Origin: Bacillota bacterium
GTDB lineage: Bacteria > Bacillota > Sulfobacillia > JAJZIM01
Direction: 5' to 3'
NCBI GenBank assembly: GCA_021810565.1
Contig: JAJZIM010000003.1
Span: forward strand, 8,911-72,910
Length of the DNA: 64,000 nt
Made by a program: the position numbers and the translations under genes
The notes under the pieces: model-generated
Databases searched by the model: none
What the model was told of the DNA's origin: nothing
What the model saw: the letters and a program-made list of their open reading frames with translations, nothing else
Part shown: one piece after another, positions 1 through 64,000 of the stretch
Position numbering within the stretch: the stretch's first letter is position 1
Layout: each line of letters begins with the position of its first letter

Positions 1-2649
1 GAGCAGGCGACGGTGTGGAACGCCTTCAACCAGATCCAGACTTACAAGAACGACATTCCATCCCTGTTTGCGTACAACGAGGTTTTGGTGATATCCGACG
101 GCCTGGAGGCGCGCGTCGGCTCCCTCACGGCCGACCGGGAGCGCTTCATGCCCTGGCGCACCATCGAGGGCGAGGACCTGGCGCCGCCGGGCCTGCCGCA
201 ATTGCAGGTGGTGATCCAGGGGGTTTTCGAGCGGAGCCGCTTCCTCGATCTGCTGAGGCATTTCATCGTATTCGAGACGGACGGGCCGGACGTCAGCAAG
301 AAGCTTGCCGGCTACCACCAGTTCCACGCCGTGAACCGGGCGGTGGAGGAGACGATCCGCGCGGCGCGGCTCCGTGCTGGGTACGGCATGGCGGCCGAGC
401 GTGAACCTGCGTACGAGGCGGGGGCCCGCATCGGCAGCGAGGCCGGAGACCGGCGCATCGGGGTGGTGTGGCACACCCAGGGGTCGGGCAAGAGCCTGAC
501 CATGGCCTTCTACGCCGGCAAGGTGGTGCAGCACCCGGCCATGGCGAACCCGACCATCGTGGTGCTCACCGACCGCAACGACTTGGACAGCCAACTATTC
601 GACAGCTTCGCCCTGGATCAGGAGCTCTTGCGGCAGGCGCCGGTGCGGGCGGAGAGCCGGGAGCACCTGCGCGTGCTCTTGCGGGTGGCTTCGGGCGGCG
701 TGGTGTTCACCACCATCCAGAAGTTCTTCCCGGAGGAGAAGGGGGCCCACCTGGCGGCGCTGTCCGAGCGGCGCAATATCGTGGTGATGGCCGACGAGGC
801 GCACCGGAGCCAGTACGACTTCATCGACGGGTTCGCCAGGCACATGCGTGACGCCCTGCCCAACGCCTCCTTCATCGGCTTCACCGGAACGCCCATCGAG
901 CTTGCCGACCGGAACACCCGTGCCGTCTTTGGCGACTACATCAGCGTGTACGATGTCCAGCGCGCCCAGGAGGACCATTTCACGGTGCCCATCTACTACG
1001 AGAGCCGCCTGGCGCAGTTGGCGCTGAGGGAGGAGGAGAAGCCGCGGGTGGACCGGGAGTTCGAGGAGGTTACGGAGCAGCAGGAGGAGACGGCCAAGGA
1101 GCGGCTGAAGAGCAGGTGGGCCGCCCTGGAGGCGCTGGTCGGCACCGACAAGCGCATAGACATGGTGACCCGGGACCTGGTGGAGCACTTCGAGCGGCGA
1201 TTGGAGGCCATGGACGGCAAGGCGATGGTGGTCTGCATGAGCCGGCGCATCTGTGTGCAGCTCTATGACGCCATCATGCGGCTGCGGCCGGAGTGGCACG
1301 ACGACGACGACCGCAGAGGCGTCGTCAAGGTGGTCATGACCGGCTCCGCCGACGATGCTGCGGAGTGGCAGCGGCACATCCGCAACAAGAAGCGGCGCGA
1401 GGAGTTGGCGAAGCGGTTCAAGGATTCGGAGGACCCCTTCAAGCTGGTTATCGTGCGGGACATGTGGCTCACCGGCTTCGATGCTCCGTGCCTGCACACC
1501 ATGTACGTGGACAAGCCCATGCGGGGCCACAACCTGATGCAGGCCATCGCCCGGGTAAACCGGGTGTTCCGGGACAAGCCCGGCGGCTTGGTGGTGGACT
1601 ACCTGGGGCTCGCCCCGCAACTGCAGGAGGCGGTGGCCGACTACACGGCGAGCGGCGGCAGGGGCAAGGCTGTGGTGAACCAGCAGGAAGCCGTGGCGAT
1701 CATGTTGGAACGGTACGAGGTCTGCCGGGACATGTTCCACGGCTTCGACTACTCAGGTTTCCTGACCGGCATGCCGGTGCAACGGCTGTCCATCCTGCCT
1801 GGTGCCCAGGAGCACATCCTGGCGCAGGAGAACGGCAGGGAGCGCTTCTTGACGGCGGTGTCCGCCCTGACCAAGGCGTTCGCCCTGGCGGTGCCGGAAG
1901 CGGCGACACTTCGCATCCGTGACGAGGTGGGCTTCTTCCAGACGGTGCGTGCGGCGTTGGCGAAGACGACCCGCGGCGCCGGCGCCGAGGAGGAGATGGA
2001 GCACGCCATCCGGCAGATCGTCTCGGGCGCGTTGGTTTCGGACAAGGTCATCGATGTCTTCGCCGCGGCGGGGCTCAAGAAGCCGGACATCTCGGTGCTG
2101 TCGGACGAATTCCTGGCCGAGGTGCGTGGCATGACACAGAAGAACCTGGCGGTGGAGCTTCTGCGGAAGCTTCTGAACGACGAGATCAGGATTCGCTCGC
2201 GCAAATTCCTGGTGCAGTCCCGCTCCTTCGCCGACAAGCTGGAGCAGGCCGTGCGGGCGTACCACAACCGGGCCATCAGTTCCGCCCAGGTGATCGAGGA
2301 GTTGGTGGCCATCGCGAAGGAGATGAGCGAGGCCAGGACAAGGGGCGAGAAGCTGTTCCTGAGCGACGACGAGCTGGCCTTCTACGATGCCCTGGAGGTC
2401 AACGACAGCGCGGTGAAGGTGCTGGGTGACGAGACGCTGCGGGCCATAGCCCGGGAACTGGTGGATACGGTGCGGCGGAACGTGACCATCGACTGGGCGG
2501 TGAAGCAGAGCGTGAAAGCCCGGCTGCGGGTCTTGACGAAGCGGATCCTGCGCAGGTACGGCTACCCGCCGGACAAGCAGGAGAAGGCCACGAAGACGGT
2601 GCTGGACCAGGCGGAGCTTCTGAGCGGGGAATGGATGCCTACCGAGTAA
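1..2649 (+). CDS. hsdR: Type I restriction enzyme R subunit (HsdR), 5'-truncated by window edge
   Basis: ORF 13..2649 has no upstream stop, so it continues off the window. Helicase motifs '[17 protein letters not shown]' (Walker A) and '[10 protein letters not shown]' (DEAH). C-terminal DUF3387-like tail '[32 protein letters not shown]'. Confidence 0.9.
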
Positions 2650-2673
2650 TGCCGGCAGAAGGGGGGCCAGCAA

Positions 2674-4830
2674 GTGAGGATCACCGGGATCCATGCGAGC
2701 AACTTTCTTTCCTTTGCTCCCGACAAGGAGGACGGCGGGCCGGGTGGCCTGCATCTGACAGGGCTTGTCCGCCCGCTCACCATCCTGGTCGGTCCGAATG
2801 GCGCGGGGAAAAGCAACGTGCTGCGCGTTGTGGAAATGATGATGGGTTTCTTGAAGGACAGACAACTGGACCAGGAAAGACTTGCGGAACTCAAAAGACT
2901 CTATCATCGGAATGCGAATTGTAGTCACATAGCCCTGAATCTTGATGTGATTTTTGATCGGCCAGAGGAGAGGGATCTGTTCGTACTCTTCTTCAGGAAT
3001 TTGTTGGTCGGACCGAGCAGCAAGACGACAAGCAATGCTTTTGGAGAACCAGGCCCAGCTGGAAAAGCCCTTATTCCAGACCGACTGGCGTCTCTTCAAG
3101 AACGGTTGAGCAATGATGTGGAAGAAAAAGATATAGAAGTATTATTTCAGGGACAGTTCAGATTGGAGGTCGATATTCGCAATCCACATAGTGATAGTTT
3201 AGCATTTATATGCCAAAACAGTCATGTGCCGCTTAGAGTGGACATACACCATCGTTATTGGGCAGGAATGATACGCTTACCTGCATCTGCGACCGAGGGT
3301 GCGGTTGAGAGACCGCTTCTTGAAGCTTGGATTATGGCTATTGACGCCAGCTGCCGGGAAAAGCTGGGGGAATATTTGACGGAGGAAACCGAAGTAAACA
3401 TGCCGGCTATTCCGCGATTTAGCTTCGCCAATCTAACAGCAAGCACGGGGATAATGCCTGTTCTATTGAACATCCAATTAGAGCAGCCTCAGCGTGTTTT
3501 GCCGATACGCATGGAGCTCAATCAACGATTGGGTAGAGAACCGACAAACACTGATTGGATGGGTTTAACCGAAGTATTTCGACGCTTGGTTCAGGGACAA
3601 GTGGTTTGCATAGATAACTGGTTTGTTGTTGACAAACCAGAACTCCCCGGTGCTGAAGATAGCCAAACGCTCTCAAGTGTACTATTATCTGAAGGAAATT
3701 TAGCAAGGTATCTGTTTGGGCTGAAGAACTCCCCCGACAAATCAGAGCGTGAGCTTTTAAAAGGCATGTTGGAAGATTATCGTGATTTAACTGGATCGCA
3801 GATTGACGCTGTTATGCACCATATACCAAGTAAACAGGTAATACGTCAACACAATCAAAAACCAGAAGTAGAACCCGGCAAGTATGTTATTTCGCTGATC
3901 ACTGATGAGGATATACCTCTCCGCTACAGCGGCTCGGGCAGGGCCCAAGCGGCCATGCTTTGCGCCCTGGCCCACCAGCACCAAGGGCGCGTGTTGATCC
4001 TGGATGAGCCCGAGACATTTCTTCATCCGACGCTGCAGTCCGTTTTTGCAGACCGCTTTATGAAGGGTGATGCTCAGTATATCGTCATAACACACTCGTC
4101 CAATATCATTCCAGCAGGCAAATTGGAAGTGGTCCGCCGTGTGTACAGCAAGCATGACAATGATTGGAGAATGTCCGAGATAACCCCCGCCATCGACGAT
4201 GACAAGTCCAAAGAACTCGCACTACGAAAGCGCGTCAGAAGGCCGGAGGAAGCTGCCTTTCTGTTTTCGAGATGCACGGTGTTTGTGGAGGGACCTAATG
4301 AGGCGGCCGCATTGCCGGTATGGTTTGATACATGGATAAAGGAAAAAGTCCATCTGAGCGCTGAAGCGTGCGGAGTTGTGTTTCAAGCTGCGAATGGCAA
4401 GAATGGCATTCTGCCGCTTCTTAAGATAGCAGACCTATTTGTAGTCAACTCCATTCCCCTATATGACGCTGATGTTTTAGGAACCGACAAGAAAGGAGAG
4501 AACGCAAATATTCTGAGGGGGTGGCAGGATTATGGCTTAATTTGCAGCAACGGAGGAAAGGTTGAGTTAGGTAAGGGGGCTTCGATAGCGCTATTCCCGA
4601 AGTGTACAAAATACCGAATATTTCTATGCGGCAAAAAGTTGACGGATGATTTTGAAAAACTGCCCGTTTGCAAGGACCACATTGAGGAGGCCAACAAAGA
4701 AACCGGTGGAGGCCCGTTGGCATACCGGTACATCGCGGAACATTATCCATGCCCCGATGAATTTGTGCCGCTGTTTGACAAAGCACTGGAGCTGGCAATG
4801 GATGCCCCTGGCCGGAGAATGGACAAGTAA
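2674..4830 (+). CDS. OLD-family ABC ATPase + Toprim nuclease (class-1 OLD or fused AriA/AriB PARIS-like)
   Basis: GTG start 24 nt after hsdR stop, preceded by GAAGGGGGG. Walker A 'ILVGPNGAGKSN', 'YSGSGRAQAAM', Walker B 'VLILDEPETFLHP', 'IVITHS'. C-terminal Toprim-like 'TVFVEGPNEAAALP' and 'LYDADVLGTD'. Middle of the gene is visibly AT-richer. Confidence 0.8.
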   Translation: MRITGIHASNFLSFAPDKEDGGPGGLHLTGLVRPLTILVGPNGAGKSNVLRVVEMMMGFLKDRQLDQERLAELKRLYHRNANCSHIALNLDVIFDRPEERDLFVLFFRNLLVGPSSKTTSNAFGEPGPAGKALIPDRLASLQERLSNDVEEKDIEVLFQGQFRLEVDIRNPHSDSLAFICQNSHVPLRVDIHHRYWAGMIRLPASATEGAVERPLLEAWIMAIDASCREKLGEYLTEETEVNMPAIPRFSFANLTASTGIMPVLLNIQLEQPQRVLPIRMELNQRLGREPTNTDWMGLTEVFRRLVQGQVVCIDNWFVVDKPELPGAEDSQTLSSVLLSEGNLARYLFGLKNSPDKSERELLKGMLEDYRDLTGSQIDAVMHHIPSKQVIRQHNQKPEVEPGKYVISLITDEDIPLRYSGSGRAQAAMLCALAHQHQGRVLILDEPETFLHPTLQSVFADRFMKGDAQYIVITHSSNIIPAGKLEVVRRVYSKHDNDWRMSEITPAIDDDKSKELALRKRVRRPEEAAFLFSRCTVFVEGPNEAAALPVWFDTWIKEKVHLSAEACGVVFQAANGKNGILPLLKIADLFVVNSIPLYDADVLGTDKKGENANILRGWQDYGLICSNGGKVELGKGASIALFPKCTKYRIFLCGKKLTDDFEKLPVCKDHIEEANKETGGGPLAYRYIAEHYPCPDEFVPLFDKALELAMDAPGRRMDK

Positions 4831-4875
4831 CGTGGAGTAGGTAAGAGAGGTGGTTCGCGGCCACGCAGATATGGG

Positions 4876-5109
4876 GTGTCTTCCTCGGAAGGCGGCCCTC
4901 CATTTGCGGGAGTGGTGCCGATGAGCCGCGATATCCTGGAGGCCGTGGAGACCCGCCTGGTGCTCGACTGGCACCGCAAGCGGGACCTTCAGCGGGACAT
5001 CCGCTCCGCCGTGAAGCACAGGCTGACGGACGCCGGCTGCCCGAGGGACAAACTTTCGCCCCTTGCCGATGAGATCATGAACCTGGCCCTCCGCCGGATC
5101 AAAGGGTGA
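4876..5109 (+). CDS. small ORF resembling an HsdR C-terminal (DUF3387-like) segment; possible gene remnant
   Basis: 'RLVLDWHRKRDLQRDIRSAVKHRLTDAGCPRDKLSPLADEIMNLALRR' parallels the hsdR tail '[43 protein letters not shown]'. It overlaps the DUF45 gene by 11 nt. Confidence 0.3.
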   Translation: MSSSEGGPPFAGVVPMSRDILEAVETRLVLDWHRKRDLQRDIRSAVKHRLTDAGCPRDKLSPLADEIMNLALRRIKG

Positions 5110-5803
5110 GGAACGGCCCGTTGCGCCGCAGCCAGTCCCGGCGCTGCTTTTGGTCCGGCAGCACGCACTCCACGGCATGCCAGAAGTCTTGGGAATGGGC
5201 CCGCACCTTGAGGTGGCAAAGCTCATGCACCACCAGGTAGTCCACCACGGACAGGGGGACCATGATGATGCGCCAGTTGAGGTAGATGGCCCCGTCACGG
5301 GCGCAGCTCCCCCAGCGCCGCTCCTGATGTTTGACCACCACGCGGGAGGGGGCGACGCCCATCCTGGCTGAGTAGAGGTCCACCCGCTCCGGCAGCCGCT
5401 CCCTGGCGCGTTCCTCGAACCACTTGACGAGAGCCGCCCGCACAGCGGATGCGTCGTCTTTTCCCGGCAGGGTGACGATGATCCGGTCTCCGCGCAGGGC
5501 GACCGACAACCTGTCGTCCTCCCGCACCTTCAGCCGATAGCGCCTGCCCAGGTAGGGGAACGACTCCCCGCTGACGAACTCCTTGGGTGCGGGTTGCGGT
5601 GCCGGCGGCGCCTCGCGCAGTTTGCGGATGATCCACGGCGCCTTGCGCAGAAGAATGCCTTCCAGCGCGGCGGAGGAAACCCCCTGCGGGGCGGCTACGA
5701 TCACCCCCCTGGCCGGCTCCACGGTGATGGATACCGTGGAGCGGCGGGGGCTCAGCCTGAGATCGTAGGCGATGGTCCTGGAGCCGAAGGACAGGACGGG
5801 CAT
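5099..5803 (-). CDS. DUF45/YgjP-like HExxH zinc metallopeptidase (M48-related), a common Type I R-M neighbour
   Basis: 'VVDYLVVHELCHLKVRAHSQDFW' HExxH motif. RBS GGAGGTG 5 nt upstream of the ATG. 234 aa. Confidence 0.8.
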   Translation of the reverse strand: MPVLSFGSRTIAYDLRLSPRRSTVSITVEPARGVIVAAPQGVSSAALEGILLRKAPWIIRKLREAPPAPQPAPKEFVSGESFPYLGRRYRLKVREDDRLSVALRGDRIIVTLPGKDDASAVRAALVKWFEERARERLPERVDLYSARMGVAPSRVVVKHQERRWGSCARDGAIYLNWRIIMVPLSVVDYLVVHELCHLKVRAHSQDFWHAVECVLPDQKQRRDWLRRNGPFLTL

Positions 5804-5943
5804 TGGAGCACCTCCACCGATACAGGTTCTACGCTGAGACGCAAATTCCTAGGCGGGTTCGGCCGGGATGGCGAAGGCGGCGGGTAGACCAGGGACTGCC
5901 CCGGGAGGAGTGTTGCCGCGTTGACGCAGGGACTGGCGCCTAC

Positions 5944-7014
5944 ATGAAAGCACCATCGGTAAACGGCGGCGAAGACCGCTCAAAGTGGCTCTTCGGTTTC
6001 CTAGGCGGCCTGATCGGCGGCATCGGCGCCGTGGCTGTCGCCGTCGTCCTGACGCCATATCTTCGCGGAACCACGGGCGCGGCGACTACCGGAGGGGCTG
6101 CGGGACTGGTGGCGGCAGTCTTCGGCGGGCTTGCCGCGCTGCTCGCGGTGGGCATAGCGGTGGTGGTGGCGATCCAGTGGATATTTTTAGACGAACGCGT
6201 CAAGGTAGCGATAACACGGCAGTCGGAGAAAATTGCCAGGGATATGGATGCGAAGGTGAATAGCGCAGTGCGTGGTATGGGAGAGTTCGTGTTGGCTTGG
6301 CAAGGTTTAGTACAGACGGAATGGGATGAATCTGGAATAAAAAAAGCGCTACAGCATTATCCACCCATTCCAAACGCCGCGGCTTTAACGGCTATGCATT
6401 TCATAAAGTTGGCTTATGACTACAAGAGACACATAAAGCAAGTCCAAAAGGGACAATATGCAGAAATTGCAACGAACTTAGCTGAATACTGGGCGGACGA
6501 AGCCATTCACTCGGTGGACAGCCACGATCCCGGGTATCCCGAGTATGTCAAGGCCTGTGTCCTGTCGCTGCGCAAAGAGCCTACGTCGGCAATGAACTAC
6601 CTGCGCCAAGCATTCAAGAAAAATCCCGGCTACACGGAGGAAATCATGTCTGACGAAGAATTATGGAACATAATTTTCGGCATGACACGTGGGGAGCAGG
6701 ACATAATAAAGCGCGTACTATCGCTATTCCGGCTGGAGCTACCAATAGACTCGGAGATACGCAATCACGCGGAGAACAGGGATCAGATGCAACGCTCGTA
6801 TTACTATGCCGTAAATAAGGAGACGGGCGATTCAGGAACAATATATATAGAGGGGATTCCTTCCGCAAACAAGTGGTCATATTTGGGATTCACTATTGAT
6901 GACCAATATAATAGCGACAATGTTGACGAGGTGTTGTCATATGCTTCAGATAAGTACATTATCACGAGAATAAAGCCGCACGAGGAATATGCCGCTCTGC
7001 ATTACGGCAAATAA
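5944..7014 (+). CDS. membrane-anchored protein of unknown function (two Gly/Ala-rich TM helices + AT-rich C-terminal domain)
   Basis: Internal ATG 'MKAPSVNGGEDRSKWLFGFLGGLIGGIGAVAVAVVLTPYL...GLVAAVFGGLAALLAVGIAVVVAIQWIF', followed by a ~270 aa hydrophilic domain encoded by AT-rich DNA. I recognised no family motif. Confidence 0.55.
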   Translation: MKAPSVNGGEDRSKWLFGFLGGLIGGIGAVAVAVVLTPYLRGTTGAATTGGAAGLVAAVFGGLAALLAVGIAVVVAIQWIFLDERVKVAITRQSEKIARDMDAKVNSAVRGMGEFVLAWQGLVQTEWDESGIKKALQHYPPIPNAAALTAMHFIKLAYDYKRHIKQVQKGQYAEIATNLAEYWADEAIHSVDSHDPGYPEYVKACVLSLRKEPTSAMNYLRQAFKKNPGYTEEIMSDEELWNIIFGMTRGEQDIIKRVLSLFRLELPIDSEIRNHAENRDQMQRSYYYAVNKETGDSGTIYIEGIPSANKWSYLGFTIDDQYNSDNVDEVLSYASDKYIITRIKPHEEYAALHYGK

Positions 7015-7164
7015 GGCGCAGGGGATCAGGCTCACGAATCGCTTGCCCCAAGCGGCACGCATGGATTCTGTACTTCACAAGGGCCAACGTGCTGCAAGGT
7101 GCCATGTCCTTACTGGAGCAGGAGGGCAGGCCTTCAATGGGCGTGTTCACGGCGCCGCCGGGCG

Positions 7165-8472
7165 TTAACGCGACGCCCTGAACACCCCCGTCCAGACACC
7201 CATGCCCGCCGGCATGGTGACGGGCGCGCCGTCCACCGTCAGGCCGGCGGCAGCCGGGGCGCCGAGCTTCAGGTAGAGTTGGCCCGTGGACTTCCAGGTG
7301 GAGATGTTCCCGGGATACCGCATTCCCGCGAACAGCGTGGTTCCGTTGCTGGCGACGTCTACCCAGCACTGCCCGGTGAAGCTGACCGTGGCGGCCACGC
7401 TCCCGGCGGAAACGTCGTAGTCGTAGACGCCGTTCGACGCGGACACGAGGCGCACCGCGGGAGCCTTCGGCGGCGCGGCCGTGGTCGGGTGCCCCGGCCT
7501 GTCCATGATTACGACGACGGCGACCGGCACCAGGACCACGATGGCGACGATGGGCAGTGCTCCCCGCAGGCGGGAAGGGACATGATGCGCGGGCGCGGCC
7601 GCCGGGACGGACGGTGTTGCGGTGGGTGGCGGGGGAGGGGGCGCCGCGGGCGATGGCGGCGCGGCCGCAGCCGGCGCGCCCGCGCGTCGTTCCGGGGGGA
7701 GCACGAAGCGCCGGAACACGTCGGCCAACTGTTCCGGCGTGACCCCGGCCGGCAGGACGCCCGGCGTGTTCTGGATGACCAGGGGCGCAACGTCGGCCTT
7801 CACCACGGGCGCGGCGTCCTGCCCATCGATCACGGCGGCCTTGTGGGCCATGGCCACCAGGGCGTGGACCGGAACCTGGGCGAAGCCGCGCTGGTCCAGC
7901 ACGCGGCGGACGACATCCGCGTTGCGCAGCGCCTGCGCCACGCCGCTTGCCGTGCCCTCCACCACGCCGCGCTTCTCCCGCGACCATCCGGCGGGGGAGA
8001 CGCGGATGCGCCCAGCCCAGTTCTTCACCTCCACCACGTGCACGCCGTTGGGCCCGAAGACCAGGGCGTCGATCTCCACGCCGACGGGCCCCGCGTGGAC
8101 GATGCTGGCCGGCAGCGTGACGAATTCCCGCGGCAGGAAAGAGAGGTGGTGCAGCGTCTCCTCTTCGCCCTGCCGCCTTGGCGGCAATTTCGGACTGTTC
8201 CGGAGTTTCAATGATTGTGCCGGCTGACGGTTCAGAAAACCACCTGTGGCCGCAACGGAGACACGTCCACTGCTTGGGATCGACGAACAGATAGCATTGT
8301 TTTTGTCGTGCCAACTCAACCACGGTACGCCTGGTATTTGTACTTCCGCATGCTGGGCAGGCAATATCTTGATATTGCAGATGACCTCCAGCGGATTCAT
8401 TGACTTCCCTGGAAATCCACTGCAGGCGATGGCGGATCCAATAGCAGGGCAAACCATAATCCGCCGCTCCAT
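7165..8472 (-). CDS. NERD-domain protein with central TM segment and RodZ-C/DUF4115-like C-terminus
   Basis: 'VGVEIDALVFGPNGVHVVEVKNWAGRIRV' is a NERD core. Pro-rich linker, TM 'LPIVAIVVLVPVAVVVIM', and C-terminal 'VSFTGQCWVDVASNGTTLFAGM'. Start is uncertain (M at 8472 or 8400). Cys pairs lie near the N-terminus. Confidence 0.65.
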   Translation of the reverse strand: MERRIMVCPAIGSAIACSGFPGKSMNPLEVICNIKILPAQHAEVQIPGVPWLSWHDKNNAICSSIPSSGRVSVAATGGFLNRQPAQSLKLRNSPKLPPRRQGEEETLHHLSFLPREFVTLPASIVHAGPVGVEIDALVFGPNGVHVVEVKNWAGRIRVSPAGWSREKRGVVEGTASGVAQALRNADVVRRVLDQRGFAQVPVHALVAMAHKAAVIDGQDAAPVVKADVAPLVIQNTPGVLPAGVTPEQLADVFRRFVLPPERRAGAPAAAAPPSPAAPPPPPPTATPSVPAAAPAHHVPSRLRGALPIVAIVVLVPVAVVVIMDRPGHPTTAAPPKAPAVRLVSASNGVYDYDVSAGSVAATVSFTGQCWVDVASNGTTLFAGMRYPGNISTWKSTGQLYLKLGAPAAAGLTVDGAPVTMPAGMGVWTGVFRASR

Positions 8473-8710
8473 CGGCCACGCCCGGTCCCCGTCCGCCACG
8501 GAACCCCCGGTTTCGCTTCCCGGCCAAAAAGACGCCGTCTCCGCAAGGAGGCGGCATCTTTTTTCACTGGGGTCTCTTTCGCCGTGATCCGGTCGTTCAA
8601 CCCACCTCCCGTTTCCCGGCGCCGGGAAAAGCAACGGCCAGATCCGCGGCGCCGCAAGTTGCCTCTCCTGCGGCCACCGCGACGCTCCGGCGCCAGGAGG
8701 AGGTGTTCCT

Positions 8711-8926
8711 ATGCCGCAAGAAAAGCCCCCGTCCCTGGCGGAAGCTCCCGAGTTCCTGCGGATCGAGGAGGCCGCGGCGATCCTGCGGGTGAGCCGCAGC
8801 ACGGTCCACGCGGCGGTGCGCCGGGGCATGATCCCCGTCGTCGACTTCGGCCGCAAGCTGCGCATCCCGCGCCTTGCCCTGGAGCGCATGGCCGGGTTGC
8901 ACCGCGACGGCAAGGAGGTGGACTGA
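8711..8926 (+). CDS. excisionase-family HTH DNA-binding protein
   Basis: 'LRIEEAAAILRVSRSTVHAAVRRGMIPVVDFGRKLRIP' is an HTH_17/Xis-like motif. Confidence 0.7.
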   Translation: MPQEKPPSLAEAPEFLRIEEAAAILRVSRSTVHAAVRRGMIPVVDFGRKLRIPRLALERMAGLHRDGKEVD

Positions 8927-8927
8927 G

Positions 8928-9245
8928 GTGCCGATCGGCAACAAAACGTACCGGCGGTTCCTGGCGGAAACCGATCCCGAAGCGTTGGCGCGGCTTGACG
9001 CCGGGCGGTGCGTCAACTGCGGCATGCCCGTCACGCCGGATCATTTCCGCGGCTGGCCGGAGGTGTTCGCCCGCGAGTACCCCATCAGCGGCCTCTGCCC
9101 CGCCTGCCAGGTGGACGTGTTCGCGCCCGCGCCCGACGAGGAGTGCCGGTGGCGGACCACACCGGGCTTCTGCGCCCGGTGCGCCGCGATCCGGGGCTTC
9201 GACCCCGCGGACTGCCCCTCCCGGCGGGAGGGCGATCCCCGATGA
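8928..9245 (+). CDS. Cys-rich hypothetical protein (mobile-element passenger)
   Basis: GTG 2 nt after the previous stop. Motifs 'CVNCGMPVT', 'CPACQ' and 'CARCAA' suggest zinc-ribbon-like CxxC pairs. Its end overlaps the next ATG (ATGA). Confidence 0.45.
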   Translation: MPIGNKTYRRFLAETDPEALARLDAGRCVNCGMPVTPDHFRGWPEVFAREYPISGLCPACQVDVFAPAPDEECRWRTTPGFCARCAAIRGFDPADCPSRREGDPR

Positions 9246-9580
9246 CGCCGCGATTGGAGGACCTGCCCGACGTGCTGACCGTGCGGGAGGTGGCCGACGT
9301 CCTGCGGGTTAGCCAGTCCACGGTCTACGAGCTGGTGCGCCGCCGGCGGCTGCGCGCCGTCCGGTGCGGCATCGGCCGGCAGGGGGGCGTGCGCATCACG
9401 CAGTCCGTCCTGCGGGAGTACCTGGGACTGCCCATACCCCCGCGCACGGCGGCGGACGCGGCGGCCGCCGATCGCGGCAAGCTGGTGTTCCTGCCGACCC
9501 GCGGGGAGGAGCCGCCGGGCGCCGCGGCGAAGTCTCCCGGCAGCCGAAGCCCCGCCCGGCCGGGGAGGGGAAGCCGGTGA
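9242..9580 (+). CDS. excisionase-family HTH (HTH_17) DNA-binding protein
   Basis: 'LTVREVADVLRVSQSTVYELVRRRRLRAVRCG'. Confidence 0.7.
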   Translation: MTPRLEDLPDVLTVREVADVLRVSQSTVYELVRRRRLRAVRCGIGRQGGVRITQSVLREYLGLPIPPRTAADAAAADRGKLVFLPTRGEEPPGAAAKSPGSRSPARPGRGSR

Positions 9581-10692
9581 GGGGAACGATCCGAAAGGTT
9601 CCGGGAAAGCGGGGCGTCAGCTATGAGGTGAGGCTGGACTACCCCAGAGGCCCCGACGGGAGGCGCCGCCAGGCGTGCCGCCGTTATAAAGGACGGCGCG
9701 AGGCGGAGGACGCCCTGGCGCACATGCTGGCGGAGGCGCGGGACGGCGTGCCGATCGCCACGGAGCGGCTGACGGTGAACCAATACCTGGATCAATACCT
9801 GGAGGCCGTGCGGGGAACCGTGCGGGAGTCCACCCTGCGGGGCAAGCGGCGGATGCTGTCCTATTGGCGGCCGTTGCTTGGCGCCGCGCCCCTGGCGAAA
9901 CTGCGCCCGATGGACGTGCAGCGCGCGGTCGGCGCCCTGCCGGAGCGGCTTGCCATGGCGACGCGCACGGAGGCGTTCCGCGTCCTGCGCACGGCGCTTC
10001 GCCAGGCGGTCCGCTGGGGCATGCTGGCGCGGGACCCCACCGACGGCGTGCGGCCGCCGAAGGGCCCCGTGCGGGAGATGCGCGTGTGGTCGAGGGACGA
10101 GGCGGCCGCCTTCCTCCGGAGCGCGAAGGGGCGCAGGCTGTACCCCCTCTTCGCGCTGGCGCTGGCCACCGGGATGCGGGAGGGCGAACTGCTGGCCCTG
10201 CGATGGGACGACGTGGACCTGGCGGCGCGGGAGGTGTCCGTGCTGCACACCCTGCACTACCCGGACGCCGGCCCGTGGAGCCTGGCGGAACTCAAGACGC
10301 GAAGCAGCCGCCGCAAGGTGGCCGTGAGCCGGGAGGTGGCGGACATGCTTCGCGCCTGGCGCAGGCGCCAGAACGCCGAGCGGCTGGCGGCGGGCCCGGC
10401 GTGGGAGGACGACGGCCTGGTCTTCTGCGGGCCCCGGGGGCGCCCCCTGCGGCCTTCCGACGCCATCCACGCCTTCCACCGCGCGGCCAAGGCGGCCGGC
10501 CTGCCGCGCATCCGGTTCCACGACCTGCGGCACACCCACGCGACCGACCTCCTGGCGCGGGGCGTTCCCGCGCCGGAGGTGGCGGCGCGGCTGGGACACT
10601 CCAACCCAGCCGTCACCATGAGGGTCTACGCCCACGCCACCGCCGAGACGCGCGACGCCGCGGTGCGCGCCCTGGACGGACTCCCGTGGTAG
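9577..10692 (+). CDS. tyrosine-type site-specific recombinase (phage integrase family)
   Basis: GTG after GGGGAGGGGA. Catalytic region 'RFHDLRHTHATDLLARG' and 'VTMRVYAHAT' (R..H..R..Y). N-terminal SAM-like core-binding domain. Confidence 0.85.
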   Translation: MRGTIRKVPGKRGVSYEVRLDYPRGPDGRRRQACRRYKGRREAEDALAHMLAEARDGVPIATERLTVNQYLDQYLEAVRGTVRESTLRGKRRMLSYWRPLLGAAPLAKLRPMDVQRAVGALPERLAMATRTEAFRVLRTALRQAVRWGMLARDPTDGVRPPKGPVREMRVWSRDEAAAFLRSAKGRRLYPLFALALATGMREGELLALRWDDVDLAAREVSVLHTLHYPDAGPWSLAELKTRSSRRKVAVSREVADMLRAWRRRQNAERLAAGPAWEDDGLVFCGPRGRPLRPSDAIHAFHRAAKAAGLPRIRFHDLRHTHATDLLARGVPAPEVAARLGHSNPAVTMRVYAHATAETRDAAVRALDGLPW

Positions 10693-10828
10693 CCGATTGA
10701 GGGAGAATACCTCCGCCCATACGGCCGCGAAGCCCCGCGCCGCCGGCGTCCGCGGCCGCCGAAACGCGCCGCGCGTGACAATGCGTGATAGAATGAGGGA
10801 GTTTTTCCAGAACGGTTCCACCGGGGAG

Positions 10829-12880
10829 TCAAGAAACCCAGTCCCCGTGCGGCTTTGTCGGCACCCGCTCCACCTGCACCAGGTTGGTGTGGAAGGTGGC
10901 GCCGCCGCCCAGGTCCGCCAGGGCGTCGGAGGTGGTGGCGTTGCAGCTCCGCCCCTCGGGGTGGGTTCCCAGGTGCCAGCCGCCGGGGCTCACGGCCACC
11001 CCGGGGCGGGTGTGGTCGCCCACCCGGGCCGTGGCCCGGAAGGCGCCGCGGTCGTTGTGGATCCGGATCGCGTCGCCGTCGGCGATGCCGCGCGCCGCCG
11101 CGTCGGCGGGATGCAGGAAGACGTGGGGCGTCCCTTCCCTTTCCCGCGCCCACGGGAGCTCCCCGTAGGTGGAGTTCAGGAAATGGTGGGCGGCGGGAGT
11201 CACCAGGTGCAGCGGATAGCGCTGGTGCAGGGCGGGGGATCCCTCCCGGCTCTCCGCCGGCGGCGCCCAGTCCGGCACCTGGGCGAGGTCCACCCGGCCG
11301 TCGGGGGTGGCGAAGCCGTCCCGAAAGGGGACGTGGGGGCGCTGGGGCGTGTTCAGGCGCACCCAGTATTCCCGGCGCAGCCGCTCCAGGGTGACGCCCG
11401 CGAGGAAGGGGTGTCCCGAGGACAGGGCCTGCTCCGCCAGGTCCCAGTCGGAGTCGGCGAAGGCGTCCTCGGTGAAGCCCATGGCCCGCGCCAGGAGGCG
11501 GAAGGCCTCGGTGTTGGGCTTGGCCTCGCCCCGGGGGGCGATGCACGGCTGGTTGAGTCCCAGGTACAGGTGCCAGTAGGAGGTGTGCAGGTCCAGGTGC
11601 TCCAGCTGGGTGGTGGCCGGCAGCAGCACGTCGGCGAAGCGTCCCGTGTCGCTGACCCACTGGTCGTGGACCACCATGAACAGGTCCTCCCGGGACAGCC
11701 CCGCCAAGACCAGGTTCTGGTGGGGAGCCACCACCGCCGGGTTGGCGTTGTACACGTGCAGGGCCCGCACCGGGGGCGAGGCCTGGGTGAGGGCCTCCCC
11801 CAGGCGGTTCATGTTGATGCTGCGCACCGGCCCCGGGGCCAGCTCGGGCCGCTCCAGGAGCGCCGTGTTCAAGGGGAAGGCGCCGGAGTTGGACAAAAGC
11901 AGGCCGCCGCCCGGATCCCGCCACGCCCCCGTCAGGGCGGGCAAGAGGCTGATGGCGCGCACGGCGGCGCCGCCGTGGGTGTGCCGCTGCACGCCGTAGC
12001 CCAGGCGGACCAGGGCGGGGCGGGTGTGGGCCCATAGGCGGGCCAGCTCGCGGATGTCCGCCGCGTCCAGCCCGCACCGCTCGGCGCAGCGCTCCACCGG
12101 GTGGGCGGCCAGGTGCCGGGCGAGCGCCTCCCGGCCGCGGGTGTGGCGGGCCAGGTAGTCCCGATCCTCCCAGCCCCGGTCCAATATCTCCCGCATGATC
12201 CCCAGGGCCAAGGCCACGTCGGTGCCGGGCAGCGGCGCCAGGTGCCAGTCGGAGCGGCGGGCGCCGGCGTGGCGGTAGGGGTCGATGGTCACCAGCAGGG
12301 CGCCGCCTTTTTGCGCCTCGCGGGCGGCGAGCCAGCCGTGCAGGTTGGTGGAGAAGGGGTTTTGGCCCCAGAAGACGATGAGGCGGTTGTCCGCCATGGC
12401 TTCTGGGTCGGCTCCCTGGCGCGTGCCCAGCACCCGGTTCAAGGCCTGCGAGCCGGCGGCAGAGCAGATGGTACGCTCCAGGCGGGAGGCGCCCAGGCGG
12501 TGGAAGAAGCGCCGGTCCATGCCGGCGGACTGCAAAACGCCGTGGGTACCGTAATAGCTGTAGGGGAGGATGGCCGCGGGGCCGTCTTGGGCCGCGATCC
12601 GCCGGTAGCGCCGGGAGATGAGCTCCAGGGCCTCTTCCCAGGAGGCCTCCCGGAACTCACCGGCGCCCTTGGGGCCGGTGCGGATGCGCGGGGTCAAAAG
12701 CCGCTGGGGTCCGTAGACCCGATCCAGGTAGCGGCGCACCTTGGCGCAGACCACGCCCCGGGTGACGGGGTGGTCGGGATCCCCCTCGATCCGGACGGCG
12801 CGGCCGTCGGACACCTCCACCCGCAGGGCGCAGGCATCCCAGCAGTCGTGGGGGCACACGGCGCTCAGGTGGCTGGTCAA
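10829..12880 (-). CDS. molybdopterin oxidoreductase (MopB superfamily; formate dehydrogenase/anaerobic dehydrogenase-like)
   Basis: N-terminal 4Fe-4S motif 'CPHDCWDAC'. 683 aa. MopB-like blocks throughout. Confidence 0.8.
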   Translation of the reverse strand: MTSHLSAVCPHDCWDACALRVEVSDGRAVRIEGDPDHPVTRGVVCAKVRRYLDRVYGPQRLLTPRIRTGPKGAGEFREASWEEALELISRRYRRIAAQDGPAAILPYSYYGTHGVLQSAGMDRRFFHRLGASRLERTICSAAGSQALNRVLGTRQGADPEAMADNRLIVFWGQNPFSTNLHGWLAAREAQKGGALLVTIDPYRHAGARRSDWHLAPLPGTDVALALGIMREILDRGWEDRDYLARHTRGREALARHLAAHPVERCAERCGLDAADIRELARLWAHTRPALVRLGYGVQRHTHGGAAVRAISLLPALTGAWRDPGGGLLLSNSGAFPLNTALLERPELAPGPVRSINMNRLGEALTQASPPVRALHVYNANPAVVAPHQNLVLAGLSREDLFMVVHDQWVSDTGRFADVLLPATTQLEHLDLHTSYWHLYLGLNQPCIAPRGEAKPNTEAFRLLARAMGFTEDAFADSDWDLAEQALSSGHPFLAGVTLERLRREYWVRLNTPQRPHVPFRDGFATPDGRVDLAQVPDWAPPAESREGSPALHQRYPLHLVTPAAHHFLNSTYGELPWAREREGTPHVFLHPADAAARGIADGDAIRIHNDRGAFRATARVGDHTRPGVAVSPGGWHLGTHPEGRSCNATTSDALADLGGGATFHTNLVQVERVPTKPHGDWVS

Positions 12881-13049
12881 CGGCTCACCTCCCGTCGCGC
12901 CCGGTCGCCGGGATCATTTCCCGGCGGCGGTCCCGATTTGTCGGCCCGAGCCCATTCTATCCCATGCCGATGGTGGGGACAAGCGGCTTGACAAGGGTCG
13001 CCTGCCGTGATATTTTAATCCCTGAAACTTTCAAAGGGAGAAATGTTCC

Positions 13050-13502
13050 GTGACAGAGCGGGAGCAGCTGATGGCGCAAGTGCTGGACGCCGTGTCCCGG
13101 TTGCGCCGCGGGTGGATCTGCCGGCTGAAGCAGCAGGGGAGCCGCCTGGGGGTGGGCGTGGGGCAGCTGGCCTTCCTGCGCTTTCTGGAGCAGCAGGGCA
13201 GCCTCACCGCCGGGGAGGTGGCGGAGCATGTGGGCGTGGCGCCCAGCGCCGTCACGGCCATGACGGACCGGCTTTGCGCCCAGGGGATCGTGGAGCGGGT
13301 GCGGGACACCGACGACCGGCGCCAGGTGCGCCTGAGCCTCACGAACCGGGGGCGCGAGGTGGTGGGACGCCTTATCCGGGAATTGCGGGAGAACACCTTG
13401 GATCGTCTGGACGATCGGGACCTGCGGGACCTGGAGCGCATCCTGGGCAAACTGGAGACGGGACTGCGGGGGGAAGGGAAGGGGAAGCACGATGCGGACT
13501 AA
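13050..13502 (+). CDS. MarR family transcriptional regulator
   Basis: wHTH 'LTAGEVAEHVGVAPSAVTAMTDRLCAQGIVERVRDTDDRRQVRLSLTNRG'. Confidence 0.8.
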   Translation: MTEREQLMAQVLDAVSRLRRGWICRLKQQGSRLGVGVGQLAFLRFLEQQGSLTAGEVAEHVGVAPSAVTAMTDRLCAQGIVERVRDTDDRRQVRLSLTNRGREVVGRLIRELRENTLDRLDDRDLRDLERILGKLETGLRGEGKGKHDAD

Positions 13503-14760
13503 GCTTATCGCGGGAGGAGTGGTGGCCCTCCTGGTGCTGGCTGGCGGCACGTGGGCGCTGCTGTCCAGGACGGCCGTGCCCGCGGACGGTCCCGTGTTCA
13601 CCGGCGGGGCGGTTCGGGCGGCGGCCTTGGTCCTGCCGGGCGAGGTCCAGGTGTCCTCCCACCGGCGGGCCGCCCTGTCCTTCCAGGTGAGCGGCACCCT
13701 GAAGACGATATACGTGCGGGTGGGCCAGCGGGTGAAGGCCGGCCAGGTGCTGGCTGTGCTGCACGCCGCGAACTACCGCCGCGCGGCGGCCCAGGCGGCG
13801 GCGGGTCTGACCCAGGCCCAGGCGCAGCTGGCCCGGGTGGAGGCGCCGCCCACCTCCCGGCAGCAGGCCCAGTATGCGGCGCAGCTGGCCGCGGCCAAGG
13901 CTGCCTTGGAGAACGCCCAGACGGGCTGGGCCGACGCCCAGGCCTCCTATGGGCAGGGGATGACCGACGCGAAGGACCAGCTGAGCTTGGCGCAGCAGAA
14001 TCTCGACGAGGCCCAGGCGGCATACAACGACGCGCAGCAGGGGGAGCAGGAGGCTAACCTACAGCTTACCCTGGCCCAGGAGGCCTACCCGGCCACGGCT
14101 TATCAGGTCGTCCAGGCCCAGGAGGCCTACGACCAGGCGGCGGGTGCCGCCTCCGGGGCGGCGGCGAAGCTGGCCGCCGACCAGACCGCCGTGCAGCAGG
14201 CCCAGGACGCGGTGAGCAACCCGGTGCAGTTGCAGGCCGCGCTGGACCAGGCCCGGGCCCAGTTGAACTCCGCTCAGCACGCCTACGACCAGGCCCAGGC
14301 CGCCTACGAGCTGGAGACGGGGCCGGCGCCCGCCACGGCGGTCGACGTGGCGCAGGCCGCGGTGAGCCAGGCCCAGGCGTCCTACGCGGCGGCCGAGCTG
14401 GCGGTGTCCGAGACGCGGCTGGTGGCGCCCTTCGCCGGTAGCGTCACCGCCGTGGACGGGGTGGTGGGAGGTTTTGCGGGTCCCCAGGCGCCCACGGTGG
14501 AGTTGGCGGCCATCAACCCGCACACCCTGCGGGTCTACGCCCAGGTGGCCCAGGAGAGCGTGGGGCAGGTGCACCCGGGGGCCCGGGTGGTCATCACCAG
14601 CCGCGACTTTCCGGGACGGCATTTCGCCGGACGGGTGCTCTCCGTGGCGCCGGCGGCCACGGCGGTGCAGGGGATCAGCACCTACCGGGTGAAGCTCGGC
14701 GTGGCGGGCAGGGGCGAACTGAAGCCGGGGATGAGCGTGGAGGTGCATTTCCCGTCGTGA
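13492..14760 (+). CDS. HlyD-family periplasmic adaptor (membrane fusion protein) with long coiled-coil
   Basis: N-terminal TM, Ala/Gln coiled-coil, C-terminal beta-barrel 'RLVAPFAGSVTAV'. Confidence 0.75.
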   Translation: MRTKLIAGGVVALLVLAGGTWALLSRTAVPADGPVFTGGAVRAAALVLPGEVQVSSHRRAALSFQVSGTLKTIYVRVGQRVKAGQVLAVLHAANYRRAAAQAAAGLTQAQAQLARVEAPPTSRQQAQYAAQLAAAKAALENAQTGWADAQASYGQGMTDAKDQLSLAQQNLDEAQAAYNDAQQGEQEANLQLTLAQEAYPATAYQVVQAQEAYDQAAGAASGAAAKLAADQTAVQQAQDAVSNPVQLQAALDQARAQLNSAQHAYDQAQAAYELETGPAPATAVDVAQAAVSQAQASYAAAELAVSETRLVAPFAGSVTAVDGVVGGFAGPQAPTVELAAINPHTLRVYAQVAQESVGQVHPGARVVITSRDFPGRHFAGRVLSVAPAATAVQGISTYRVKLGVAGRGELKPGMSVEVHFPS

Positions 14761-15398
14761 ACTTCAAGCAGGTGATGTTGCCGCTGCTCATCGGCCTTTT
14801 GGTCCTGGGGGCGGGAGTGGGCGGCTGGCTCTACTACCAAGGCTCCCACTACGTGACCACCTCCGACGCCCGGGTGGACGGCCACTTGGTGGCGGCGGTG
14901 CCCACCGCCGCCGGCAAGCTGCTTACCGTGCAGGCGCGGGTGGGGCAGGAGGTGACCGCCGGCCAGGTGCTGGCGGTGGAGCGGATCACCGGCGGGGGAG
15001 GCGCCCAGGCCGACGTGACCGCGCCGGTGTCCGGCACGGTGGCCACCGTGCCGGTGACGGCCGGGGAGGCGGTGGCCCCCGGGGAGACCGTGGTCACGGT
15101 GGTGGACCTGCGCCGCCTTTGGATCCAGGGGGACTTCAAGGAGACGGTGATCGCCCAGGTGCGCCCCGGACAGCAGGCGCTGATCAGCGTGGACGCCCTG
15201 CCCGGCAGGGTGCTGCACGGCGTCGTGGAGTACCTCCAGCCGGCCACCCAGTCGGTCTTCTCCCTGCTGCCGCCCATCCAGACCTCCGGCAACTACATCC
15301 CGGTGACGCAGCGGGTGCCGGTGCACATTCGGCTGGTCGACCCGCCGGCGGGGCTGGTGCCGGGAATGTCGGTCACCGTGCGGCTGGAACGTGGCTAG
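14757..15398 (+). CDS. HlyD/EmrA-family secretion protein
   Basis: GTGA overlap with the upstream gene. 'VTAPVSGTVATVPVTAGEAVAPGETVVTVVD' biotinyl-lipoyl-like hairpin. Confidence 0.7.
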   Translation: MNFKQVMLPLLIGLLVLGAGVGGWLYYQGSHYVTTSDARVDGHLVAAVPTAAGKLLTVQARVGQEVTAGQVLAVERITGGGGAQADVTAPVSGTVATVPVTAGEAVAPGETVVTVVDLRRLWIQGDFKETVIAQVRPGQQALISVDALPGRVLHGVVEYLQPATQSVFSLLPPIQTSGNYIPVTQRVPVHIRLVDPPAGLVPGMSVTVRLERG

Positions 15399-16032
15399 CC
15401 GGCAGCTGCCGGGGTGGCTGGCGGCCCTCCTGGTGGTGGTGGGCGCGGGAGTGATCGCTGGCTACTACTGGTACGAGGGGACCTACTTCGTGAGCACCGG
15501 CGCCGCCCACGTCTCGGTGCCGCGCCACGCCGTGCGGGCGCCGACCGCGGGCCGCCTGGTCTCCTTTGTCGCCCGGCCGGGGGAGGGGGTGGCCGCGGGC
15601 ACCGTGTTGGGGATCCTGGAAACCCGAGCGGGGACGGCGGAGCTGGCCGCCGGCAGCACTGGCACGGTGTTGGTTGCCTACGGCATCCGGGGGGAGACGG
15701 TGTCCCCGGGCCAGGTCCTGGCCTACGTGGGGGATCCCGCCCGGGCCTACGTCGTCGCGTGGGTCAGCGAGGACCGGCTGGCCGGGGTGCGCGTGGGCAT
15801 GCCGGCGCGGGTGAGCTTCCCCGCGCTGCCGGGCCGGAGCTTCCGCGGCACGGTTGAGGCCGTGGAGCGCAACACCCTCGGTGGCCAGTCGCCCCTTGTG
15901 CCCACCCCCGGCCCCTTCTCCAGCCGCGCCCAGTGGGTGCCGGTGCACATCGCCTTGCGGGGGGCGCCTTCCTTGGCGGCGGGGCTGTCTGCCCGGGTCA
16001 CCATCCTGCTGCACGGGGGTGGGGGCGCGTGA
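15391..16032 (+). CDS. HlyD/EmrA-family secretion protein (second paralog)
   Basis: Same architecture as 14757..15398. Overlaps its neighbours. Confidence 0.7.
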   Translation: MASRQLPGWLAALLVVVGAGVIAGYYWYEGTYFVSTGAAHVSVPRHAVRAPTAGRLVSFVARPGEGVAAGTVLGILETRAGTAELAAGSTGTVLVAYGIRGETVSPGQVLAYVGDPARAYVVAWVSEDRLAGVRVGMPARVSFPALPGRSFRGTVEAVERNTLGGQSPLVPTPGPFSSRAQWVPVHIALRGAPSLAAGLSARVTILLHGGGGA

Positions 16033-17534
16033 GCGAGGAGCGGCGCCTGCCCCTGGTGCCCCTGCTGGTGGCCCTCATCGGCGGCTTCATGGCCATCCTG
16101 GACGCCAGCATCGTCAACATCGCCATACCCACCATCATGAACGAGTTCGGGATCTCCCTGGACAAGGCGGAGTGGGTGATCACCGGCTACGCCCTGGCCT
16201 TGGGGGTGGTGGTGCCCCTGGCCGGCTGGCTGGGGGATCGCATGGGCTACAAGCAGCTGTACATCCTGTCCATCCTGGTGTTCACCGCCGGGTCGGCCCT
16301 TTGCGGGCTGTCCTGGAACATCTACGCCCTGATCTTCTTCCGGGTGCTGCAGGCCGTGGGGGGCGGCATGATCATGCCGGTGATCATGACCATGTCCTAC
16401 CGGATGGTCCATCCGGAGCGGCGCGGCGCGGCCATGGGCCTGTTCGGGGTGGCGGCCATGGTGGCCCCGGCCCTGGGTCCGACCCTGGGCGGTTACCTGG
16501 TGGAGTACGTGAACTGGCGCGCCATCTTCTACATCAATGTCCCCATCGGCATCATCGGGGTGATGCTGGCGGAGGAGTACCTGCCGGATCTGCCCCGGCC
16601 AGCGGCGGGCCCCTTCGACCTGAAGGGCTTCGTCACGGCGGGGGCGGGACTGTTCGCCCTGCTCTTCGCCCTGAGCGAGGGCCAGACCTACGGCTGGGGC
16701 TCGGAGCTCATCGTCTTGAGCTTCTATCTGGCGGCGGCCCTGCTGCTCCTCTTCGTGTATTATGAGCTGACCGCGGAGCACCCCATGTTGGACCTGCGAT
16801 TGTTCCGCTACCCCACCTTCACTCTGTCCCTGGTCCTGAGCGCGTTTGCCACCCTGGCCCTTTTCTCCGCCGTGTTCTACGTGCCGGTGTACCTGCAGAC
16901 CATTGCGGGGGTGGGGGCCATGCAGACGGGGCTGATCCTGATGCCCGCGGCCTTGGTGACGGCGGTGGCGATGCCCGTGGGGGGAGCCCTCTACGACCGC
17001 TTCGGGCCCAAGCTGCTGGCCTTTCTGGGATTTGCGGCCATGGCCTGGGGCACCTTCCTGCTGCACGGCATGGGCACCGCCACCCCGCTTTTGCTCATCG
17101 TCTGGTGGCTGGTGATCCGGGGGATCGGGATGGGCCTGGCCATGCCCATCCCCATGACCGCCGGCATGTCCGTGCTGCCCCTGGACCAGGTGAGCAGGGC
17201 CTCGTCCATCAGCAACATCGTGCAGCGCAGCGCCGCCGCCTTCGGTATCGCCGCCCTGACGGCCATGCTGCAGAACCAGCAGGCGGGCTTCGAGAACGAC
17301 CTGGCGGGCAGGCTCAATCCCGGCAGCCCCCAGGCCCAGGGTTTCCTGCAGGCCCTGGGCGGACCGGCGGGGGTGGCCCTGACCCGGCTCAGCCAACTGG
17401 TCCAGCAGCAGTCCTTCACCCAGGCCATGGACAACCTGTTCATCCTGACGGCCCTGGTGGCGGCTCTGGGCGGGGTGCTGGCCGTGTTCCTCAAGGCCCC
17501 CAAAAGGCGGCGCATGCCCATGGCTGGCGACTGA
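16029..17534 (+). CDS. MFS transporter, DHA2 (EmrB/QacA) family
   Basis: GTGA overlap. 'ILDASIVNIAIPTIMNEFG', 'LAGWLGDRMGYKQ', 14-TM-like layout. Confidence 0.85.
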   Translation: MSEERRLPLVPLLVALIGGFMAILDASIVNIAIPTIMNEFGISLDKAEWVITGYALALGVVVPLAGWLGDRMGYKQLYILSILVFTAGSALCGLSWNIYALIFFRVLQAVGGGMIMPVIMTMSYRMVHPERRGAAMGLFGVAAMVAPALGPTLGGYLVEYVNWRAIFYINVPIGIIGVMLAEEYLPDLPRPAAGPFDLKGFVTAGAGLFALLFALSEGQTYGWGSELIVLSFYLAAALLLLFVYYELTAEHPMLDLRLFRYPTFTLSLVLSAFATLALFSAVFYVPVYLQTIAGVGAMQTGLILMPAALVTAVAMPVGGALYDRFGPKLLAFLGFAAMAWGTFLLHGMGTATPLLLIVWWLVIRGIGMGLAMPIPMTAGMSVLPLDQVSRASSISNIVQRSAAAFGIAALTAMLQNQQAGFENDLAGRLNPGSPQAQGFLQALGGPAGVALTRLSQLVQQQSFTQAMDNLFILTALVAALGGVLAVFLKAPKRRRMPMAGD

Positions 17535-17541
17535 TCGGTTG

Positions 17542-17571
17542 TTGACAACAGGCCGTGGGGCCGGATAAAAT
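17542..17571 (+). promoter_or_regulatory. sigma-A type promoter of pyrG (TTGACA - 18 nt - TAAAAT)
   Basis: Read directly in the sequence. ~75 nt upstream of the pyrG ATG. Confidence 0.6.
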
Positions 17572-17597
17572 GAAAAGGGCCGCTGGAACGGCAAGGT

Positions 17598-17625
17598 GCC
17601 CCCGCCATCGGGGGCTTTTTGTTTT
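17598..17625 (+). terminator. pyrG leader intrinsic terminator/attenuator (GCCCCCG-CCAT-CGGGGGC + TTTTTGTTTT)
   Basis: Hairpin plus U-tract between the promoter and the pyrG start. The leader begins ...AAAAGGGCC. Confidence 0.6.
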
Positions 17626-17637
17626 ACCATTACATAA

Positions 17638-20692
<3,055 letters not shown>

Positions 20693-20706
20693 GGGAGGGA
20701 GCGGGG

Positions 20707-21324
20707 ATGGACGAGGCCTTCCGGGAGGCGGTCACCCCCTACGAGGATGCAGCGGCGGGCGTGCCCTGGCCCTGGAGCGTGCCCGACGGGGCTTGGAGCT
20801 GGGAGCTCTTCTGCGCCCTGCCCGAGGACGGCAACCGCTACGAGGTGGTCGGGGGGAGGCTGGAGATGGGCCCGCCGCCGCGAGTGATCCACCAGAGAGT
20901 GAGCGACAACCTATATGCCTTGGTGCGGGAATGGTCCCGGCGCACCGGGGCCGGAGAGGTCTTCGTTGCCCCCCTGGCGGTGATCCTCCCGAACACGGCA
21001 AGCTATTTGGAACCGGACCTCCTCTTCGTCGCCCGGGAGCACCGGTCAATCATCACCCCCGACCACGTGCAGGGGCCACCGGATTTGGTGGTGGAGATCC
21101 TGTACCCCGGCAGCGTCCGGGCCGACTGGGTGGACAAGAAGGCGGTGTACGAAAAGGCGCTCGTCCCCCGCTACTGGGTGGTGGATCCCGAGGCGAAAAC
21201 CCTGACCGCCTTCCGGTTGGCCGAGGGCAGGTACCAACTGGAGGGGCGGTGCACCGGCGAGGCATCCTTCACGCCGGAGGGCCTCCCGGACCTCGCGGTG
21301 GATCTGGCCGCGGTGTGGGACTGA
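20707..21324 (+). CDS. Uma2-family (DUF820) endonuclease, copy 1
   Basis: 'WSWELFCALPEDGNRYEVVGGRLEMGPPP ... PDLVVEILYPGS ... DKKAVYEKALVPRYWVVDP'. Confidence 0.8.
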   Translation: MDEAFREAVTPYEDAAAGVPWPWSVPDGAWSWELFCALPEDGNRYEVVGGRLEMGPPPRVIHQRVSDNLYALVREWSRRTGAGEVFVAPLAVILPNTASYLEPDLLFVAREHRSIITPDHVQGPPDLVVEILYPGSVRADWVDKKAVYEKALVPRYWVVDPEAKTLTAFRLAEGRYQLEGRCTGEASFTPEGLPDLAVDLAAVWD

Positions 21325-21334
21325 CGGGGAGCCC

Positions 21335-21661
21335 ATGAGTTCCGCCTGCCGCGGCGGGCGCGGGGACCATGGTTTACACGTGGATGATATGATCGTGGGG
21401 GGAGGTGCGTCGGCGATGGACGAGGAGGACCGCGCGGCGATCGCAGAAAAGTACCCCGAGGAATGGATAGCGCGCGCAGTCACGGCCGAAGACGAGATCG
21501 GGCAGACCTTGCGGGGGCGGGTCATAGCCCACGGCAAGGATCGGCAAGCAGTCAGCGCAGCCGAGCTTAGCTTCAGCAGGGATCACCTGGAAGCACTGAC
21601 CCACCTCTTTTTCAACGGACCGGTTCTCGACCAGGGCGCGGATGGGGTGGTGGGTTTCTAG
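21335..21661 (+). CDS. DUF5678-like small protein (likely start at ATG ~21416)
   Basis: 'AEKYPEEWIARAVTAEDEIGQTLRGRVIAHGKDRQAV' fits the DUF5678 pattern. RBS GGAGGTG lies 8 nt before the ATG at 21416. Confidence 0.45.
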   Translation: MSSACRGGRGDHGLHVDDMIVGGGASAMDEEDRAAIAEKYPEEWIARAVTAEDEIGQTLRGRVIAHGKDRQAVSAAELSFSRDHLEALTHLFFNGPVLDQGADGVVGF

Positions 21662-21674
21662 CGTGCACCACCGC

Positions 21675-22053
21675 ATGCCGTTCATGGCGGCCCGCGACAT
21701 GGTGCTGCTCGAGGTGACCTTCGGCGCATCTGCCAGGCGCCCCCTGCTGGTGGATACCGGGGGCTTTGTTGACCACCATCTGCTGCCTGACCGCCCGGAG
21801 GCTGGGGTTGGATATCGAAAGGCCACGGCGATGGAGGCAACTGATGGGGATCGATGGGCAAAGCCAGCGGGTGCCGGTGGTGGATCCGGGTCGTGTGGTC
21901 ATCGGCTCTTTGGTACTGCCGCTGTCGGAAGTCGTGGTTACGGATCTGTTGGCAGTTTTCAGGGCGGACGGCTTGCTGGGCCTCGATGCGTTGCAGCACT
22001 TTCGTGTCACCTTGGAGTTTGACACTCGCTATCTGGTGCTGCGGCCTCTTTGA
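21675..22053 (+). pseudogene. retropepsin-like (clan AA) aspartic protease interrupted by a +1 frameshift in a G5 run at the catalytic DTGA motif
   Basis: Frame A reads '...ARRPLLVDTGG'. Frame B reads 'LLTTICCLTARRLGLD...VVIGSLVLPLSEVVVTDLLAVFRADGLLGLDALQHFRVTLEFDTRYLVL'. Deleting one G of GGGGG (21759-21763) gives 'LLVDTGALLTTICC...'. Confidence 0.7.
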
Positions 22054-22116
22054 CTGCCTTGAAAAACGGCAACTTTGCATCGGCGGTGACATTCACTGGA
22101 CTGCGGGGAGGGATGA

Positions 22117-22740
22117 GTGGTGGACGAGGGCTTCCGGGAGGCGGTGACCCCTTACGAGAGCGGTGAGGCGGGAGGGATTCCCTGGCCTTGGAGCGTGCCC
22201 GACGGGGCGTGGAGCTGGGAGCTCTTCTGCGCCCTGCCCGAGGACGGCAACCGCTACGAGGTGATCGGGGGGAAGCTGGTCATGAGTCCGCCGCCGAAGA
22301 CGGGGCATCAAGCGGTGAGCATGCAGTTGGCGCTGCAGTTGGGCCACTGGGCGAAGCGCACCGGGGCCGGGAAGGTCTTCGCCGCGCCGTTGGCGGTGGC
22401 CCTCCCGAACACGGGGAGCTACCTGGAGCCGAACCTCCTCTTCGTCGCCCGGGAGCACCGGTCGATCATTACCCCCGACAACGTGCAGGGGCCACCGGAT
22501 TTGGTGGTGGAGATCCTGTCCCCCGGCAGCCTCCGGGCCGATTGGGTGGACAAGAAGGCGGTGTACGAAAAGGCGCTCGTCCCCCGCTACTGGGTGGTGG
22601 ATCCCGAGGCGAAAACCCTGACCGCCTTCCGGTTGGCCGAGGGCAGGTACCAACTGGAGGGGCGGTACACCGGCGAGGCATCCTTCACGCCGGAGGGCCT
22701 CCCGGACCTCACGGTGGATCTGGCCGCGGTGTGGGACTGA
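22117..22740 (+). CDS. Uma2-family (DUF820) endonuclease, copy 2 (paralog of 20707..21324)
   Basis: Near-identical 3' half at the nt level. N-terminal half diverged. Confidence 0.8.
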   Translation: MVDEGFREAVTPYESGEAGGIPWPWSVPDGAWSWELFCALPEDGNRYEVIGGKLVMSPPPKTGHQAVSMQLALQLGHWAKRTGAGKVFAAPLAVALPNTGSYLEPNLLFVAREHRSIITPDNVQGPPDLVVEILSPGSLRADWVDKKAVYEKALVPRYWVVDPEAKTLTAFRLAEGRYQLEGRYTGEASFTPEGLPDLTVDLAAVWD

Positions 22741-22757
22741 AGGAGGGGGGGAAACAA

Positions 22758-23363
22758 ATGAGCAAGAAGCGGGGCGCGGATCTGGTGTATCAGTTCAAGG
22801 TGACTTTGCAGGGCGTCCGGCCGCCCATCTGGCGGCGCATCCAGATCTTAGGGGACTGCACCTTCTGGGACCTGCACGTGGCGATTCAGGACGCCATGGG
22901 CTGGGAGATGGAGCACCTGCACGCCTTCAACCTGCCCTCCCTGGGCCGCGACACGGACATCGGCGTGCCGGAGGAAGAGGAGGGCTCCTTCGGCGCGTTC
23001 TTGGACGGGGTGTGGGGGCGAAGGACGCTGCCCGGCTGGAAGGTGCGCGTGGCCGACTACTTGAACTTGAACCAACCCGTGGCTTTTTACACCTACGATT
23101 TTGGCGACGACTGGGTGCACAAGCTGAAGCTGGAGAAGATCCTGCCGCGGGAGGAGGGGCCATATCCCCGCTGCCTGGCCGGCAAGCGGGCCTGCCCGCC
23201 CGAAGACTGCGGGGGCGTGGGAGGATATGCGGCGCTGGTGGCGGGGGAGTACGAGGAGGGTGAGGAGCTGTTCGGGACTTTTGATCCGGAGGCCTTCGAC
23301 CCGAACGGCGTGTCCTTCAACGATCCGGCGGCGATGCTCCAGTTCGTGCTTGCCGAGAGGTAG
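22758..23363 (+). CDS. plasmid pRiA4b ORF-3-like family protein
   Basis: 'LVYQFKVTLQGVRPPIWRRIQILGDCTFWDLHVAIQDAMGWEMEHLHAF' and 'CPPEDCGGVGGY' are characteristic of this family. Confidence 0.7.
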   Translation: MSKKRGADLVYQFKVTLQGVRPPIWRRIQILGDCTFWDLHVAIQDAMGWEMEHLHAFNLPSLGRDTDIGVPEEEEGSFGAFLDGVWGRRTLPGWKVRVADYLNLNQPVAFYTYDFGDDWVHKLKLEKILPREEGPYPRCLAGKRACPPEDCGGVGGYAALVAGEYEEGEELFGTFDPEAFDPNGVSFNDPAAMLQFVLAER

Positions 23364-23371
23364 CCGACGGT

Positions 23372-23587
23372 GTGCCGGGCGGGCCGCCTGTCGGCGTCCG
23401 GGGGAAGCGGGGGATTCCCCGGCCTTGGAGTGTGTCCGACGGGGCGTGGACTTGGGAGCTCTTGTGTGCCCTACCCGATGGCCCCGACCGCTGGGAGACG
23501 ATCGGCGGAGGCAGGGGAGATGAGCCAGCCGCCGCAGGTGAGCCACCGGAGGGCTTCGCGCCAAGCCATGATGTAGGTATATTATGA
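23372..23587 (+). pseudogene. Uma2-family endonuclease N-terminal remnant
   Basis: 'GIPRPWSVSDGAWTWELLCALPDGPDRWETIGG' matches the N-termini of the two Uma2 genes, then degenerates. Confidence 0.5.
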
Positions 23588-23595
23588 GGTGAGCA

Positions 23596-23832
23596 ATGAT
23601 GGATAAAGGGATGGTCCGCAAGCAGCTGTATCTTGCCGCGGAGCAGGAGATGGCCCTGAAGCGGCGGGCCACGGAGGAGAGGACGTCGGAAGCGGCGGTT
23701 GTCCGCAAGGCCTTGGGCCTGTATTTGGCCCGCAGGCCTCGGGGGAGGCGAAACCCACTGCGGGAACTGGTGGGAGCGGTGAGGTTGGGTGGCCAACACG
23801 CCTCCGAACGGCATGACGACGCCATCTATTAG
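23596..23832 (+). CDS. ribbon-helix-helix antitoxin (VapB/CopG-like)
   Basis: 'KQLYLAAEQEMALKRRATEERTSEAAVVRKAL'. Overlaps the downstream PIN gene. Confidence 0.65.
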   Translation: MMDKGMVRKQLYLAAEQEMALKRRATEERTSEAAVVRKALGLYLARRPRGRRNPLRELVGAVRLGGQHASERHDDAIY

Positions 23833-24262
23833 CCAGGCGATCTTCATCTACACCTCCGCCTTCGTTGCCCTCTTGGCGGCGGACGACGAACATCACGAGG
23901 CTGCAGGGAGCTTTTGGGCGCCTTTGGCGGACACGGTGGTGCAGGAAACCACCTGGGGTGCGGTCAGCGAGACCTATACCGGGTGCCGGGTGCGGACGCG
24001 GGATGACCGATTGGCTGGGCGGTGGCTGGATCAGGTGGAGGCGGGGGAGAGCATCGGTTATCCGCAGGCGCTGCTTCCGGATCAACCCAGGGATCGACTG
24101 GCTCGTTCCTCGCCGCGAAAGTTCAGCGACCAGAACCCATCGTACGTGGACGCCGTCAGCTTGGCCGTGCCGCAGGTGCAAGAGATCGACGCGGCTTTTC
24201 CCTTCGATCGGCAGCTTTCCTTGGGCGGCGTGCCCCTGCTGCCGGGCTCCCTCGGCTCGTGA
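23813..24262 (+). CDS. PIN-domain toxin (VapC-like)
   Basis: 'IFIYTSAFVALLAADDEHH' and 'SYVDAVSLAV...IDAAFPFD' show the conserved acidic residues. Confidence 0.65.
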   Translation: MTTPSISQAIFIYTSAFVALLAADDEHHEAAGSFWAPLADTVVQETTWGAVSETYTGCRVRTRDDRLAGRWLDQVEAGESIGYPQALLPDQPRDRLARSSPRKFSDQNPSYVDAVSLAVPQVQEIDAAFPFDRQLSLGGVPLLPGSLGS

Positions 24263-24295
24263 CCCCGACCGGTTTTTCGGCAAGGAGGACACTGC

Positions 24296-24682
24296 GTGAA
24301 CCGGGAGGACGTGCTGACGGAATTTTTGACCTCTTGGGAAAGACGGCTGGCGGCGCACCGTGCCCAACTGCGGGCCGAGGCCAAACGGCTGGCCGCAGGC
24401 TTCGCCCGGGCGGGGGCCCAAAGGGTGCTGCTCTTCGGTTCGACCGCCTGCGGCCGGGCCGGTTTCGCCAGCGACCTGGACCTGGTGGTGGTAGCCCCGG
24501 TGGACCCTGAAATTCCCGTGCCGCACCGCATGAGAGACGTCTTGACCGCATTGAACCCGCGGTCCCCGGTGGACCTTTTGGTCTACACGCCCTCGGAGTG
24601 GGAGCGGCTGCAAGACGAGCGGCGTTTCGTGCGGGAGGAGTTGGCGGAGAAGGGAGTGGTGCTCTACGAGCGAGCTGGATGA
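24296..24682 (+). CDS. nucleotidyltransferase-domain protein (MNT-type antitoxin)
   Basis: 'VLLFGSTACGRAGFASDLDLVVV' is a GS...DxD pol-beta NTase motif. Confidence 0.75.
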   Translation: MNREDVLTEFLTSWERRLAAHRAQLRAEAKRLAAGFARAGAQRVLLFGSTACGRAGFASDLDLVVVAPVDPEIPVPHRMRDVLTALNPRSPVDLLVYTPSEWERLQDERRFVREELAEKGVVLYERAG

Positions 24683-24686
24683 CGCG

Positions 24687-25127
24687 TTGCGCTGGGTCGA
24701 GCAGGCGGCCATGGACCTGGAAGTGGCGACGAAGCTTGCGGAAACGCATCCCAACGTGGGCTGCTTCATGGCCCAGCAGGCCGCCGAGAAGGCGATGCAA
24801 GGGGTGCTGCTGGCCTTGGGGGAGAAGCCTGCGCGCACCCACTCCGTGGTCGATCGGTATGACCGGCTGCCCGAACTGCAGGGGCTTCTGGGTGAGCGGG
24901 ACGGCTTTTTGCTGCTCGACCTGTACTACATCCCCACCCGCTATCCGGACGCCTTGCCGGGGGCGATCCCCGCCCGGCACTTCTCCGCTGGCCAGGCCAG
25001 GCAGGCGGCGCGCCTGGCGGAGCAGGCGGTGGGCGCCTGTGCTCAGGCGCTGGAGCGCATGCGGGAACGCTTCACCGCCGGTTCGCCTCAAGGTGGGGAA
25101 ACCACCGAAACCTCGGGCCCGGGATAG
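24687..25127 (+). CDS. HEPN-domain protein (partner of MNT)
   Basis: 'DLEVATKL...GCFMAQQAAEKAMQGVLLALG...HSVVD' is a HEPN helical core. Directly downstream of the MNT gene. Confidence 0.7.
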   Translation: MRWVEQAAMDLEVATKLAETHPNVGCFMAQQAAEKAMQGVLLALGEKPARTHSVVDRYDRLPELQGLLGERDGFLLLDLYYIPTRYPDALPGAIPARHFSAGQARQAARLAEQAVGACAQALERMRERFTAGSPQGGETTETSGPG

Positions 25128-25368
25128 CGCCGGCGGCTTTCGGGTGACCGGAGGCTCCCAACGCGGGGCGGTGGCCGTGATCACGGCCTCGCTCGGCAGG
25201 GGCCCGGGGGGCCGAAGCGGCGGCAGCGGCCTGCCCGCCGGGCCTATCCGGCCATCGACCGCGCGTTCCTCACCCAGGACCGCCGGGCCGCATGCGTTGC
25301 GGCAGGGGCTAATAAGCCGGGAGGAACCGGTTCGGCAAGGCCCCAAGGCGCCGCGGCGGATCGGACGC

Positions 25369-25777
25369 CTACAGGGGCTCCAGCTCGGCGCCCAAGCGTC
25401 GGAAATGCGTTTCGTCGAAGGTGCAGATGCGGGGCTTGCCCGAAGCCTGGGCGTGACGAAAGAGGTAGGTGTCGACGAAGTCCAGGTTGTGGCGGCGAAA
25501 GTCCTCCAGGGCGGCCAGCAGCACCTCCCGCTCCTCCGGCTGCACCCCTGCCGCGCCGCGGAAGTCGCCGAGGGTGGTCGAGATCGCGTCGCGCTCATGC
25601 CCGTAAAAGGAGTCCAGCACCCACACCACCTCCGCCACGGTCAGGGGAGAAACGAGCAGGATGAGGGTGCCATCTTCCGCCCGGTGAAGAGGCCGGCGGC
25701 GCGCCGGAAGCGGTCCGCCTGATCCCGCAGCAGGTACCGGAGGATCACGTTGGCGTCCAGCCAGAGCGTCGCCTTCA
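25369..25777 (-). pseudogene. PIN-domain (VapC-like) gene with an internal frameshift
   Basis: N-terminus 'MKATLWLDANVILRYLLRDQADRFRRAAGLF' in one frame. 'AEDGTLILLVSPLTVAEVVWVL...NLDFVDTYLFRHAQASGKPRICTFDETHFRRL' in another. Junction ~25665-25695. No antitoxin ORF between it and panB. Confidence 0.55.
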
Positions 25778-25908
25778 TCCGCCTCGTTCCGGCTGGGCGG
25801 CCACCCTTCGCCGGGTCCGTTGTGCTTCGGGAAACGCCCGTGGTCCATTACCTGCGGTCGGCATGCCCGCCGCCCCGGCGCATATCTTGCAAGGTGGGAG
25901 TGATCAGG

Positions 25909-26760
25909 ATGGACAAGAAGGTGACCCTGCCCGGCCTTAGGGACCTCAAGCGGGCCGGGAAGAAGCTGCGCATGGTGACCGCCTACGACTTCGCCCAGGC
26001 TGGAGTGGTGGACCGAAGCGAGGTGGAACTGATCCTGGTGGGCGACTCCTTGGGCAATGCCGTCCTGGGCTACGCCGACACGGTGCCGGTGACCCTGGAG
26101 GAGATGCTGCACCACACCCGGGCGGTGGTGCGGGGGGCCGCCCGGACGCCGGTGGTGGCGGACCTGCCCTTCCTCTCCTATCAGGTGAGCATCGAGGAGG
26201 CGGTCAGAAGCGCCGGCCTTCTGATGAAGGCGGGGGCCGCGGGGGTGAAGCTGGAGGGGGGAACGCCCTTCTTGGAGACGGTGGCCCGGCTCACCGCCGT
26301 GGGCATCCCGGTGATGGGGCACCTGGGACTCACTCCCCAGCGGGTGCACGAATTCGGGGGGTACAAGGTGCAGGGGAAGGCGGCCTCCCAGGCCGAGGCC
26401 ATTCTCGACGACGCCTTGGCCCTGGAGCGGGTGGGGATTTTCGCCTTGGTGCTGGAGTGCGTGCCGGCTCCCGTGGCGAGGATCATCACCGAGCAGCTGG
26501 CCATCCCCACCATCGGCATCGGGGCGGGGCCGCATTGCGACGGGCAGGTGCTGGTGCTGCACGACCTTCTGGGCCTGACCCAGGGGATGCGGCCGAAATT
26601 CGTCAAGCGCTACCTGCAGGGGGCGGACCTGGCGGGCAAGGCCCTGGCGGACTACTGCCGGGAGGTGGCCGAAGGGATCTTTCCGGGCCCGGAGCACTCC
26701 TTCACCATGCCCGAGGAGCAGGAGCGGCTTTTGCGTGACGTCCTGGACGGGCGGCGCTGA
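25909..26760 (+). CDS. panB: 3-methyl-2-oxobutanoate hydroxymethyltransferase
   Basis: 'LRMVTAYDFAQAGVVD...ELILVGDSLGNAVLGY...GAAGVKLEGG'. Confidence 0.9.
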   Translation: MDKKVTLPGLRDLKRAGKKLRMVTAYDFAQAGVVDRSEVELILVGDSLGNAVLGYADTVPVTLEEMLHHTRAVVRGAARTPVVADLPFLSYQVSIEEAVRSAGLLMKAGAAGVKLEGGTPFLETVARLTAVGIPVMGHLGLTPQRVHEFGGYKVQGKAASQAEAILDDALALERVGIFALVLECVPAPVARIITEQLAIPTIGIGAGPHCDGQVLVLHDLLGLTQGMRPKFVKRYLQGADLAGKALADYCREVAEGIFPGPEHSFTMPEEQERLLRDVLDGRR

Positions 26761-27686
26761 TGCGGATCGGCGTGGTGGGGGTGGGGGCCCTGGGCACCCT
26801 CTTCGCCGTGAAGCTGATCGCGGCGGGACACGAGATGGTGCTCCACGTTCCCCGGGAAACCACCCGGGAGCTGATCCTGCGCCGCGGCCTGGTCCTGCAG
26901 CGGGGGAGGTCGAAGGAGGCGGCACGGCCGGCGGCCGTGGTGGCCGACCCCGCCCAGGCCGCCCCCGCCCAGCTGGTGCTCTTCTTGGTCAAGGCCTGCG
27001 CCACGCAGGAGGCGGCCCCGGCGGCGGCCAAGCTTCGTGCCGCGGACGGGGTGGTGCTGTCCCTGCAAAACGGCCTGGGCAACCTGGAGATCCTGGAGCG
27101 GCGCGTGGGCGCGGGAGGGGTGCTGGGCGGGGTCACGGCCCAGGGGGCCTACCTGCGGGAGCCGGGCTGGGCGGTGCACGCCGGGGAGGGGCCCACGGTG
27201 CTGGGGGAGCCGGCGGGCAAGGCGTCCCCCCGGGTGGAGCGCGTCGTCCAAGTTCTTACGGCGGCCGACCTACCGGCCCAGGTCACGAACGACTTGGAGG
27301 GACAGCTTTGGGAGAAGGTTTTGCTGAACGGCGGGATCAACCCCCTCACCGCGCTGCTTCGCGTGCGAAACGGTATGCTGCGGGAGGGCCCGGCGGCCGA
27401 GCTTTTGGCCCTGGCGGTGGCCGAGGGGGCCGCGGTGGCCCGGGCCCGGGGAGTGGAGCTTCCCCACCCGGATCCGGTGGCCCTGGCCCGGGAGGTGGTG
27501 GCGGCCACGGCGCGCAACCGCTCCTCCATGCTGCAGGATTTGACCCGGGGACGGCCCACGGAGGTGGAGCAGATCTCGGGGGTCATATGCCGGGAGGGGG
27601 AGCGTCTGGGGGTGCCCACCCCGGTGAACCGGGTGCTGGCGCTCCTGGTGCGGGCCGCAACGCGAAAAACCGGCAACTTTTTTTAA
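26760..27686 (+). CDS. panE: 2-dehydropantoate 2-reductase (ketopantoate reductase)
   Basis: 'MRIGVVGVGALGTLFAVKL' Rossmann N-terminus. ApbA C-terminal domain. Adjacent to panB. Confidence 0.8.
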   Translation: MRIGVVGVGALGTLFAVKLIAAGHEMVLHVPRETTRELILRRGLVLQRGRSKEAARPAAVVADPAQAAPAQLVLFLVKACATQEAAPAAAKLRAADGVVLSLQNGLGNLEILERRVGAGGVLGGVTAQGAYLREPGWAVHAGEGPTVLGEPAGKASPRVERVVQVLTAADLPAQVTNDLEGQLWEKVLLNGGINPLTALLRVRNGMLREGPAAELLALAVAEGAAVARARGVELPHPDPVALAREVVAATARNRSSMLQDLTRGRPTEVEQISGVICREGERLGVPTPVNRVLALLVRAATRKTGNFF

Positions 27687-27932
27687 TGAAGGCGCTGTCG
27701 GCAGCAGGTTTTTCCGAGTTCGACAGCGAAGAGAACCCGCAAGAGAGGGAGCAATCGCTCCCGGAGGGAGGGGTTGGGAGGCGTTAATAAAAAGTTCACG
27801 GTTTCCGGCCCAAAAAAACCGGCATTTTCTTCGTGGGACGGAAGGATTCCACCGCAGTTTACCGAAAGGTATAATGCTAGGGAGGCTGGGCGGAGGGGAA
27901 AAAAATCCCCCTCCACCTGATTGTGGTTTATA

Positions 27933-27961
27933 TTGACCTGCGAGGAAGGGCGTGGTACAAT
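27933..27961 (+). promoter_or_regulatory. strong sigma-A promoter with extended -10 (TTGACC - 17 nt - TGgTACAAT) for the S-layer gene; ~230 nt leader
   Basis: Read in the sequence upstream of 28195. Confidence 0.55.
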
Positions 27962-28194
27962 GTACGTTGCGCCGGAAGACCGGGTGCGGCCGCCCTAGAG
28001 GATCCAGCGATTACCGCCGGGAATCCGTCGCGGCCGGGGAGGAGAAAACGTGTCCGTCACGAAACACCTCCAAGGCTGAAAGATTATGTCTCTTGGATCT
28101 GTAGGGAGGCGCGAAAGGGGGGATTACCCAGAACCCAGGGAGGAGATGAGCAACCTCTTGGCTCCAATGTCGCGAGAGGAGGAGGATTAAAGGT

Positions 28195-31098
28195 ATGAGA
28201 CGTTATCGCAAGGCCCTGGTGATCGTCACGGCGATCGCCATGGTTCTTGGGTCGATGGGGATGGCCTTCGCCCAGACGACGACCACCACCACGACCACGT
28301 CCACGTCGAGCAGCGGGGCGCTGAGCTTCTCTGATGTGAACAGCTCTACCCCCCACTACGCCTCGATCATGGATCTCGCCGCGCTGGGCGTGGTCCATGG
28401 CTATCCCAACGGCACCTTCGATCCGACCGGGGACATCACCCGGGCGGAGTTTGCCACGATGATCGATGCCGCTACGGGGCTTGCCAGCGCGGCGGCCCTG
28501 GAGCAGAACACGCCCAGCAAGTACTCCGACGTTCCGGTGGGCCAGTGGTACACGGGGGACGTTAACGTGGCCACCGCCCAGGGGTACTTCCACGGCTATC
28601 CCAACGGCACGTTCCAGCCCAACGCCAACATCACCTACGACGAGGTCCTGACCGTTCTGGTCAACGCCCTCGGCTACGGCCCGGCGGTTACCGGGGCTTG
28701 GCCGGCGGGGGATGTGGCGGCTGCGGCCACCCTCGGGCTCATGAGTGGCGTGACCATCACCGACGGCAGCGCTCCCGCCACCCGCGGCGACGTGGCTAAA
28801 CTGGTCAACACTTCTCTGAACACCAAGACGTGGTCCATGGTTAGCGGTAGCCTGCAGCAGGGTGCCAACACCCTGGCCTACAACGATCTGAAGTACCAGT
28901 ACAACAACGTGAGCTCGACCACTCCCGACACGGGCGTGGTTGTCGCCACGCCGGGAACAAACCCGAGCGCCGGCAGCAACGCCATCAAGGTGACCACTTG
29001 GAGTAGCGCCACCAGCTCGTACAGCGCCGCCACCTACACCGTGGCCAGCAACGCTGAAATCATGGGTGCTTCCAGCCTGGATAGCCTGATCGGAGAGCAG
29101 ATCGACTACATCCTGAACACCAACAACAACCAGATCCTCGCGATCAATGTGGTCACCACGCCGGCGGAAACGGTGACGGGAGCCACCTACAACTCCTACT
29201 CCGGCACGACCATCAACGTGACTTTGAGTGGCGCCACCACTACTAGCAACCTGACGGCCACCCCGGCGGCCGGGCTCCCAGTGGTTGATGTGGGCGGTAC
29301 CCTCACCACCGGCAGCGCGGCTCCGGGAATGAGCGCCGGTGACACGATCAACGTCTACGAAGACAGCGCCGGCAACGTCATCGGTATCATCGACACCAGC
29401 GTCGGCCAGTTCACGGTGAACAATGCCGTGATCACCGCCATCGGCACCAACACCATCAGCTACGAGTATGTGAGCACCACCAACGTGCTGACGCCGGGGG
29501 CCAATATCCCGGTATCCTCCAGCGCGGTGGTCACGCTGAACGGCAGCGCAAGCTCACTGTCTTCGCTGGCGGTGGGAGACGTGGCCAACATCGACGTGGT
29601 CAACGGCAGCGCTACTGACATCGCGGCTTTCAACAAGAACACCACGGGTACCATCAGCGGCATTTCCGAGAATAGTGCGGGCACCGTGACGGGGGTCACG
29701 GTGAACGGCACCACCATCTCGGTGGACTCCAACGGGATCATCAGCATCAACGGCACGATGTATCCGGGATACGGGTTCGGTAGCACCGCCAATAGCCTGT
29801 TCGGATCTTCGGCCACTATCGATTACGATGCCGGTGGAACCAACGCCGCCTACATCAACGCTACCTCCACCAGCACACCGAGTGGCATCCTGCAGGGGCC
29901 GATCTACGGTACCTCTACCAGCATCAGCGTGGATGTGAAGGGTACGGTCAACAGCTACACCCTGGCTCCTGGAGCAACCTTCAATGGAGTGTCGATCCCG
30001 GGAGCCATTGCTGCCCTGGCCATTAACGGTGTAAGCACCATCGGAGATCCTATGGTGAGTGTCAACAGCGGCAGTCCGACCCAGGCCTACGACTTCGTCA
30101 AGCTGACGTTGAACCTCAACGGCCAGGTGACGGCGATCAGCGACCTGAACTATAACGCCACCTGGGGATATGACGCCACTGTTTCGCCCTATAGTGCCGT
30201 CTCTGGTCTGGCCCAGCTACCGAATGTCCAGGTCAACACCACGGCGGGTACGCTGACCTCTAACAACCAGAACTCGAACACCTCTACTGTGGTGACCGGG
30301 ACATCGTCTGGCACTGCCAACGCCAATGGCTCTGCTCAGTACCCGCAGACTACGGGGGCCGCGGGCGGTACTGGCCAAACGTGGAACGTGAGTTCCACCA
30401 CGCCCATCTACAACATGAGTGGCGCGCCACAGAGCACCCTCTCCGGCCTGTCGGCCTTGGTCAATGGCGAGACGGTGGAAGTGGTTCCGGGAGCCACGCC
30501 GGGTTATGCGGCGGCAGTCCTGGTAACTCAGGGTGTGTCTAGCTTCGCGACCGGCGTGGTGACTGGCAGCTCCACTTCCTACAGCACCGGATCCAACGGG
30601 AGCCCTCAGGCCACCACCCAGCTTACCATGGATGTGGCGGGCACATCTAACACGTACACTGTGCCGTCTACTCTCAGTCCCCCCAGCGGCTACAACACGA
30701 AGGGCGCTGTGGTAAAGCTGACCCTGAGCGGAACCTCAGTGACCGATGTGGCGGAGCCTACTGGAATCAACAGCGTAATAGCCTACGTCTACAATCTGCA
30801 AACGGTGAATGGTGTGACTGAGTTCGAGCTAGGAAACAATGCAACGCCGGCTGACGTAACTCAGGTTCTCGCAGGCGACGCGTGGGTTACACCTACTACG
30901 CTTCCTACGGCTCCTAACTACTCTGAGTTCTACCTCACCGGGACCACGGTGGTCTGGGATGAAACGGTGGGTGCCATCAGCACCACTGCCGACATCCAGA
31001 CCGGCAAGCAGGTCTGGGTCTGGGGTGCTCTGGCTGGTAGTAGTTCCCTCAACTACAACGCCAACGATATCCAGGTAGGAAGCACACTAATCCCGTAG
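28195..31098 (+). CDS. S-layer protein with three N-terminal SLH domains and a long Thr/Ser/Gly/Asn-rich beta-rich region
   Basis: Signal peptide 'AIAMVLGSMGMAFAQ', then a poly-Thr tract. SLH motifs 'FSDVNSSTPHYASIMDLAALGVVHGYPNGTFDPTGDITRAEFATMI' occur three times. Confidence 0.85.
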   Translation: MRRYRKALVIVTAIAMVLGSMGMAFAQTTTTTTTTSTSSSGALSFSDVNSSTPHYASIMDLAALGVVHGYPNGTFDPTGDITRAEFATMIDAATGLASAAALEQNTPSKYSDVPVGQWYTGDVNVATAQGYFHGYPNGTFQPNANITYDEVLTVLVNALGYGPAVTGAWPAGDVAAAATLGLMSGVTITDGSAPATRGDVAKLVNTSLNTKTWSMVSGSLQQGANTLAYNDLKYQYNNVSSTTPDTGVVVATPGTNPSAGSNAIKVTTWSSATSSYSAATYTVASNAEIMGASSLDSLIGEQIDYILNTNNNQILAINVVTTPAETVTGATYNSYSGTTINVTLSGATTTSNLTATPAAGLPVVDVGGTLTTGSAAPGMSAGDTINVYEDSAGNVIGIIDTSVGQFTVNNAVITAIGTNTISYEYVSTTNVLTPGANIPVSSSAVVTLNGSASSLSSLAVGDVANIDVVNGSATDIAAFNKNTTGTISGISENSAGTVTGVTVNGTTISVDSNGIISINGTMYPGYGFGSTANSLFGSSATIDYDAGGTNAAYINATSTSTPSGILQGPIYGTSTSISVDVKGTVNSYTLAPGATFNGVSIPGAIAALAINGVSTIGDPMVSVNSGSPTQAYDFVKLTLNLNGQVTAISDLNYNATWGYDATVSPYSAVSGLAQLPNVQVNTTAGTLTSNNQNSNTSTVVTGTSSGTANANGSAQYPQTTGAAGGTGQTWNVSSTTPIYNMSGAPQSTLSGLSALVNGETVEVVPGATPGYAAAVLVTQGVSSFATGVVTGSSTSYSTGSNGSPQATTQLTMDVAGTSNTYTVPSTLSPPSGYNTKGAVVKLTLSGTSVTDVAEPTGINSVIAYVYNLQTVNGVTEFELGNNATPADVTQVLAGDAWVTPTTLPTAPNYSEFYLTGTTVVWDETVGAISTTADIQTGKQVWVWGALAGSSSLNYNANDIQVGSTLIP

Positions 31099-31112
31099 AG
31101 TGCCGAAGAACT

Positions 31113-31146
31113 GAGGGAGGAACTTCGGTTCCTCCCTCTTTCAACT
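31113..31146 (+). terminator. intrinsic terminator after the S-layer gene (GAGGGAGGAAC-TTCG-GTTCCTCCCTC + TTTCAACTTT)
   Basis: Perfect 11-bp stem seen in the sequence. Confidence 0.6.
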
Positions 31147-31167
31147 TTCCGAGGAAGGAGCATACTT

Positions 31168-31989
31168 GTGCCTAGGATTGAACGATCACTCCTAAAGGCC
31201 ATTGCTCCGGTCGCCTTCGCGACGAGCCTGCTGGCGCTCTTCGCCGCAGGGGCGGCGGCATTCACGCCACCTGCTGCCCCCGTGGCCTATCTGTCTTCTC
31301 CGCGAGCTTCCGCTATGCAGGACTACAACTCCTGGGCCACCTCCTGGGCGGGGCCGTACATCGGCTACGACTTGGTGAAGGGGATTGCTGCCGGCTATCC
31401 CGACGGGTACTTCCACCCCAACCGCTCTCTAACTAAGGCGCAGTTCGCCGTGCTCCTGAACAAGGCGGCGCTCTTGGGCACCTATCCCGACCAGGACCTG
31501 GCGGCGGTCTCCGCCTACCAGTGGCAGCAGGCGGGGCTTTCTCCCACGGCGGTGAGCCTGCCGTCCACGGACTGGTACGTCGCGGCAGTGGAGGCCCTGG
31601 CGGCGCGGGGGATCCTGCACTCCGCTGCCGGCTTGGACCAGCCCATCACCCGCCTGCAGGCAGCCACCTGGGTGGGCAGGCTGGTGCGCTATCAAGTGTA
31701 CTTCCGCAACGACAACTACCCGCCCTTCGTATCCGAGTTCGTGCTGGTCCACGACCCCCTGCACCCTCTGGACGAGGTGCCCCCGCCGGGCTTTGCCGAC
31801 TACTCCTCTACCGATCCCCACTACCGCAGCGTGTGGGATGCGGCGGTGAACTGGATCGTGCGGGGCCTGCCCCCGGCGACGGACAGCTCCCACCCGTACC
31901 TGGACCCGGGCGGGGTTTTGACCCGCGCTCAGGGGGCCACGTTGGTCTACCTGTTCCGGGCCGAGATGGAGGCGGGGCCGCTGCCGTAG
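31168..31989 (+). CDS. SLH-domain protein
   Basis: Signal peptide, then SLH-like repeats 'DLVKGIAAGYPDGYFHPNRSLTKAQFAVLL'. Confidence 0.7.
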   Translation: MPRIERSLLKAIAPVAFATSLLALFAAGAAAFTPPAAPVAYLSSPRASAMQDYNSWATSWAGPYIGYDLVKGIAAGYPDGYFHPNRSLTKAQFAVLLNKAALLGTYPDQDLAAVSAYQWQQAGLSPTAVSLPSTDWYVAAVEALAARGILHSAAGLDQPITRLQAATWVGRLVRYQVYFRNDNYPPFVSEFVLVHDPLHPLDEVPPPGFADYSSTDPHYRSVWDAAVNWIVRGLPPATDSSHPYLDPGGVLTRAQGATLVYLFRAEMEAGPLP

Positions 31990-32107
31990 CGACCCCGCTC
32001 CTTTTTATTAACCTTTCGTTCACACTTTCGCAAAAACTCCCTGGTATAATACTCCCCGGGTAGATGAATCGGGCGCGGGTTAGCTACCCGGAGGAGGCAA
32101 AGCCGAA

Positions 32108-33691
32108 TTGCGACGGATATGGATCCTGGTGGGGGCGGTGTTGGTACTGGCGGGGGTTGGCTGGTGGCTGCATTCCCGGGCGGTGGCCAACAGCACGGAC
32201 GGAAAGGTCCTGACTTACACCGTGCGCCTGGGGACGGTCTCGCAGAGCGTGTCGGCAGCTGCTGCGGTGGAGCAGCCTTCCACGGCCAACCTGGCGTTCT
32301 CCGGCCCGGGCCGGCTGATCTCCCTGCCGGTGCAGCTCGGCAGCAAGGTGCAGGCGGGGCAGGTCATCGCCCAGGAGGACACCGCCTCCCTGCAGCAGAC
32401 TGTGGCTCAGCAGCAGGCCAATCTGGCGGCGGCCCAGGCCAAGCTGGCACAGCTCACGGAGGCGCCCTCGTCCCAGCAGGTGGCGGCATGGAAGGCTCAG
32501 GTCGCCTCGGCCCAGACGGCTTTGAACAACGCGAAGTCTGCCTACGCGGATGCCCAGGAACAGTACCAGCAGGGCATGCAGGGGGCGCAGCTTGCAGTCA
32601 CGCAAGACCAGGCCGCACTCAGCAAGGCGCAGACTCAGTTGCAAAGCGACGAGGCAACCCTCCAGACCGATGAGACGCTCCTGACCAGAGCTGAGAATGC
32701 CGCAGGCTATGACTCGAATGGCCAACCTTTTCAAACTCCGCAGGTGATCAGCGCCCAGCAGACGGTGCAGCAGGCCCAAGCTGCGGTGGCCAGCGATCAG
32801 CAAAGCGTGCAGGTGGCCCAGGCCAACATAAGTCAGGCTCAAGCGCAGGTAAACTCCCCGGTTGCCCTGAATGCTCAGCTGGATCAAGCCAAGGCCGCGC
32901 TCCAGAGCGCCGAGAGCAGCTACGCCCAGGCTGAGGCCACCTACAACCTGAACACCGCCCCGCCGGATCCAGCTGCCGTGGCCGCAGCCCAGGCGGCCGT
33001 TCAGCAGGCCCAGGCCGCATTGGCGAGCGCTCAGGTTGACCTTTCTAACGCCACCCTCACCGCGCCTTTCTCCGGGGTGATCGGTGCCGTGAACTACACC
33101 GTGGGGGAGATGGTGGGCGGGGGCGCGCCGGTGGTCACTCTGGTGAACAACTCGTCTGGATCTTTGGAGGCGCAGGTGCAGGTGGCCGAGACGGACATCG
33201 CCCAGGTCAAGGTGGGCGAGTCGGCGGTGTTCGTGCCCGACGCCAACACCAACGAGAGCTTCCAGGGCCAGGTGCTGGCTGTGGCGGCCACTGCCACCAC
33301 CCAGTCCAACGTCACCTTCTACTACGTCACCTGCTCCCTGCAGGGCGCTGCGGGCAAGCTGGTGTCCGGGATGACCGGCACCGAGACCATCACCACGGCC
33401 ACGGCCCAGAACACCCTGTATGTGCCCGACACCGCCGTACACCTGAAGAACGGCCACACCGAGGTCTACCTGCAGGAGACCATGCACGGCCAGACGGCAT
33501 ACAAGCATCAGCGGATCAAGACCGGCCTGTACAACGAGAACGACATCCAGGTGCTGCGCGGGCTGAAGGCGGGCGACGTGATCATCGCCTCGGGCGGCAT
33601 CCCGGGCGGCAAGGCGGCGGCGGCCACGGGCTTCAAGTTCGGCCCCCTGGGTGGCAGAGGCAAGGGCGGCGCGCGAGGGCTGAAAAAATGA
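32108..33691 (+). CDS. MacA-like periplasmic adaptor subunit (HlyD family) of an ABC exporter
   Basis: TM anchor, Gln/Ala coiled-coil, '[21 protein letters not shown]' lipoyl-like motif. TTG start after an RBS. Confidence 0.75.
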
Positions 33692-34413
33692 CCGCTGTAA
33701 TCCGCCTGGAGGAACTCAAGAAGATCTACCGGCTGGGCAGCGTGGAGGTGCCCGCCTTGCGGGGGGTGAACCTGGTGGTGGAGCCAGGCGAGTTCCTGGC
33801 CATCATGGGTCCCTCGGGATCGGGCAAGTCCACCATGATGAACATGCTGGGCTGCCTCGACCAGCCCACCTCGGGTCGGTACTTCCTGGACGGGGAGGAG
33901 GTCAGCCGCCTGTCCGACGACCAACTGGCCGCCATCCGCAACAAGAAGATCGGCTTCGTCTTCCAGGGCTTCAACCTGCTGCCCCGCACCACCGCCCTGC
34001 AGAACGTGGAGTTGCCCCTTTTGTACGCGGGGCTGGGGGGGCGCCAGCGCCGGGACCGGGCGGTGGCGGCGCTGAACGCCGTGGGGTTGGGGGACCGGCT
34101 TGCCAACCGCCCCAATGAACTTTCCGGCGGACAGCAGCAGCGGGTGGCCATCGCCCGCGCCCTGGTCACCGAGCCCTCGATGATGCTGGCCGACGAGCCC
34201 ACGGGGAATTTGGACACCGCCTCCAGCGAGGAGATCATGGGCATCTTCCAGCGCCTGAACGACACCGGCAAGACGGTTATCTTGGTGACCCACGAGCACG
34301 ACATCGGCCAGCACGCGAAAAGGATCATCCACTTCCGGGACGGCCTGGTGGTGGGTGACGAGCCGGTTGAGGGACGGATCGTGGCGCAGCCCAAGGCGGA
34401 GGTGGCGATATGA
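33688..34413 (+). CDS. ABC transporter ATP-binding protein (MacB/FtsE-like)
   Basis: 'GPSGSGKST', '[15 protein letters not shown]', '[11 protein letters not shown]'. Confidence 0.9.
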
Positions 34414-35630
34414 ACCTCCTCGAGGCCCTGCGCGTCTCCTGGGGAGCCATCCAGGCCAACAAGCTGCGCTCTTTTTTGACCATGCTGGGGGTGATCATCG
34501 GGGTGGCGGCGGTCATCGCCATGGTCTCGGTGGGCCAGGGGGCCAGCGCCATGGTCACTCAGCGCATCAACTCCCTCGGCACCAACCTGCTCATCGTCAT
34601 GCCTGGGGCGGCCAACGTGGGCGGCATCAGCCAAGGCCAGGGCAGCGTCAACGCCCTGACCCTGTCCGACGTCACGGCCATTCAGCAGAAGGCCTCCGCC
34701 GTGGCCGAGGCGGCCCCCAACGCCCGGCGGCCGGTCCAGGTGGTGTGGCGAGGCAACAACGCCGCCACTACCGCCGAGGGGACCACCCCCGCCTTCACCT
34801 CCATCCGCGACTGGCCGGTTCAATATGGGCGGTTCTTCAACCAGCTGGAGGTGGACGCCTCGGCCCGGGTGGTGGTCCTGGGCACCACGGTGGTCCAGGA
34901 GCTTTTCGGCAGCGCCAGCGCCGACCCGGTGGGGCGCACGGTGCTGATCAACGGGATGCCCTTCAGCGTCATCGGGGTGATGACCTCCAAGGGCAATCAG
35001 GGGTTCGCCAACGCCGACGACGTGGTCATCCTGCCCGTGACCACCCTGATGCACCGGCTGTTCGACTTCAAGTACGTCGGCGGCATCTTCGTTTCGGCCA
35101 AGAGCACCCAGGACATGAACCTGGCCACCTCCCAGATCGATAACATCCTGCACTACCAGCACAACCTGCCCCCCACGGCCCCCAACGACTTCACGGTGCA
35201 GAACCAGCAGAACATCATGAGCATGGCCCAGGGGGTGACCAGTACCCTCACCTTCCTCCTGGGGGGCATCGCGGCCATCTCCCTTTTGGTGGGCGGCATC
35301 GGGATCATGAACATCATGCTGGTGTCGGTGACCGAGCGCACCCGGGAGATCGGCATCCGCAAGGCCATCGGCGCCCGCCGCGCGGATGTCATGACCCAGT
35401 TCCTCATCGAGGCGGTGATGTTGTCCCTGATGGGCGGCGTGCTGGGGGTGGCGGGAGGGGTGGCCCTGTCCCACTTAGTGGCGCGCATAGGGCACCTGCC
35501 CTCGGTGGTGTCGCCCCTGGCCATAGCGGTGGCCTTCGGCTTCGCGGCCCTCATCGGCATCGTCTTCGGGGTCTTCCCGGCCTTCAAGGCCTCGCGCCAA
35601 AGCCCCATCGAGGCCTTGCGCTACGAGTGA
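34410..35630 (+). CDS. ABC transporter permease (FtsX/MacB-like)
   Basis: N-terminal TM, MacB periplasmic domain, C-terminal FtsX 4-TM '[33 protein letters not shown]'. Confidence 0.85.
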
Positions 35631-35685
35631 GGCCTGCAAAAATGCTCGGCAACGCACGAAGTTATAGGGTGAGGAGGGATGACGG

Positions 35686-36519
35686 ATGCGGCTACTTCCT
35701 CTGGTCTTGATCGGCTGCTTGGTGGGCGCCCCCGCCGTGGCGGCCACCACCTATACCGCCGCCAGCAGCAACTGGGCCGGTTACGCCGTGGAGACGGGAG
35801 GAGTGACCGGGGCGGCGGCCACCTGGACGGTGCCCGCGGTCACCACCGACGGCTACTCCTCCACCTGGGTGGGCATCGGCGGCATCCGCGGCGGCAGCCT
35901 CCTGCAGGTCGGCACCGAGCAGAACCTGACTCCCGCCGGTCCCCGCTACTTCCTCTGGTGGGAGGCCCTGCCCCAGGCGCAGCGCCCCGTCCTGGAGGTG
36001 AGCCCCGGCGACACCGTCCACGCCTCGGTGCGGCAGGCGGGCAGCGACCTGTGGCGGGTGCGCGTCATCGACCAGACCACCGGCCAGCGCTTCACCCGGC
36101 TGGTGCGCTACCGCCTCAGCCGCACCTCCGCCGAGTGGGTGGAGGAGGATCCCACCCAGGTGGGGGCAGGGCTCTTGCCCCTGGCCGACTTCGGCTCGGT
36201 GACCTTCCAGAACGCCACCGTGTCGCTTGACGGCAGGACCTACTCTCCCGCTCAGCTGAACAACCTGGCCCTGACCCTGGGCAGTCCCTACGGCCAGGCC
36301 CAGGCCGCGCCCGGCCCCCTGAGCTCCTCGGGCGGGTTTACCGTCCAGTACGCCGCGGTGCCGGCCCCTGTCCCGACCTACGCGCCGCCCCAGTTCCAGG
36401 TGCAGGTGGCGCCCTACCCGCCGCCCGACACGGCGCGCCTGCTGCGGGAACTGCGCCGGGAGATCCGCCTCTTGCGCCAACTGCAGCGGGAAATGTACAG
36501 CTACGGCTACGGATACTGA
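35686..36519 (+). CDS. secreted peptidase G1 (eqolisin/scytalidoglutamic peptidase)-like protein
   Basis: Signal peptide. 'SSNWAGYAV', 'TWTVPAV' and 'STWVGIGG' signature blocks. Pro-rich C-terminal tail. Confidence 0.6.
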   Translation: MRLLPLVLIGCLVGAPAVAATTYTAASSNWAGYAVETGGVTGAAATWTVPAVTTDGYSSTWVGIGGIRGGSLLQVGTEQNLTPAGPRYFLWWEALPQAQRPVLEVSPGDTVHASVRQAGSDLWRVRVIDQTTGQRFTRLVRYRLSRTSAEWVEEDPTQVGAGLLPLADFGSVTFQNATVSLDGRTYSPAQLNNLALTLGSPYGQAQAAPGPLSSSGGFTVQYAAVPAPVPTYAPPQFQVQVAPYPPPDTARLLRELRREIRLLRQLQREMYSYGYGY

Positions 36520-36533
36520 CCATGATGCGAGTG

Positions 36534-36569
36534 CTCCCCCCGGCATCTGCCGGGGGGAGTTGTGTTGTG
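36534..36569 (+). terminator. intrinsic terminator (CTCCCCCCGG-CATCTG-CCGGGGGGAG + TTGTGTTGTG)
   Basis: 10-bp perfect stem after the peptidase gene. Confidence 0.5.
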
Positions 36570-36881
36570 CCGCCATATCAAGAGGCGCGGGGGCAGCGGG
36601 ATGTCAGACCCACATGGCCCGGGAGCGGGGGGCAGCGGGGTGTTCGCTTCGCCAATCCACCTGCCGGGCTTGGCGCCAAACAGGATCGATCTTTGGCTGG
36701 CAACGGTGTGACGCCGTGCCCCCGCCGACACGGGCGAGGGGGAGGAAACTCCTCCGGCCCTTCTTGTTGGGTGGTCCAGAGCTTCCCGCGGCAGGGCGGA
36801 AGTCAGGTCCTCCCGGGCGGATCCGGACGCCAACACCGTGGCCACCTTTCGGCTCACCTCAGGTGCGGCAAAGGGCCAAGA

Positions 36882-37475
36882 TCATTCGCGACGTGATTGT
36901 GAGCGCCAAGTAGATAACGCTAAATGGGAAAACTTTGGAGTTGTCCGCATTAAAGCGGAGAGGATGGCTTGTACTGAGTTCATTGGCTCGTGACGTTCTC
37001 GCGACAAGTTGTCTAATAATACCAGGAACCTATCAGGTGCCAATTCGAACTGGAAAAGCAAGAAGATATCCGGAGTTTGCACCTCAATTCCATATCTGCA
37101 GCAGATATCCGGTGGGAAGTGTTTAATATTGCATGTTACCAATACATCGGCACGAGCAGCGATGGCCGCCGCAAGAACGTGCCGATCATCCGCGTGGTTA
37201 CCGACATATGGTTCCAAGTTAGCATATGAGTATTTCTCAACCATTGCCTCCGGAAAGGCATCCTCCATGATGCCACGAAGGTACTTTGCTCCGGCAAGTG
37301 CCTCTTTAGGATTGGTGACGGTGGTGCGGCTGACGAGTGCTTTTTCCACTTCATCTAGGACGTCAGCGCTCCATTTGATTTGGCATATGCCAGCTTCGGC
37401 AATGGTAAGCAAAACATCCCGTAAAGTCGCTGGATATAAAACACATGAGTCGAGAAATGCTACGAATGCTGGCAT
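36882..37475 (-). CDS. PIN-domain toxin (type II TA)
   Basis: 'AFLDSCVLYPATLRDVLL...DDRHVLAAAIAARADVLVTCNIKHF'. Lies in an AT-rich patch. Confidence 0.65.
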   Translation of the reverse strand: MPAFVAFLDSCVLYPATLRDVLLTIAEAGICQIKWSADVLDEVEKALVSRTTVTNPKEALAGAKYLRGIMEDAFPEAMVEKYSYANLEPYVGNHADDRHVLAAAIAARADVLVTCNIKHFPPDICCRYGIEVQTPDIFLLFQFELAPDRFLVLLDNLSRERHEPMNSVQAILSALMRTTPKFSHLALSTWRSQSRRE

Positions 37476-37481
37476 AACCCG

Positions 37482-37958
37482 CTACTCATGTCCTTTGTCA
37501 TCTTTAACTGCCACCTCATTCTCATACAGTCCCAAAGACTCGGTGGCCCTGATCAACTCTCCCAACTGAGCATGACGCAGGGCGTCGCGCCGCTCCCCGA
37601 AGCGCACAAGGTCCTGTAGGCGGATCCTCCGGTGGGTGCCCACCTTGCGGTAGGCGATCTTGCCCTGCTCCAGGAGGCGCACCACATAGGGGCGCGACAC
37701 CTGCAAGATTTCGGCCGCCTGTTGGGTGGTCAGTTCCTGGCCCAGGTGAAGGATCATCACGGAGCAGCCTTGGGCCAGACGCTGGGCCGCCTCGGCGAGG
37801 ATGCTAAACAAGGTTTGGGGGACGGCATACCGCTCCCCGGTTTCCTCATTGACCAAGAAGCAGGAGGCCGTGCCGGCGCCAGACAGTTTGCCGGCCAAAC
37901 GGCGCAGTTGCTCGAGCTCCTGGGCGTCGGCGACCAGGGGACGACTGGTGGGTGACAT
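37482..37958 (-). CDS. HTH (excisionase-family) DNA-binding antitoxin partner of the PIN toxin
   Basis: 'LTTQQAAEILQVSRPYVVRLLEQGKIAYRKVGTHRRIRLQDL'. 6 nt upstream of the PIN gene. Confidence 0.6.
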   Translation of the reverse strand: MSPTSRPLVADAQELEQLRRLAGKLSGAGTASCFLVNEETGERYAVPQTLFSILAEAAQRLAQGCSVMILHLGQELTTQQAAEILQVSRPYVVRLLEQGKIAYRKVGTHRRIRLQDLVRFGERRDALRHAQLGELIRATESLGLYENEVAVKDDKGHE

Positions 37959-38513
37959 TTCGAAGCACCTCCTCGGCACCGCCGCTATTCCCGCCGGTGC
38001 TATTATACCCGATAAACGCAATAAACGCAATGATGCCTGCGAATCCTTGGCCCGTCCCCGGGGGGAGCCTTGGCCTGGGTGTTCCGAGACGGCGCTGCTT
38101 TGGCTGGCCCTCCGGAGCGAACCTGCCCGGGGAGCCATTACCACCCTGAGGGATCCCGTCACCGGGAACCTGTCGTCACCGGCCCATCAGGGCTTTCAAA
38201 ACTAGCTGTCCGACCGGTGGGGGAACATCGGACGCAAACCGGCCCAGGAGCACGCCGTCGCGGCGGTGACCCGCACTCCCGGGCCCGCTGAGATCGACCG
38301 GAAGCCCGCGCCGTACCTGAAGCCGGGGAGGAGGTGGCCTTCTCGGACAGCCGTGGGCGACCTGGGCGGCGCCGGCGGCGGGTCCACGAGCGCCGCCGGG
38401 TGGCGGACTTCCCGGGGCCCGCTTTTTTTATGCGCCGGCAGGAGGAGCCGCACCGTCGGTAGAAGTGATGAGGGGAGGAAGGAACCGGAAGCGGGAGAAG
38501 GAGTGGATGAGCT

Positions 38514-39983
38514 TTGCGCAGGAAGCGCTGGTGGACGGTCCCGACGGCTCTGGTGTTGGTGGTCCTCCTGAGCGGTCTGGCCCTGGGTCAGGGCACGGTG
38601 CCGGGGTTCGGCGTGGTGCAGCAGGTATACGACGACCTGATGCAGGGGTACGTGGACCACCTGAGCGGGAGCACCCTGGCCCAGGGGGCCATCGACGGCA
38701 TGCTGGCCACCCTGCACGATCCCTTCACCGAGTACCTGTCGCCCCAGGCCTATCAGGGCTTTCAGAACGAGCTTTCCAACCAGTTCGTGGGCATCGGGGT
38801 GGAGCTGGCCCAGGAAAACGGCGCCGTGGTGGTGACCCACGTGTTTCCGAACAGTCCCGCCTCCCAGGCGGGCGTTCAGCCCCAAGACCGCATCACGGCC
38901 GTGAACGGCGAATCCGTGCAGGGGATGAGCCTGTCCCAGGTGGCCGACCTCATCCGCGGCTCGGCGGGCACACCGGTGACCCTCCAGATCGGCCGGGGCA
39001 CGGTGCAGCTGAGCTTCACCCTGACCCGCTCGTCGGTCACCGTGCCCGAGGCTACCTACCAGCTGCTGCCCGGGAGCATCGGGTACATCCAGCTCTCGGT
39101 GGTGGGCGCCGCCGCGCCGTCTCAGCTGCAATCGGCCCTGAGCGCCCTCCAGGCGCAGGGAGCCCGCGGATACATCCTGGACCTTCGGGGCAACCCCGGG
39201 GGCTACGTCAGCGCCGCGGTGGCCATGGCCCAGGACTTCATTCCGTCGGGCACGGTGGTCAAGCTGGTGGGCCGCGACGGGGTGAGCCAGACCCTCAGCG
39301 CCAGCCAGGGGCGAAGCGTGGGACCCCTGGTGGTGCTGGTGGACGGCGGGACGGCCAGCGCGGCGGAGATCCTGACCGCGGCCTTGGAGGAGGACGTGGG
39401 GGCCACGGTGGTGGGCACCCGCACCTACGGCAAGGGCTCCGCCCAGACGGTGCTGCCCCTCCAAAACGGCGGCGTCCTGAAGATGACCATCGCCAGGTGG
39501 TACACCCCCGACGGCCAGAACGTGAACGGCGTCGGGATCCCGGCCCAGTACGTGGTCACGGGGGACCGGCCGCCCATCGATGTGGCCTTGAACCTGTTGG
39601 GCGTGACCAAGACCTGGTCGGTCGACCTCACGCTGGGATCCACCGCCGGAACGGCGGAGGGCGGCTCCCTAACCCTGCCGGCGGCTCCCTACCTGGCCGA
39701 CGGTCAAGCGTACCTGCCCCTAGCCGCCACGGCTGGGGCCCTGGGAGCCCAGGTGCAGTGGGACGCCACGGCGGGAGCGGTGGTGCTCAAGTTCAAACGC
39801 AGCAAGGCGGTGCTGCCGGTGGGCGGCAGCGCGGGGTTGGTGGACGGCGCCTCGGTGAGCCTGCCGAGCCCGGTGGTGGTGCGCCACGGCATGTCCTTCG
39901 CCCCCCTGGGGGCCTTCCGGGCGGCGCTGGGGGCGACGGTGTCCTTCGATCCCACCACGGGGGTGGTCACCCTCACCGAGTAG
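38514..39983 (+). CDS. ctpA: S41 carboxyl-terminal processing protease with PDZ domain and C-terminal copper-amine-oxidase-N-like stalk domain
   Basis: Signal peptide. PDZ 'ITAVNGESVQGMSLSQVADLIRGSAGTPVTLQI'. 'LDLRGNPGG' and 'VVLVDGGTASAAEIL' catalytic blocks. Confidence 0.85.
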   Translation: MRRKRWWTVPTALVLVVLLSGLALGQGTVPGFGVVQQVYDDLMQGYVDHLSGSTLAQGAIDGMLATLHDPFTEYLSPQAYQGFQNELSNQFVGIGVELAQENGAVVVTHVFPNSPASQAGVQPQDRITAVNGESVQGMSLSQVADLIRGSAGTPVTLQIGRGTVQLSFTLTRSSVTVPEATYQLLPGSIGYIQLSVVGAAAPSQLQSALSALQAQGARGYILDLRGNPGGYVSAAVAMAQDFIPSGTVVKLVGRDGVSQTLSASQGRSVGPLVVLVDGGTASAAEILTAALEEDVGATVVGTRTYGKGSAQTVLPLQNGGVLKMTIARWYTPDGQNVNGVGIPAQYVVTGDRPPIDVALNLLGVTKTWSVDLTLGSTAGTAEGGSLTLPAAPYLADGQAYLPLAATAGALGAQVQWDATAGAVVLKFKRSKAVLPVGGSAGLVDGASVSLPSPVVVRHGMSFAPLGAFRAALGATVSFDPTTGVVTLTE

Positions 39984-40157
39984 GGCCCAAGAGACCGCGG
40001 GGCCGTCCTCGCCGGAGGACGGCCCCGCCCTTGTCTACCCCCAGAAATCCTCGCGCGGAAGCGATTGGATATAGCGCGAGAGGGGCTAGCAAGCACGGGC
40101 GGGGGTGGTCTTGCAGGGAAGCGAGAAAGCCTTTAAAATCTAATCTTTTCGAGAGAG

Positions 40158-41660
40158 GTGATCAAGATGCGCAAAGCGCACCGCAAGCTGGTGGTCCTGT
40201 TGGTGGTGCTGGCCATGGCCCTGAGCTTCGGCGGCAGCGCCCTGGCTTGGCCGGGCGGGCCAGGACCCTTCCCCGGCGGGCCGCAGATCCAGGCGGCAGG
40301 TCAGGTGGGCGGCTTCGTGGACCTGGGGCACGCCTCCTGGGCCAGCCGGTACATCATCGTGCTGAACCTGGAGGGGGTGCTGCACGGGGTCGGGGGCGGG
40401 CGGTTCGAGCCCAACCACCACCTGACCTGGGGCCAGGCCGTAACCATGATCGACCACTACCTGCACGTCAGGCTCACGGTGGGGCCGCCCCCGCCGCTGC
40501 CGCCGGTGCAGCCCCTGGTGTCGTCCGGGCCACCCTACGGGCCGGGAGGAAAGCACCTGCGCAAGCTGGAGCGCAAGGCTGAGAAGGCCTTCGAGCACGA
40601 GTGGTATCGCCACTACGTGAACCAGGCCCTGCGCTACGGCTGGGTGACCAAGGGACACCACTGGAACCAAAACATCGATCGGGCCGACTTCGCCCGGCTG
40701 GTGGTGCGGGCCCTGAAGCTGCCCGCCCTGTCCCAGGCCCAGATCAGCCAGATCCTCTCCGTGTATCCTGACGCCAGCCGCATCCCGGCCAACGGCGACC
40801 GCAACGCGGTGGCCATCCTGACCCAGGCCGGGGTCATCACCGGCTTCCCGAGCGGCAACTTCCGGCCCTTCCATCTGCTGACCCGGGCCCAGGCCGCGGT
40901 CATCCTGGTCAAGGCCCAGAAGCTGGAGGGCAACCAGACCGGCCAGGGCAACGTGCTCCACGGCACGGTGACCGCCGTCTCCACGGTGGCCGGAGCCACC
41001 TACCAGGGCACCGTGACGGTGCAGCTGAACGCCGGGGCCGCCCAGACCTACAACGTGGACAGCAACGCCGCCATCTTCGTGAACGGCCAGGCGTCCACCC
41101 TGTCGGCGGTGCCCACGGGGGACCAGGTGACCTTGTTCCTGGATCCCAGCGGCAACGTGGCCTATCTCAGCGCCACGGCGGCGCCCGCGGCACCGCTGCA
41201 AAGCGAAGGCGTCGTGGTGCAGACCGTGTACGCCGGCACCACGGGCAACCAAGTGCAGATCTTCAACCCGTCCACGGGGGTGACCACGGCGACCCTGTCC
41301 GCCACGGTGGTGGTGAGTCAGGGGAACAACTTCCTGAGCCCCTCCCAGATCGGGGTGGGGGATAAGGTGCACCTGAAGATCAACCAGAGCCTGAACGAGG
41401 TCACCTGGGTGATCATCCAGCAGGCCACCACCGCCTACGCCGGCACGGTGCAGAACGTGACCTCCGGCGGGTTCACCCTGGTGGGCTCCAACGGCACCAA
41501 CTACCCCATCCAGATGGGACCGTGGACCTACATCGAGTCGGGCGGCACCCGGACCACCTCCGCCAGCCTCACCGACGGCACCGCCGTCAGCGTCGACGGC
41601 TGGAACATCGGCGGGACGGGGAACCCGCAGATCCACGCCTCGGTGATCCAGATCGGCTAG
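40158..41660 (+). CDS. SLH-domain cell-surface protein
   Basis: Signal peptide 'VLAMALSFGGSALA'. SLH-like 'FVDLGHASWASRYIIVLNLEGVLHGVGGGRFEPNHHLTWGQAVTMI'. Thr/Gly-rich beta repeats. Confidence 0.7.
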   Translation: MIKMRKAHRKLVVLLVVLAMALSFGGSALAWPGGPGPFPGGPQIQAAGQVGGFVDLGHASWASRYIIVLNLEGVLHGVGGGRFEPNHHLTWGQAVTMIDHYLHVRLTVGPPPPLPPVQPLVSSGPPYGPGGKHLRKLERKAEKAFEHEWYRHYVNQALRYGWVTKGHHWNQNIDRADFARLVVRALKLPALSQAQISQILSVYPDASRIPANGDRNAVAILTQAGVITGFPSGNFRPFHLLTRAQAAVILVKAQKLEGNQTGQGNVLHGTVTAVSTVAGATYQGTVTVQLNAGAAQTYNVDSNAAIFVNGQASTLSAVPTGDQVTLFLDPSGNVAYLSATAAPAAPLQSEGVVVQTVYAGTTGNQVQIFNPSTGVTTATLSATVVVSQGNNFLSPSQIGVGDKVHLKINQSLNEVTWVIIQQATTAYAGTVQNVTSGGFTLVGSNGTNYPIQMGPWTYIESGGTRTTSASLTDGTAVSVDGWNIGGTGNPQIHASVIQIG

Positions 41661-41674
41661 GCTGACCATCGGCA

Positions 41675-41706
41675 GGGAGGGCTTCCGCCAGGAGGCCCTC
41701 CCTTTT
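41675..41706 (+). terminator. intrinsic terminator (GGGAGGGC...GCCCTCCC + TTTT)
   Basis: Hairpin plus T-run after the SLH gene stop. Confidence 0.5.
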
Positions 41707-41744
41707 AGATTCCAGGAGGGGGTGTGGTATAATCGGTTGGGGAG

Positions 41745-42131
41745 GTGGGCGGGTTGAAGAAGGCCTCGCGGCGGTGGATGGACATAGCCGAGGAAGAGCT
41801 GGCGGTCGCGGACAGCCTGCTGGCCGCGGGCCGTTATCTGTACGCCGGGTTCATGGCGCAGCAGGCGGCGGAGAAGGCCCTGAAGGCGGTGCTCCAGGAG
41901 ACGATGCCCGTGCCGCCCAAGATTCATGCGCTGCAGGTGTTGGCAGAGCGCGCAGGCCTGAGTGACAATCGCCTGGTGGAGGAACTCACTGCCTTGTCTG
42001 CATACTATATTGCGACTCGTTATCCTGACCAGCGAGAGGAAATCGGAGCAAGGACCACCAAGGAAGTGGCGCAACGGCTTGTGGGCACGGCCCGGGAGGT
42101 GTCGGCATGGGCGACCAAGCGGCTGAGCTAG
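41745..42131 (+). CDS. HEPN-domain protein
   Basis: 'YLYAGFMAQQAAEKALKAVL' parallels the HEPN at 24687. An extended -10 (TGgTATAAT) lies ~15 nt upstream. Confidence 0.65.
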   Translation: MGGLKKASRRWMDIAEEELAVADSLLAAGRYLYAGFMAQQAAEKALKAVLQETMPVPPKIHALQVLAERAGLSDNRLVEELTALSAYYIATRYPDQREEIGARTTKEVAQRLVGTAREVSAWATKRLS

Positions 42132-42496
42132 AACGCATCGTGAGCACCTTCGTGGCGGCCCTGCGGCAAAAGGTGCGGCTGGAACGCGTGCTGCTCTTCG
42201 GCTCCCATGCCCGCGGCGAGGCCACGGTGGACAGCGACGTGGATCTCTTGGTGATCTCCCCCGACTTGGGCCGGGACATACTGAAGGACTGGATGGTCAT
42301 GCAGCGCTGCCTGCCGCCCCGGGACGTGGATGTGGACACCTTCGCCTATGCGCCGGAAGCCTTGATCGATCCCGACCCGGACAGCCTGCTGGCGGCGGCC
42401 CTGCGGGAAGGCAAGGTGGTGTATGCCGCGGGGGAAGGGGAGGAAGCCGGGGAGCCGGGTGCCGACCCGCCCACGGTCCTCGAGCGCCACGGATAG
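42107..42496 (+). CDS. nucleotidyltransferase-domain protein (MNT-type)
   Basis: 'VLLFGSHARGEATVDSDVDLLVI'. Confidence 0.75.
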   Translation: MGDQAAELERIVSTFVAALRQKVRLERVLLFGSHARGEATVDSDVDLLVISPDLGRDILKDWMVMQRCLPPRDVDVDTFAYAPEALIDPDPDSLLAAALREGKVVYAAGEGEEAGEPGADPPTVLERHG

Positions 42497-42623
42497 GGCC
42501 GGCGACGGCGATCAAGAACCGGGGCTTTCCGCTCAGGCCTGGGCGGGATGCCCCTTTTTTTGGGGAGGCCGCGCCCGGGGACGACCCGGGCGGCCCCTGG
42601 ATCCGAGGGTGGACACGAAACGG

Positions 42624-42652
42624 TTGACACAAAAAAAACACTGAGGTAAAAT
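42624..42652 (+). promoter_or_regulatory. sigma-A promoter (TTGACA - 17 nt - TAAAAT) upstream of the ATPase gene
   Basis: Read directly in the sequence. Confidence 0.55.
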
Positions 42653-42708
42653 GTCCGTTGCAAGCGTGCGGTTTGTTTCAGTTGTTCCAAGAGGGGGCGG
42701 TGGTGTCT

Positions 42709-43851
42709 ATGGTCAACCCGTTCAATCCCTACTATCCGGCGGAGGCGGCATTTTTCGCCAACCGGCGGCGGGAACAGGAATGGTTCAGGCGTGGGCTGCT
42801 GCCGAGCCTGCGTCCGGAAAGTGCGGGACCCTGGAACGCGGCTATTTTGGGCCCGTGGGGCATCGGCAAGAGCAGCCTGGTTCGTAGGCTCAGGGAATTG
42901 GCCCGGGAGACGGAGGTTCCGCCGGGGGTGGTGGTCGTCGGCTGCACCACGGGCTACGGCTCCCTGCTGGGGTTCACCCGCTCGCTCATAGGGAGCATGA
43001 AGGAGGAGATGTTGAGCCTGGCCGGTTGGTCGGAAGCCGTTCGCACCGAGTTGGAGCGTTGGTCGGTGCAGATCCAGCTACCGGGGGTGGCGCTGCGCCG
43101 GGGACAGCGTCAGGCTCCCGAGGAAGCGGCCAACGTGGCGGAGCTGCTTCGCTCCACCCTGCGGCGTTACTGGGAGCAAATCCTGGAGCCGGCCGGAAAG
43201 ACCCTGCTGTTCGTTTTGGATGACGCGGACCTCTTGCAGGTCATGGATCCAAACGCCTTGATGATCTTGCGGGCGGTGTTCCAGGATCTGCATATGTATC
43301 GGGCTCGCTATGGTTTGGTCATCACCGGTCCCTCGAACCTGTTCGGCGAGGTCAGGGAGGTGGCGGAGCCGGTCACCCGATTTTTCGAGCACCTGCCTTT
43401 GCGGGAGTTCGACCTGGACGACACCACCGATGCCGTAAGACACCCACTGCAGCAGGTTCATGCCCCTATCCGGGTATCCGACGAGGCGGTGGGCTGGGTG
43501 TGGGAACAAAGCCATGGCCATCCCTATTTTGTTGCTTTCATCATGCGCGATGTAGTGGATGAGGCCATGAAACAAAAATGGGATCGGATCGATATTGAGC
43601 ATTTACAAAAATGCTGGCCATATGTGAGTGCGCATCTGGAAACCGAGAAATTTCTGGCAGAATGGACTTATGCCACCCCGGCAGAGCGGCAAATTCTCCA
43701 AGCTCTAGCCACAGGCAAGCACATCGGAGAAGGAAAAAGCGCACTGATGTCCAGGCTGGTGAGAAAAAACCTAATATATCGAATAGAGCGCGGACAATAC
43801 GCTATTTACCATCCATTATTTGCAGAATTCGTGAGAAATCAAGCCGAATAG
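42709..43851 (+). CDS. AAA ATPase (archaeal-ATPase/AAA_16-like P-loop NTPase) with C-terminal winged-helix-like domain
   Basis: Walker A 'ILGPWGIGKSSL', Walker B 'LLFVLDDADLL'. The last ~100 codons are AT-rich. Confidence 0.65.
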   Translation: MVNPFNPYYPAEAAFFANRRREQEWFRRGLLPSLRPESAGPWNAAILGPWGIGKSSLVRRLRELARETEVPPGVVVVGCTTGYGSLLGFTRSLIGSMKEEMLSLAGWSEAVRTELERWSVQIQLPGVALRRGQRQAPEEAANVAELLRSTLRRYWEQILEPAGKTLLFVLDDADLLQVMDPNALMILRAVFQDLHMYRARYGLVITGPSNLFGEVREVAEPVTRFFEHLPLREFDLDDTTDAVRHPLQQVHAPIRVSDEAVGWVWEQSHGHPYFVAFIMRDVVDEAMKQKWDRIDIEHLQKCWPYVSAHLETEKFLAEWTYATPAERQILQALATGKHIGEGKSALMSRLVRKNLIYRIERGQYAIYHPLFAEFVRNQAE

Positions 43852-43974
43852 CTGAAGACGGCCTTGGAGTGCCCGCCGCCGGCGGCGCAGCGGCCTTCCT
43901 GGCCCCACGAAGTGCGGCCACGGGACGCGACGATGTCCGGGGGGGTGTGACCCGGGGGGAAATGCCGCTAGGGC

Positions 43975-44480
43975 ATGAGGGATGACCACCAACAGCATGA
44001 AGGTAAGATCACCGGAGCGCCCTTCGCCTATCTGCCGGTAACGGGGCTGACCGGCTTGGGGAAGGTGGGCAAGAGTGCCTTGGGACGATCTCAGTCCGAG
44101 TCGCGGGGTCGGCGTCGTGCCACCCCGGATGCCGTCGCCCGGTTGGAGGCTACCCGTGCCGATCCGGAGGGTTCCCTGGCCGGCCGAGCGGTGTACTCCA
44201 TCCTGCATCCCTTCAGCCGCCGGAAGGTGTCGGGGGCGTTGAACGGCGAACCATTCATGCGGCACCTCTTCCGCGGCGGCCACTTCCGGCCGCCTCAGAG
44301 GCCGTCCGACCGGCGGAAGCCCGGGAAGGTGCCGCGGGGGGACGTCCTTGGTCTGCCTGGGGGAGGTAGCCGATCCCGCCATCTGGCGCCAGGGCGGGGC
44401 CAAACTCGGTGAGCAGGTCGGACCAAAATTGCCATCGCATGCGGCTTTTCCTCTCGGGGTCCGCGGCGGCGGTTCCCGCA
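43975..44480 (+). pseudogene. internally deleted, frameshifted copy of the AAA_14/DUF4143 ATPase (paralog of 48208..49434)
   Basis: 'VTGLTGLGKVGKS...EATRADPEGSLAGRAVYSILHPFSRRKVSGALNGEPFMRHLF' matches 'VALTGMRQVGKST...EAARADPEGFLAGR[~55 aa]SLAGRAVYFTLRPFSRREVSGALNGEPFIRRFF'. Next frame 'VCLGEVADPAIW'. Confidence 0.6.
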
Positions 44481-44643
44481 CCGCCTCGGCTCTGGGCGGG
44501 GCAAGCAGCGGAGGGAGGGCAAGCGTCGGTACCCGGCCACCTCGAAATGGCGATCCAGGGAGAGGGCTTTGCTGATGCCCTGCTCCTGCATCACCACCAA
44601 GGAGATAGCGTCGGCCAAGGAGAAGTCCTGGTCCCGATAACGG

Positions 44644-44922
44644 TTATAGAAGCTCCCAGGCCTGGTCCCAACGGCGGCGATCGGTGAACCGCAATTCCAA
44701 CCGGGGGGAGGCCAACAAGCGCCTCCACCACTGATTCACTTTCAGGACGGACCAACTGACGCGCAATAGGATCTGGGTTTCCGCCAGCACCATGTCGGTG
44801 GTGACCAAGGCTCCATAGTCGGCGGCGGCCATACGGAACGAAGCTGCCACCGCCTCATGATGGAGCTCGTCGGTAAAACTCCGGGCGATCCAAGCGGAGG
44901 TATCGATGAAGAGCCTTCTCAA
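44644..44922 (-). CDS. PIN-domain toxin (VapC-like), short/possibly degraded
   Basis: 'LFIDTSAWIA...GALVTTDMVLAETQ'. Only 92 aa. Confidence 0.5.
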   Translation of the reverse strand: MRRLFIDTSAWIARSFTDELHHEAVAASFRMAAADYGALVTTDMVLAETQILLRVSWSVLKVNQWWRRLLASPRLELRFTDRRRWDQAWELL

Positions 44923-45182
44923 CGAATGCCCCGACCGACCAGAAGCTGGAGGTAGCGGTCGTGGCGGTCGGCGGCATCGGTCTTGACGCCAGTGCCCATT
45001 CCGATGATCTGCAACAGCGGATCTTCATCCGGGGGTACGGACTGGAGCAAGGCGTCGGTCAGGATCGACCGAACCAGCTCGGATCGGCTCAAACGGCGCT
45101 GCTCGGCGACTTGGGCCAGCCTGATCGCCAAGGGGCGATCCAGATAGACCTGCAGCGGCACCCGTGCCTTGGTGGCGCTCAT
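44919..45182 (-). CDS. VapB-type antitoxin (RHH/SpoVT-AbrB-like)
   Basis: 'VPLQVYLDRPLAIRLAQVAEQRRLSRSELVRSIL'. Overlaps the PIN gene by 4 nt. Confidence 0.55.
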   Translation of the reverse strand: MSATKARVPLQVYLDRPLAIRLAQVAEQRRLSRSELVRSILTDALLQSVPPDEDPLLQIIGMGTGVKTDAADRHDRYLQLLVGRGIR

Positions 45183-45382
45183 GCCACCCCCCCCTCCCGA
45201 GGCAATGTTCATGAACATCGTGCATGATAACGGGGCGATCGTCAAGCTCCGCCTCTCCCCTGGCGCCAGCGGGCGAGCCGTATTCCCGAAGGAAATCAGG
45301 TTACCGGAAGCCTGCCGCGGGCGGACCGTAAAGCAAATAAAGGGGAAGCTTCCGGGCGCCACGACCAAGATCGGAGGGGATT

Positions 45383-45760
45383 TTGGTGCCAGACGACCGT
45401 GAGGTGTTGGCCTTTCGCCTGGGCGAGGGCCGCGTGGGTCTGACGGTGCGGGCACTGCGGGCGGGCGGCGACTGGGTGGTGGTGGTAACCGGGGGGGACG
45501 TCCCCCACGTGGGCGCCCTGGCCCTGGCCGCCCCGGGGGAGCCGCCCCGGGTGCTGGGCCGCCCCGGCCATCGAGAGGCGGAGCCGGCCGTGCCCCTGGC
45601 GGGGGAGCTGGCCGCCCTGCTGGGCGCGGCCGTGGCGGTGGCCGTGGGGGTGCACCTGGACGCCATTACCCCCTCCGAGCTGCAGGAGGTGGTGGCCTTG
45701 CTGGAAGACGTGCCGGGGGAGTTGGCCGAGCGCCTGGGCCGGGGCGGACGGCGGCAATGA
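45383..45760 (+). CDS. hypothetical protein; its 3' end is part of a segmental duplication
   Basis: ORF with Gly/Ala/Val-rich sequence. The C-terminal 'GVHLDAITPSELQEVVALLEDVPGELAERLGRGG' recurs at 47972-48100. Confidence 0.35.
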   Translation: MVPDDREVLAFRLGEGRVGLTVRALRAGGDWVVVVTGGDVPHVGALALAAPGEPPRVLGRPGHREAEPAVPLAGELAALLGAAVAVAVGVHLDAITPSELQEVVALLEDVPGELAERLGRGGRRQ

Positions 45761-45970
45761 GCCACTTCCTCCCCGGGCGCTGGCAGCATACCGCAGCGGC
45801 CAGGGAGGAGGTCCCGAGCATAGAGGCTCCGGCGAAGCTTTCCTTCCCGAATTTGGAGCAGCCGCACCGTCATGCCCCTGAGTATCCGTCAAAACGCCAC
45901 TATCCTACGATGCGTTATGACCAACGGATGACGCGAGCGAGAGATCCCGACATTGGGGGCGATGCTGGTG
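45646..45970 (+). repeat. ~300-bp segmental duplication, copy A (partner 47972..48262)
   Basis: Long stretches of near-identity, e.g. GGGGTGCACCTGGACGCCAT(T/C)ACCCCCTCCGAGCTGCAGGAGGTGGTGGCCTTGCTGG and ...GTCAAAA(C/T)GCCACTAT...GCGTTATGACCAA. Confidence 0.7.
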
Positions 45971-46303
45971 AAGCGCCTGGGCAAGTTCTGGCTGAGGGTG
46001 GCCGAGGAGGAGACCGGGCTTGTGCTCTTTGGCCGGAAACACCGGCGCAAGGGCGAGCCCCATCCCCACCACTTCGGCTTCCTGGGCTTGCGCCACTACC
46101 TGGGAACGGGCCGGAAGGGCCGCATGGCCTTCATCCGGATACCGAGCTCCAAAGGCGTGGCGAAGTTCCTGGCGGAAACGAAGGAGGGGCTGCAAGAGCA
46201 CTGGCACGACCGGCCGCAGGAGCAGCGGCAGGCCGTGGCTTCTACGAGTATTTCTCTCCATAGTTTGCCATCTACAAATGGAGAATGGTGCGCCGCGAGG
46301 TGA
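45953..46303 (+). pseudogene. group II intron-type reverse transcriptase fragment (RT domain 7 / thumb region only)
   Basis: 'HHFGFLGLRHYLGTGRKGRMAFIRIPSSKGVAKFLAETKEGL' resembles the F-x-F-L-G-[FY] RT motif 7 followed by the K..I.PS.K.V..FL thumb start. No YADD block upstream. Confidence 0.4.
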
Positions 46304-46861
46304 CGAAACATTGGTTCTGGACACTCAGGCGCCGCAGCCAAACCGCCGACCGCCCCGGGGCGAAATGGGCGCGCAGGCCGCGGTTCAGACCGCCCGAGCC
46401 GACACTGCTGCACCGTGGGGGGTAAGCGGCCGGGGAGGGATCGGAAGCCCGGTGCGGGAAATCCGCACGCCGGGTGCTGGCGGGGGGTGCGGCACAACGT
46501 GACTCCGCCGGCTCACCAAGGACACCGGCCCCGAAGGGACGGAAACAGAGACTGGTGCCATGGCTCCGGTGCCGAGGCCATGCTCCACCTGCAGGAGGAT
46601 GGCCTCAAAGCCGTGCAGTTACCGGCGTCGTCGACATCCTGCTCATGATGACCAGGAAACCACCGCTAGGATACGCATCCCGCGGATCCGGGTCCTCTCC
46701 GGTCTCCCGCCGGCGGACGTGGGGCGGGCAGTCCACGCGGGAAACCGGCCGGCTGCGGTTAGGAGCAAGGCGTCGCCTGCCGGAGGGATCACGCACGCCG
46801 CAGAAACCGAACTTGCAACGCACTCCGGAAAGGTACCGGAGTGCTATGATATTCTTCGCCA

Positions 46862-47413
46862 TCAGCGCCCTTTCGGATCAAGCCGGTGCCGCCGACTTGT
46901 GCGCCCCGCCGGCCGTGCAGCGGCATGCACCGCCAGCAAGAAGGTGCGGAATCGTTCCAGATCTTGGTGCAAGGCCGCCATGCAGTCCGGGATCGAGCCC
47001 GTCACGTCGGCCATCTTCCGCCATTCTAACCGTTCTTGATAGGCGTGGACTAAGCGATGGCGGAAGGAGCGCATCTGATCCAGGTGATAGAAGGTCTCCT
47101 CCGAAATCACCGGCGGGCGAACATCGGGCAATTCGACGGCCATCTGGCGCAGCAGGGAGATGTGCGACTGTTCCCCCGTGGGCAGGGAGTGGTCCACCAC
47201 CCGGGCGATGCGCGACAGTGCGTCTTCCACGCATACGTAGAAGTGCAGGGCATTCAAAGCGATGTGCGACACCATCTCCTCGGGGACATTTTGCGGGGTG
47301 ATCTTACGGGTGCTTTCCACCACCAGATCCGCCGAGTGCTGCGCCGCGCGCTCGATAAAGGTCAGTTCCTGGGCCAATGCCCGGAACTCATCGGTTTCCG
47401 GCAAGCAGCACAC
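46862..47413 (-). CDS. HepT-like HEPN toxin (R-x4-HxY motif)
   Basis: 'RSFRHRLVHAYQE' is an Rx4-6H HEPN RNase motif. Overlaps the upstream MNT gene. Confidence 0.6.
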   Translation of the reverse strand: MCCLPETDEFRALAQELTFIERAAQHSADLVVESTRKITPQNVPEEMVSHIALNALHFYVCVEDALSRIARVVDHSLPTGEQSHISLLRQMAVELPDVRPPVISEETFYHLDQMRSFRHRLVHAYQERLEWRKMADVTGSIPDCMAALHQDLERFRTFLLAVHAAARPAGRTSRRHRLDPKGR

Positions 47414-47798
47414 CTTCTTCCTCCACCCGCTGCCTCAGGAGATCCGGGCAGTGCTCCAGGGTCAAAAGATCCACCGCGAATTCCGGGGCCGCGAAGCCGG
47501 TGATACGGGCGGTGGCGGCCAACTCGCGTTCCGGCGGGATACCTTCGGCGGCCAAGTCGATGTCCGAATGCAGGTCATAGTGATGGCCGGTGGCCGTGGA
47601 CCCGAAAAGAAAGACGGTGCGGGCGCCGAATTCCTTTTGCAACAAGGCGGCCAGCCGCAGGGCCATGGCCTTGGCCCTGCGGCGGTGTCGCCGGATCGCG
47701 GCTCGCTCCTGTTGCGCCCGCCGCCGCCACGCATCAAGGTAGGTTTGCAGTTTGGGGTCCACCTTCGTTAGGCGTCCTTCCTCCGGCTGGTTCGGCAT
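47388..47798 (-). CDS. nucleotidyltransferase (MNT-type antitoxin)
   Basis: 'VFLFGSTATGHHYDLHSDIDLAA'. Confidence 0.75.
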   Translation of the reverse strand: MPNQPEEGRLTKVDPKLQTYLDAWRRRAQQERAAIRRHRRRAKAMALRLAALLQKEFGARTVFLFGSTATGHHYDLHSDIDLAAEGIPPERELAATARITGFAAPEFAVDLLTLEHCPDLLRQRVEEEGVLLAGNR

Positions 47799-47971
47799 GC
47801 ATACCGCATCCTTTCCGAAGCCATTCTACCAGGTACCTCGGTCGATCCGCAACTGGGGATGCCATGGAGCACGGCTGGGCAGGTGCGGGCGGCGGATGGA
47901 TGCTCCCGGGACGCTCCGCCGGGAAGGTGCTGCGGAGCGGAATCCCCCGGAGATGGTTTGCGGGGGCAGGG

Positions 47972-48262
47972 TGATCAAGAGGGGGTGCACCTGGACGCCA
48001 TCACCCCCTCCGAGCTGCAGGAGGTGGTGGCCTTGCTGGGAGGCGTACCGGGGGAGTTGGCCGCCCGTCTGGGCCGGCGCGGATGGCAGCGGCCAGGGAG
48101 GAGATCCCGAGCATGGTAGCGCTGGCGGAGCTTTCGCTCCCGAATTCGGAGCCTGAGCCGTCATCCCCTTGACTATCTGTCAAAATGCCACTATTATATG
48201 AAGCGTTATGACCAATATCTATCGCGAGCGAGAGATCACGGGGATGCTCCTGGCGGCCTTGG
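47972..48262 (+). repeat. ~300-bp segmental duplication, copy B (partner 45646..45970)
   Basis: See copy A. This copy carries the intact ATPase start. Confidence 0.7.
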
Positions 48263-49434
48263 CCGACATGCCGGTGGTGGCGCTGACCGGTATGCGGCAG
48301 GTGGGCAAGAGCACTTTGCTGCAGCACCAGCCTCAGTTTACAGGCCGGCGCTACGTCACTTTGGACGACTTCGCGCAGTTGGAGGCAGCCCGTGCCGACC
48401 CGGAGGGCTTCTTGGCCGGCCGCGATCCCCTCACGGTGGATGAGGCGCAAAAGTGTCCGGAGCTTCTTCCCGTCATCAAGCAACTGGTTGATCGGGACCG
48501 CACGCCGGGGCGCTTTCTCCTGTCCGGTTCAGCCAGCTTCACGCTGCCGCACCGCATTACCGAGAGCCTGGCCGGTCGGGCGGTGTACTTCACCCTGCGT
48601 CCTTTCAGCCGCCGGGAGGTGTCGGGGGCGCTGAACGGCGAACCATTCATACGGCGCTTTTTCCGCGACGGCCTCCTTCCTGCCGCCGCCCAGTCCGTCC
48701 GGCCGGTGGAAGCCCGGGAGGTGCTGCGCGGGGGGATGCCCTCAGTCTGCCTGGGGGAGGTAGCCGATCCCGCCATTTGGTACAAGGGCTTCGAGCAGAC
48801 CTATTTGGAACGGGACGTGCGGGAACTGTCCCAGGTTGGGGACCTGTCGGCTTTTCGCCGCATGTTGGTGCTGACGGCTCTGCGGACCGGGCAGGTGCTG
48901 AGGGTGAGCGAGTTGGCGCGCGACGCGAAGCTCAACGCCACCACCTGCGGTCGCTACCTGGATCTGTTGGAGGCGTCCTTCGTGGCGGAGCGGCTCCCGC
49001 CCTTCCTGGGCAACCGGGCCTCCCGGCTGATCAAGTCGCCCAAACTGTATTTCGCGGACCCCGGCTTGGCCGCCCATCTGGCCGGCGTTTCCTCCTTGGG
49101 GATGTCCGAGCCGTTGCGGGGCGCGCTCTTCGAGACCTTTGCGGCTTGCAACCTGGCCGGCATTCTGGAGGCCCGGTGGCCGGAAGCCAAACTGCACTAT
49201 TGGAACGTGCAGGGGCGCCACGAGGTGGACTTCGTGGTGGAGGTGGGACGGGAGACCCTAGCCATGGAGGTCAAGGCGGCCAGCCGTTGGGATCGGCGGG
49301 ATCTGGCGGGACTCAAGGCCTTCCTGAGCGTCACGCCGTCTTGCCGCGCGGCGGTGCTGGTCCACAACGGCACCCAAGCGGTGGCGCTGGGGCCGCGGCT
49401 TTGGGCCCTGCCCCTGGGGCTGGTGCTCTCCTGA
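48208..49434 (+). CDS. AAA_14 / DUF4143-family ATPase
   Basis: Walker A 'VALTGMRQVGKSTLL'. DUF4143-like C-terminal 'KLYFADPGLAAHLAG...HYWNVQGRHEVDFVV'. Confidence 0.75.
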   Translation: MTNIYREREITGMLLAALADMPVVALTGMRQVGKSTLLQHQPQFTGRRYVTLDDFAQLEAARADPEGFLAGRDPLTVDEAQKCPELLPVIKQLVDRDRTPGRFLLSGSASFTLPHRITESLAGRAVYFTLRPFSRREVSGALNGEPFIRRFFRDGLLPAAAQSVRPVEAREVLRGGMPSVCLGEVADPAIWYKGFEQTYLERDVRELSQVGDLSAFRRMLVLTALRTGQVLRVSELARDAKLNATTCGRYLDLLEASFVAERLPPFLGNRASRLIKSPKLYFADPGLAAHLAGVSSLGMSEPLRGALFETFAACNLAGILEARWPEAKLHYWNVQGRHEVDFVVEVGRETLAMEVKAASRWDRRDLAGLKAFLSVTPSCRAAVLVHNGTQAVALGPRLWALPLGLVLS

Positions 49435-49968
49435 AGCCAGGTTTGTCCGGCGCTCCGGCTCGGTCTTGGAGGATGACGGTGCTCGGCTGCGATGAGCAGG
49501 TGTCCGCCGCCCGGCCCCGCGGTTTGGCCCTCCGGGGCGCAAGCCGGGCCGTCGCCGCCGGATCGAAGCGCGAATTCGCCTCCAGGCCTGGGTTGCCGAG
49601 CGGTTTCCCGGAGGGAAGTTTCCGCGTTCCCCGGCGGGCCGGCAACGCGGCGGTTGTTCCGATGTCCAGGTGCAACTCGATCGCGTCCCCGGGGACCAGG
49701 CGGCGCCCGCCTGGCCGCCCATGGATGAGGCGAAAGTCCTTGAGCCGTTCCGGAAGGTGCGCCGCGGGGTGCCGGAGGCGAAGTCGGGCCGCAGGGCGGT
49801 CCCCGGGATGCGCACGCCTTGGATCCCATGCTTTCCGCTCGGCGAGCCGCCGGTGCCGCCCGCGGCCGAAGAACGCGTGGTTTCCCAGCGCCGGGAAGGT
49901 CCGCGGTGCGGGCCCCCGGCCCGCCGCGGCCCCCGGCCCGCCGGGGGCCGCGGGAGCCGGCTTCGCGC

Positions 49969-51285
49969 CTAGCCGGTGACCAAGGGCAAGAGCCAGCTTA
50001 GCAGCACCACCGCCCACAGCCCCCCGGCCACCAACAGGCGGGGCAGCCGGCCGGCGGTGGGCCGGACGGGACCGGCCCCGGCCGCCGTGAGCACCAGGGG
50101 CAGGGAGGGGGCCAAGAAGCGCATGTCCCCCAGGAAGGGAGCCATGGAGGCGGTCCAAAGGACGATCATCCAGGTGAGGATCGACCAGCCCTCCCCCTGC
50201 CGGGTGGCCAGGGCGGCGAAGGCGGCGGCGTCCGCGGCCAGGGTCAGGTAGGGTACCGCCGTGGCGTTGAACCACTCCGGCGGGTGCACCCAGCCCCAGA
50301 ACCACACCGGGACGGGGTTCCACATCTGGACCGCCTTGTACAGGGCGAGGGCCAGGAAGCGGGCCGGGTCGGCGGCGATGAAGCGCAGGGCCTGGGCCTG
50401 CCAGGCGGCGTTGCGGGCGATCTCCCCCCGGATCCCGGCCACCGCCCGCTGCACCGCGGGGCCGAAGTCGGGGGCCCAGCCGTGGGCCAGGAAGCTGGGG
50501 CTGTTGCCGAAATAAAGGGTGACCCCGCCGTCGGAGACCACCGGCACGAAGGTGTGGAACACGGCCCAGTCCCGCGCTATCCAAAGGCCGGCCAGGAGCA
50601 CGGCGGGCAGGGCGTAGGCGGCGAGCCGCCGCAGGTAGGGCCGCCAGGGGGCCAGGGGAGCGGCACCCAGGAGGCCCAGGGCGGTCAGGGGGAGGACCGT
50701 TCCCGGCTGGGTCAGCACCGCCAGCCCGGCCGCGGTGCCGGCCAGGGCCAGGGACTGCTCAGGGCGGGCACCGGCGCGGGCGCGCACCGCCAGGAACACC
50801 GCCGCCAGCAGCAGGGGAATCAGCAGGTTCTCGGTGAGCAGGAGGCTGGAGTAGATGAGCAGGTTGGGCCAGATCCCCACCAGGATCCCCGCCGCCAGGG
50901 CGCCGAGGGGACGGGCGCCCAGCTGCCGCGCCAGCAGCCAGGCCAGCACCGCGGTGGCGCCGCCCAGGACGGACTGGACCGTGTAGACGGCGGCGCGGGA
51001 GAAGTCCGTGATCAGGTAGATGGCGGCCAAGAGGACCGGGTAAAGGGGCGGGCGAAAAGCGGTGGGACCCCGGTTGGCGGGATAGAAGGTGTCGGCGTGC
51101 TGGCCCGGGAGGTAGGCGAAGCCGTGGCCGGTGGCCAGGTTGCGGGCCAGGGTGTCGTAGGCCAGCATGTCCTGGACCACCGGCAACTGATGGTAGGCCG
51201 CGAACCAGGCCCGCAGCGCCGTGGCCAGGACGAAGACGAAAAGGGGGGCGCCCACCTCCCACAGCCCAAAGCCGTTGCGGCGCAT
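49969..51285 (-). CDS. membrane glycosyltransferase (GT39/ArnT-PMT-like, polytopic)
   Basis: ~11 predicted TM helices. N-terminal loop 'VVQDMLAYDTLARNLATGHGFAY' resembles a PMT/ArnT-type DxD loop. Confidence 0.55.
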   Translation of the reverse strand: MRRNGFGLWEVGAPLFVFVLATALRAWFAAYHQLPVVQDMLAYDTLARNLATGHGFAYLPGQHADTFYPANRGPTAFRPPLYPVLLAAIYLITDFSRAAVYTVQSVLGGATAVLAWLLARQLGARPLGALAAGILVGIWPNLLIYSSLLLTENLLIPLLLAAVFLAVRARAGARPEQSLALAGTAAGLAVLTQPGTVLPLTALGLLGAAPLAPWRPYLRRLAAYALPAVLLAGLWIARDWAVFHTFVPVVSDGGVTLYFGNSPSFLAHGWAPDFGPAVQRAVAGIRGEIARNAAWQAQALRFIAADPARFLALALYKAVQMWNPVPVWFWGWVHPPEWFNATAVPYLTLAADAAAFAALATRQGEGWSILTWMIVLWTASMAPFLGDMRFLAPSLPLVLTAAGAGPVRPTAGRLPRLLVAGGLWAVVLLSWLLPLVTG

Positions 51286-51312
51286 CGTCCACCTCCCCCG
51301 GAAGGCCGGGTC

Positions 51313-51729
51313 TCAGCCCAGAAGCCGCTGGTGCTCCTTCAGCATGCAGCGGTCCATGACCACCGTCAGCCCGTGGTCGGCGGCCCAGCGGGCGGCCGCC
51401 TCGTTCACCACGCCCTCCTGCAGCCACAGGGCGCGGGCGCCGATGCGCACCGCCGCCTCGGCCACGGGCAGGGCCTGGGCCGGGTTGCGGAACACGTCCA
51501 CCACGTCCACCGGCTCGGGGATCTCCTCCAGGGAGGACCAGGCCCGCTCCCCCAGGACCTCGGCCACGGCGGGGCGCACGGGGATGATCCGGTAGCCGTG
51601 GGCCTGGAGGTAGCGGGCCACGCCGTGGCTGGGCCGCGCCGCATTGGGGGACAGGCCCACCACGGCCACGGTGCGCCAGGAGGCCAGGAGGGAGCGCAGC
51701 TGCTCGTCGGAGGGAACGAACTCTTCCAT
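51313..51729 (-). CDS. CoA-binding domain protein (YccU-like)
   Basis: 'LRSLLASWRTVAVVGLSPNAARPSHGVARYLQAHGYRIIPVRP'. Only the last 138 codons of ORF 51313..52167 are used. Confidence 0.7.
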   Translation of the reverse strand: MEEFVPSDEQLRSLLASWRTVAVVGLSPNAARPSHGVARYLQAHGYRIIPVRPAVAEVLGERAWSSLEEIPEPVDVVDVFRNPAQALPVAEAAVRIGARALWLQEGVVNEAAARWAADHGLTVVMDRCMLKEHQRLLG

Positions 51730-52219
51730 GGGGACCACCTTTCCGCACCGGACCGCCTGGGCGGTCGGCAGAATCGCGCAGGAGGGGACGAACCCCCCTC
51801 CTGCGCAAAATAAAGGCCTCGGGATCGATCCGTACCCCCGCCGTCTGGAATTGCTGGACTTACGTCCGTCGGCGTCTCCGGTGAAGCACACCGGATGCTG
51901 ACCTTGCGCATCTTCCGACTGTCGCCGGGTTAAGCGGTGGTCGCGCCGGGAAGTGATCCGAGGCGCTCGGTCCCCGCTCGCTGGAGGACTGCCTTTCCTC
52001 GTGGATGTTTCCCGCTCCACGCGACTCCTGGCGTTCCGGACCCTTCGATCCCGTGGAGTTTGCTTCCCGACAACTCTCCTGCGCTCCCTTCGGGGACCGC
52101 CGATCTGCTTGCCGGGACCTTCCCGCGATCTACTCGATCCGGATACCGGACCTCTCCCGAGGTTCAATTTAATTATACCCCGGAACCGCGGGAAGTCAAG
52201 GGGGTGGGCGGAATTTTTG

Positions 52220-52252
52220 CAAAAAAAGCTCCCCCCGGAAGGGGGGGAGCTC
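52220..52252 (-). terminator. intrinsic terminator for the minus-strand thioredoxin-nifU operon (AGCUCCCCCC-UUCC-GGGGGGGAGCU + U7)
   Basis: Hairpin immediately after the NifU stop, followed by a U-tract on the minus strand. Confidence 0.65.
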
Positions 52253-52260
52253 TCCTTGGC

Positions 52261-52479
52261 TCAGATGGCCTCGACGCTCTTCACCTCGGGCACCAGTTGC
52301 TTCAGCGCCGCCTCGATGCTGTAGCGCAGGGTCATGGTGGACATGGGGCAGCCGCCGCAGGCGCCCACCAGCCTCACCTGCACCTTGCCGTTGTCGATTC
52401 CCACCAACTCCACGTCGCCACCGTCGGCCTGCAGGCCGGGACGGATGGTGTTTAGGGCCTGCTCCACCTTCTCTTCCAT
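52261..52479 (-). CDS. NifU-like (Nfu C-terminal domain) Fe-S assembly protein
   Basis: 'VELVGIDNGKVQVRLVGACGGCPMSTMTL'. Confidence 0.75.
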   Translation of the reverse strand: MEEKVEQALNTIRPGLQADGGDVELVGIDNGKVQVRLVGACGGCPMSTMTLRYSIEAALKQLVPEVKSVEAI

Positions 52480-52808
52480 TAAAGGGAACCTCCTTCGTCC
52501 AAATGAGCGGCCAGGAAACGGCGCACCGCCGTCGGGGTCTTGGCGTCCCGGCTGGGGAGCCGGGCCACCTCCCGCCCCTCCCGGAAGACCAAGAAGGTGG
52601 GGATGCCCTTGACCCCCAGGCGTCCGGCCACGGTCTTGGCCTCGTCGGCGTTGATGCGGGAGAAGTGGGCCGGGAACTCCTGGGCATATTGGGCGTAGGC
52701 CTGCTCCACGGCCCGGCAGTCGGGACACCAGTCGGTGTAGAACTCCACCACCGCCGTGGTGGCGGCCGCCACCACCCGCTCGAACTCGTCCTCCTGCAGC
52801 TGCTGCAT
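52479..52808 (-). CDS. thioredoxin-family protein (WCPDC motif)
   Basis: 'VVEFYTDWCPDCRAVEQAY...GIPTFLVF'. Stop overlaps the NifU start (TAATG). Confidence 0.75.
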   Translation of the reverse strand: MQQLQEDEFERVVAAATTAVVEFYTDWCPDCRAVEQAYAQYAQEFPAHFSRINADEAKTVAGRLGVKGIPTFLVFREGREVARLPSRDAKTPTAVRRFLAAHLDEGGSL

Positions 52809-52969
52809 GTTGTCCCTCCCAATACCCCGCAGGGAAGTCGGATTTAGGCCCATTTTACCCCACGCCGCCCGGCGCGTCAATAGATCAGGATGGTTTTCCT
52901 CCGGCGGCGCACCGGCAGGATAGCACCCAAAGGCCGGCGAATCCACGAATCATTCTACAGGAGGGGCGA

Positions 52970-53702
52970 GGTGGATCGCTTGCCGCAGGAGGTGCTGGGG
53001 CATCTCGCGGCCCGGGCCCGCGCCGGGGACGGGGGGGCCAGGGAGAGGCTCTTGTCCGAGGGCAGGGAGTTCGTCCGCCAAGTGGCCTGCGCGGTGTGCC
53101 GCCGACCCCTGGACTGGCGCAACGACGACGAACTAAGCGTCGGCCTGATCGCTCTGAACGAGGCCGTGGACTCCTTCGACCCGGAGCACGGCGTTCCCTT
53201 CCCCGCCTACGCCCGGGTGGTGATCAGCCGCCGGCTGGTGGATCACTTCCGGCGGGAGGAGCGCCACCGCGGCCAGGTCTCCCTGGAGGACACCGACGCG
53301 GCGGGTCGGGCCTTTCGCGAGGACGAGGGGGCCTGGTCCCGCTACACCGCGGAGCGCGAGGCGGCGGAGCGCGCCGCCGAGGTGGCGGAGTTCGCCCGCC
53401 GTCTCGGGGAGTACGGCATGGATCTGGCCGACCTGGTCCACGCCTCCCCCAAGCACCGGGACACCCGCCGGGAACTCATCCGCATCGCCCGGGTCCTGTC
53501 CGGGGATCCGCAGCTCTTGGAACTTCTGCACCGACGCCGGGCGGTGCCGGTGGGGGAGTTGGCGCGGCGCACCGGGGCCAGCCGCCGGGTGCTGGAGCGG
53601 GGCCGCCGCTACATCCTCGCCCTGACCGTGATCCTGGAGCATGACGACCTGCCGCACCTGTGCCACCACCTGCGCGCCGCCACGGAGGAGGTTGGGTCAT
53701 GA
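52970..53702 (+). CDS. sigI: RNA polymerase sigma factor SigI
   Basis: GTG 6 nt after AGGAGG. 'DELSVGLIALNEAVDSFDPEHGVPFPAYARVVISRRLVDHFRRE' region 2. C-terminal 'RELIRIARVL' SigI-type domain. Followed by rsgI. Confidence 0.7.
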
Positions 53703-54760
53703 AGGACGAGCTCTTGGTGCTCCAGGTGGAGAAGCGGCACTTCGTGGCCGTCACCTCCCGGGGGGAGTTCCTGCGCCTGCCCCTGGCGGGCCGGCGGCTG
53801 GCCCCCGGGGACCGGGTGACCAGGGAAGCGGAGCCCGCCCGGGCACCCCGGCTGCGCTGGGCGGCGGCCCTGATCCTGGCCGCGGTGCTGGCGGGGGGGC
53901 TGTGGTGGTCCCGCGCCAGCGCCGCGCCCGCCGCGTACCTGGCCGTGGACATCAACCCCAGCCTGCAGCTGGCCCTCACCGCCCGCGGCACGGTGCAGGG
54001 GGCCGTCCCCCTGGACGCCGACGGCGCGCGGGTGCTGGCGGGGCTGAAGCTGGCCGGGCTGTCCGCACCGGCGGCCCTGCGCTCGGTGCTGGAGCGCACC
54101 GTGTCCCTGGGCTACCTGCACCGGGGCGCCCCGGGCCTGGTGATGGTGTCCCTGGTGAGCGTGTCCCCGGCCTTCCGCGGTGCCAGCGTGTCCGGGCTGC
54201 GCAGCGAGGCCGCCGCGTGGCTGCGCTCCCGGGGTGTGGCGGCCTACCTGGTGACCGGAGAACTCAGCCGGAAGCTCGCCCGCCAGGCGTGGGCGGCGGG
54301 CATGAGCGTGAACCGCTACTACGCCTACCTGCGCCTCAAGGGCCGGGAGCCGTCCCTGACCCTTGCGGCGGCGCGCTCGGGCACCCTGGCGTCCCTGCTG
54401 CGCGGCGCGGGAGCCACCCCGGCCATCCTGGCGGGGCATCGGGAGGACGTGGGGGAGGTGGGCCCGCCCCAGGAGCCGCCCGCGGCTGCACCGCAGCGGG
54501 CAGTGCCGCGGCGCACCGGCGAGGAGCGCCCGCAGCACCGCTCGTCGGCGCCGCACAGGATGCCCGTGCGCCGCACGGGTGAGCCGTCTCGGACCGAGGG
54601 ACCGTCCTCCGGGGCCGGCGAGCCGGCGTCGGGCGTGAACTCCCCTGCTGCCGGGGCCCCCGAGGGGACCGCTCCCTCCGGGGGTGCCACCGTCCCGACC
54701 ACCGGCGGCATGGGCCAGGGCGCGCCGGGGGGCATGTCCGGCGTCGGAATGGGCCGCTAG
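53699..54760 (+). CDS. rsgI: anti-sigma-I factor RsgI (N-terminal RsgI domain, TM, Pro/Ala/Gly-rich extracytoplasmic tail)
   Basis: 'LLVLQVEKRHFVAVTSRGEFLRLP' RsgI_N motif. TM 'LRWAAALILAAVLAGGLWW'. Start overlaps the sigI stop. Confidence 0.7.
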   Translation: MKDELLVLQVEKRHFVAVTSRGEFLRLPLAGRRLAPGDRVTREAEPARAPRLRWAAALILAAVLAGGLWWSRASAAPAAYLAVDINPSLQLALTARGTVQGAVPLDADGARVLAGLKLAGLSAPAALRSVLERTVSLGYLHRGAPGLVMVSLVSVSPAFRGASVSGLRSEAAAWLRSRGVAAYLVTGELSRKLARQAWAAGMSVNRYYAYLRLKGREPSLTLAAARSGTLASLLRGAGATPAILAGHREDVGEVGPPQEPPAAAPQRAVPRRTGEERPQHRSSAPHRMPVRRTGEPSRTEGPSSGAGEPASGVNSPAAGAPEGTAPSGGATVPTTGGMGQGAPGGMSGVGMGR

Positions 54761-54779
54761 CGGCAGGGGGCCGGGAGCA

Positions 54780-55178
54780 TCAGCTCCCGGCCTCCAGGGC
54801 GTCCAGGGCCCGGCGCAGGCGGGTCTTGGCCTCCGCGGCGATGGGGGTGAGGGCGGCGTTGCCCACCAGGCCCAAGGCCGTCTCGGGGTCCAGGGCGGCC
54901 ACCACCGAGTGGTCGCCCTCCTCGTAGACGATGACGTTGCAGGGCAAAAGCAGCCCGATCTCCTCCTCGGCCTGGAAGGCCCGGTGCGCCAGTTGGGGGT
55001 TGCAGGCCCCCAGGATGACGTAGCGCTTGAACTTTGCCCCCAGCTTCTCCTTTAGGGTCTTTTGCACGTCGATCTCCGTCAGCACCCCGAAGCCTTGGCC
55101 CTTGAGGGCCTCCCGCGCCCTGGCGACGGCGGCGTCGTAGGGTGCCTGCAGGCGCACGGCCATGCCGTAGGCGGCCAT
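54780..55178 (-). CDS. DUF302 domain protein
   Basis: 'FGVLTEIDVQKTLKEKLGAKFKRYVILGACNPQLAHRA'. Confidence 0.65.
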   Translation of the reverse strand: MAAYGMAVRLQAPYDAAVARAREALKGQGFGVLTEIDVQKTLKEKLGAKFKRYVILGACNPQLAHRAFQAEEEIGLLLPCNVIVYEEGDHSVVAALDPETALGLVGNAALTPIAAEAKTRLRRALDALEAGS

Positions 55179-55192
55179 TCTCCCCGCCTCCC

Positions 55193-55546
55193 TCAGTCCG
55201 CCGCGTAGCTGGCGGCGCCAGCTCCGGTGGCCACGGGGCCGCGCCAGGCCAGCATGCCGCCCAGGACGTTCTTCACCCGCGGGAAGCCTTGCCGATGGAG
55301 GAACTCCGCCGCCTGGGCGCTGCGGTTGCCCGAGTGGCAGATCAGGTACAGCTCCTCCTCGCGGTCCAGCTCATGGGCGCGGTGGGGGAGCTCGTGCAGG
55401 GGCAAAAGCTCCGCCTGGGGCACCCGAAAACGGTGGTACTCGTGGGGCTGGCGCACGTCGATCAGCCGGATCTGGTGCCCGGCGCGCAGCCGCTCGAAGA
55501 CATGGTCCGCAGTGACGTTCTCGAAGGCAGAACCGTATCCCATCAT
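55193..55546 (-). CDS. rhodanese-like domain protein (single-domain sulfurtransferase)
   Basis: 'IRLIDVRQPHEY...LYLICHSGNRSAQAAEFLHRQGF' with an active-site Cys. Confidence 0.75.
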   Translation of the reverse strand: MMGYGSAFENVTADHVFERLRAGHQIRLIDVRQPHEYHRFRVPQAELLPLHELPHRAHELDREEELYLICHSGNRSAQAAEFLHRQGFPRVKNVLGGMLAWRGPVATGAGAASYAAD

Positions 55547-55881
55547 CGTGCCGCGACCTCCTCGCTCAAGAATTCCTGCACCTTGCGCCGCAAGGCGTCC
55601 TGGGGCAGGTAGCCCACCACCCGCTGGGCCAGCCGGCCGTCCCGGAAAAAGCCCAGGGTGGGGATGCTCATGACCCCGTAGTCCATGGCCGTGCGCGGAC
55701 TCTCGTCCACGTTGACCTTGACCACGTCCAGCGATCCGGCGAACTCCTGCGCCACGGCCTCCACCACCGGAGCCACCATGCGGCAGGGTCCGCACCAGGG
55801 AGCCCAGAAGTCCACCAAGACCGGTCGCGCGGCGCTCAGCACCTGGGCGTCGAAATCGGCGTCGCTCACCTCTCTAGCCAC
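55543..55881 (-). CDS. trxA: thioredoxin
   Basis: 'VLVDFWAPWCGPCRMVAPVVE...GVMSIPTLGFF'. Confidence 0.9.
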   Translation of the reverse strand: MAREVSDADFDAQVLSAARPVLVDFWAPWCGPCRMVAPVVEAVAQEFAGSLDVVKVNVDESPRTAMDYGVMSIPTLGFFRDGRLAQRVVGYLPQDALRRKVQEFLSEEVAAR

Positions 55882-56052
55882 GGATCCACCTCCCTATTGT
55901 CGCTTCGCCGCACCCCCATATACCCTGGGGGGTACGGTATGGATTATAGCCGGAGCGGGCAGCTTTGTCAATAGCCTGCCCAGGATTTTTTTGCGCTCTT
56001 GCCGCCACGCAAAAACGGGGAGCCCGAGGGCTCCCCCGAGGGGAGGCTCATG

Positions 56053-56925
56053 CTACTGGGTCACGACCACCGTGCGGCTGGTGCCGTCCCACTGCACCTG
56101 GTCCCCCAGGACCTGGCTCAAGAAGTACAGGGGCACGATGGTGCGGCTGTCCACGATGGTGGGGGCCGCGTCCAGGGTCACGCCGCTGCCGTCGACGACG
56201 GCGGTGCGGCTGTCGATGGTGAGTTGGACCGTGCCGCCGGCGGTGGCGATGGTCACGGTGCGGGTGGCCCCGTTCCAGCTGACCTGGGCGCCCAGGGTCT
56301 GCTCCACGACCGCCAGGGGCACCATGGTGCGGCTGTGTTCGATGAAGGGGGCCACCGGGAAGCTGGGCTGGCTACCCTGGACGAACACCTTGATCCCGGT
56401 CTGGCCCTGCTGGTTCAGCAGGCCACCCACCTGGGCGTAGCTGGAAAGGGGCAGGTAGGGGTTGTTGGCCAGGGCCTGCTCCAGACTGCTCAATGCCGCG
56501 GCGTCCTCGCCCAGCTTGAGCAGCGCCTCGCCCTTGAGCTGCCAGGCGGCGAAGTTGTGCGGATGGGCCGTCAGCACGCCCTGCGCCTGCTGGAGCGCCG
56601 CGGCGGCGTCGCCGGAGTCCAGCTCGGAAAGCAGGTTCTCCACGGTGCTGCCCGTGGCAGCGGTGAACTCCTGGTTCTCGTGGGCCTCCTTGGCCGCCCA
56701 TCCTTGCTCGATGCCCGCGTTGCCGTAGGTTTGGCCGGTGACCGAGGCGTGCTCGTTAACCGCCGGCTCCTGGGGCTCGTAGACCTGGTGGGAGACGGTG
56801 GCGGGCGGGCCGCCCGGCGCATGGCCGGAGCCCATGCCTCCCCCGTCGTCGGCCCACGCCGTGGCCGCCGTTCCCAGGGTCAGGGCGAGGGTCAGGAGCA
56901 GGGGGACCAAACGCGTCTTCCTCAT
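56053..56925 (-). CDS. secreted protein with TPR-like region and two copper-amine-oxidase-N-terminal-like (stalk) domains
   Basis: Signal peptide 'LLLTLALTLGTAATAWA'. 'TMVPLAVVEQTLGAQVSWNGATRTVTI' and 'TIVPLYFLSQVLGDQVQWDGTSRTVVV'. Confidence 0.6.
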   Translation of the reverse strand: MRKTRLVPLLLTLALTLGTAATAWADDGGGMGSGHAPGGPPATVSHQVYEPQEPAVNEHASVTGQTYGNAGIEQGWAAKEAHENQEFTAATGSTVENLLSELDSGDAAAALQQAQGVLTAHPHNFAAWQLKGEALLKLGEDAAALSSLEQALANNPYLPLSSYAQVGGLLNQQGQTGIKVFVQGSQPSFPVAPFIEHSRTMVPLAVVEQTLGAQVSWNGATRTVTIATAGGTVQLTIDSRTAVVDGSGVTLDAAPTIVDSRTIVPLYFLSQVLGDQVQWDGTSRTVVVTQ

Positions 56926-57196
56926 CTCGTTTCGACCTCCTCGCGGGTCCGCCGCGACGGTCGCAGGGCCCGGCAACCGGCTGTCCTGGCCGCGCCGCGG
57001 CTTTAGACCCATGGCTTTGCGTCCCCGCCTTTCGGCGGGTTTGCCCTTGGCAGGCTCACCTGATATTTCGTGCGCGACCGGCGAATTTGGGTGGGTGGCG
57101 CCGGGACGGTCGAAATCCGATCTTGACAAAAACCGCGGCGCAGGGCAGAATAAGCGGTAGCATACCGCGTAGGGTATATGAAGGAGGATTCTCGGG

Positions 57197-57394
57197 ATGC
57201 CCAGCTATGATTTTCAGTGCCGGGAGTGCGGCGAGCGCTTCGACGTGCGCTGCGCCTGGCAGGACAAGGCCCAGGTGCGCTGCCCCAAATGCGGGGGGGA
57301 GGAACTGCAGGAGATCTTCAGCGGCTTCACCTTCCTCACCGCCGGCGGCGGCGGGGGAGGCGGCTGCGCCCCCAGTTCCAGCGGCTTCAGCTGA
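57197..57394 (+). CDS. FmdB-family zinc-ribbon putative regulatory protein
   Basis: 'MPSYDFQCRECGERFDV...RCPKCGGEE'. Confidence 0.75.
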   Translation: MPSYDFQCRECGERFDVRCAWQDKAQVRCPKCGGEELQEIFSGFTFLTAGGGGGGGCAPSSSGFS

Positions 57395-57452
57395 GGCTAA
57401 ACGGGCGCGGCCGGCGGCCGCGGCAAACACAGGAAGAAGGAAGGTGCGGCGG

Positions 57453-57791
57453 ATGGCGGAAGTGGAGGTCCGGGCCACGGTGACCGTGGTGGGGTCGCGG
57501 CTGGAGGACAGCTGCAGTGCCGGGGGGTGAGGCCCCACGCAATCTCTGGAGGAGATTACGCTGTTCTACCGGCGCTTTTTGCGCCAGGACTTCGGCGACC
57601 AGGTGCTCATGGAGTACGTGGACGTGGACGACGAGCGGCTCGGCGACTACCCGCAGGCCAAGGAGGCCCTGCAGCAGGGGCGCTACCTGCCCCTGGTGCT
57701 GATCAACGGGGCGGTGACCTTCGAGGGGGGCCTGCCCTGGCGGTACCTGCTGGAGGAGCTGGAGCAGATGGGCATCAGGCGGGTGGGCTAG
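57453..57791 (+). CDS. YuzD/DUF1462-like thioredoxin-fold small protein interrupted by an in-frame TGA (57528-57530)
   Basis: The same frame reads 'MAEVEVRATVTVVGSRLEDSCSAGG*GPTQSLEEITLFYRRFLRQDFGDQVLMEYVDVDDERLGDYPQAKEALQQGRYLPLVLINGAVTFEGGLPWRYLLEELEQMGI'. Family assignment is from memory and tentative. Confidence 0.4.
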
Positions 57792-57820
57792 TCGGACCGC
57801 CGGGTCCGCGGGAGAGGATT

Positions 57821-58093
57821 TTGAAGTTGTACCTCAAAGACACCAAGGACCTGGTGGAGCGCATGAAGCGCATCGAGGGGCAGGCCCGGGGTATCCAGCG
57901 GATGATTGACGAGCAGCAGGAATGCGAGGCCATCGTCATCCAGCTGGCGGCCATGAAGGCGGCCCTGAACAAGGTGGCCATGGTGGTGATCGGCTGCCAC
58001 ATGGCCGAGCAGCTGCGGGGGGAGGAGGCCGACCAGGCGGCGGAGGACCAGGCCGTGGACTCGGCCATCCGCATCTTCACCAAGTTCTCATGA
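57821..58093 (+). CDS. CsoR/RcnR-family metal-sensing transcriptional repressor
   Basis: 'MIDEQQECEAIVIQLAAMKAALNKVAMVVIGCHMAEQL' (C...H...C ligand pattern). TTG start. Confidence 0.7.
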   Translation: MKLYLKDTKDLVERMKRIEGQARGIQRMIDEQQECEAIVIQLAAMKAALNKVAMVVIGCHMAEQLRGEEADQAAEDQAVDSAIRIFTKFS

Positions 58094-58158
58094 GGAAGAG
58101 CACAGGCCCGGCGGAACCCGCCGGGCCTGATCATTTCCCCGCTGCGGCCTGCTCCAGG

Positions 58159-60546
58159 TCAGGCCCACAGGAGATCTTCCTGGGCGGGCGCGGGCTCGCG
58201 CCGGGGCAGCCGGACGCCCTGCAGCCGGACCAGGCGCGCCTCTCCCGCCGCCAGGGATACCCGGTGCTCCCGGTCGGATCCCGGCAGCCGCCAGGTGGCG
58301 ACGCCTCCCTCGGCGCTGGCCAAGAAGAGGGCGACCTCGTTGCCGCGGGCCAGGGCCAGCCGGAAGCCCTGTCCCGGGAACAGCTCCGTCACCTCTTCGG
58401 GGAACACCTCCACCGGCAGGGGCGAGCGCACCGGGGCGGTGGCGTAGAGGGTGCCCTGGTGCAGGAACCAGGAGAGGCGGCCACCTGCCAAGGGTACCCG
58501 GCCCGCCGCCAGCCAGGTCCACTGGGGCGGCAGGTGAGGCTGGATAAGCGGGCCGTCGACGGCGGGCTCCAGACCCGCCAGGCCCTCCAGCCCCAGCCAC
58601 AGGTAGGTGGGCGGCATCCAGGGGGACAGGGCCATGCCGCAGCTCTCGAAGGTCTCGCCGTGCAGCCGCTCCGGGAACTGACCGGGGCACACCCGCCCGT
58701 AGTCCCGGGGGCGGGCCACCTCGCTCAAGGAGTAGATCTGCTCCATGGCCCGGGCCACCAGGGCGGGACGCACGCGGCGGGCGGCATAGGCCACCCAGGC
58801 CGTGAGGTTGGCCCACACGCCGCCCATGAGCTGCGCACTGCCCGCGGGGTCGTAGCCGGGCTCGTCCCGGCCCACGGTGCGGCAGCCGAAGGGGCTCCAA
58901 AAATCCGGGCCGGTCAAAAGATCCAGCACCCGGCCTTTCAGCTCCTCGTCCGCCAGGTCGTACAGCAGGGGGAAGACCTGGTCGCCCGTGCGGTCGTGGC
59001 GCTCCCGGCCCTGACCGTCCCGGGCCAAAAGGTACAGGCCGGTCCGGGGGGAGATGAGCTGGGAGCGGATGTTCTCCCGCAGGGCGACCGCGGCGGCGGC
59101 GTAGCGCTGGGCCCCGGCGGGGTCGGACGCGTGCCGGCACAGCTCGGCCAGCCGAAACAGGGCGGCGGCGCAGGCGGCGTTGATCTCGGTCACCGCCCCA
59201 TCCAGGCGGTAGCCGGGAATGACGTTGCGCCAGCCGGCGATGCCCCGGACGTTGGTGCCGGGGGCCTCGCAACGCACCAGGCCGCCGCGCGTCTGGGAGA
59301 TGATGCGGTCGGCGGCCCGCCGCAAGGACGGCAGCACCTGGACCAGGAAGTCCCGGCCGGCCGTAGCGGCCCAGTGGTGGTGGCAGGCCAGGATGAAAAG
59401 CGGCGTGTCGTCGTTGAGGGACAGCCCGTAGTCGTCGCGGCTCACGGGCCGGTCGGCCAGGCGCAGGAACTCCGCCAGCTTGCCGTCCTCCATGGCCGCC
59501 TCCTGGCCCACCAGCTGCAGCATGCGGCGAGTGAAGGCGGGGGTCAGGTAGTCGGCTCCCAGGGCGTACCAAGCCGCGTCCCGCACCACCAGGATGTCCT
59601 GGGGCGGGTCGTTGGTGAAGCCGGGTCCCCCCGGGTAGTGGTGCTGCACCCGCAGCAGGTTCACCTTGGCCCAACGTACCCCCCGGTTGATCACCGGGCT
59701 GGGGGTATACAGGTCCGAGAGCTCGAGCAGCCGCTCCAGGATGCGGCGGCTCTCCCGGAAGACGGCGCGGCACTCCCCGATCCGGGCCAAATCCTCCAGG
59801 GCGGCCGCCTCCCCTTCCCGGGACATGGCCAGGGAGAAGGGGATCTCCCGGCGGCTCTCGGGCGGCAGGTCGAAGCGGTAGACCAGCCGGAAGCGTCCCG
59901 GGTCGGCGAAGTCATATTCCGCCGGCGGCTGCGGGCAGCCGAAGGCCCGGTGCTCCTCGGCCTGGCGGCCCGGCCCGGGCAGGGTGGCGGCCACCACCGC
60001 GGTGTCCAGGAGCTTCAGTTGGAACTCCTTCTCCTGCTGGTGCCCCGGCACGGGGAGGAACACCTCGCCGGGGGAGGGAGCCCTGAAAGATCCTTGCACC
60101 CTGACCTCCAGCCGACGGGCTTTGGGCGAGGCGTTGCGCGCCGTGAGCACCAGGTATACCAGGCGCTGCGGCCCCGATCGAAAGGGGACGAAGAAGGTCT
60201 TGGCCACCAGCACGCCGTCCCGGCGGTGCTCGGTGGTCTGATGCAGGGGAGCGAAAAGGGTGTCCCGGGGCGCCAGGGGTTCCCCGTCCAGGCTGAGGTC
60301 GAGGCGGATGGCGCCGGCGTAGTACTGGCCGTCGCTGCACCAGGCGGCCGCCAGGTCGGAGGCGCGGTCCGCCACGGCGAAGGTCTCCCGGTTGCCCAGG
60401 CTGGCACCGCCGGCCAGCTGCTCCACCGAGTAGCGGTAAGTCAGGCGCTCTTGATCGATCAGGTCCCAAAGATCGGCGGTGGGGATGACGAGCAACTCCT
60501 TTCCCGATGGACGACCGGGGATCGTATCCGCCGCAAAGCATTTCAC
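58159..60546 (-). CDS. six-hairpin glycosidase (amylo-alpha-1,6-glucosidase / glycogen-debranching-like, GH63/GDE_C-like)
   Basis: 795 aa. '(alpha/alpha)6' region 'FGCRTVGRDEPGYDPAGSAQLMGGVWANLTAWV...'. Start uncertain. Confidence 0.55.
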   Translation of the reverse strand: MKCFAADTIPGRPSGKELLVIPTADLWDLIDQERLTYRYSVEQLAGGASLGNRETFAVADRASDLAAAWCSDGQYYAGAIRLDLSLDGEPLAPRDTLFAPLHQTTEHRRDGVLVAKTFFVPFRSGPQRLVYLVLTARNASPKARRLEVRVQGSFRAPSPGEVFLPVPGHQQEKEFQLKLLDTAVVAATLPGPGRQAEEHRAFGCPQPPAEYDFADPGRFRLVYRFDLPPESRREIPFSLAMSREGEAAALEDLARIGECRAVFRESRRILERLLELSDLYTPSPVINRGVRWAKVNLLRVQHHYPGGPGFTNDPPQDILVVRDAAWYALGADYLTPAFTRRMLQLVGQEAAMEDGKLAEFLRLADRPVSRDDYGLSLNDDTPLFILACHHHWAATAGRDFLVQVLPSLRRAADRIISQTRGGLVRCEAPGTNVRGIAGWRNVIPGYRLDGAVTEINAACAAALFRLAELCRHASDPAGAQRYAAAAVALRENIRSQLISPRTGLYLLARDGQGRERHDRTGDQVFPLLYDLADEELKGRVLDLLTGPDFWSPFGCRTVGRDEPGYDPAGSAQLMGGVWANLTAWVAYAARRVRPALVARAMEQIYSLSEVARPRDYGRVCPGQFPERLHGETFESCGMALSPWMPPTYLWLGLEGLAGLEPAVDGPLIQPHLPPQWTWLAAGRVPLAGGRLSWFLHQGTLYATAPVRSPLPVEVFPEEVTELFPGQGFRLALARGNEVALFLASAEGGVATWRLPGSDREHRVSLAAGEARLVRLQGVRLPRREPAPAQEDLLWA

Positions 60547-60740
60547 ATTATGTAGCAGCCTTCGTAGTCGGGCAAACCCGGCGAGTCGGCGCCAGCCGTC
60601 CTGGCGGTGGATCAGGGTTGCCTCGGGCGGGTTGGGGCGTCCCGGCGGGTATTTTCGGCGGCTTGGCGCGTTCTGGCGCCTATAAAGGTCGGCTTCGGTG
60701 CAGTATAATCTGGTCAGACGGCAAAAGGGAGGGAACCGGC

Positions 60741-62522
60741 TTGGACGGCTTCATCCTGGGCACCAACTACTGGCCGCGCCGGACCGGGGTGAACATGTGG
60801 GAGCGCTGGGATCCGGCGGCGGTGGACGCGGAGCTGGGCGAGGTGGCCGCCCTGGGCCTGGGCGCGGTGCGCATCTTCCTATTGTGGCGGGACTTCCAGT
60901 CCGGCCCGGTGGCGGTGGATCCCGCGGCCCTGGCCAAGCTGGACCAGTTCCTGGCCTTGGCCCAGCGCTGGGGCCTGGGGGTGGTGCCCACCTGCTTCAC
61001 TGGACACATGTCCGGGGAGAATTACGACGTGCCCTGGCGGCAGGGGCGCTGTCCCTACACCGACCCTGAGCTGCTGCGCGCCCAGGCCTTTCTGCTGGCC
61101 ACCCTGGGCCGGCGCTACCGGGAGCACCCCGCCCTGCTCTTTTGGGACCTGGCCAACGAGCCGGACATCTTCCGGCGCCCGCCCTCGGCCGCGGCGGGCT
61201 GGCTGTGGGCGCGCTTCCTGGCCGGCGAGCTGCGCCGGGCCGACCCGCACCATCCGGTGACGGTGGGGCTGCACCTGGGCTGCCTCACCGCCGACGTGGG
61301 CCTGCGGCCCGCGGACCTGGCCGAGGCCTGCGACTTCCTGAGCCTGCACGCCTATCCCATGTACACCTCCCTGTGCCCGGACCCGCCCGAGGCCCTGCGT
61401 CCCGGCTATCTGGCCGCCTTCGCGGCGCGCCTGGCCGCGGGGATGACCGGGAAAGGGGTCCTGATGGAGGAATTCGGGACCTCCAGTCAGCTTTGGGGGG
61501 CGGCGGCGGAGGGAGCGCACCACGGCACGGTGCTGGGCAGCCTCTTGGCCAACGGCGCCCGGGGCGCCTTCGGCTGGTGCTTCGGCGACTTCGCCTGCGA
61601 CGAGGAGCCCCCCTACGAGGCCACCCCTTACGAGGCGGCCTTCGGGCTGACGGATGCGGCGGGGCGGGTGAAGCCCTCCGGGGAGGCCTGGCGAGGCTTC
61701 GCCGCCTTCCTGGCGGGGTCGGGACTTTCCGGCGCGACCCCGGAGCCGGCCGGGGCCGCCGTCCTGATCCCCGACGCCTACTACGACCACCCCGACGGCC
61801 TGACCCCCGAGCGTCACGCCGGGGTGCTCTTCAACGCCTTCGTCCTGGCCAAGCAGGCCGGGCTGGACGTGGACTTCCTGCCGGCCCGAGCGGCTCCCGG
61901 CCCCTACCGCCTGCTGATCATGCCTTCCTGGCCGCGCCGGGGTGGTCTGGGCGCCGCCGCCTGGCGGCGGGTGCGGGAGTTCGTCCGCGGCGGCGGCGTG
62001 CTGTACCTGTCCTACGACGGCTTCGCCGCCGCCGAACTGGCCGAGCTGGCCGGCGCCCGGCTCTTGGGTCCCCGGCCGGGGCCCGGGGGCGTCAGCTTCG
62101 CCGACCGGGGGTTGGGGACCGATCTTTCCTGCTCCCCCGGCGTTCCCTGGCACCTGGGGGTGCAGCCGGGGGCGGGACGGCTCCTGGCGGCGGACCCGGC
62201 GCTGGCGGGGGGGCTTTTGGAGCACCATCCCGGCCGGGGCGGCGTGCTCCTGGCCACCTGGCCCCTGGAGTGGGATCTTGGTCGGCGGTCGAACCCGTAC
62301 CCGACCGATCGAAGTTATCTCGTGTATCGGCGCGCGGGGGAACTGGCCGGCCTGGCGCCGCCGGTCCGCCCGCCTTCCCTGGAGGTCAGGGGCTGGCGGC
62401 GCGGCGAGGGGCGGCGGCTCCTGGCGGTGAACCATGGGGCGCAGCCGGTGGCGGTGGAACCCGGCGGTGCGGGGGAGCTGGCCCCCGGGGAGACCCGGGT
62501 GCTGTCCGGGGAGGTGGCGTAG
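60741..62522 (+). CDS. glycoside hydrolase, TIM-barrel (GH5/GH113-like) with C-terminal GH42-trimerisation-like domain
   Basis: TTG after AGGGAGGG. 'LLFWDLANEP' (NEP acid/base motif) and 'LMEEFG' (nucleophile region). Confidence 0.6.
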   Translation: MDGFILGTNYWPRRTGVNMWERWDPAAVDAELGEVAALGLGAVRIFLLWRDFQSGPVAVDPAALAKLDQFLALAQRWGLGVVPTCFTGHMSGENYDVPWRQGRCPYTDPELLRAQAFLLATLGRRYREHPALLFWDLANEPDIFRRPPSAAAGWLWARFLAGELRRADPHHPVTVGLHLGCLTADVGLRPADLAEACDFLSLHAYPMYTSLCPDPPEALRPGYLAAFAARLAAGMTGKGVLMEEFGTSSQLWGAAAEGAHHGTVLGSLLANGARGAFGWCFGDFACDEEPPYEATPYEAAFGLTDAAGRVKPSGEAWRGFAAFLAGSGLSGATPEPAGAAVLIPDAYYDHPDGLTPERHAGVLFNAFVLAKQAGLDVDFLPARAAPGPYRLLIMPSWPRRGGLGAAAWRRVREFVRGGGVLYLSYDGFAAAELAELAGARLLGPRPGPGGVSFADRGLGTDLSCSPGVPWHLGVQPGAGRLLAADPALAGGLLEHHPGRGGVLLATWPLEWDLGRRSNPYPTDRSYLVYRRAGELAGLAPPVRPPSLEVRGWRRGEGRRLLAVNHGAQPVAVEPGGAGELAPGETRVLSGEVA

Positions 62523-63464
62523 GTGGGCTACCTTTTGGGGGTGGACCTGGGCGGCACCAAGATCGAGGTGGGGGTGGTCAGCCGGGAGGGCGTGCTGGGG
62601 CAGCGCCTGCGCGTGCCCACGCCCCGGGGCCAGGGAACGGCGGCGGTGGTGGACCACATTCGGGCGGCCATGGGGGAGGTGCTGCGGCGGGCCGAGGTGG
62701 CGTGGGGCGCGCTGGACGGCGTCGGCGTGGGCGCCCCGGGGCCGCTGGACCGGCAGGCTGGGGTGATCCTGGAGGCGCCCAACCTGCCGGAGCTCAACGG
62801 CTTTCCCCTGGCCGCGGCCCTGGCGGAAGGCGGCGTGCCCCTGTACCTGGAGAACGACGCCAACGCGGCGGCCCTGGGCGAGTACCGCTTCGGGGCCGGA
62901 CGGGGGAGCGCCGACCTGGTGTACGTCACCGTGAGCACCGGCATCGGCGGCGGGATCATCCTGGGCGGTCGTCTGTACCGCGGCGTGTCGGGGACGGCGG
63001 GGGAGGTGGGCCACACGGTGGTGGAGGTGGAGGGTCCGCCGTGCGCCTGCGGCAGCCGCGGCTGCCTGGAGACCCTGGCCTCGGGTACCGCCATCGCCCG
63101 CCAGGCGGCGGCGGCCCTGGCGGCGGGCCGGGAAAGCGTGCTCGCGGCGGAGGGCCTGGATGCGGCCGCGGTCTACCGGGCGGCCGGGGCGGGGGACGTC
63201 CTGGCCCGGGAGATCACCGAGCGCGCGGGCTACTACCTGGGAGTGGGCATCAGCAACCTGATCAACCTGTTGAACCCCGAGCGGGTGATCCTGGGCGGCG
63301 GGGTGGTGCAGGCGGGTCGGGACCTGTTCGATCCGGTGGAGCGCGCGGTGCGGGAGCGCGCGCTGAAGGTGCCGGCCGCGGCCTGCCGCATCCTTCCCGC
63401 CGGCCTCGGCCAGGACGCCGGGGTGCTGGGCGCGGCGGCGGTGGTGCTGGAGCAGGCCGGATAG
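62523..63464 (+). CDS. ROK-family sugar kinase (glucokinase-like)
   Basis: 'LLGVDLGGTKIEVGVV' and 'CACGSRGCLETLASG' zinc motif. Confidence 0.85.
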   Translation: MGYLLGVDLGGTKIEVGVVSREGVLGQRLRVPTPRGQGTAAVVDHIRAAMGEVLRRAEVAWGALDGVGVGAPGPLDRQAGVILEAPNLPELNGFPLAAALAEGGVPLYLENDANAAALGEYRFGAGRGSADLVYVTVSTGIGGGIILGGRLYRGVSGTAGEVGHTVVEVEGPPCACGSRGCLETLASGTAIARQAAAALAAGRESVLAAEGLDAAAVYRAAGAGDVLAREITERAGYYLGVGISNLINLLNPERVILGGGVVQAGRDLFDPVERAVRERALKVPAAACRILPAGLGQDAGVLGAAAVVLEQAG

Positions 63465-63494
63465 ACGGGGACGATCGGAGGGGGAGGTGCCGGA

Positions 63495-64000
63495 ATGATC
63501 CTGACCGTGGGGGAAGCCCTGGTGGACCTGTTGGCCACCCGACCGGGGGAACTGGCGACCGGCAGCACCCTGCAGCTTTTTCCCGGGGGGGCGCCGGCCA
63601 ACGTGGCGGTGGCGGCCATCCGCCTGGGGATGCGCGCGGGGATTCTGGCCCGGGTGGGGGACGACCCCCTGGGGCGAGTGCTGGAGCGGACCCTTAGGGA
63701 GGAAGGAGTGGACGTGCGGTGGCTGGCCTGGGACCGGGCGCACCCCACGGCCCTGGCCTTCGTGACCCTGGGCCGGGGCGGCGAGCGCTCCTTCTTCTTC
63801 CCCTGGCGGGAGACCGCCGACGCCTTCCTGTCGCCCCAGGACGTGCCGGGGCGGCTGCCGGCGGACGCCCGGGTGCTGCATTTCGCGGGGGTCAGCCTGG
63901 CGCGGGAGCCCGCCCGTTCGGCCACTCGGCAGGCCGTGGCGCTGTTTCGCGCCGGAGGGCGCCTGGTGAGCTTCGATCCCAACCTGCGCCTGGGGCTTTG
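63495..64000 (+). CDS. PfkB-family carbohydrate kinase (fructokinase/KDG kinase-like), 3'-truncated by window edge
   Basis: 'MILTVGEALVDLL...LFPGGAPANVAVAAIRLG'. No stop before the window end. Confidence 0.75.
   Translation, partial: MILTVGEALVDLLATRPGELATGSTLQLFPGGAPANVAVAAIRLGMRAGILARVGDDPLGRVLERTLREEGVDVRWLAWDRAHPTALAFVTLGRGGERSFFFPWRETADAFLSPQDVPGRLPADARVLHFAGVSLAREPARSATRQAVALFRAGGRLVSFDPNLRLGL

Follow-up and report, generated by a model that had tools for sequence, protein, structure and literature searches.

The gene analysed here lies in a 64-kb stretch of bacterial DNA (the window), and its predicted product can be compared with two families of small thioredoxin-fold proteins. Like the window protein, members of the YuzD/DUF1462 family (PF07315, PDB 1XG8) have a length of only about 105-110 aa and stand alone, with a thioredoxin fold whose β1-α1 region carries cysteines and whose β3-β4 hairpin has a conserved LP...(I)NGE sequence. 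The window protein differs in its motif, which is CxxC in YuzD (CASC for 1XG8 in the profile alignment) and C-x4-U in the window or, elsewhere in the family, a Gly/Cys-rich variant around U; it also differs in gene context, which for the family described here consists of CsoR/FmdB genes or ars operons. To our knowledge, YuzD proteins have not been recognised as selenoproteins. ArsD (PF06953; 3MWH, 3KGK) likewise shares the thioredoxin fold and a similar size, and sister branches of the present family are encoded beside arsR and acr3. The As(III) site of ArsD consists of Cys12-Cys13-Cys18, and the spacing Cys13-x4-Cys18 equals that of C21-x4-U26 in the window protein. The window motif S20-C21-x4-U26 is, however, without the first Cys of the ArsD site, no arsA partner is seen, and in the window a CsoR-family repressor takes the place of ars genes as genomic neighbour.

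Among catalogued selenoproteins, the nearest family are the thioredoxin-like Brachyspira selenoproteins Sec.1/Sec.2 ('redox-active disulfide protein 2', PF13192/TIGR00412; Santesmasses et al. 2017, PMC5330540). As in the present case, these are small thioredoxin-fold proteins with a selenocysteine (Sec) or Cys near the N-terminus, their genes are truncated or missed in NCBI, and a SECIS element follows just downstream; they are set apart by domain family, and Sec position, motifs and taxa differ as well. The generic bacterial arrangement, as in E. coli fdhF, combines an in-frame UGA, a stem-loop directly behind it inside the ORF (bSECIS) whose small apical loop starts with G-G/U, and Cys homologues, all of which recur at the window locus. 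The window differs in a spacing at the allowed minimum (16 nt of 16-37 nt) and in a hairpin of 6-7 bp without lower stem. The comparisons reported below make it very likely that the UGA at 57528 is decoded as Sec, giving a 112-residue thioredoxin-fold selenoprotein.

A small gene with an in-frame TGA

As stated in the earlier note, a small-protein gene of the window contains an in-frame TGA, which is the sole internal stop of its frame (Table 1). The translation of 57453-57791 reads MAEVEVRATVTVVGSRLEDSCSAGG-TGA-GPTQSLEEITLFYRRFLRQDFGDQ...EQMGIRRVG and ends at the TAG stop; it is also given as MAEVEVRATVTVVGSRLEDSCSAGG-TGA-GPTQSLEEITLFYRRFLRQDFGDQVLMEYVDVDD...EQMGIRRVG. The peptide quoted in that note agrees in sequence and in the TGA, but the last four residues (RRVG) are missing from it. 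The counterpart of the Shine-Dalgarno sequence at the equivalent position of locus L003, an orthologue, is AGGAGGTG. In the public record (P0001, 'hypothetical protein M0031_10770 [Thermaerobacter sp.]') NCBI calls only the 70-aa ORF; the matching public entry is contig JAPTXS010000058.1 of the Thermaerobacter sp. MAG GCA_028063925.1.

The window has 67% GC, with a GC3 of ~0.9 in real genes, and 23 of the 25 codons ahead of the TGA end in G or C, like those of real genes of the same genome. More of the window's confident ORFs end in TGA (11 of 23) than in any other stop, which rules out a reassigned code 4/25; the genetic code is therefore standard, and recoding must be site-specific. Apart from this gene, the only TGA-bridged frame that a scan of the window detects joins two adjacent genes that share a frame by chance (51313-51315, reverse strand).

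Table 1. Features of the proposed selenoprotein locus and its immediate surroundings (window coordinates)
Feature	Coordinates	Strand	Remarks
Promoter-like site TTGACA-17-CAGAAT	57123..57151	+	Consensus scan only, 1 found vs 0.2 expected; weak
FmdB-family zinc-ribbon gene (Cys form), first of unit	57197..57394	+	TIGR02605 61.6 bits vs cut-off 31.3; PF09723
Shine-Dalgarno GAAGGTG	57440..57446	+	6 nt upstream of ATG 57453; strong; read from sequence
Full selenoprotein CDS (proposed)	57453..57791	+	112 codons + TAG; YuzD/DUF1462-like thioredoxin-fold; motif C21-S-A-G-G-U26-G-P
UGA codon 26, proposed selenocysteine codon	57528..57530	+	Orthologues keep TGA; Cys in homologues
SECIS-like hairpin AAUCUC-UGGAG-GAGAUU	57541..57557	+	5' arm AATCTC 57541-57546; loop TGGAG 57547-57551; 3' arm GAGATT 57552-57557; agrees with bSECIS constraints; kept in 8/8 orthologues
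Publicly annotated ORF	57579..57791	+	70 aa, TTG start; truncated C-terminal part of the gene
CsoR/RcnR-family repressor gene, last of unit	57827..58093	+	TTG start; Shine-Dalgarno GGGAGAGGA 57810-57818; PF02583

Conservation of the TGA codon

An exhaustive HMMER search with the 86 residues behind the TGA as query gives 47 relatives, and a profile search gives 97. A word-index search with the full read-through sequence as single query returns only the truncated self match, and patterns of the window subfamily give no relatives in genome contigs (first scan) or in metagenome contigs. The close subfamily is sparsely represented, in this analysis by ENA/Logan contigs alone; it consists of eight independent members (the window, L003, L004, L008, L009/L010, L032, L033 and L034) from genomes of 39-67% GC. 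All eight have the TGA at the identical codon, with coding conservation on both sides. The motif around the TGA is (V/I)xVxGSR....C-x3/4-U-(G/A/V)-P, and the 25 codons ahead of it are conserved as protein (VxVxGSRxxxxC..GG) over the whole range of GC contents. Between the window and L003 (81% identical), 43 codon differences are synonymous and 21 non-synonymous; they are found on both sides of the TGA, the 25 codons ahead of it included.

Several homologues have Cys at the TGA column: P0013/L011 (LCFSGG-C-GP, encoded by TGC), P0007 (CSS-C-GPTKS) and L026 (TGT). Locus L029 and protein P0056 form a Sec/Cys pair, with GGCG-U-GSGCGP in the former versus GGCG-C-GSGCGP in the latter. The full-length protein P0004 (DSCSKGG-W-GPSQS) shows a 'W' at this column, and several other relatives have, in the same N-terminal region, a 'W' within a GGWGP motif; this 'W' is a TGA translated by the gene caller under a Mycoplasma-type code, as confirmed from the DNA for P0004 and P0106. 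Most of the relatives found are 60-90 aa in length and start at varied internal positions. In the DNA fetched for the short proteins, every one has the N-terminal segment upstream, in frame and split off by a TGA. The earlier note had asked for an alignment of orthologues and had named an intact shorter gene as the observation that would speak against recoding: the alignment has Cys or TGA at the column and a frame that continues through the TGA, and the shorter gene was looked for and is not what the orthologues show.

The TGA is also found in more distant branches. A profile of the sister branch, scanned against genomes, yields 16 loci, among whose carriers are the Peptococcaceae bacteria BRH_c4b and BRH_c8a, Sporotomaculum syntrophicum FB, Desulfoscipio geothermicus, Pelotomaculum terephthalicicum JT (three paralogues), a Desulfotomaculum sp. 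and Thermacetogeniaceae. Within the same Gly/Cys-rich loop, 14 of the 16 loci have an in-frame TGA (for example SGG-U-GCGP, GGG-U-CS and GSC-U-GPSPEAACCGP); the other two are all-Cys. Two further branches with a TGA are L029/L030 (GGCG-U-GSGCGP) and L031 (SGG-U-GPS). Beyond the eight subfamily members the TGA occurs at ~17 more family loci, and more than 25 independently assembled sequences carry it.

The hairpin downstream of the TGA

The 6-bp hairpin that had been described 10 nt after the TGA is present exactly as described, and the distance from the UGA to the loop is 16 nt. The bSECIS model specifies a loop of 3-9 nt, a stem of at least 4 bp, a G in the first two loop positions, a spacing of 16-37 nt and an MFE of -7.5 or below (Zhang and Gladyshev's consensus model, after PMC13188914, Fig. 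2A). The window hairpin agrees with all four constraints (6-bp stem, 5-nt loop, spacing 16, MFE -8.0 to -11.6 kcal/mol), and its loop has the form N-G-G-N-N with a GG invariant in 8/8 orthologues, which fits the consensus N1-G-[G/U]-N-N2. We note that these constraints are permissive: of the TGA triplets that the window contains, 21% qualify. The folding stability of the hairpin does not differ significantly from that of shuffled sequences (z = -1.4 (-1.38) and +0.35), and the hairpin taken alone is no more than expected by chance. Its significance derives from comparative data, not from the stability of a single sequence.

The offset of 10 nt after the UGA is identical in all eight orthologues, and over these, pairing in the named 6-bp helix extends to 47 of the 48 stem cells; in controls with the 3' partner moved by 1-3 columns, only 27-56% of cells pair. 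Compensatory changes are seen in pair 1 (A-U in four, G-C in two and U-A in one orthologue) and in pair 2 (A-U in five, G-U in two and G-C in one). With a covariation score of 0.298, a value matched by 1 of 500 shuffles, the helix exceeds the shuffles (0.133). The minimal SECIS element suspected ~11 nt downstream of the TGA is thus both in agreement with the bSECIS model and conserved with covariation. The four inner pairs are invariant and overlap conserved codons (S-L/Q ... E-I), and they are therefore uninformative for or against structure; part of the hairpin conservation could be at the protein level. Within the arms, rare codons are found (CAA 9.9%, TCT 1.8% and ATT 5.1% of their synonymous families, in a GC3-rich genome), and the TCT Ser codon is invariant in 8/8 orthologues despite very different codon biases, a combination that speaks for selection acting on the RNA. 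In the Cys homologue L011 the E-E-I residues are retained, but the 5' arm is absent and there is no hairpin at this spacing. Across the family, 16 of the 21 UGA sites pass the bSECIS test in the MFE structure, versus the background of 21%, and at several of the remaining sites the hairpin is present as a suboptimal fold.

Selenocysteine utilization and alternative explanations

The window and all fetched loci give no match to E. coli SelA, SelB or SelD in tblastn searches, and no tRNA genes, selC included, are detected in the 64-kb window with ARAGORN. Thermaerobacter marianensis and T. subterraneus are listed as Sec-utilizing, as are many Desulfotomaculum species and Pelotomaculum thermopropionicum (Peng et al. 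2016, PMC5029168, Table S2). The Sec trait is supported from the literature at the genus level, and also in relatives of the other carrier lineages. The earlier note had named a genome devoid of the Sec machinery as its other refuting observation, which this listing of the genus does not bear out.

Two accounts of the locus dispense with recoding altogether. TGA is one substitution away from TGC and TGT, and the sequence stems from a MAG, both of which would suit a nonsense mutation or an assembly error in a YuzD-like gene of the Cys type that is now a pseudogene. The same TGA, however, recurs in all of the independently assembled sequences counted above, from different samples and taxa, with purifying selection on both of its sides, and the identities between loci (34-81%) exclude copies of one contaminant; we regard this account as extremely unlikely. 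Hardly better is the prospect that the public annotation is right, with a real 70-aa ORF from TTG 57579, a TGA that ends an unrelated upstream ORF, and a coincidental continuity of the frame. NCBI calls exactly this ORF (P0001), and many database homologues are similarly short, but inspection of the sequence upstream of the TTG gives no Shine-Dalgarno sequence, and the thioredoxin fold of a 70-aa product would have no β1 and little of α1. The short database proteins, moreover, begin at positions that are not homologous to each other, each with the conserved N-terminal segment and a TGA upstream, and the G/C-ending codons ahead of the TGA are conserved as protein in genomes of widely differing GC content. 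The pattern of synonymous and non-synonymous differences on either side of a retained TGA is incompatible with a nonsense pseudogene, with an assembly error and equally with the annotated short ORF, and we hold the annotated start to be very unlikely.

Read-through of the UGA might also proceed by a route other than Sec, with a near-cognate tRNA (Trp, Cys or Arg) or a suppressor tRNA and with stimulation by the hairpin, yielding a full-length protein without selenium. The data that force read-through do not identify the inserted residue, and Sec machinery is not seen in the 64-kb window or in the fetched loci; yet the homologues carry Cys at this column, not Trp or Arg, the hairpin matches the SelB-type model in its G-G loop and canonical spacing, and the carrier lineages are known Sec users (Peptococcaceae, relatives of Desulfotomaculum/Pelotomaculum, and the genus Thermaerobacter). 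On balance such a route is improbable. Decoding as Sec, the reading preferred in the earlier note, is supported by the conservation of the TGA, the Cys homologues and the covarying hairpin, and the recoding signature is established computationally. Translation would initiate at ATG 57453, and the hairpin 57541-57557 would recruit SelB-GTP-Sec-tRNA(Sec) to the ribosome at UGA 57528, where selenocysteine would be inserted as residue 26; we infer that selenium is actually incorporated in this manner.

Fold and family assignment

The window protein itself scores below the gathering cut-offs of DUF1462 (PF07315; 14.3 bits, E = 0.05, cut-off 25 bits) and of ArsD (PF06953; 13.9 bits, E = 0.07, cut-off 27 bits), and phmmer gives no match between it and PDB sequences. 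PF07315 is matched at E <= 0.01 by 15 of 58 family members (best 1.9e-8), and the family profile matches PDB 1XG8 (S. aureus SA0798, YuzD-family) over nearly the full length with E = 3e-8; its matches to the MTH895/MJ0307 structures 1NHO and 1FO5 are weak (E about 1e-4 to 6e-4). The domain of the Brachyspira selenoproteins (PF13192/TIGR00412) is not matched by the window protein, and PF13192 is touched by 2 of the 58 members (E about 8e-4). Judged by these profile comparisons, the protein is a divergent YuzD/DUF1462 relative and not a core member, and the YuzD/DUF1462-type assignment of the earlier note is right at the superfamily level.

The fold family is a computational result as well, based on an AF2 model of the Cys homologue P0013, not of the window protein itself. 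The model (pLDDT 81.7) has the order β1-loop-α1-β2-α2-β3-β4-α3 (βαβ-α-ββα) and is thioredoxin-like, with a C-x4-C pair located in the β1-α1 loop. Its best natural matches in Foldseek are ArsD (3MWH and 3KGK, E about 2e-3) and 1XG8 (TM 0.57/0.67, rmsd 3.2), which of the natural structures superposes best. An hhalign comparison with a reference sequence of ArsD covers 32 columns in the β3-β4 region only, with a probability of 60%. An alignment of CCSTGVCG in ArsD against SCSAGGUG in the window protein was also considered and is statistically unsupported, as hhalign aligned β3-β4 only. The resemblance to ArsD is the weaker of the two; it is structural and contextual, and it is not demonstrable by sequence. 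The idea that SCSAGG-U marks the position of a redox motif fits, as Cys21 is conserved as C-x3/4-U in the subfamily. Cys21 and Sec26 (C-x4-U) would lie in the β1-α1 loop, the usual place of redox or metal-binding cysteines in thioredoxin-fold proteins.

Relation to catalogued selenoprotein families

Neither the 2022 catalogue of 87 prokaryotic selenoprotein families (PMC9312934, Table 1) nor the 2026 catalogue of 119 families (PMC13188914, Table 1) has an entry for YuzD, DUF1462 or ArsD, and these names are absent from the BSepDB and deep-Sep papers. A full-text search of the literature for papers that link selenocysteine to YuzD, DUF1462 or ArsD found none. In NCBIfam release 20, where most catalogued selenoprotein families have a model, six family members in which Sec was replaced by Cys give no match. 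By named catalogue entries, this is probably a selenoprotein family that has so far gone unrecognised and that relies on the ordinary bacterial mechanism of recoding.

Annotation errors are systematic in selenoprotein genes, and all public records found of this family are either truncated or have the UGA read as Trp. Recognising the family corrects dozens of annotations and adds a family to the prokaryotic selenoproteome. The uncharacterised YuzD/DUF1462 superfamily gains a functional handle, as the Sec/Cys position marks the reactive residue, and selenium use becomes linked to arsenic- and CsoR-type stress operons. No new mechanism is implied, as the recoding is of the standard bacterial type.

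Genomic context and possible function

We propose that the gene is co-transcribed with the genes for an FmdB zinc ribbon and a CsoR-family repressor that flank it (Table 1). In L003 and L008, too, the orthologue is followed by a CsoR-family gene, which there overlaps the stop codon, and an FmdB gene adjoins the orthologue upstream in L003 and directly downstream in L034. Compared with NCBIfam, the repressor of the window gives matches to FrmR, RicR and RcnR that are all sub-threshold. Cys33, Cys57 and His58 are conserved in the repressors, and the fourth ligand position is Gln or Ser, not Cys or His. At this position CsoR has Cys65 and RcnR has His64; the known ligand positions of these reference sequences align correctly.

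In the Peptococcaceae branch, the immediate neighbours of the gene in L014, L017, L021 and L024 are arsR and a gene for ACR3 arsenite efflux; the ACR3 proteins (TIGR00832) of these arsenic operons score 456-466 bits versus a cut-off of 283. ArsP-type permeases adjoin the gene in L014 and L025, and an ArsR gene and an ACR3-like gene are found near L029. The position of the sister branches in arsR-acr3 operons suggests a metal(loid)- or thiol-handling role, and the theme common to the contexts is soft metal(loid) or thiol stress. As to the biochemical role, we infer that a soft metal(loid), or else a reactive sulfur or electrophile species, is the probable ligand of the selenol/thiol pair, and that the protein would be induced once the repressor senses that stress. 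Alternatively, the Cys/Sec loop could cycle through a selenenylsulfide. Binding or cycling would amount to an ArsD-like or a thiol-oxidoreductase-like role, with the co-transcribed sensor in control. A metal(loid)- or thiol-handling function is offered as a tentative assignment only, somewhat on the doubtful side. It is similarly conceivable, if speculative, that the window gene is the founding case of a selenoprotein family missing from the catalogues, with YuzD/ArsD-like thioredoxin-fold members that share a 'GG-U-G' motif. Their selenol, together with a Cys close by, would serve as a high-affinity ligand of soft metal(loid)s (As(III), Cu(I)), in a predicted metallochaperone or buffer based on selenium that is wired to different sensors by lineage. 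Such wiring would involve the CsoR-family repressor and FmdB in relatives of Thermaerobacter, and ArsR-ACR3 in Peptococcaceae and Desulfotomaculia.

The neighbourhood of the gene differs between branches, with CsoR/FmdB in the window and ars operons elsewhere. Within the subfamily, the neighbours of L033 are different again and comprise CcdA/DsbD_TM, a TlpA-like redoxin and DUF302. The surroundings of the window gene had been described as redox-themed, and trxA-rhodanese-DUF302, the CsoR-family repressor, FmdB and Trx/NifU are all present in the Pfam table of the window.

Candidate recoded positions in database proteins and paralogues

Among the database homologues of the family, some carry a tryptophan at the selenocysteine position (GGWGP). 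For P0004 (locus L004, from the window's own subfamily) and P0106 (locus L031, from a further branch), the two proteins compared with DNA, the stored sequence at this tryptophan is TGA, and the stored loci do not yield the database protein under translation table 11. The same probably holds for P0047, P0072, P0091, P0092, P0126, P0133 and P0135. Evidently, metagenome gene callers chose a code with TGA as tryptophan for these short contigs, a systematic artefact that conceals selenoproteins.

The isolate genome of Pelotomaculum terephthalicicum JT harbors three TGA-containing paralogues of the family (L017, L018 and L024, on contigs 20 and 6), with the motifs GGC-U-DPSPEAACCGP, DSC-U-NPSPEAACCGP and GSC-U-GPSPEAACCGP; two of the three adjoin acr3. 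The L024 copy may be damaged, as its reading frame ends early, after ...RFHGGF. The open reading frame directly downstream of the L017 paralogue matches the arsenite methyltransferase model at positions 3-84 only, of 272, and ends at 97 amino acids. Since ArsM is a known selenoprotein family, the arsR-acr3 operon at this locus may contain, in this frame, another gene truncated at a Sec codon. Within the window, only one other TGA joins two coding-like segments in one frame (51313-51315, minus strand). It was rejected as a recoding candidate: a CoA_binding_2 gene simply terminates at this TGA, and the PMT_2 gene that follows happens to be in the same frame.

Genomic neighborhood

Genes encoding FmdB-family zinc-ribbon proteins are repeatedly found next to the selenoprotein gene: two loci have the FmdB gene upstream, and in a third it lies downstream and is translationally coupled. 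Elsewhere, FmdB proteins are themselves listed as a selenoprotein family (U/CxxU); here the protein is of the all-Cys form, with a glycine-rich C-terminal tail ending in GGC...SGFS.

The linked CsoR-family repressors of the window, L003 and L008 have an unusual ligand motif in common, Cys33 ... Gly-Cys57-His58; the residue aligned with CsoR Cys65 and RcnR His64 is Gln or Ser, and there is no N-terminal His or Pro. These repressors score below threshold for the FrmR, RicR and RcnR models alike, and may therefore form a distinct sensor subclass.

A DUF302 gene is found near the selenoprotein gene in two loci, the window and L033. A functional association with sulfur or thiol trafficking is possible.

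A c-di-GMP-I riboswitch lies in the leader of a divergent minus-strand gene (approximately 56053-56925), whose product combines TPR and Cu_amine_oxidN1 domains. The riboswitch shares the intergenic region 57056-57196 with the selenoprotein operon's promoter-like site.

Features in the neighborhood of selenoprotein-family genes
Feature	Locus	Position	Strand	Remark
c-di-GMP-I riboswitch	window	56969-57055	-	RF01051, 77.7 bits, E=1.4e-13
trxA-rhodanese-DUF302 cluster	window	54780-55881	-	~1.6-2.7 kb upstream of selenoprotein gene, opposite strand
DUF302 gene	L033	3267-3656		after CcdA and TlpA-like redoxin
FmdB-family zinc-ribbon gene	window	57197-57394	+	
FmdB-family zinc-ribbon gene	L003	1-213		
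FmdB-family zinc-ribbon gene	L034	519-728		
CsoR-family repressor gene, selenoprotein-linked	window	57827-58093	+	
CsoR-family repressor gene, selenoprotein-linked	L003	650-916		
CsoR-family repressor gene, selenoprotein-linked	L008	863-1138		
ORF directly 3' of family paralogue	L017	6370-6660	+	partial match to arsenite methyltransferase model NF008823
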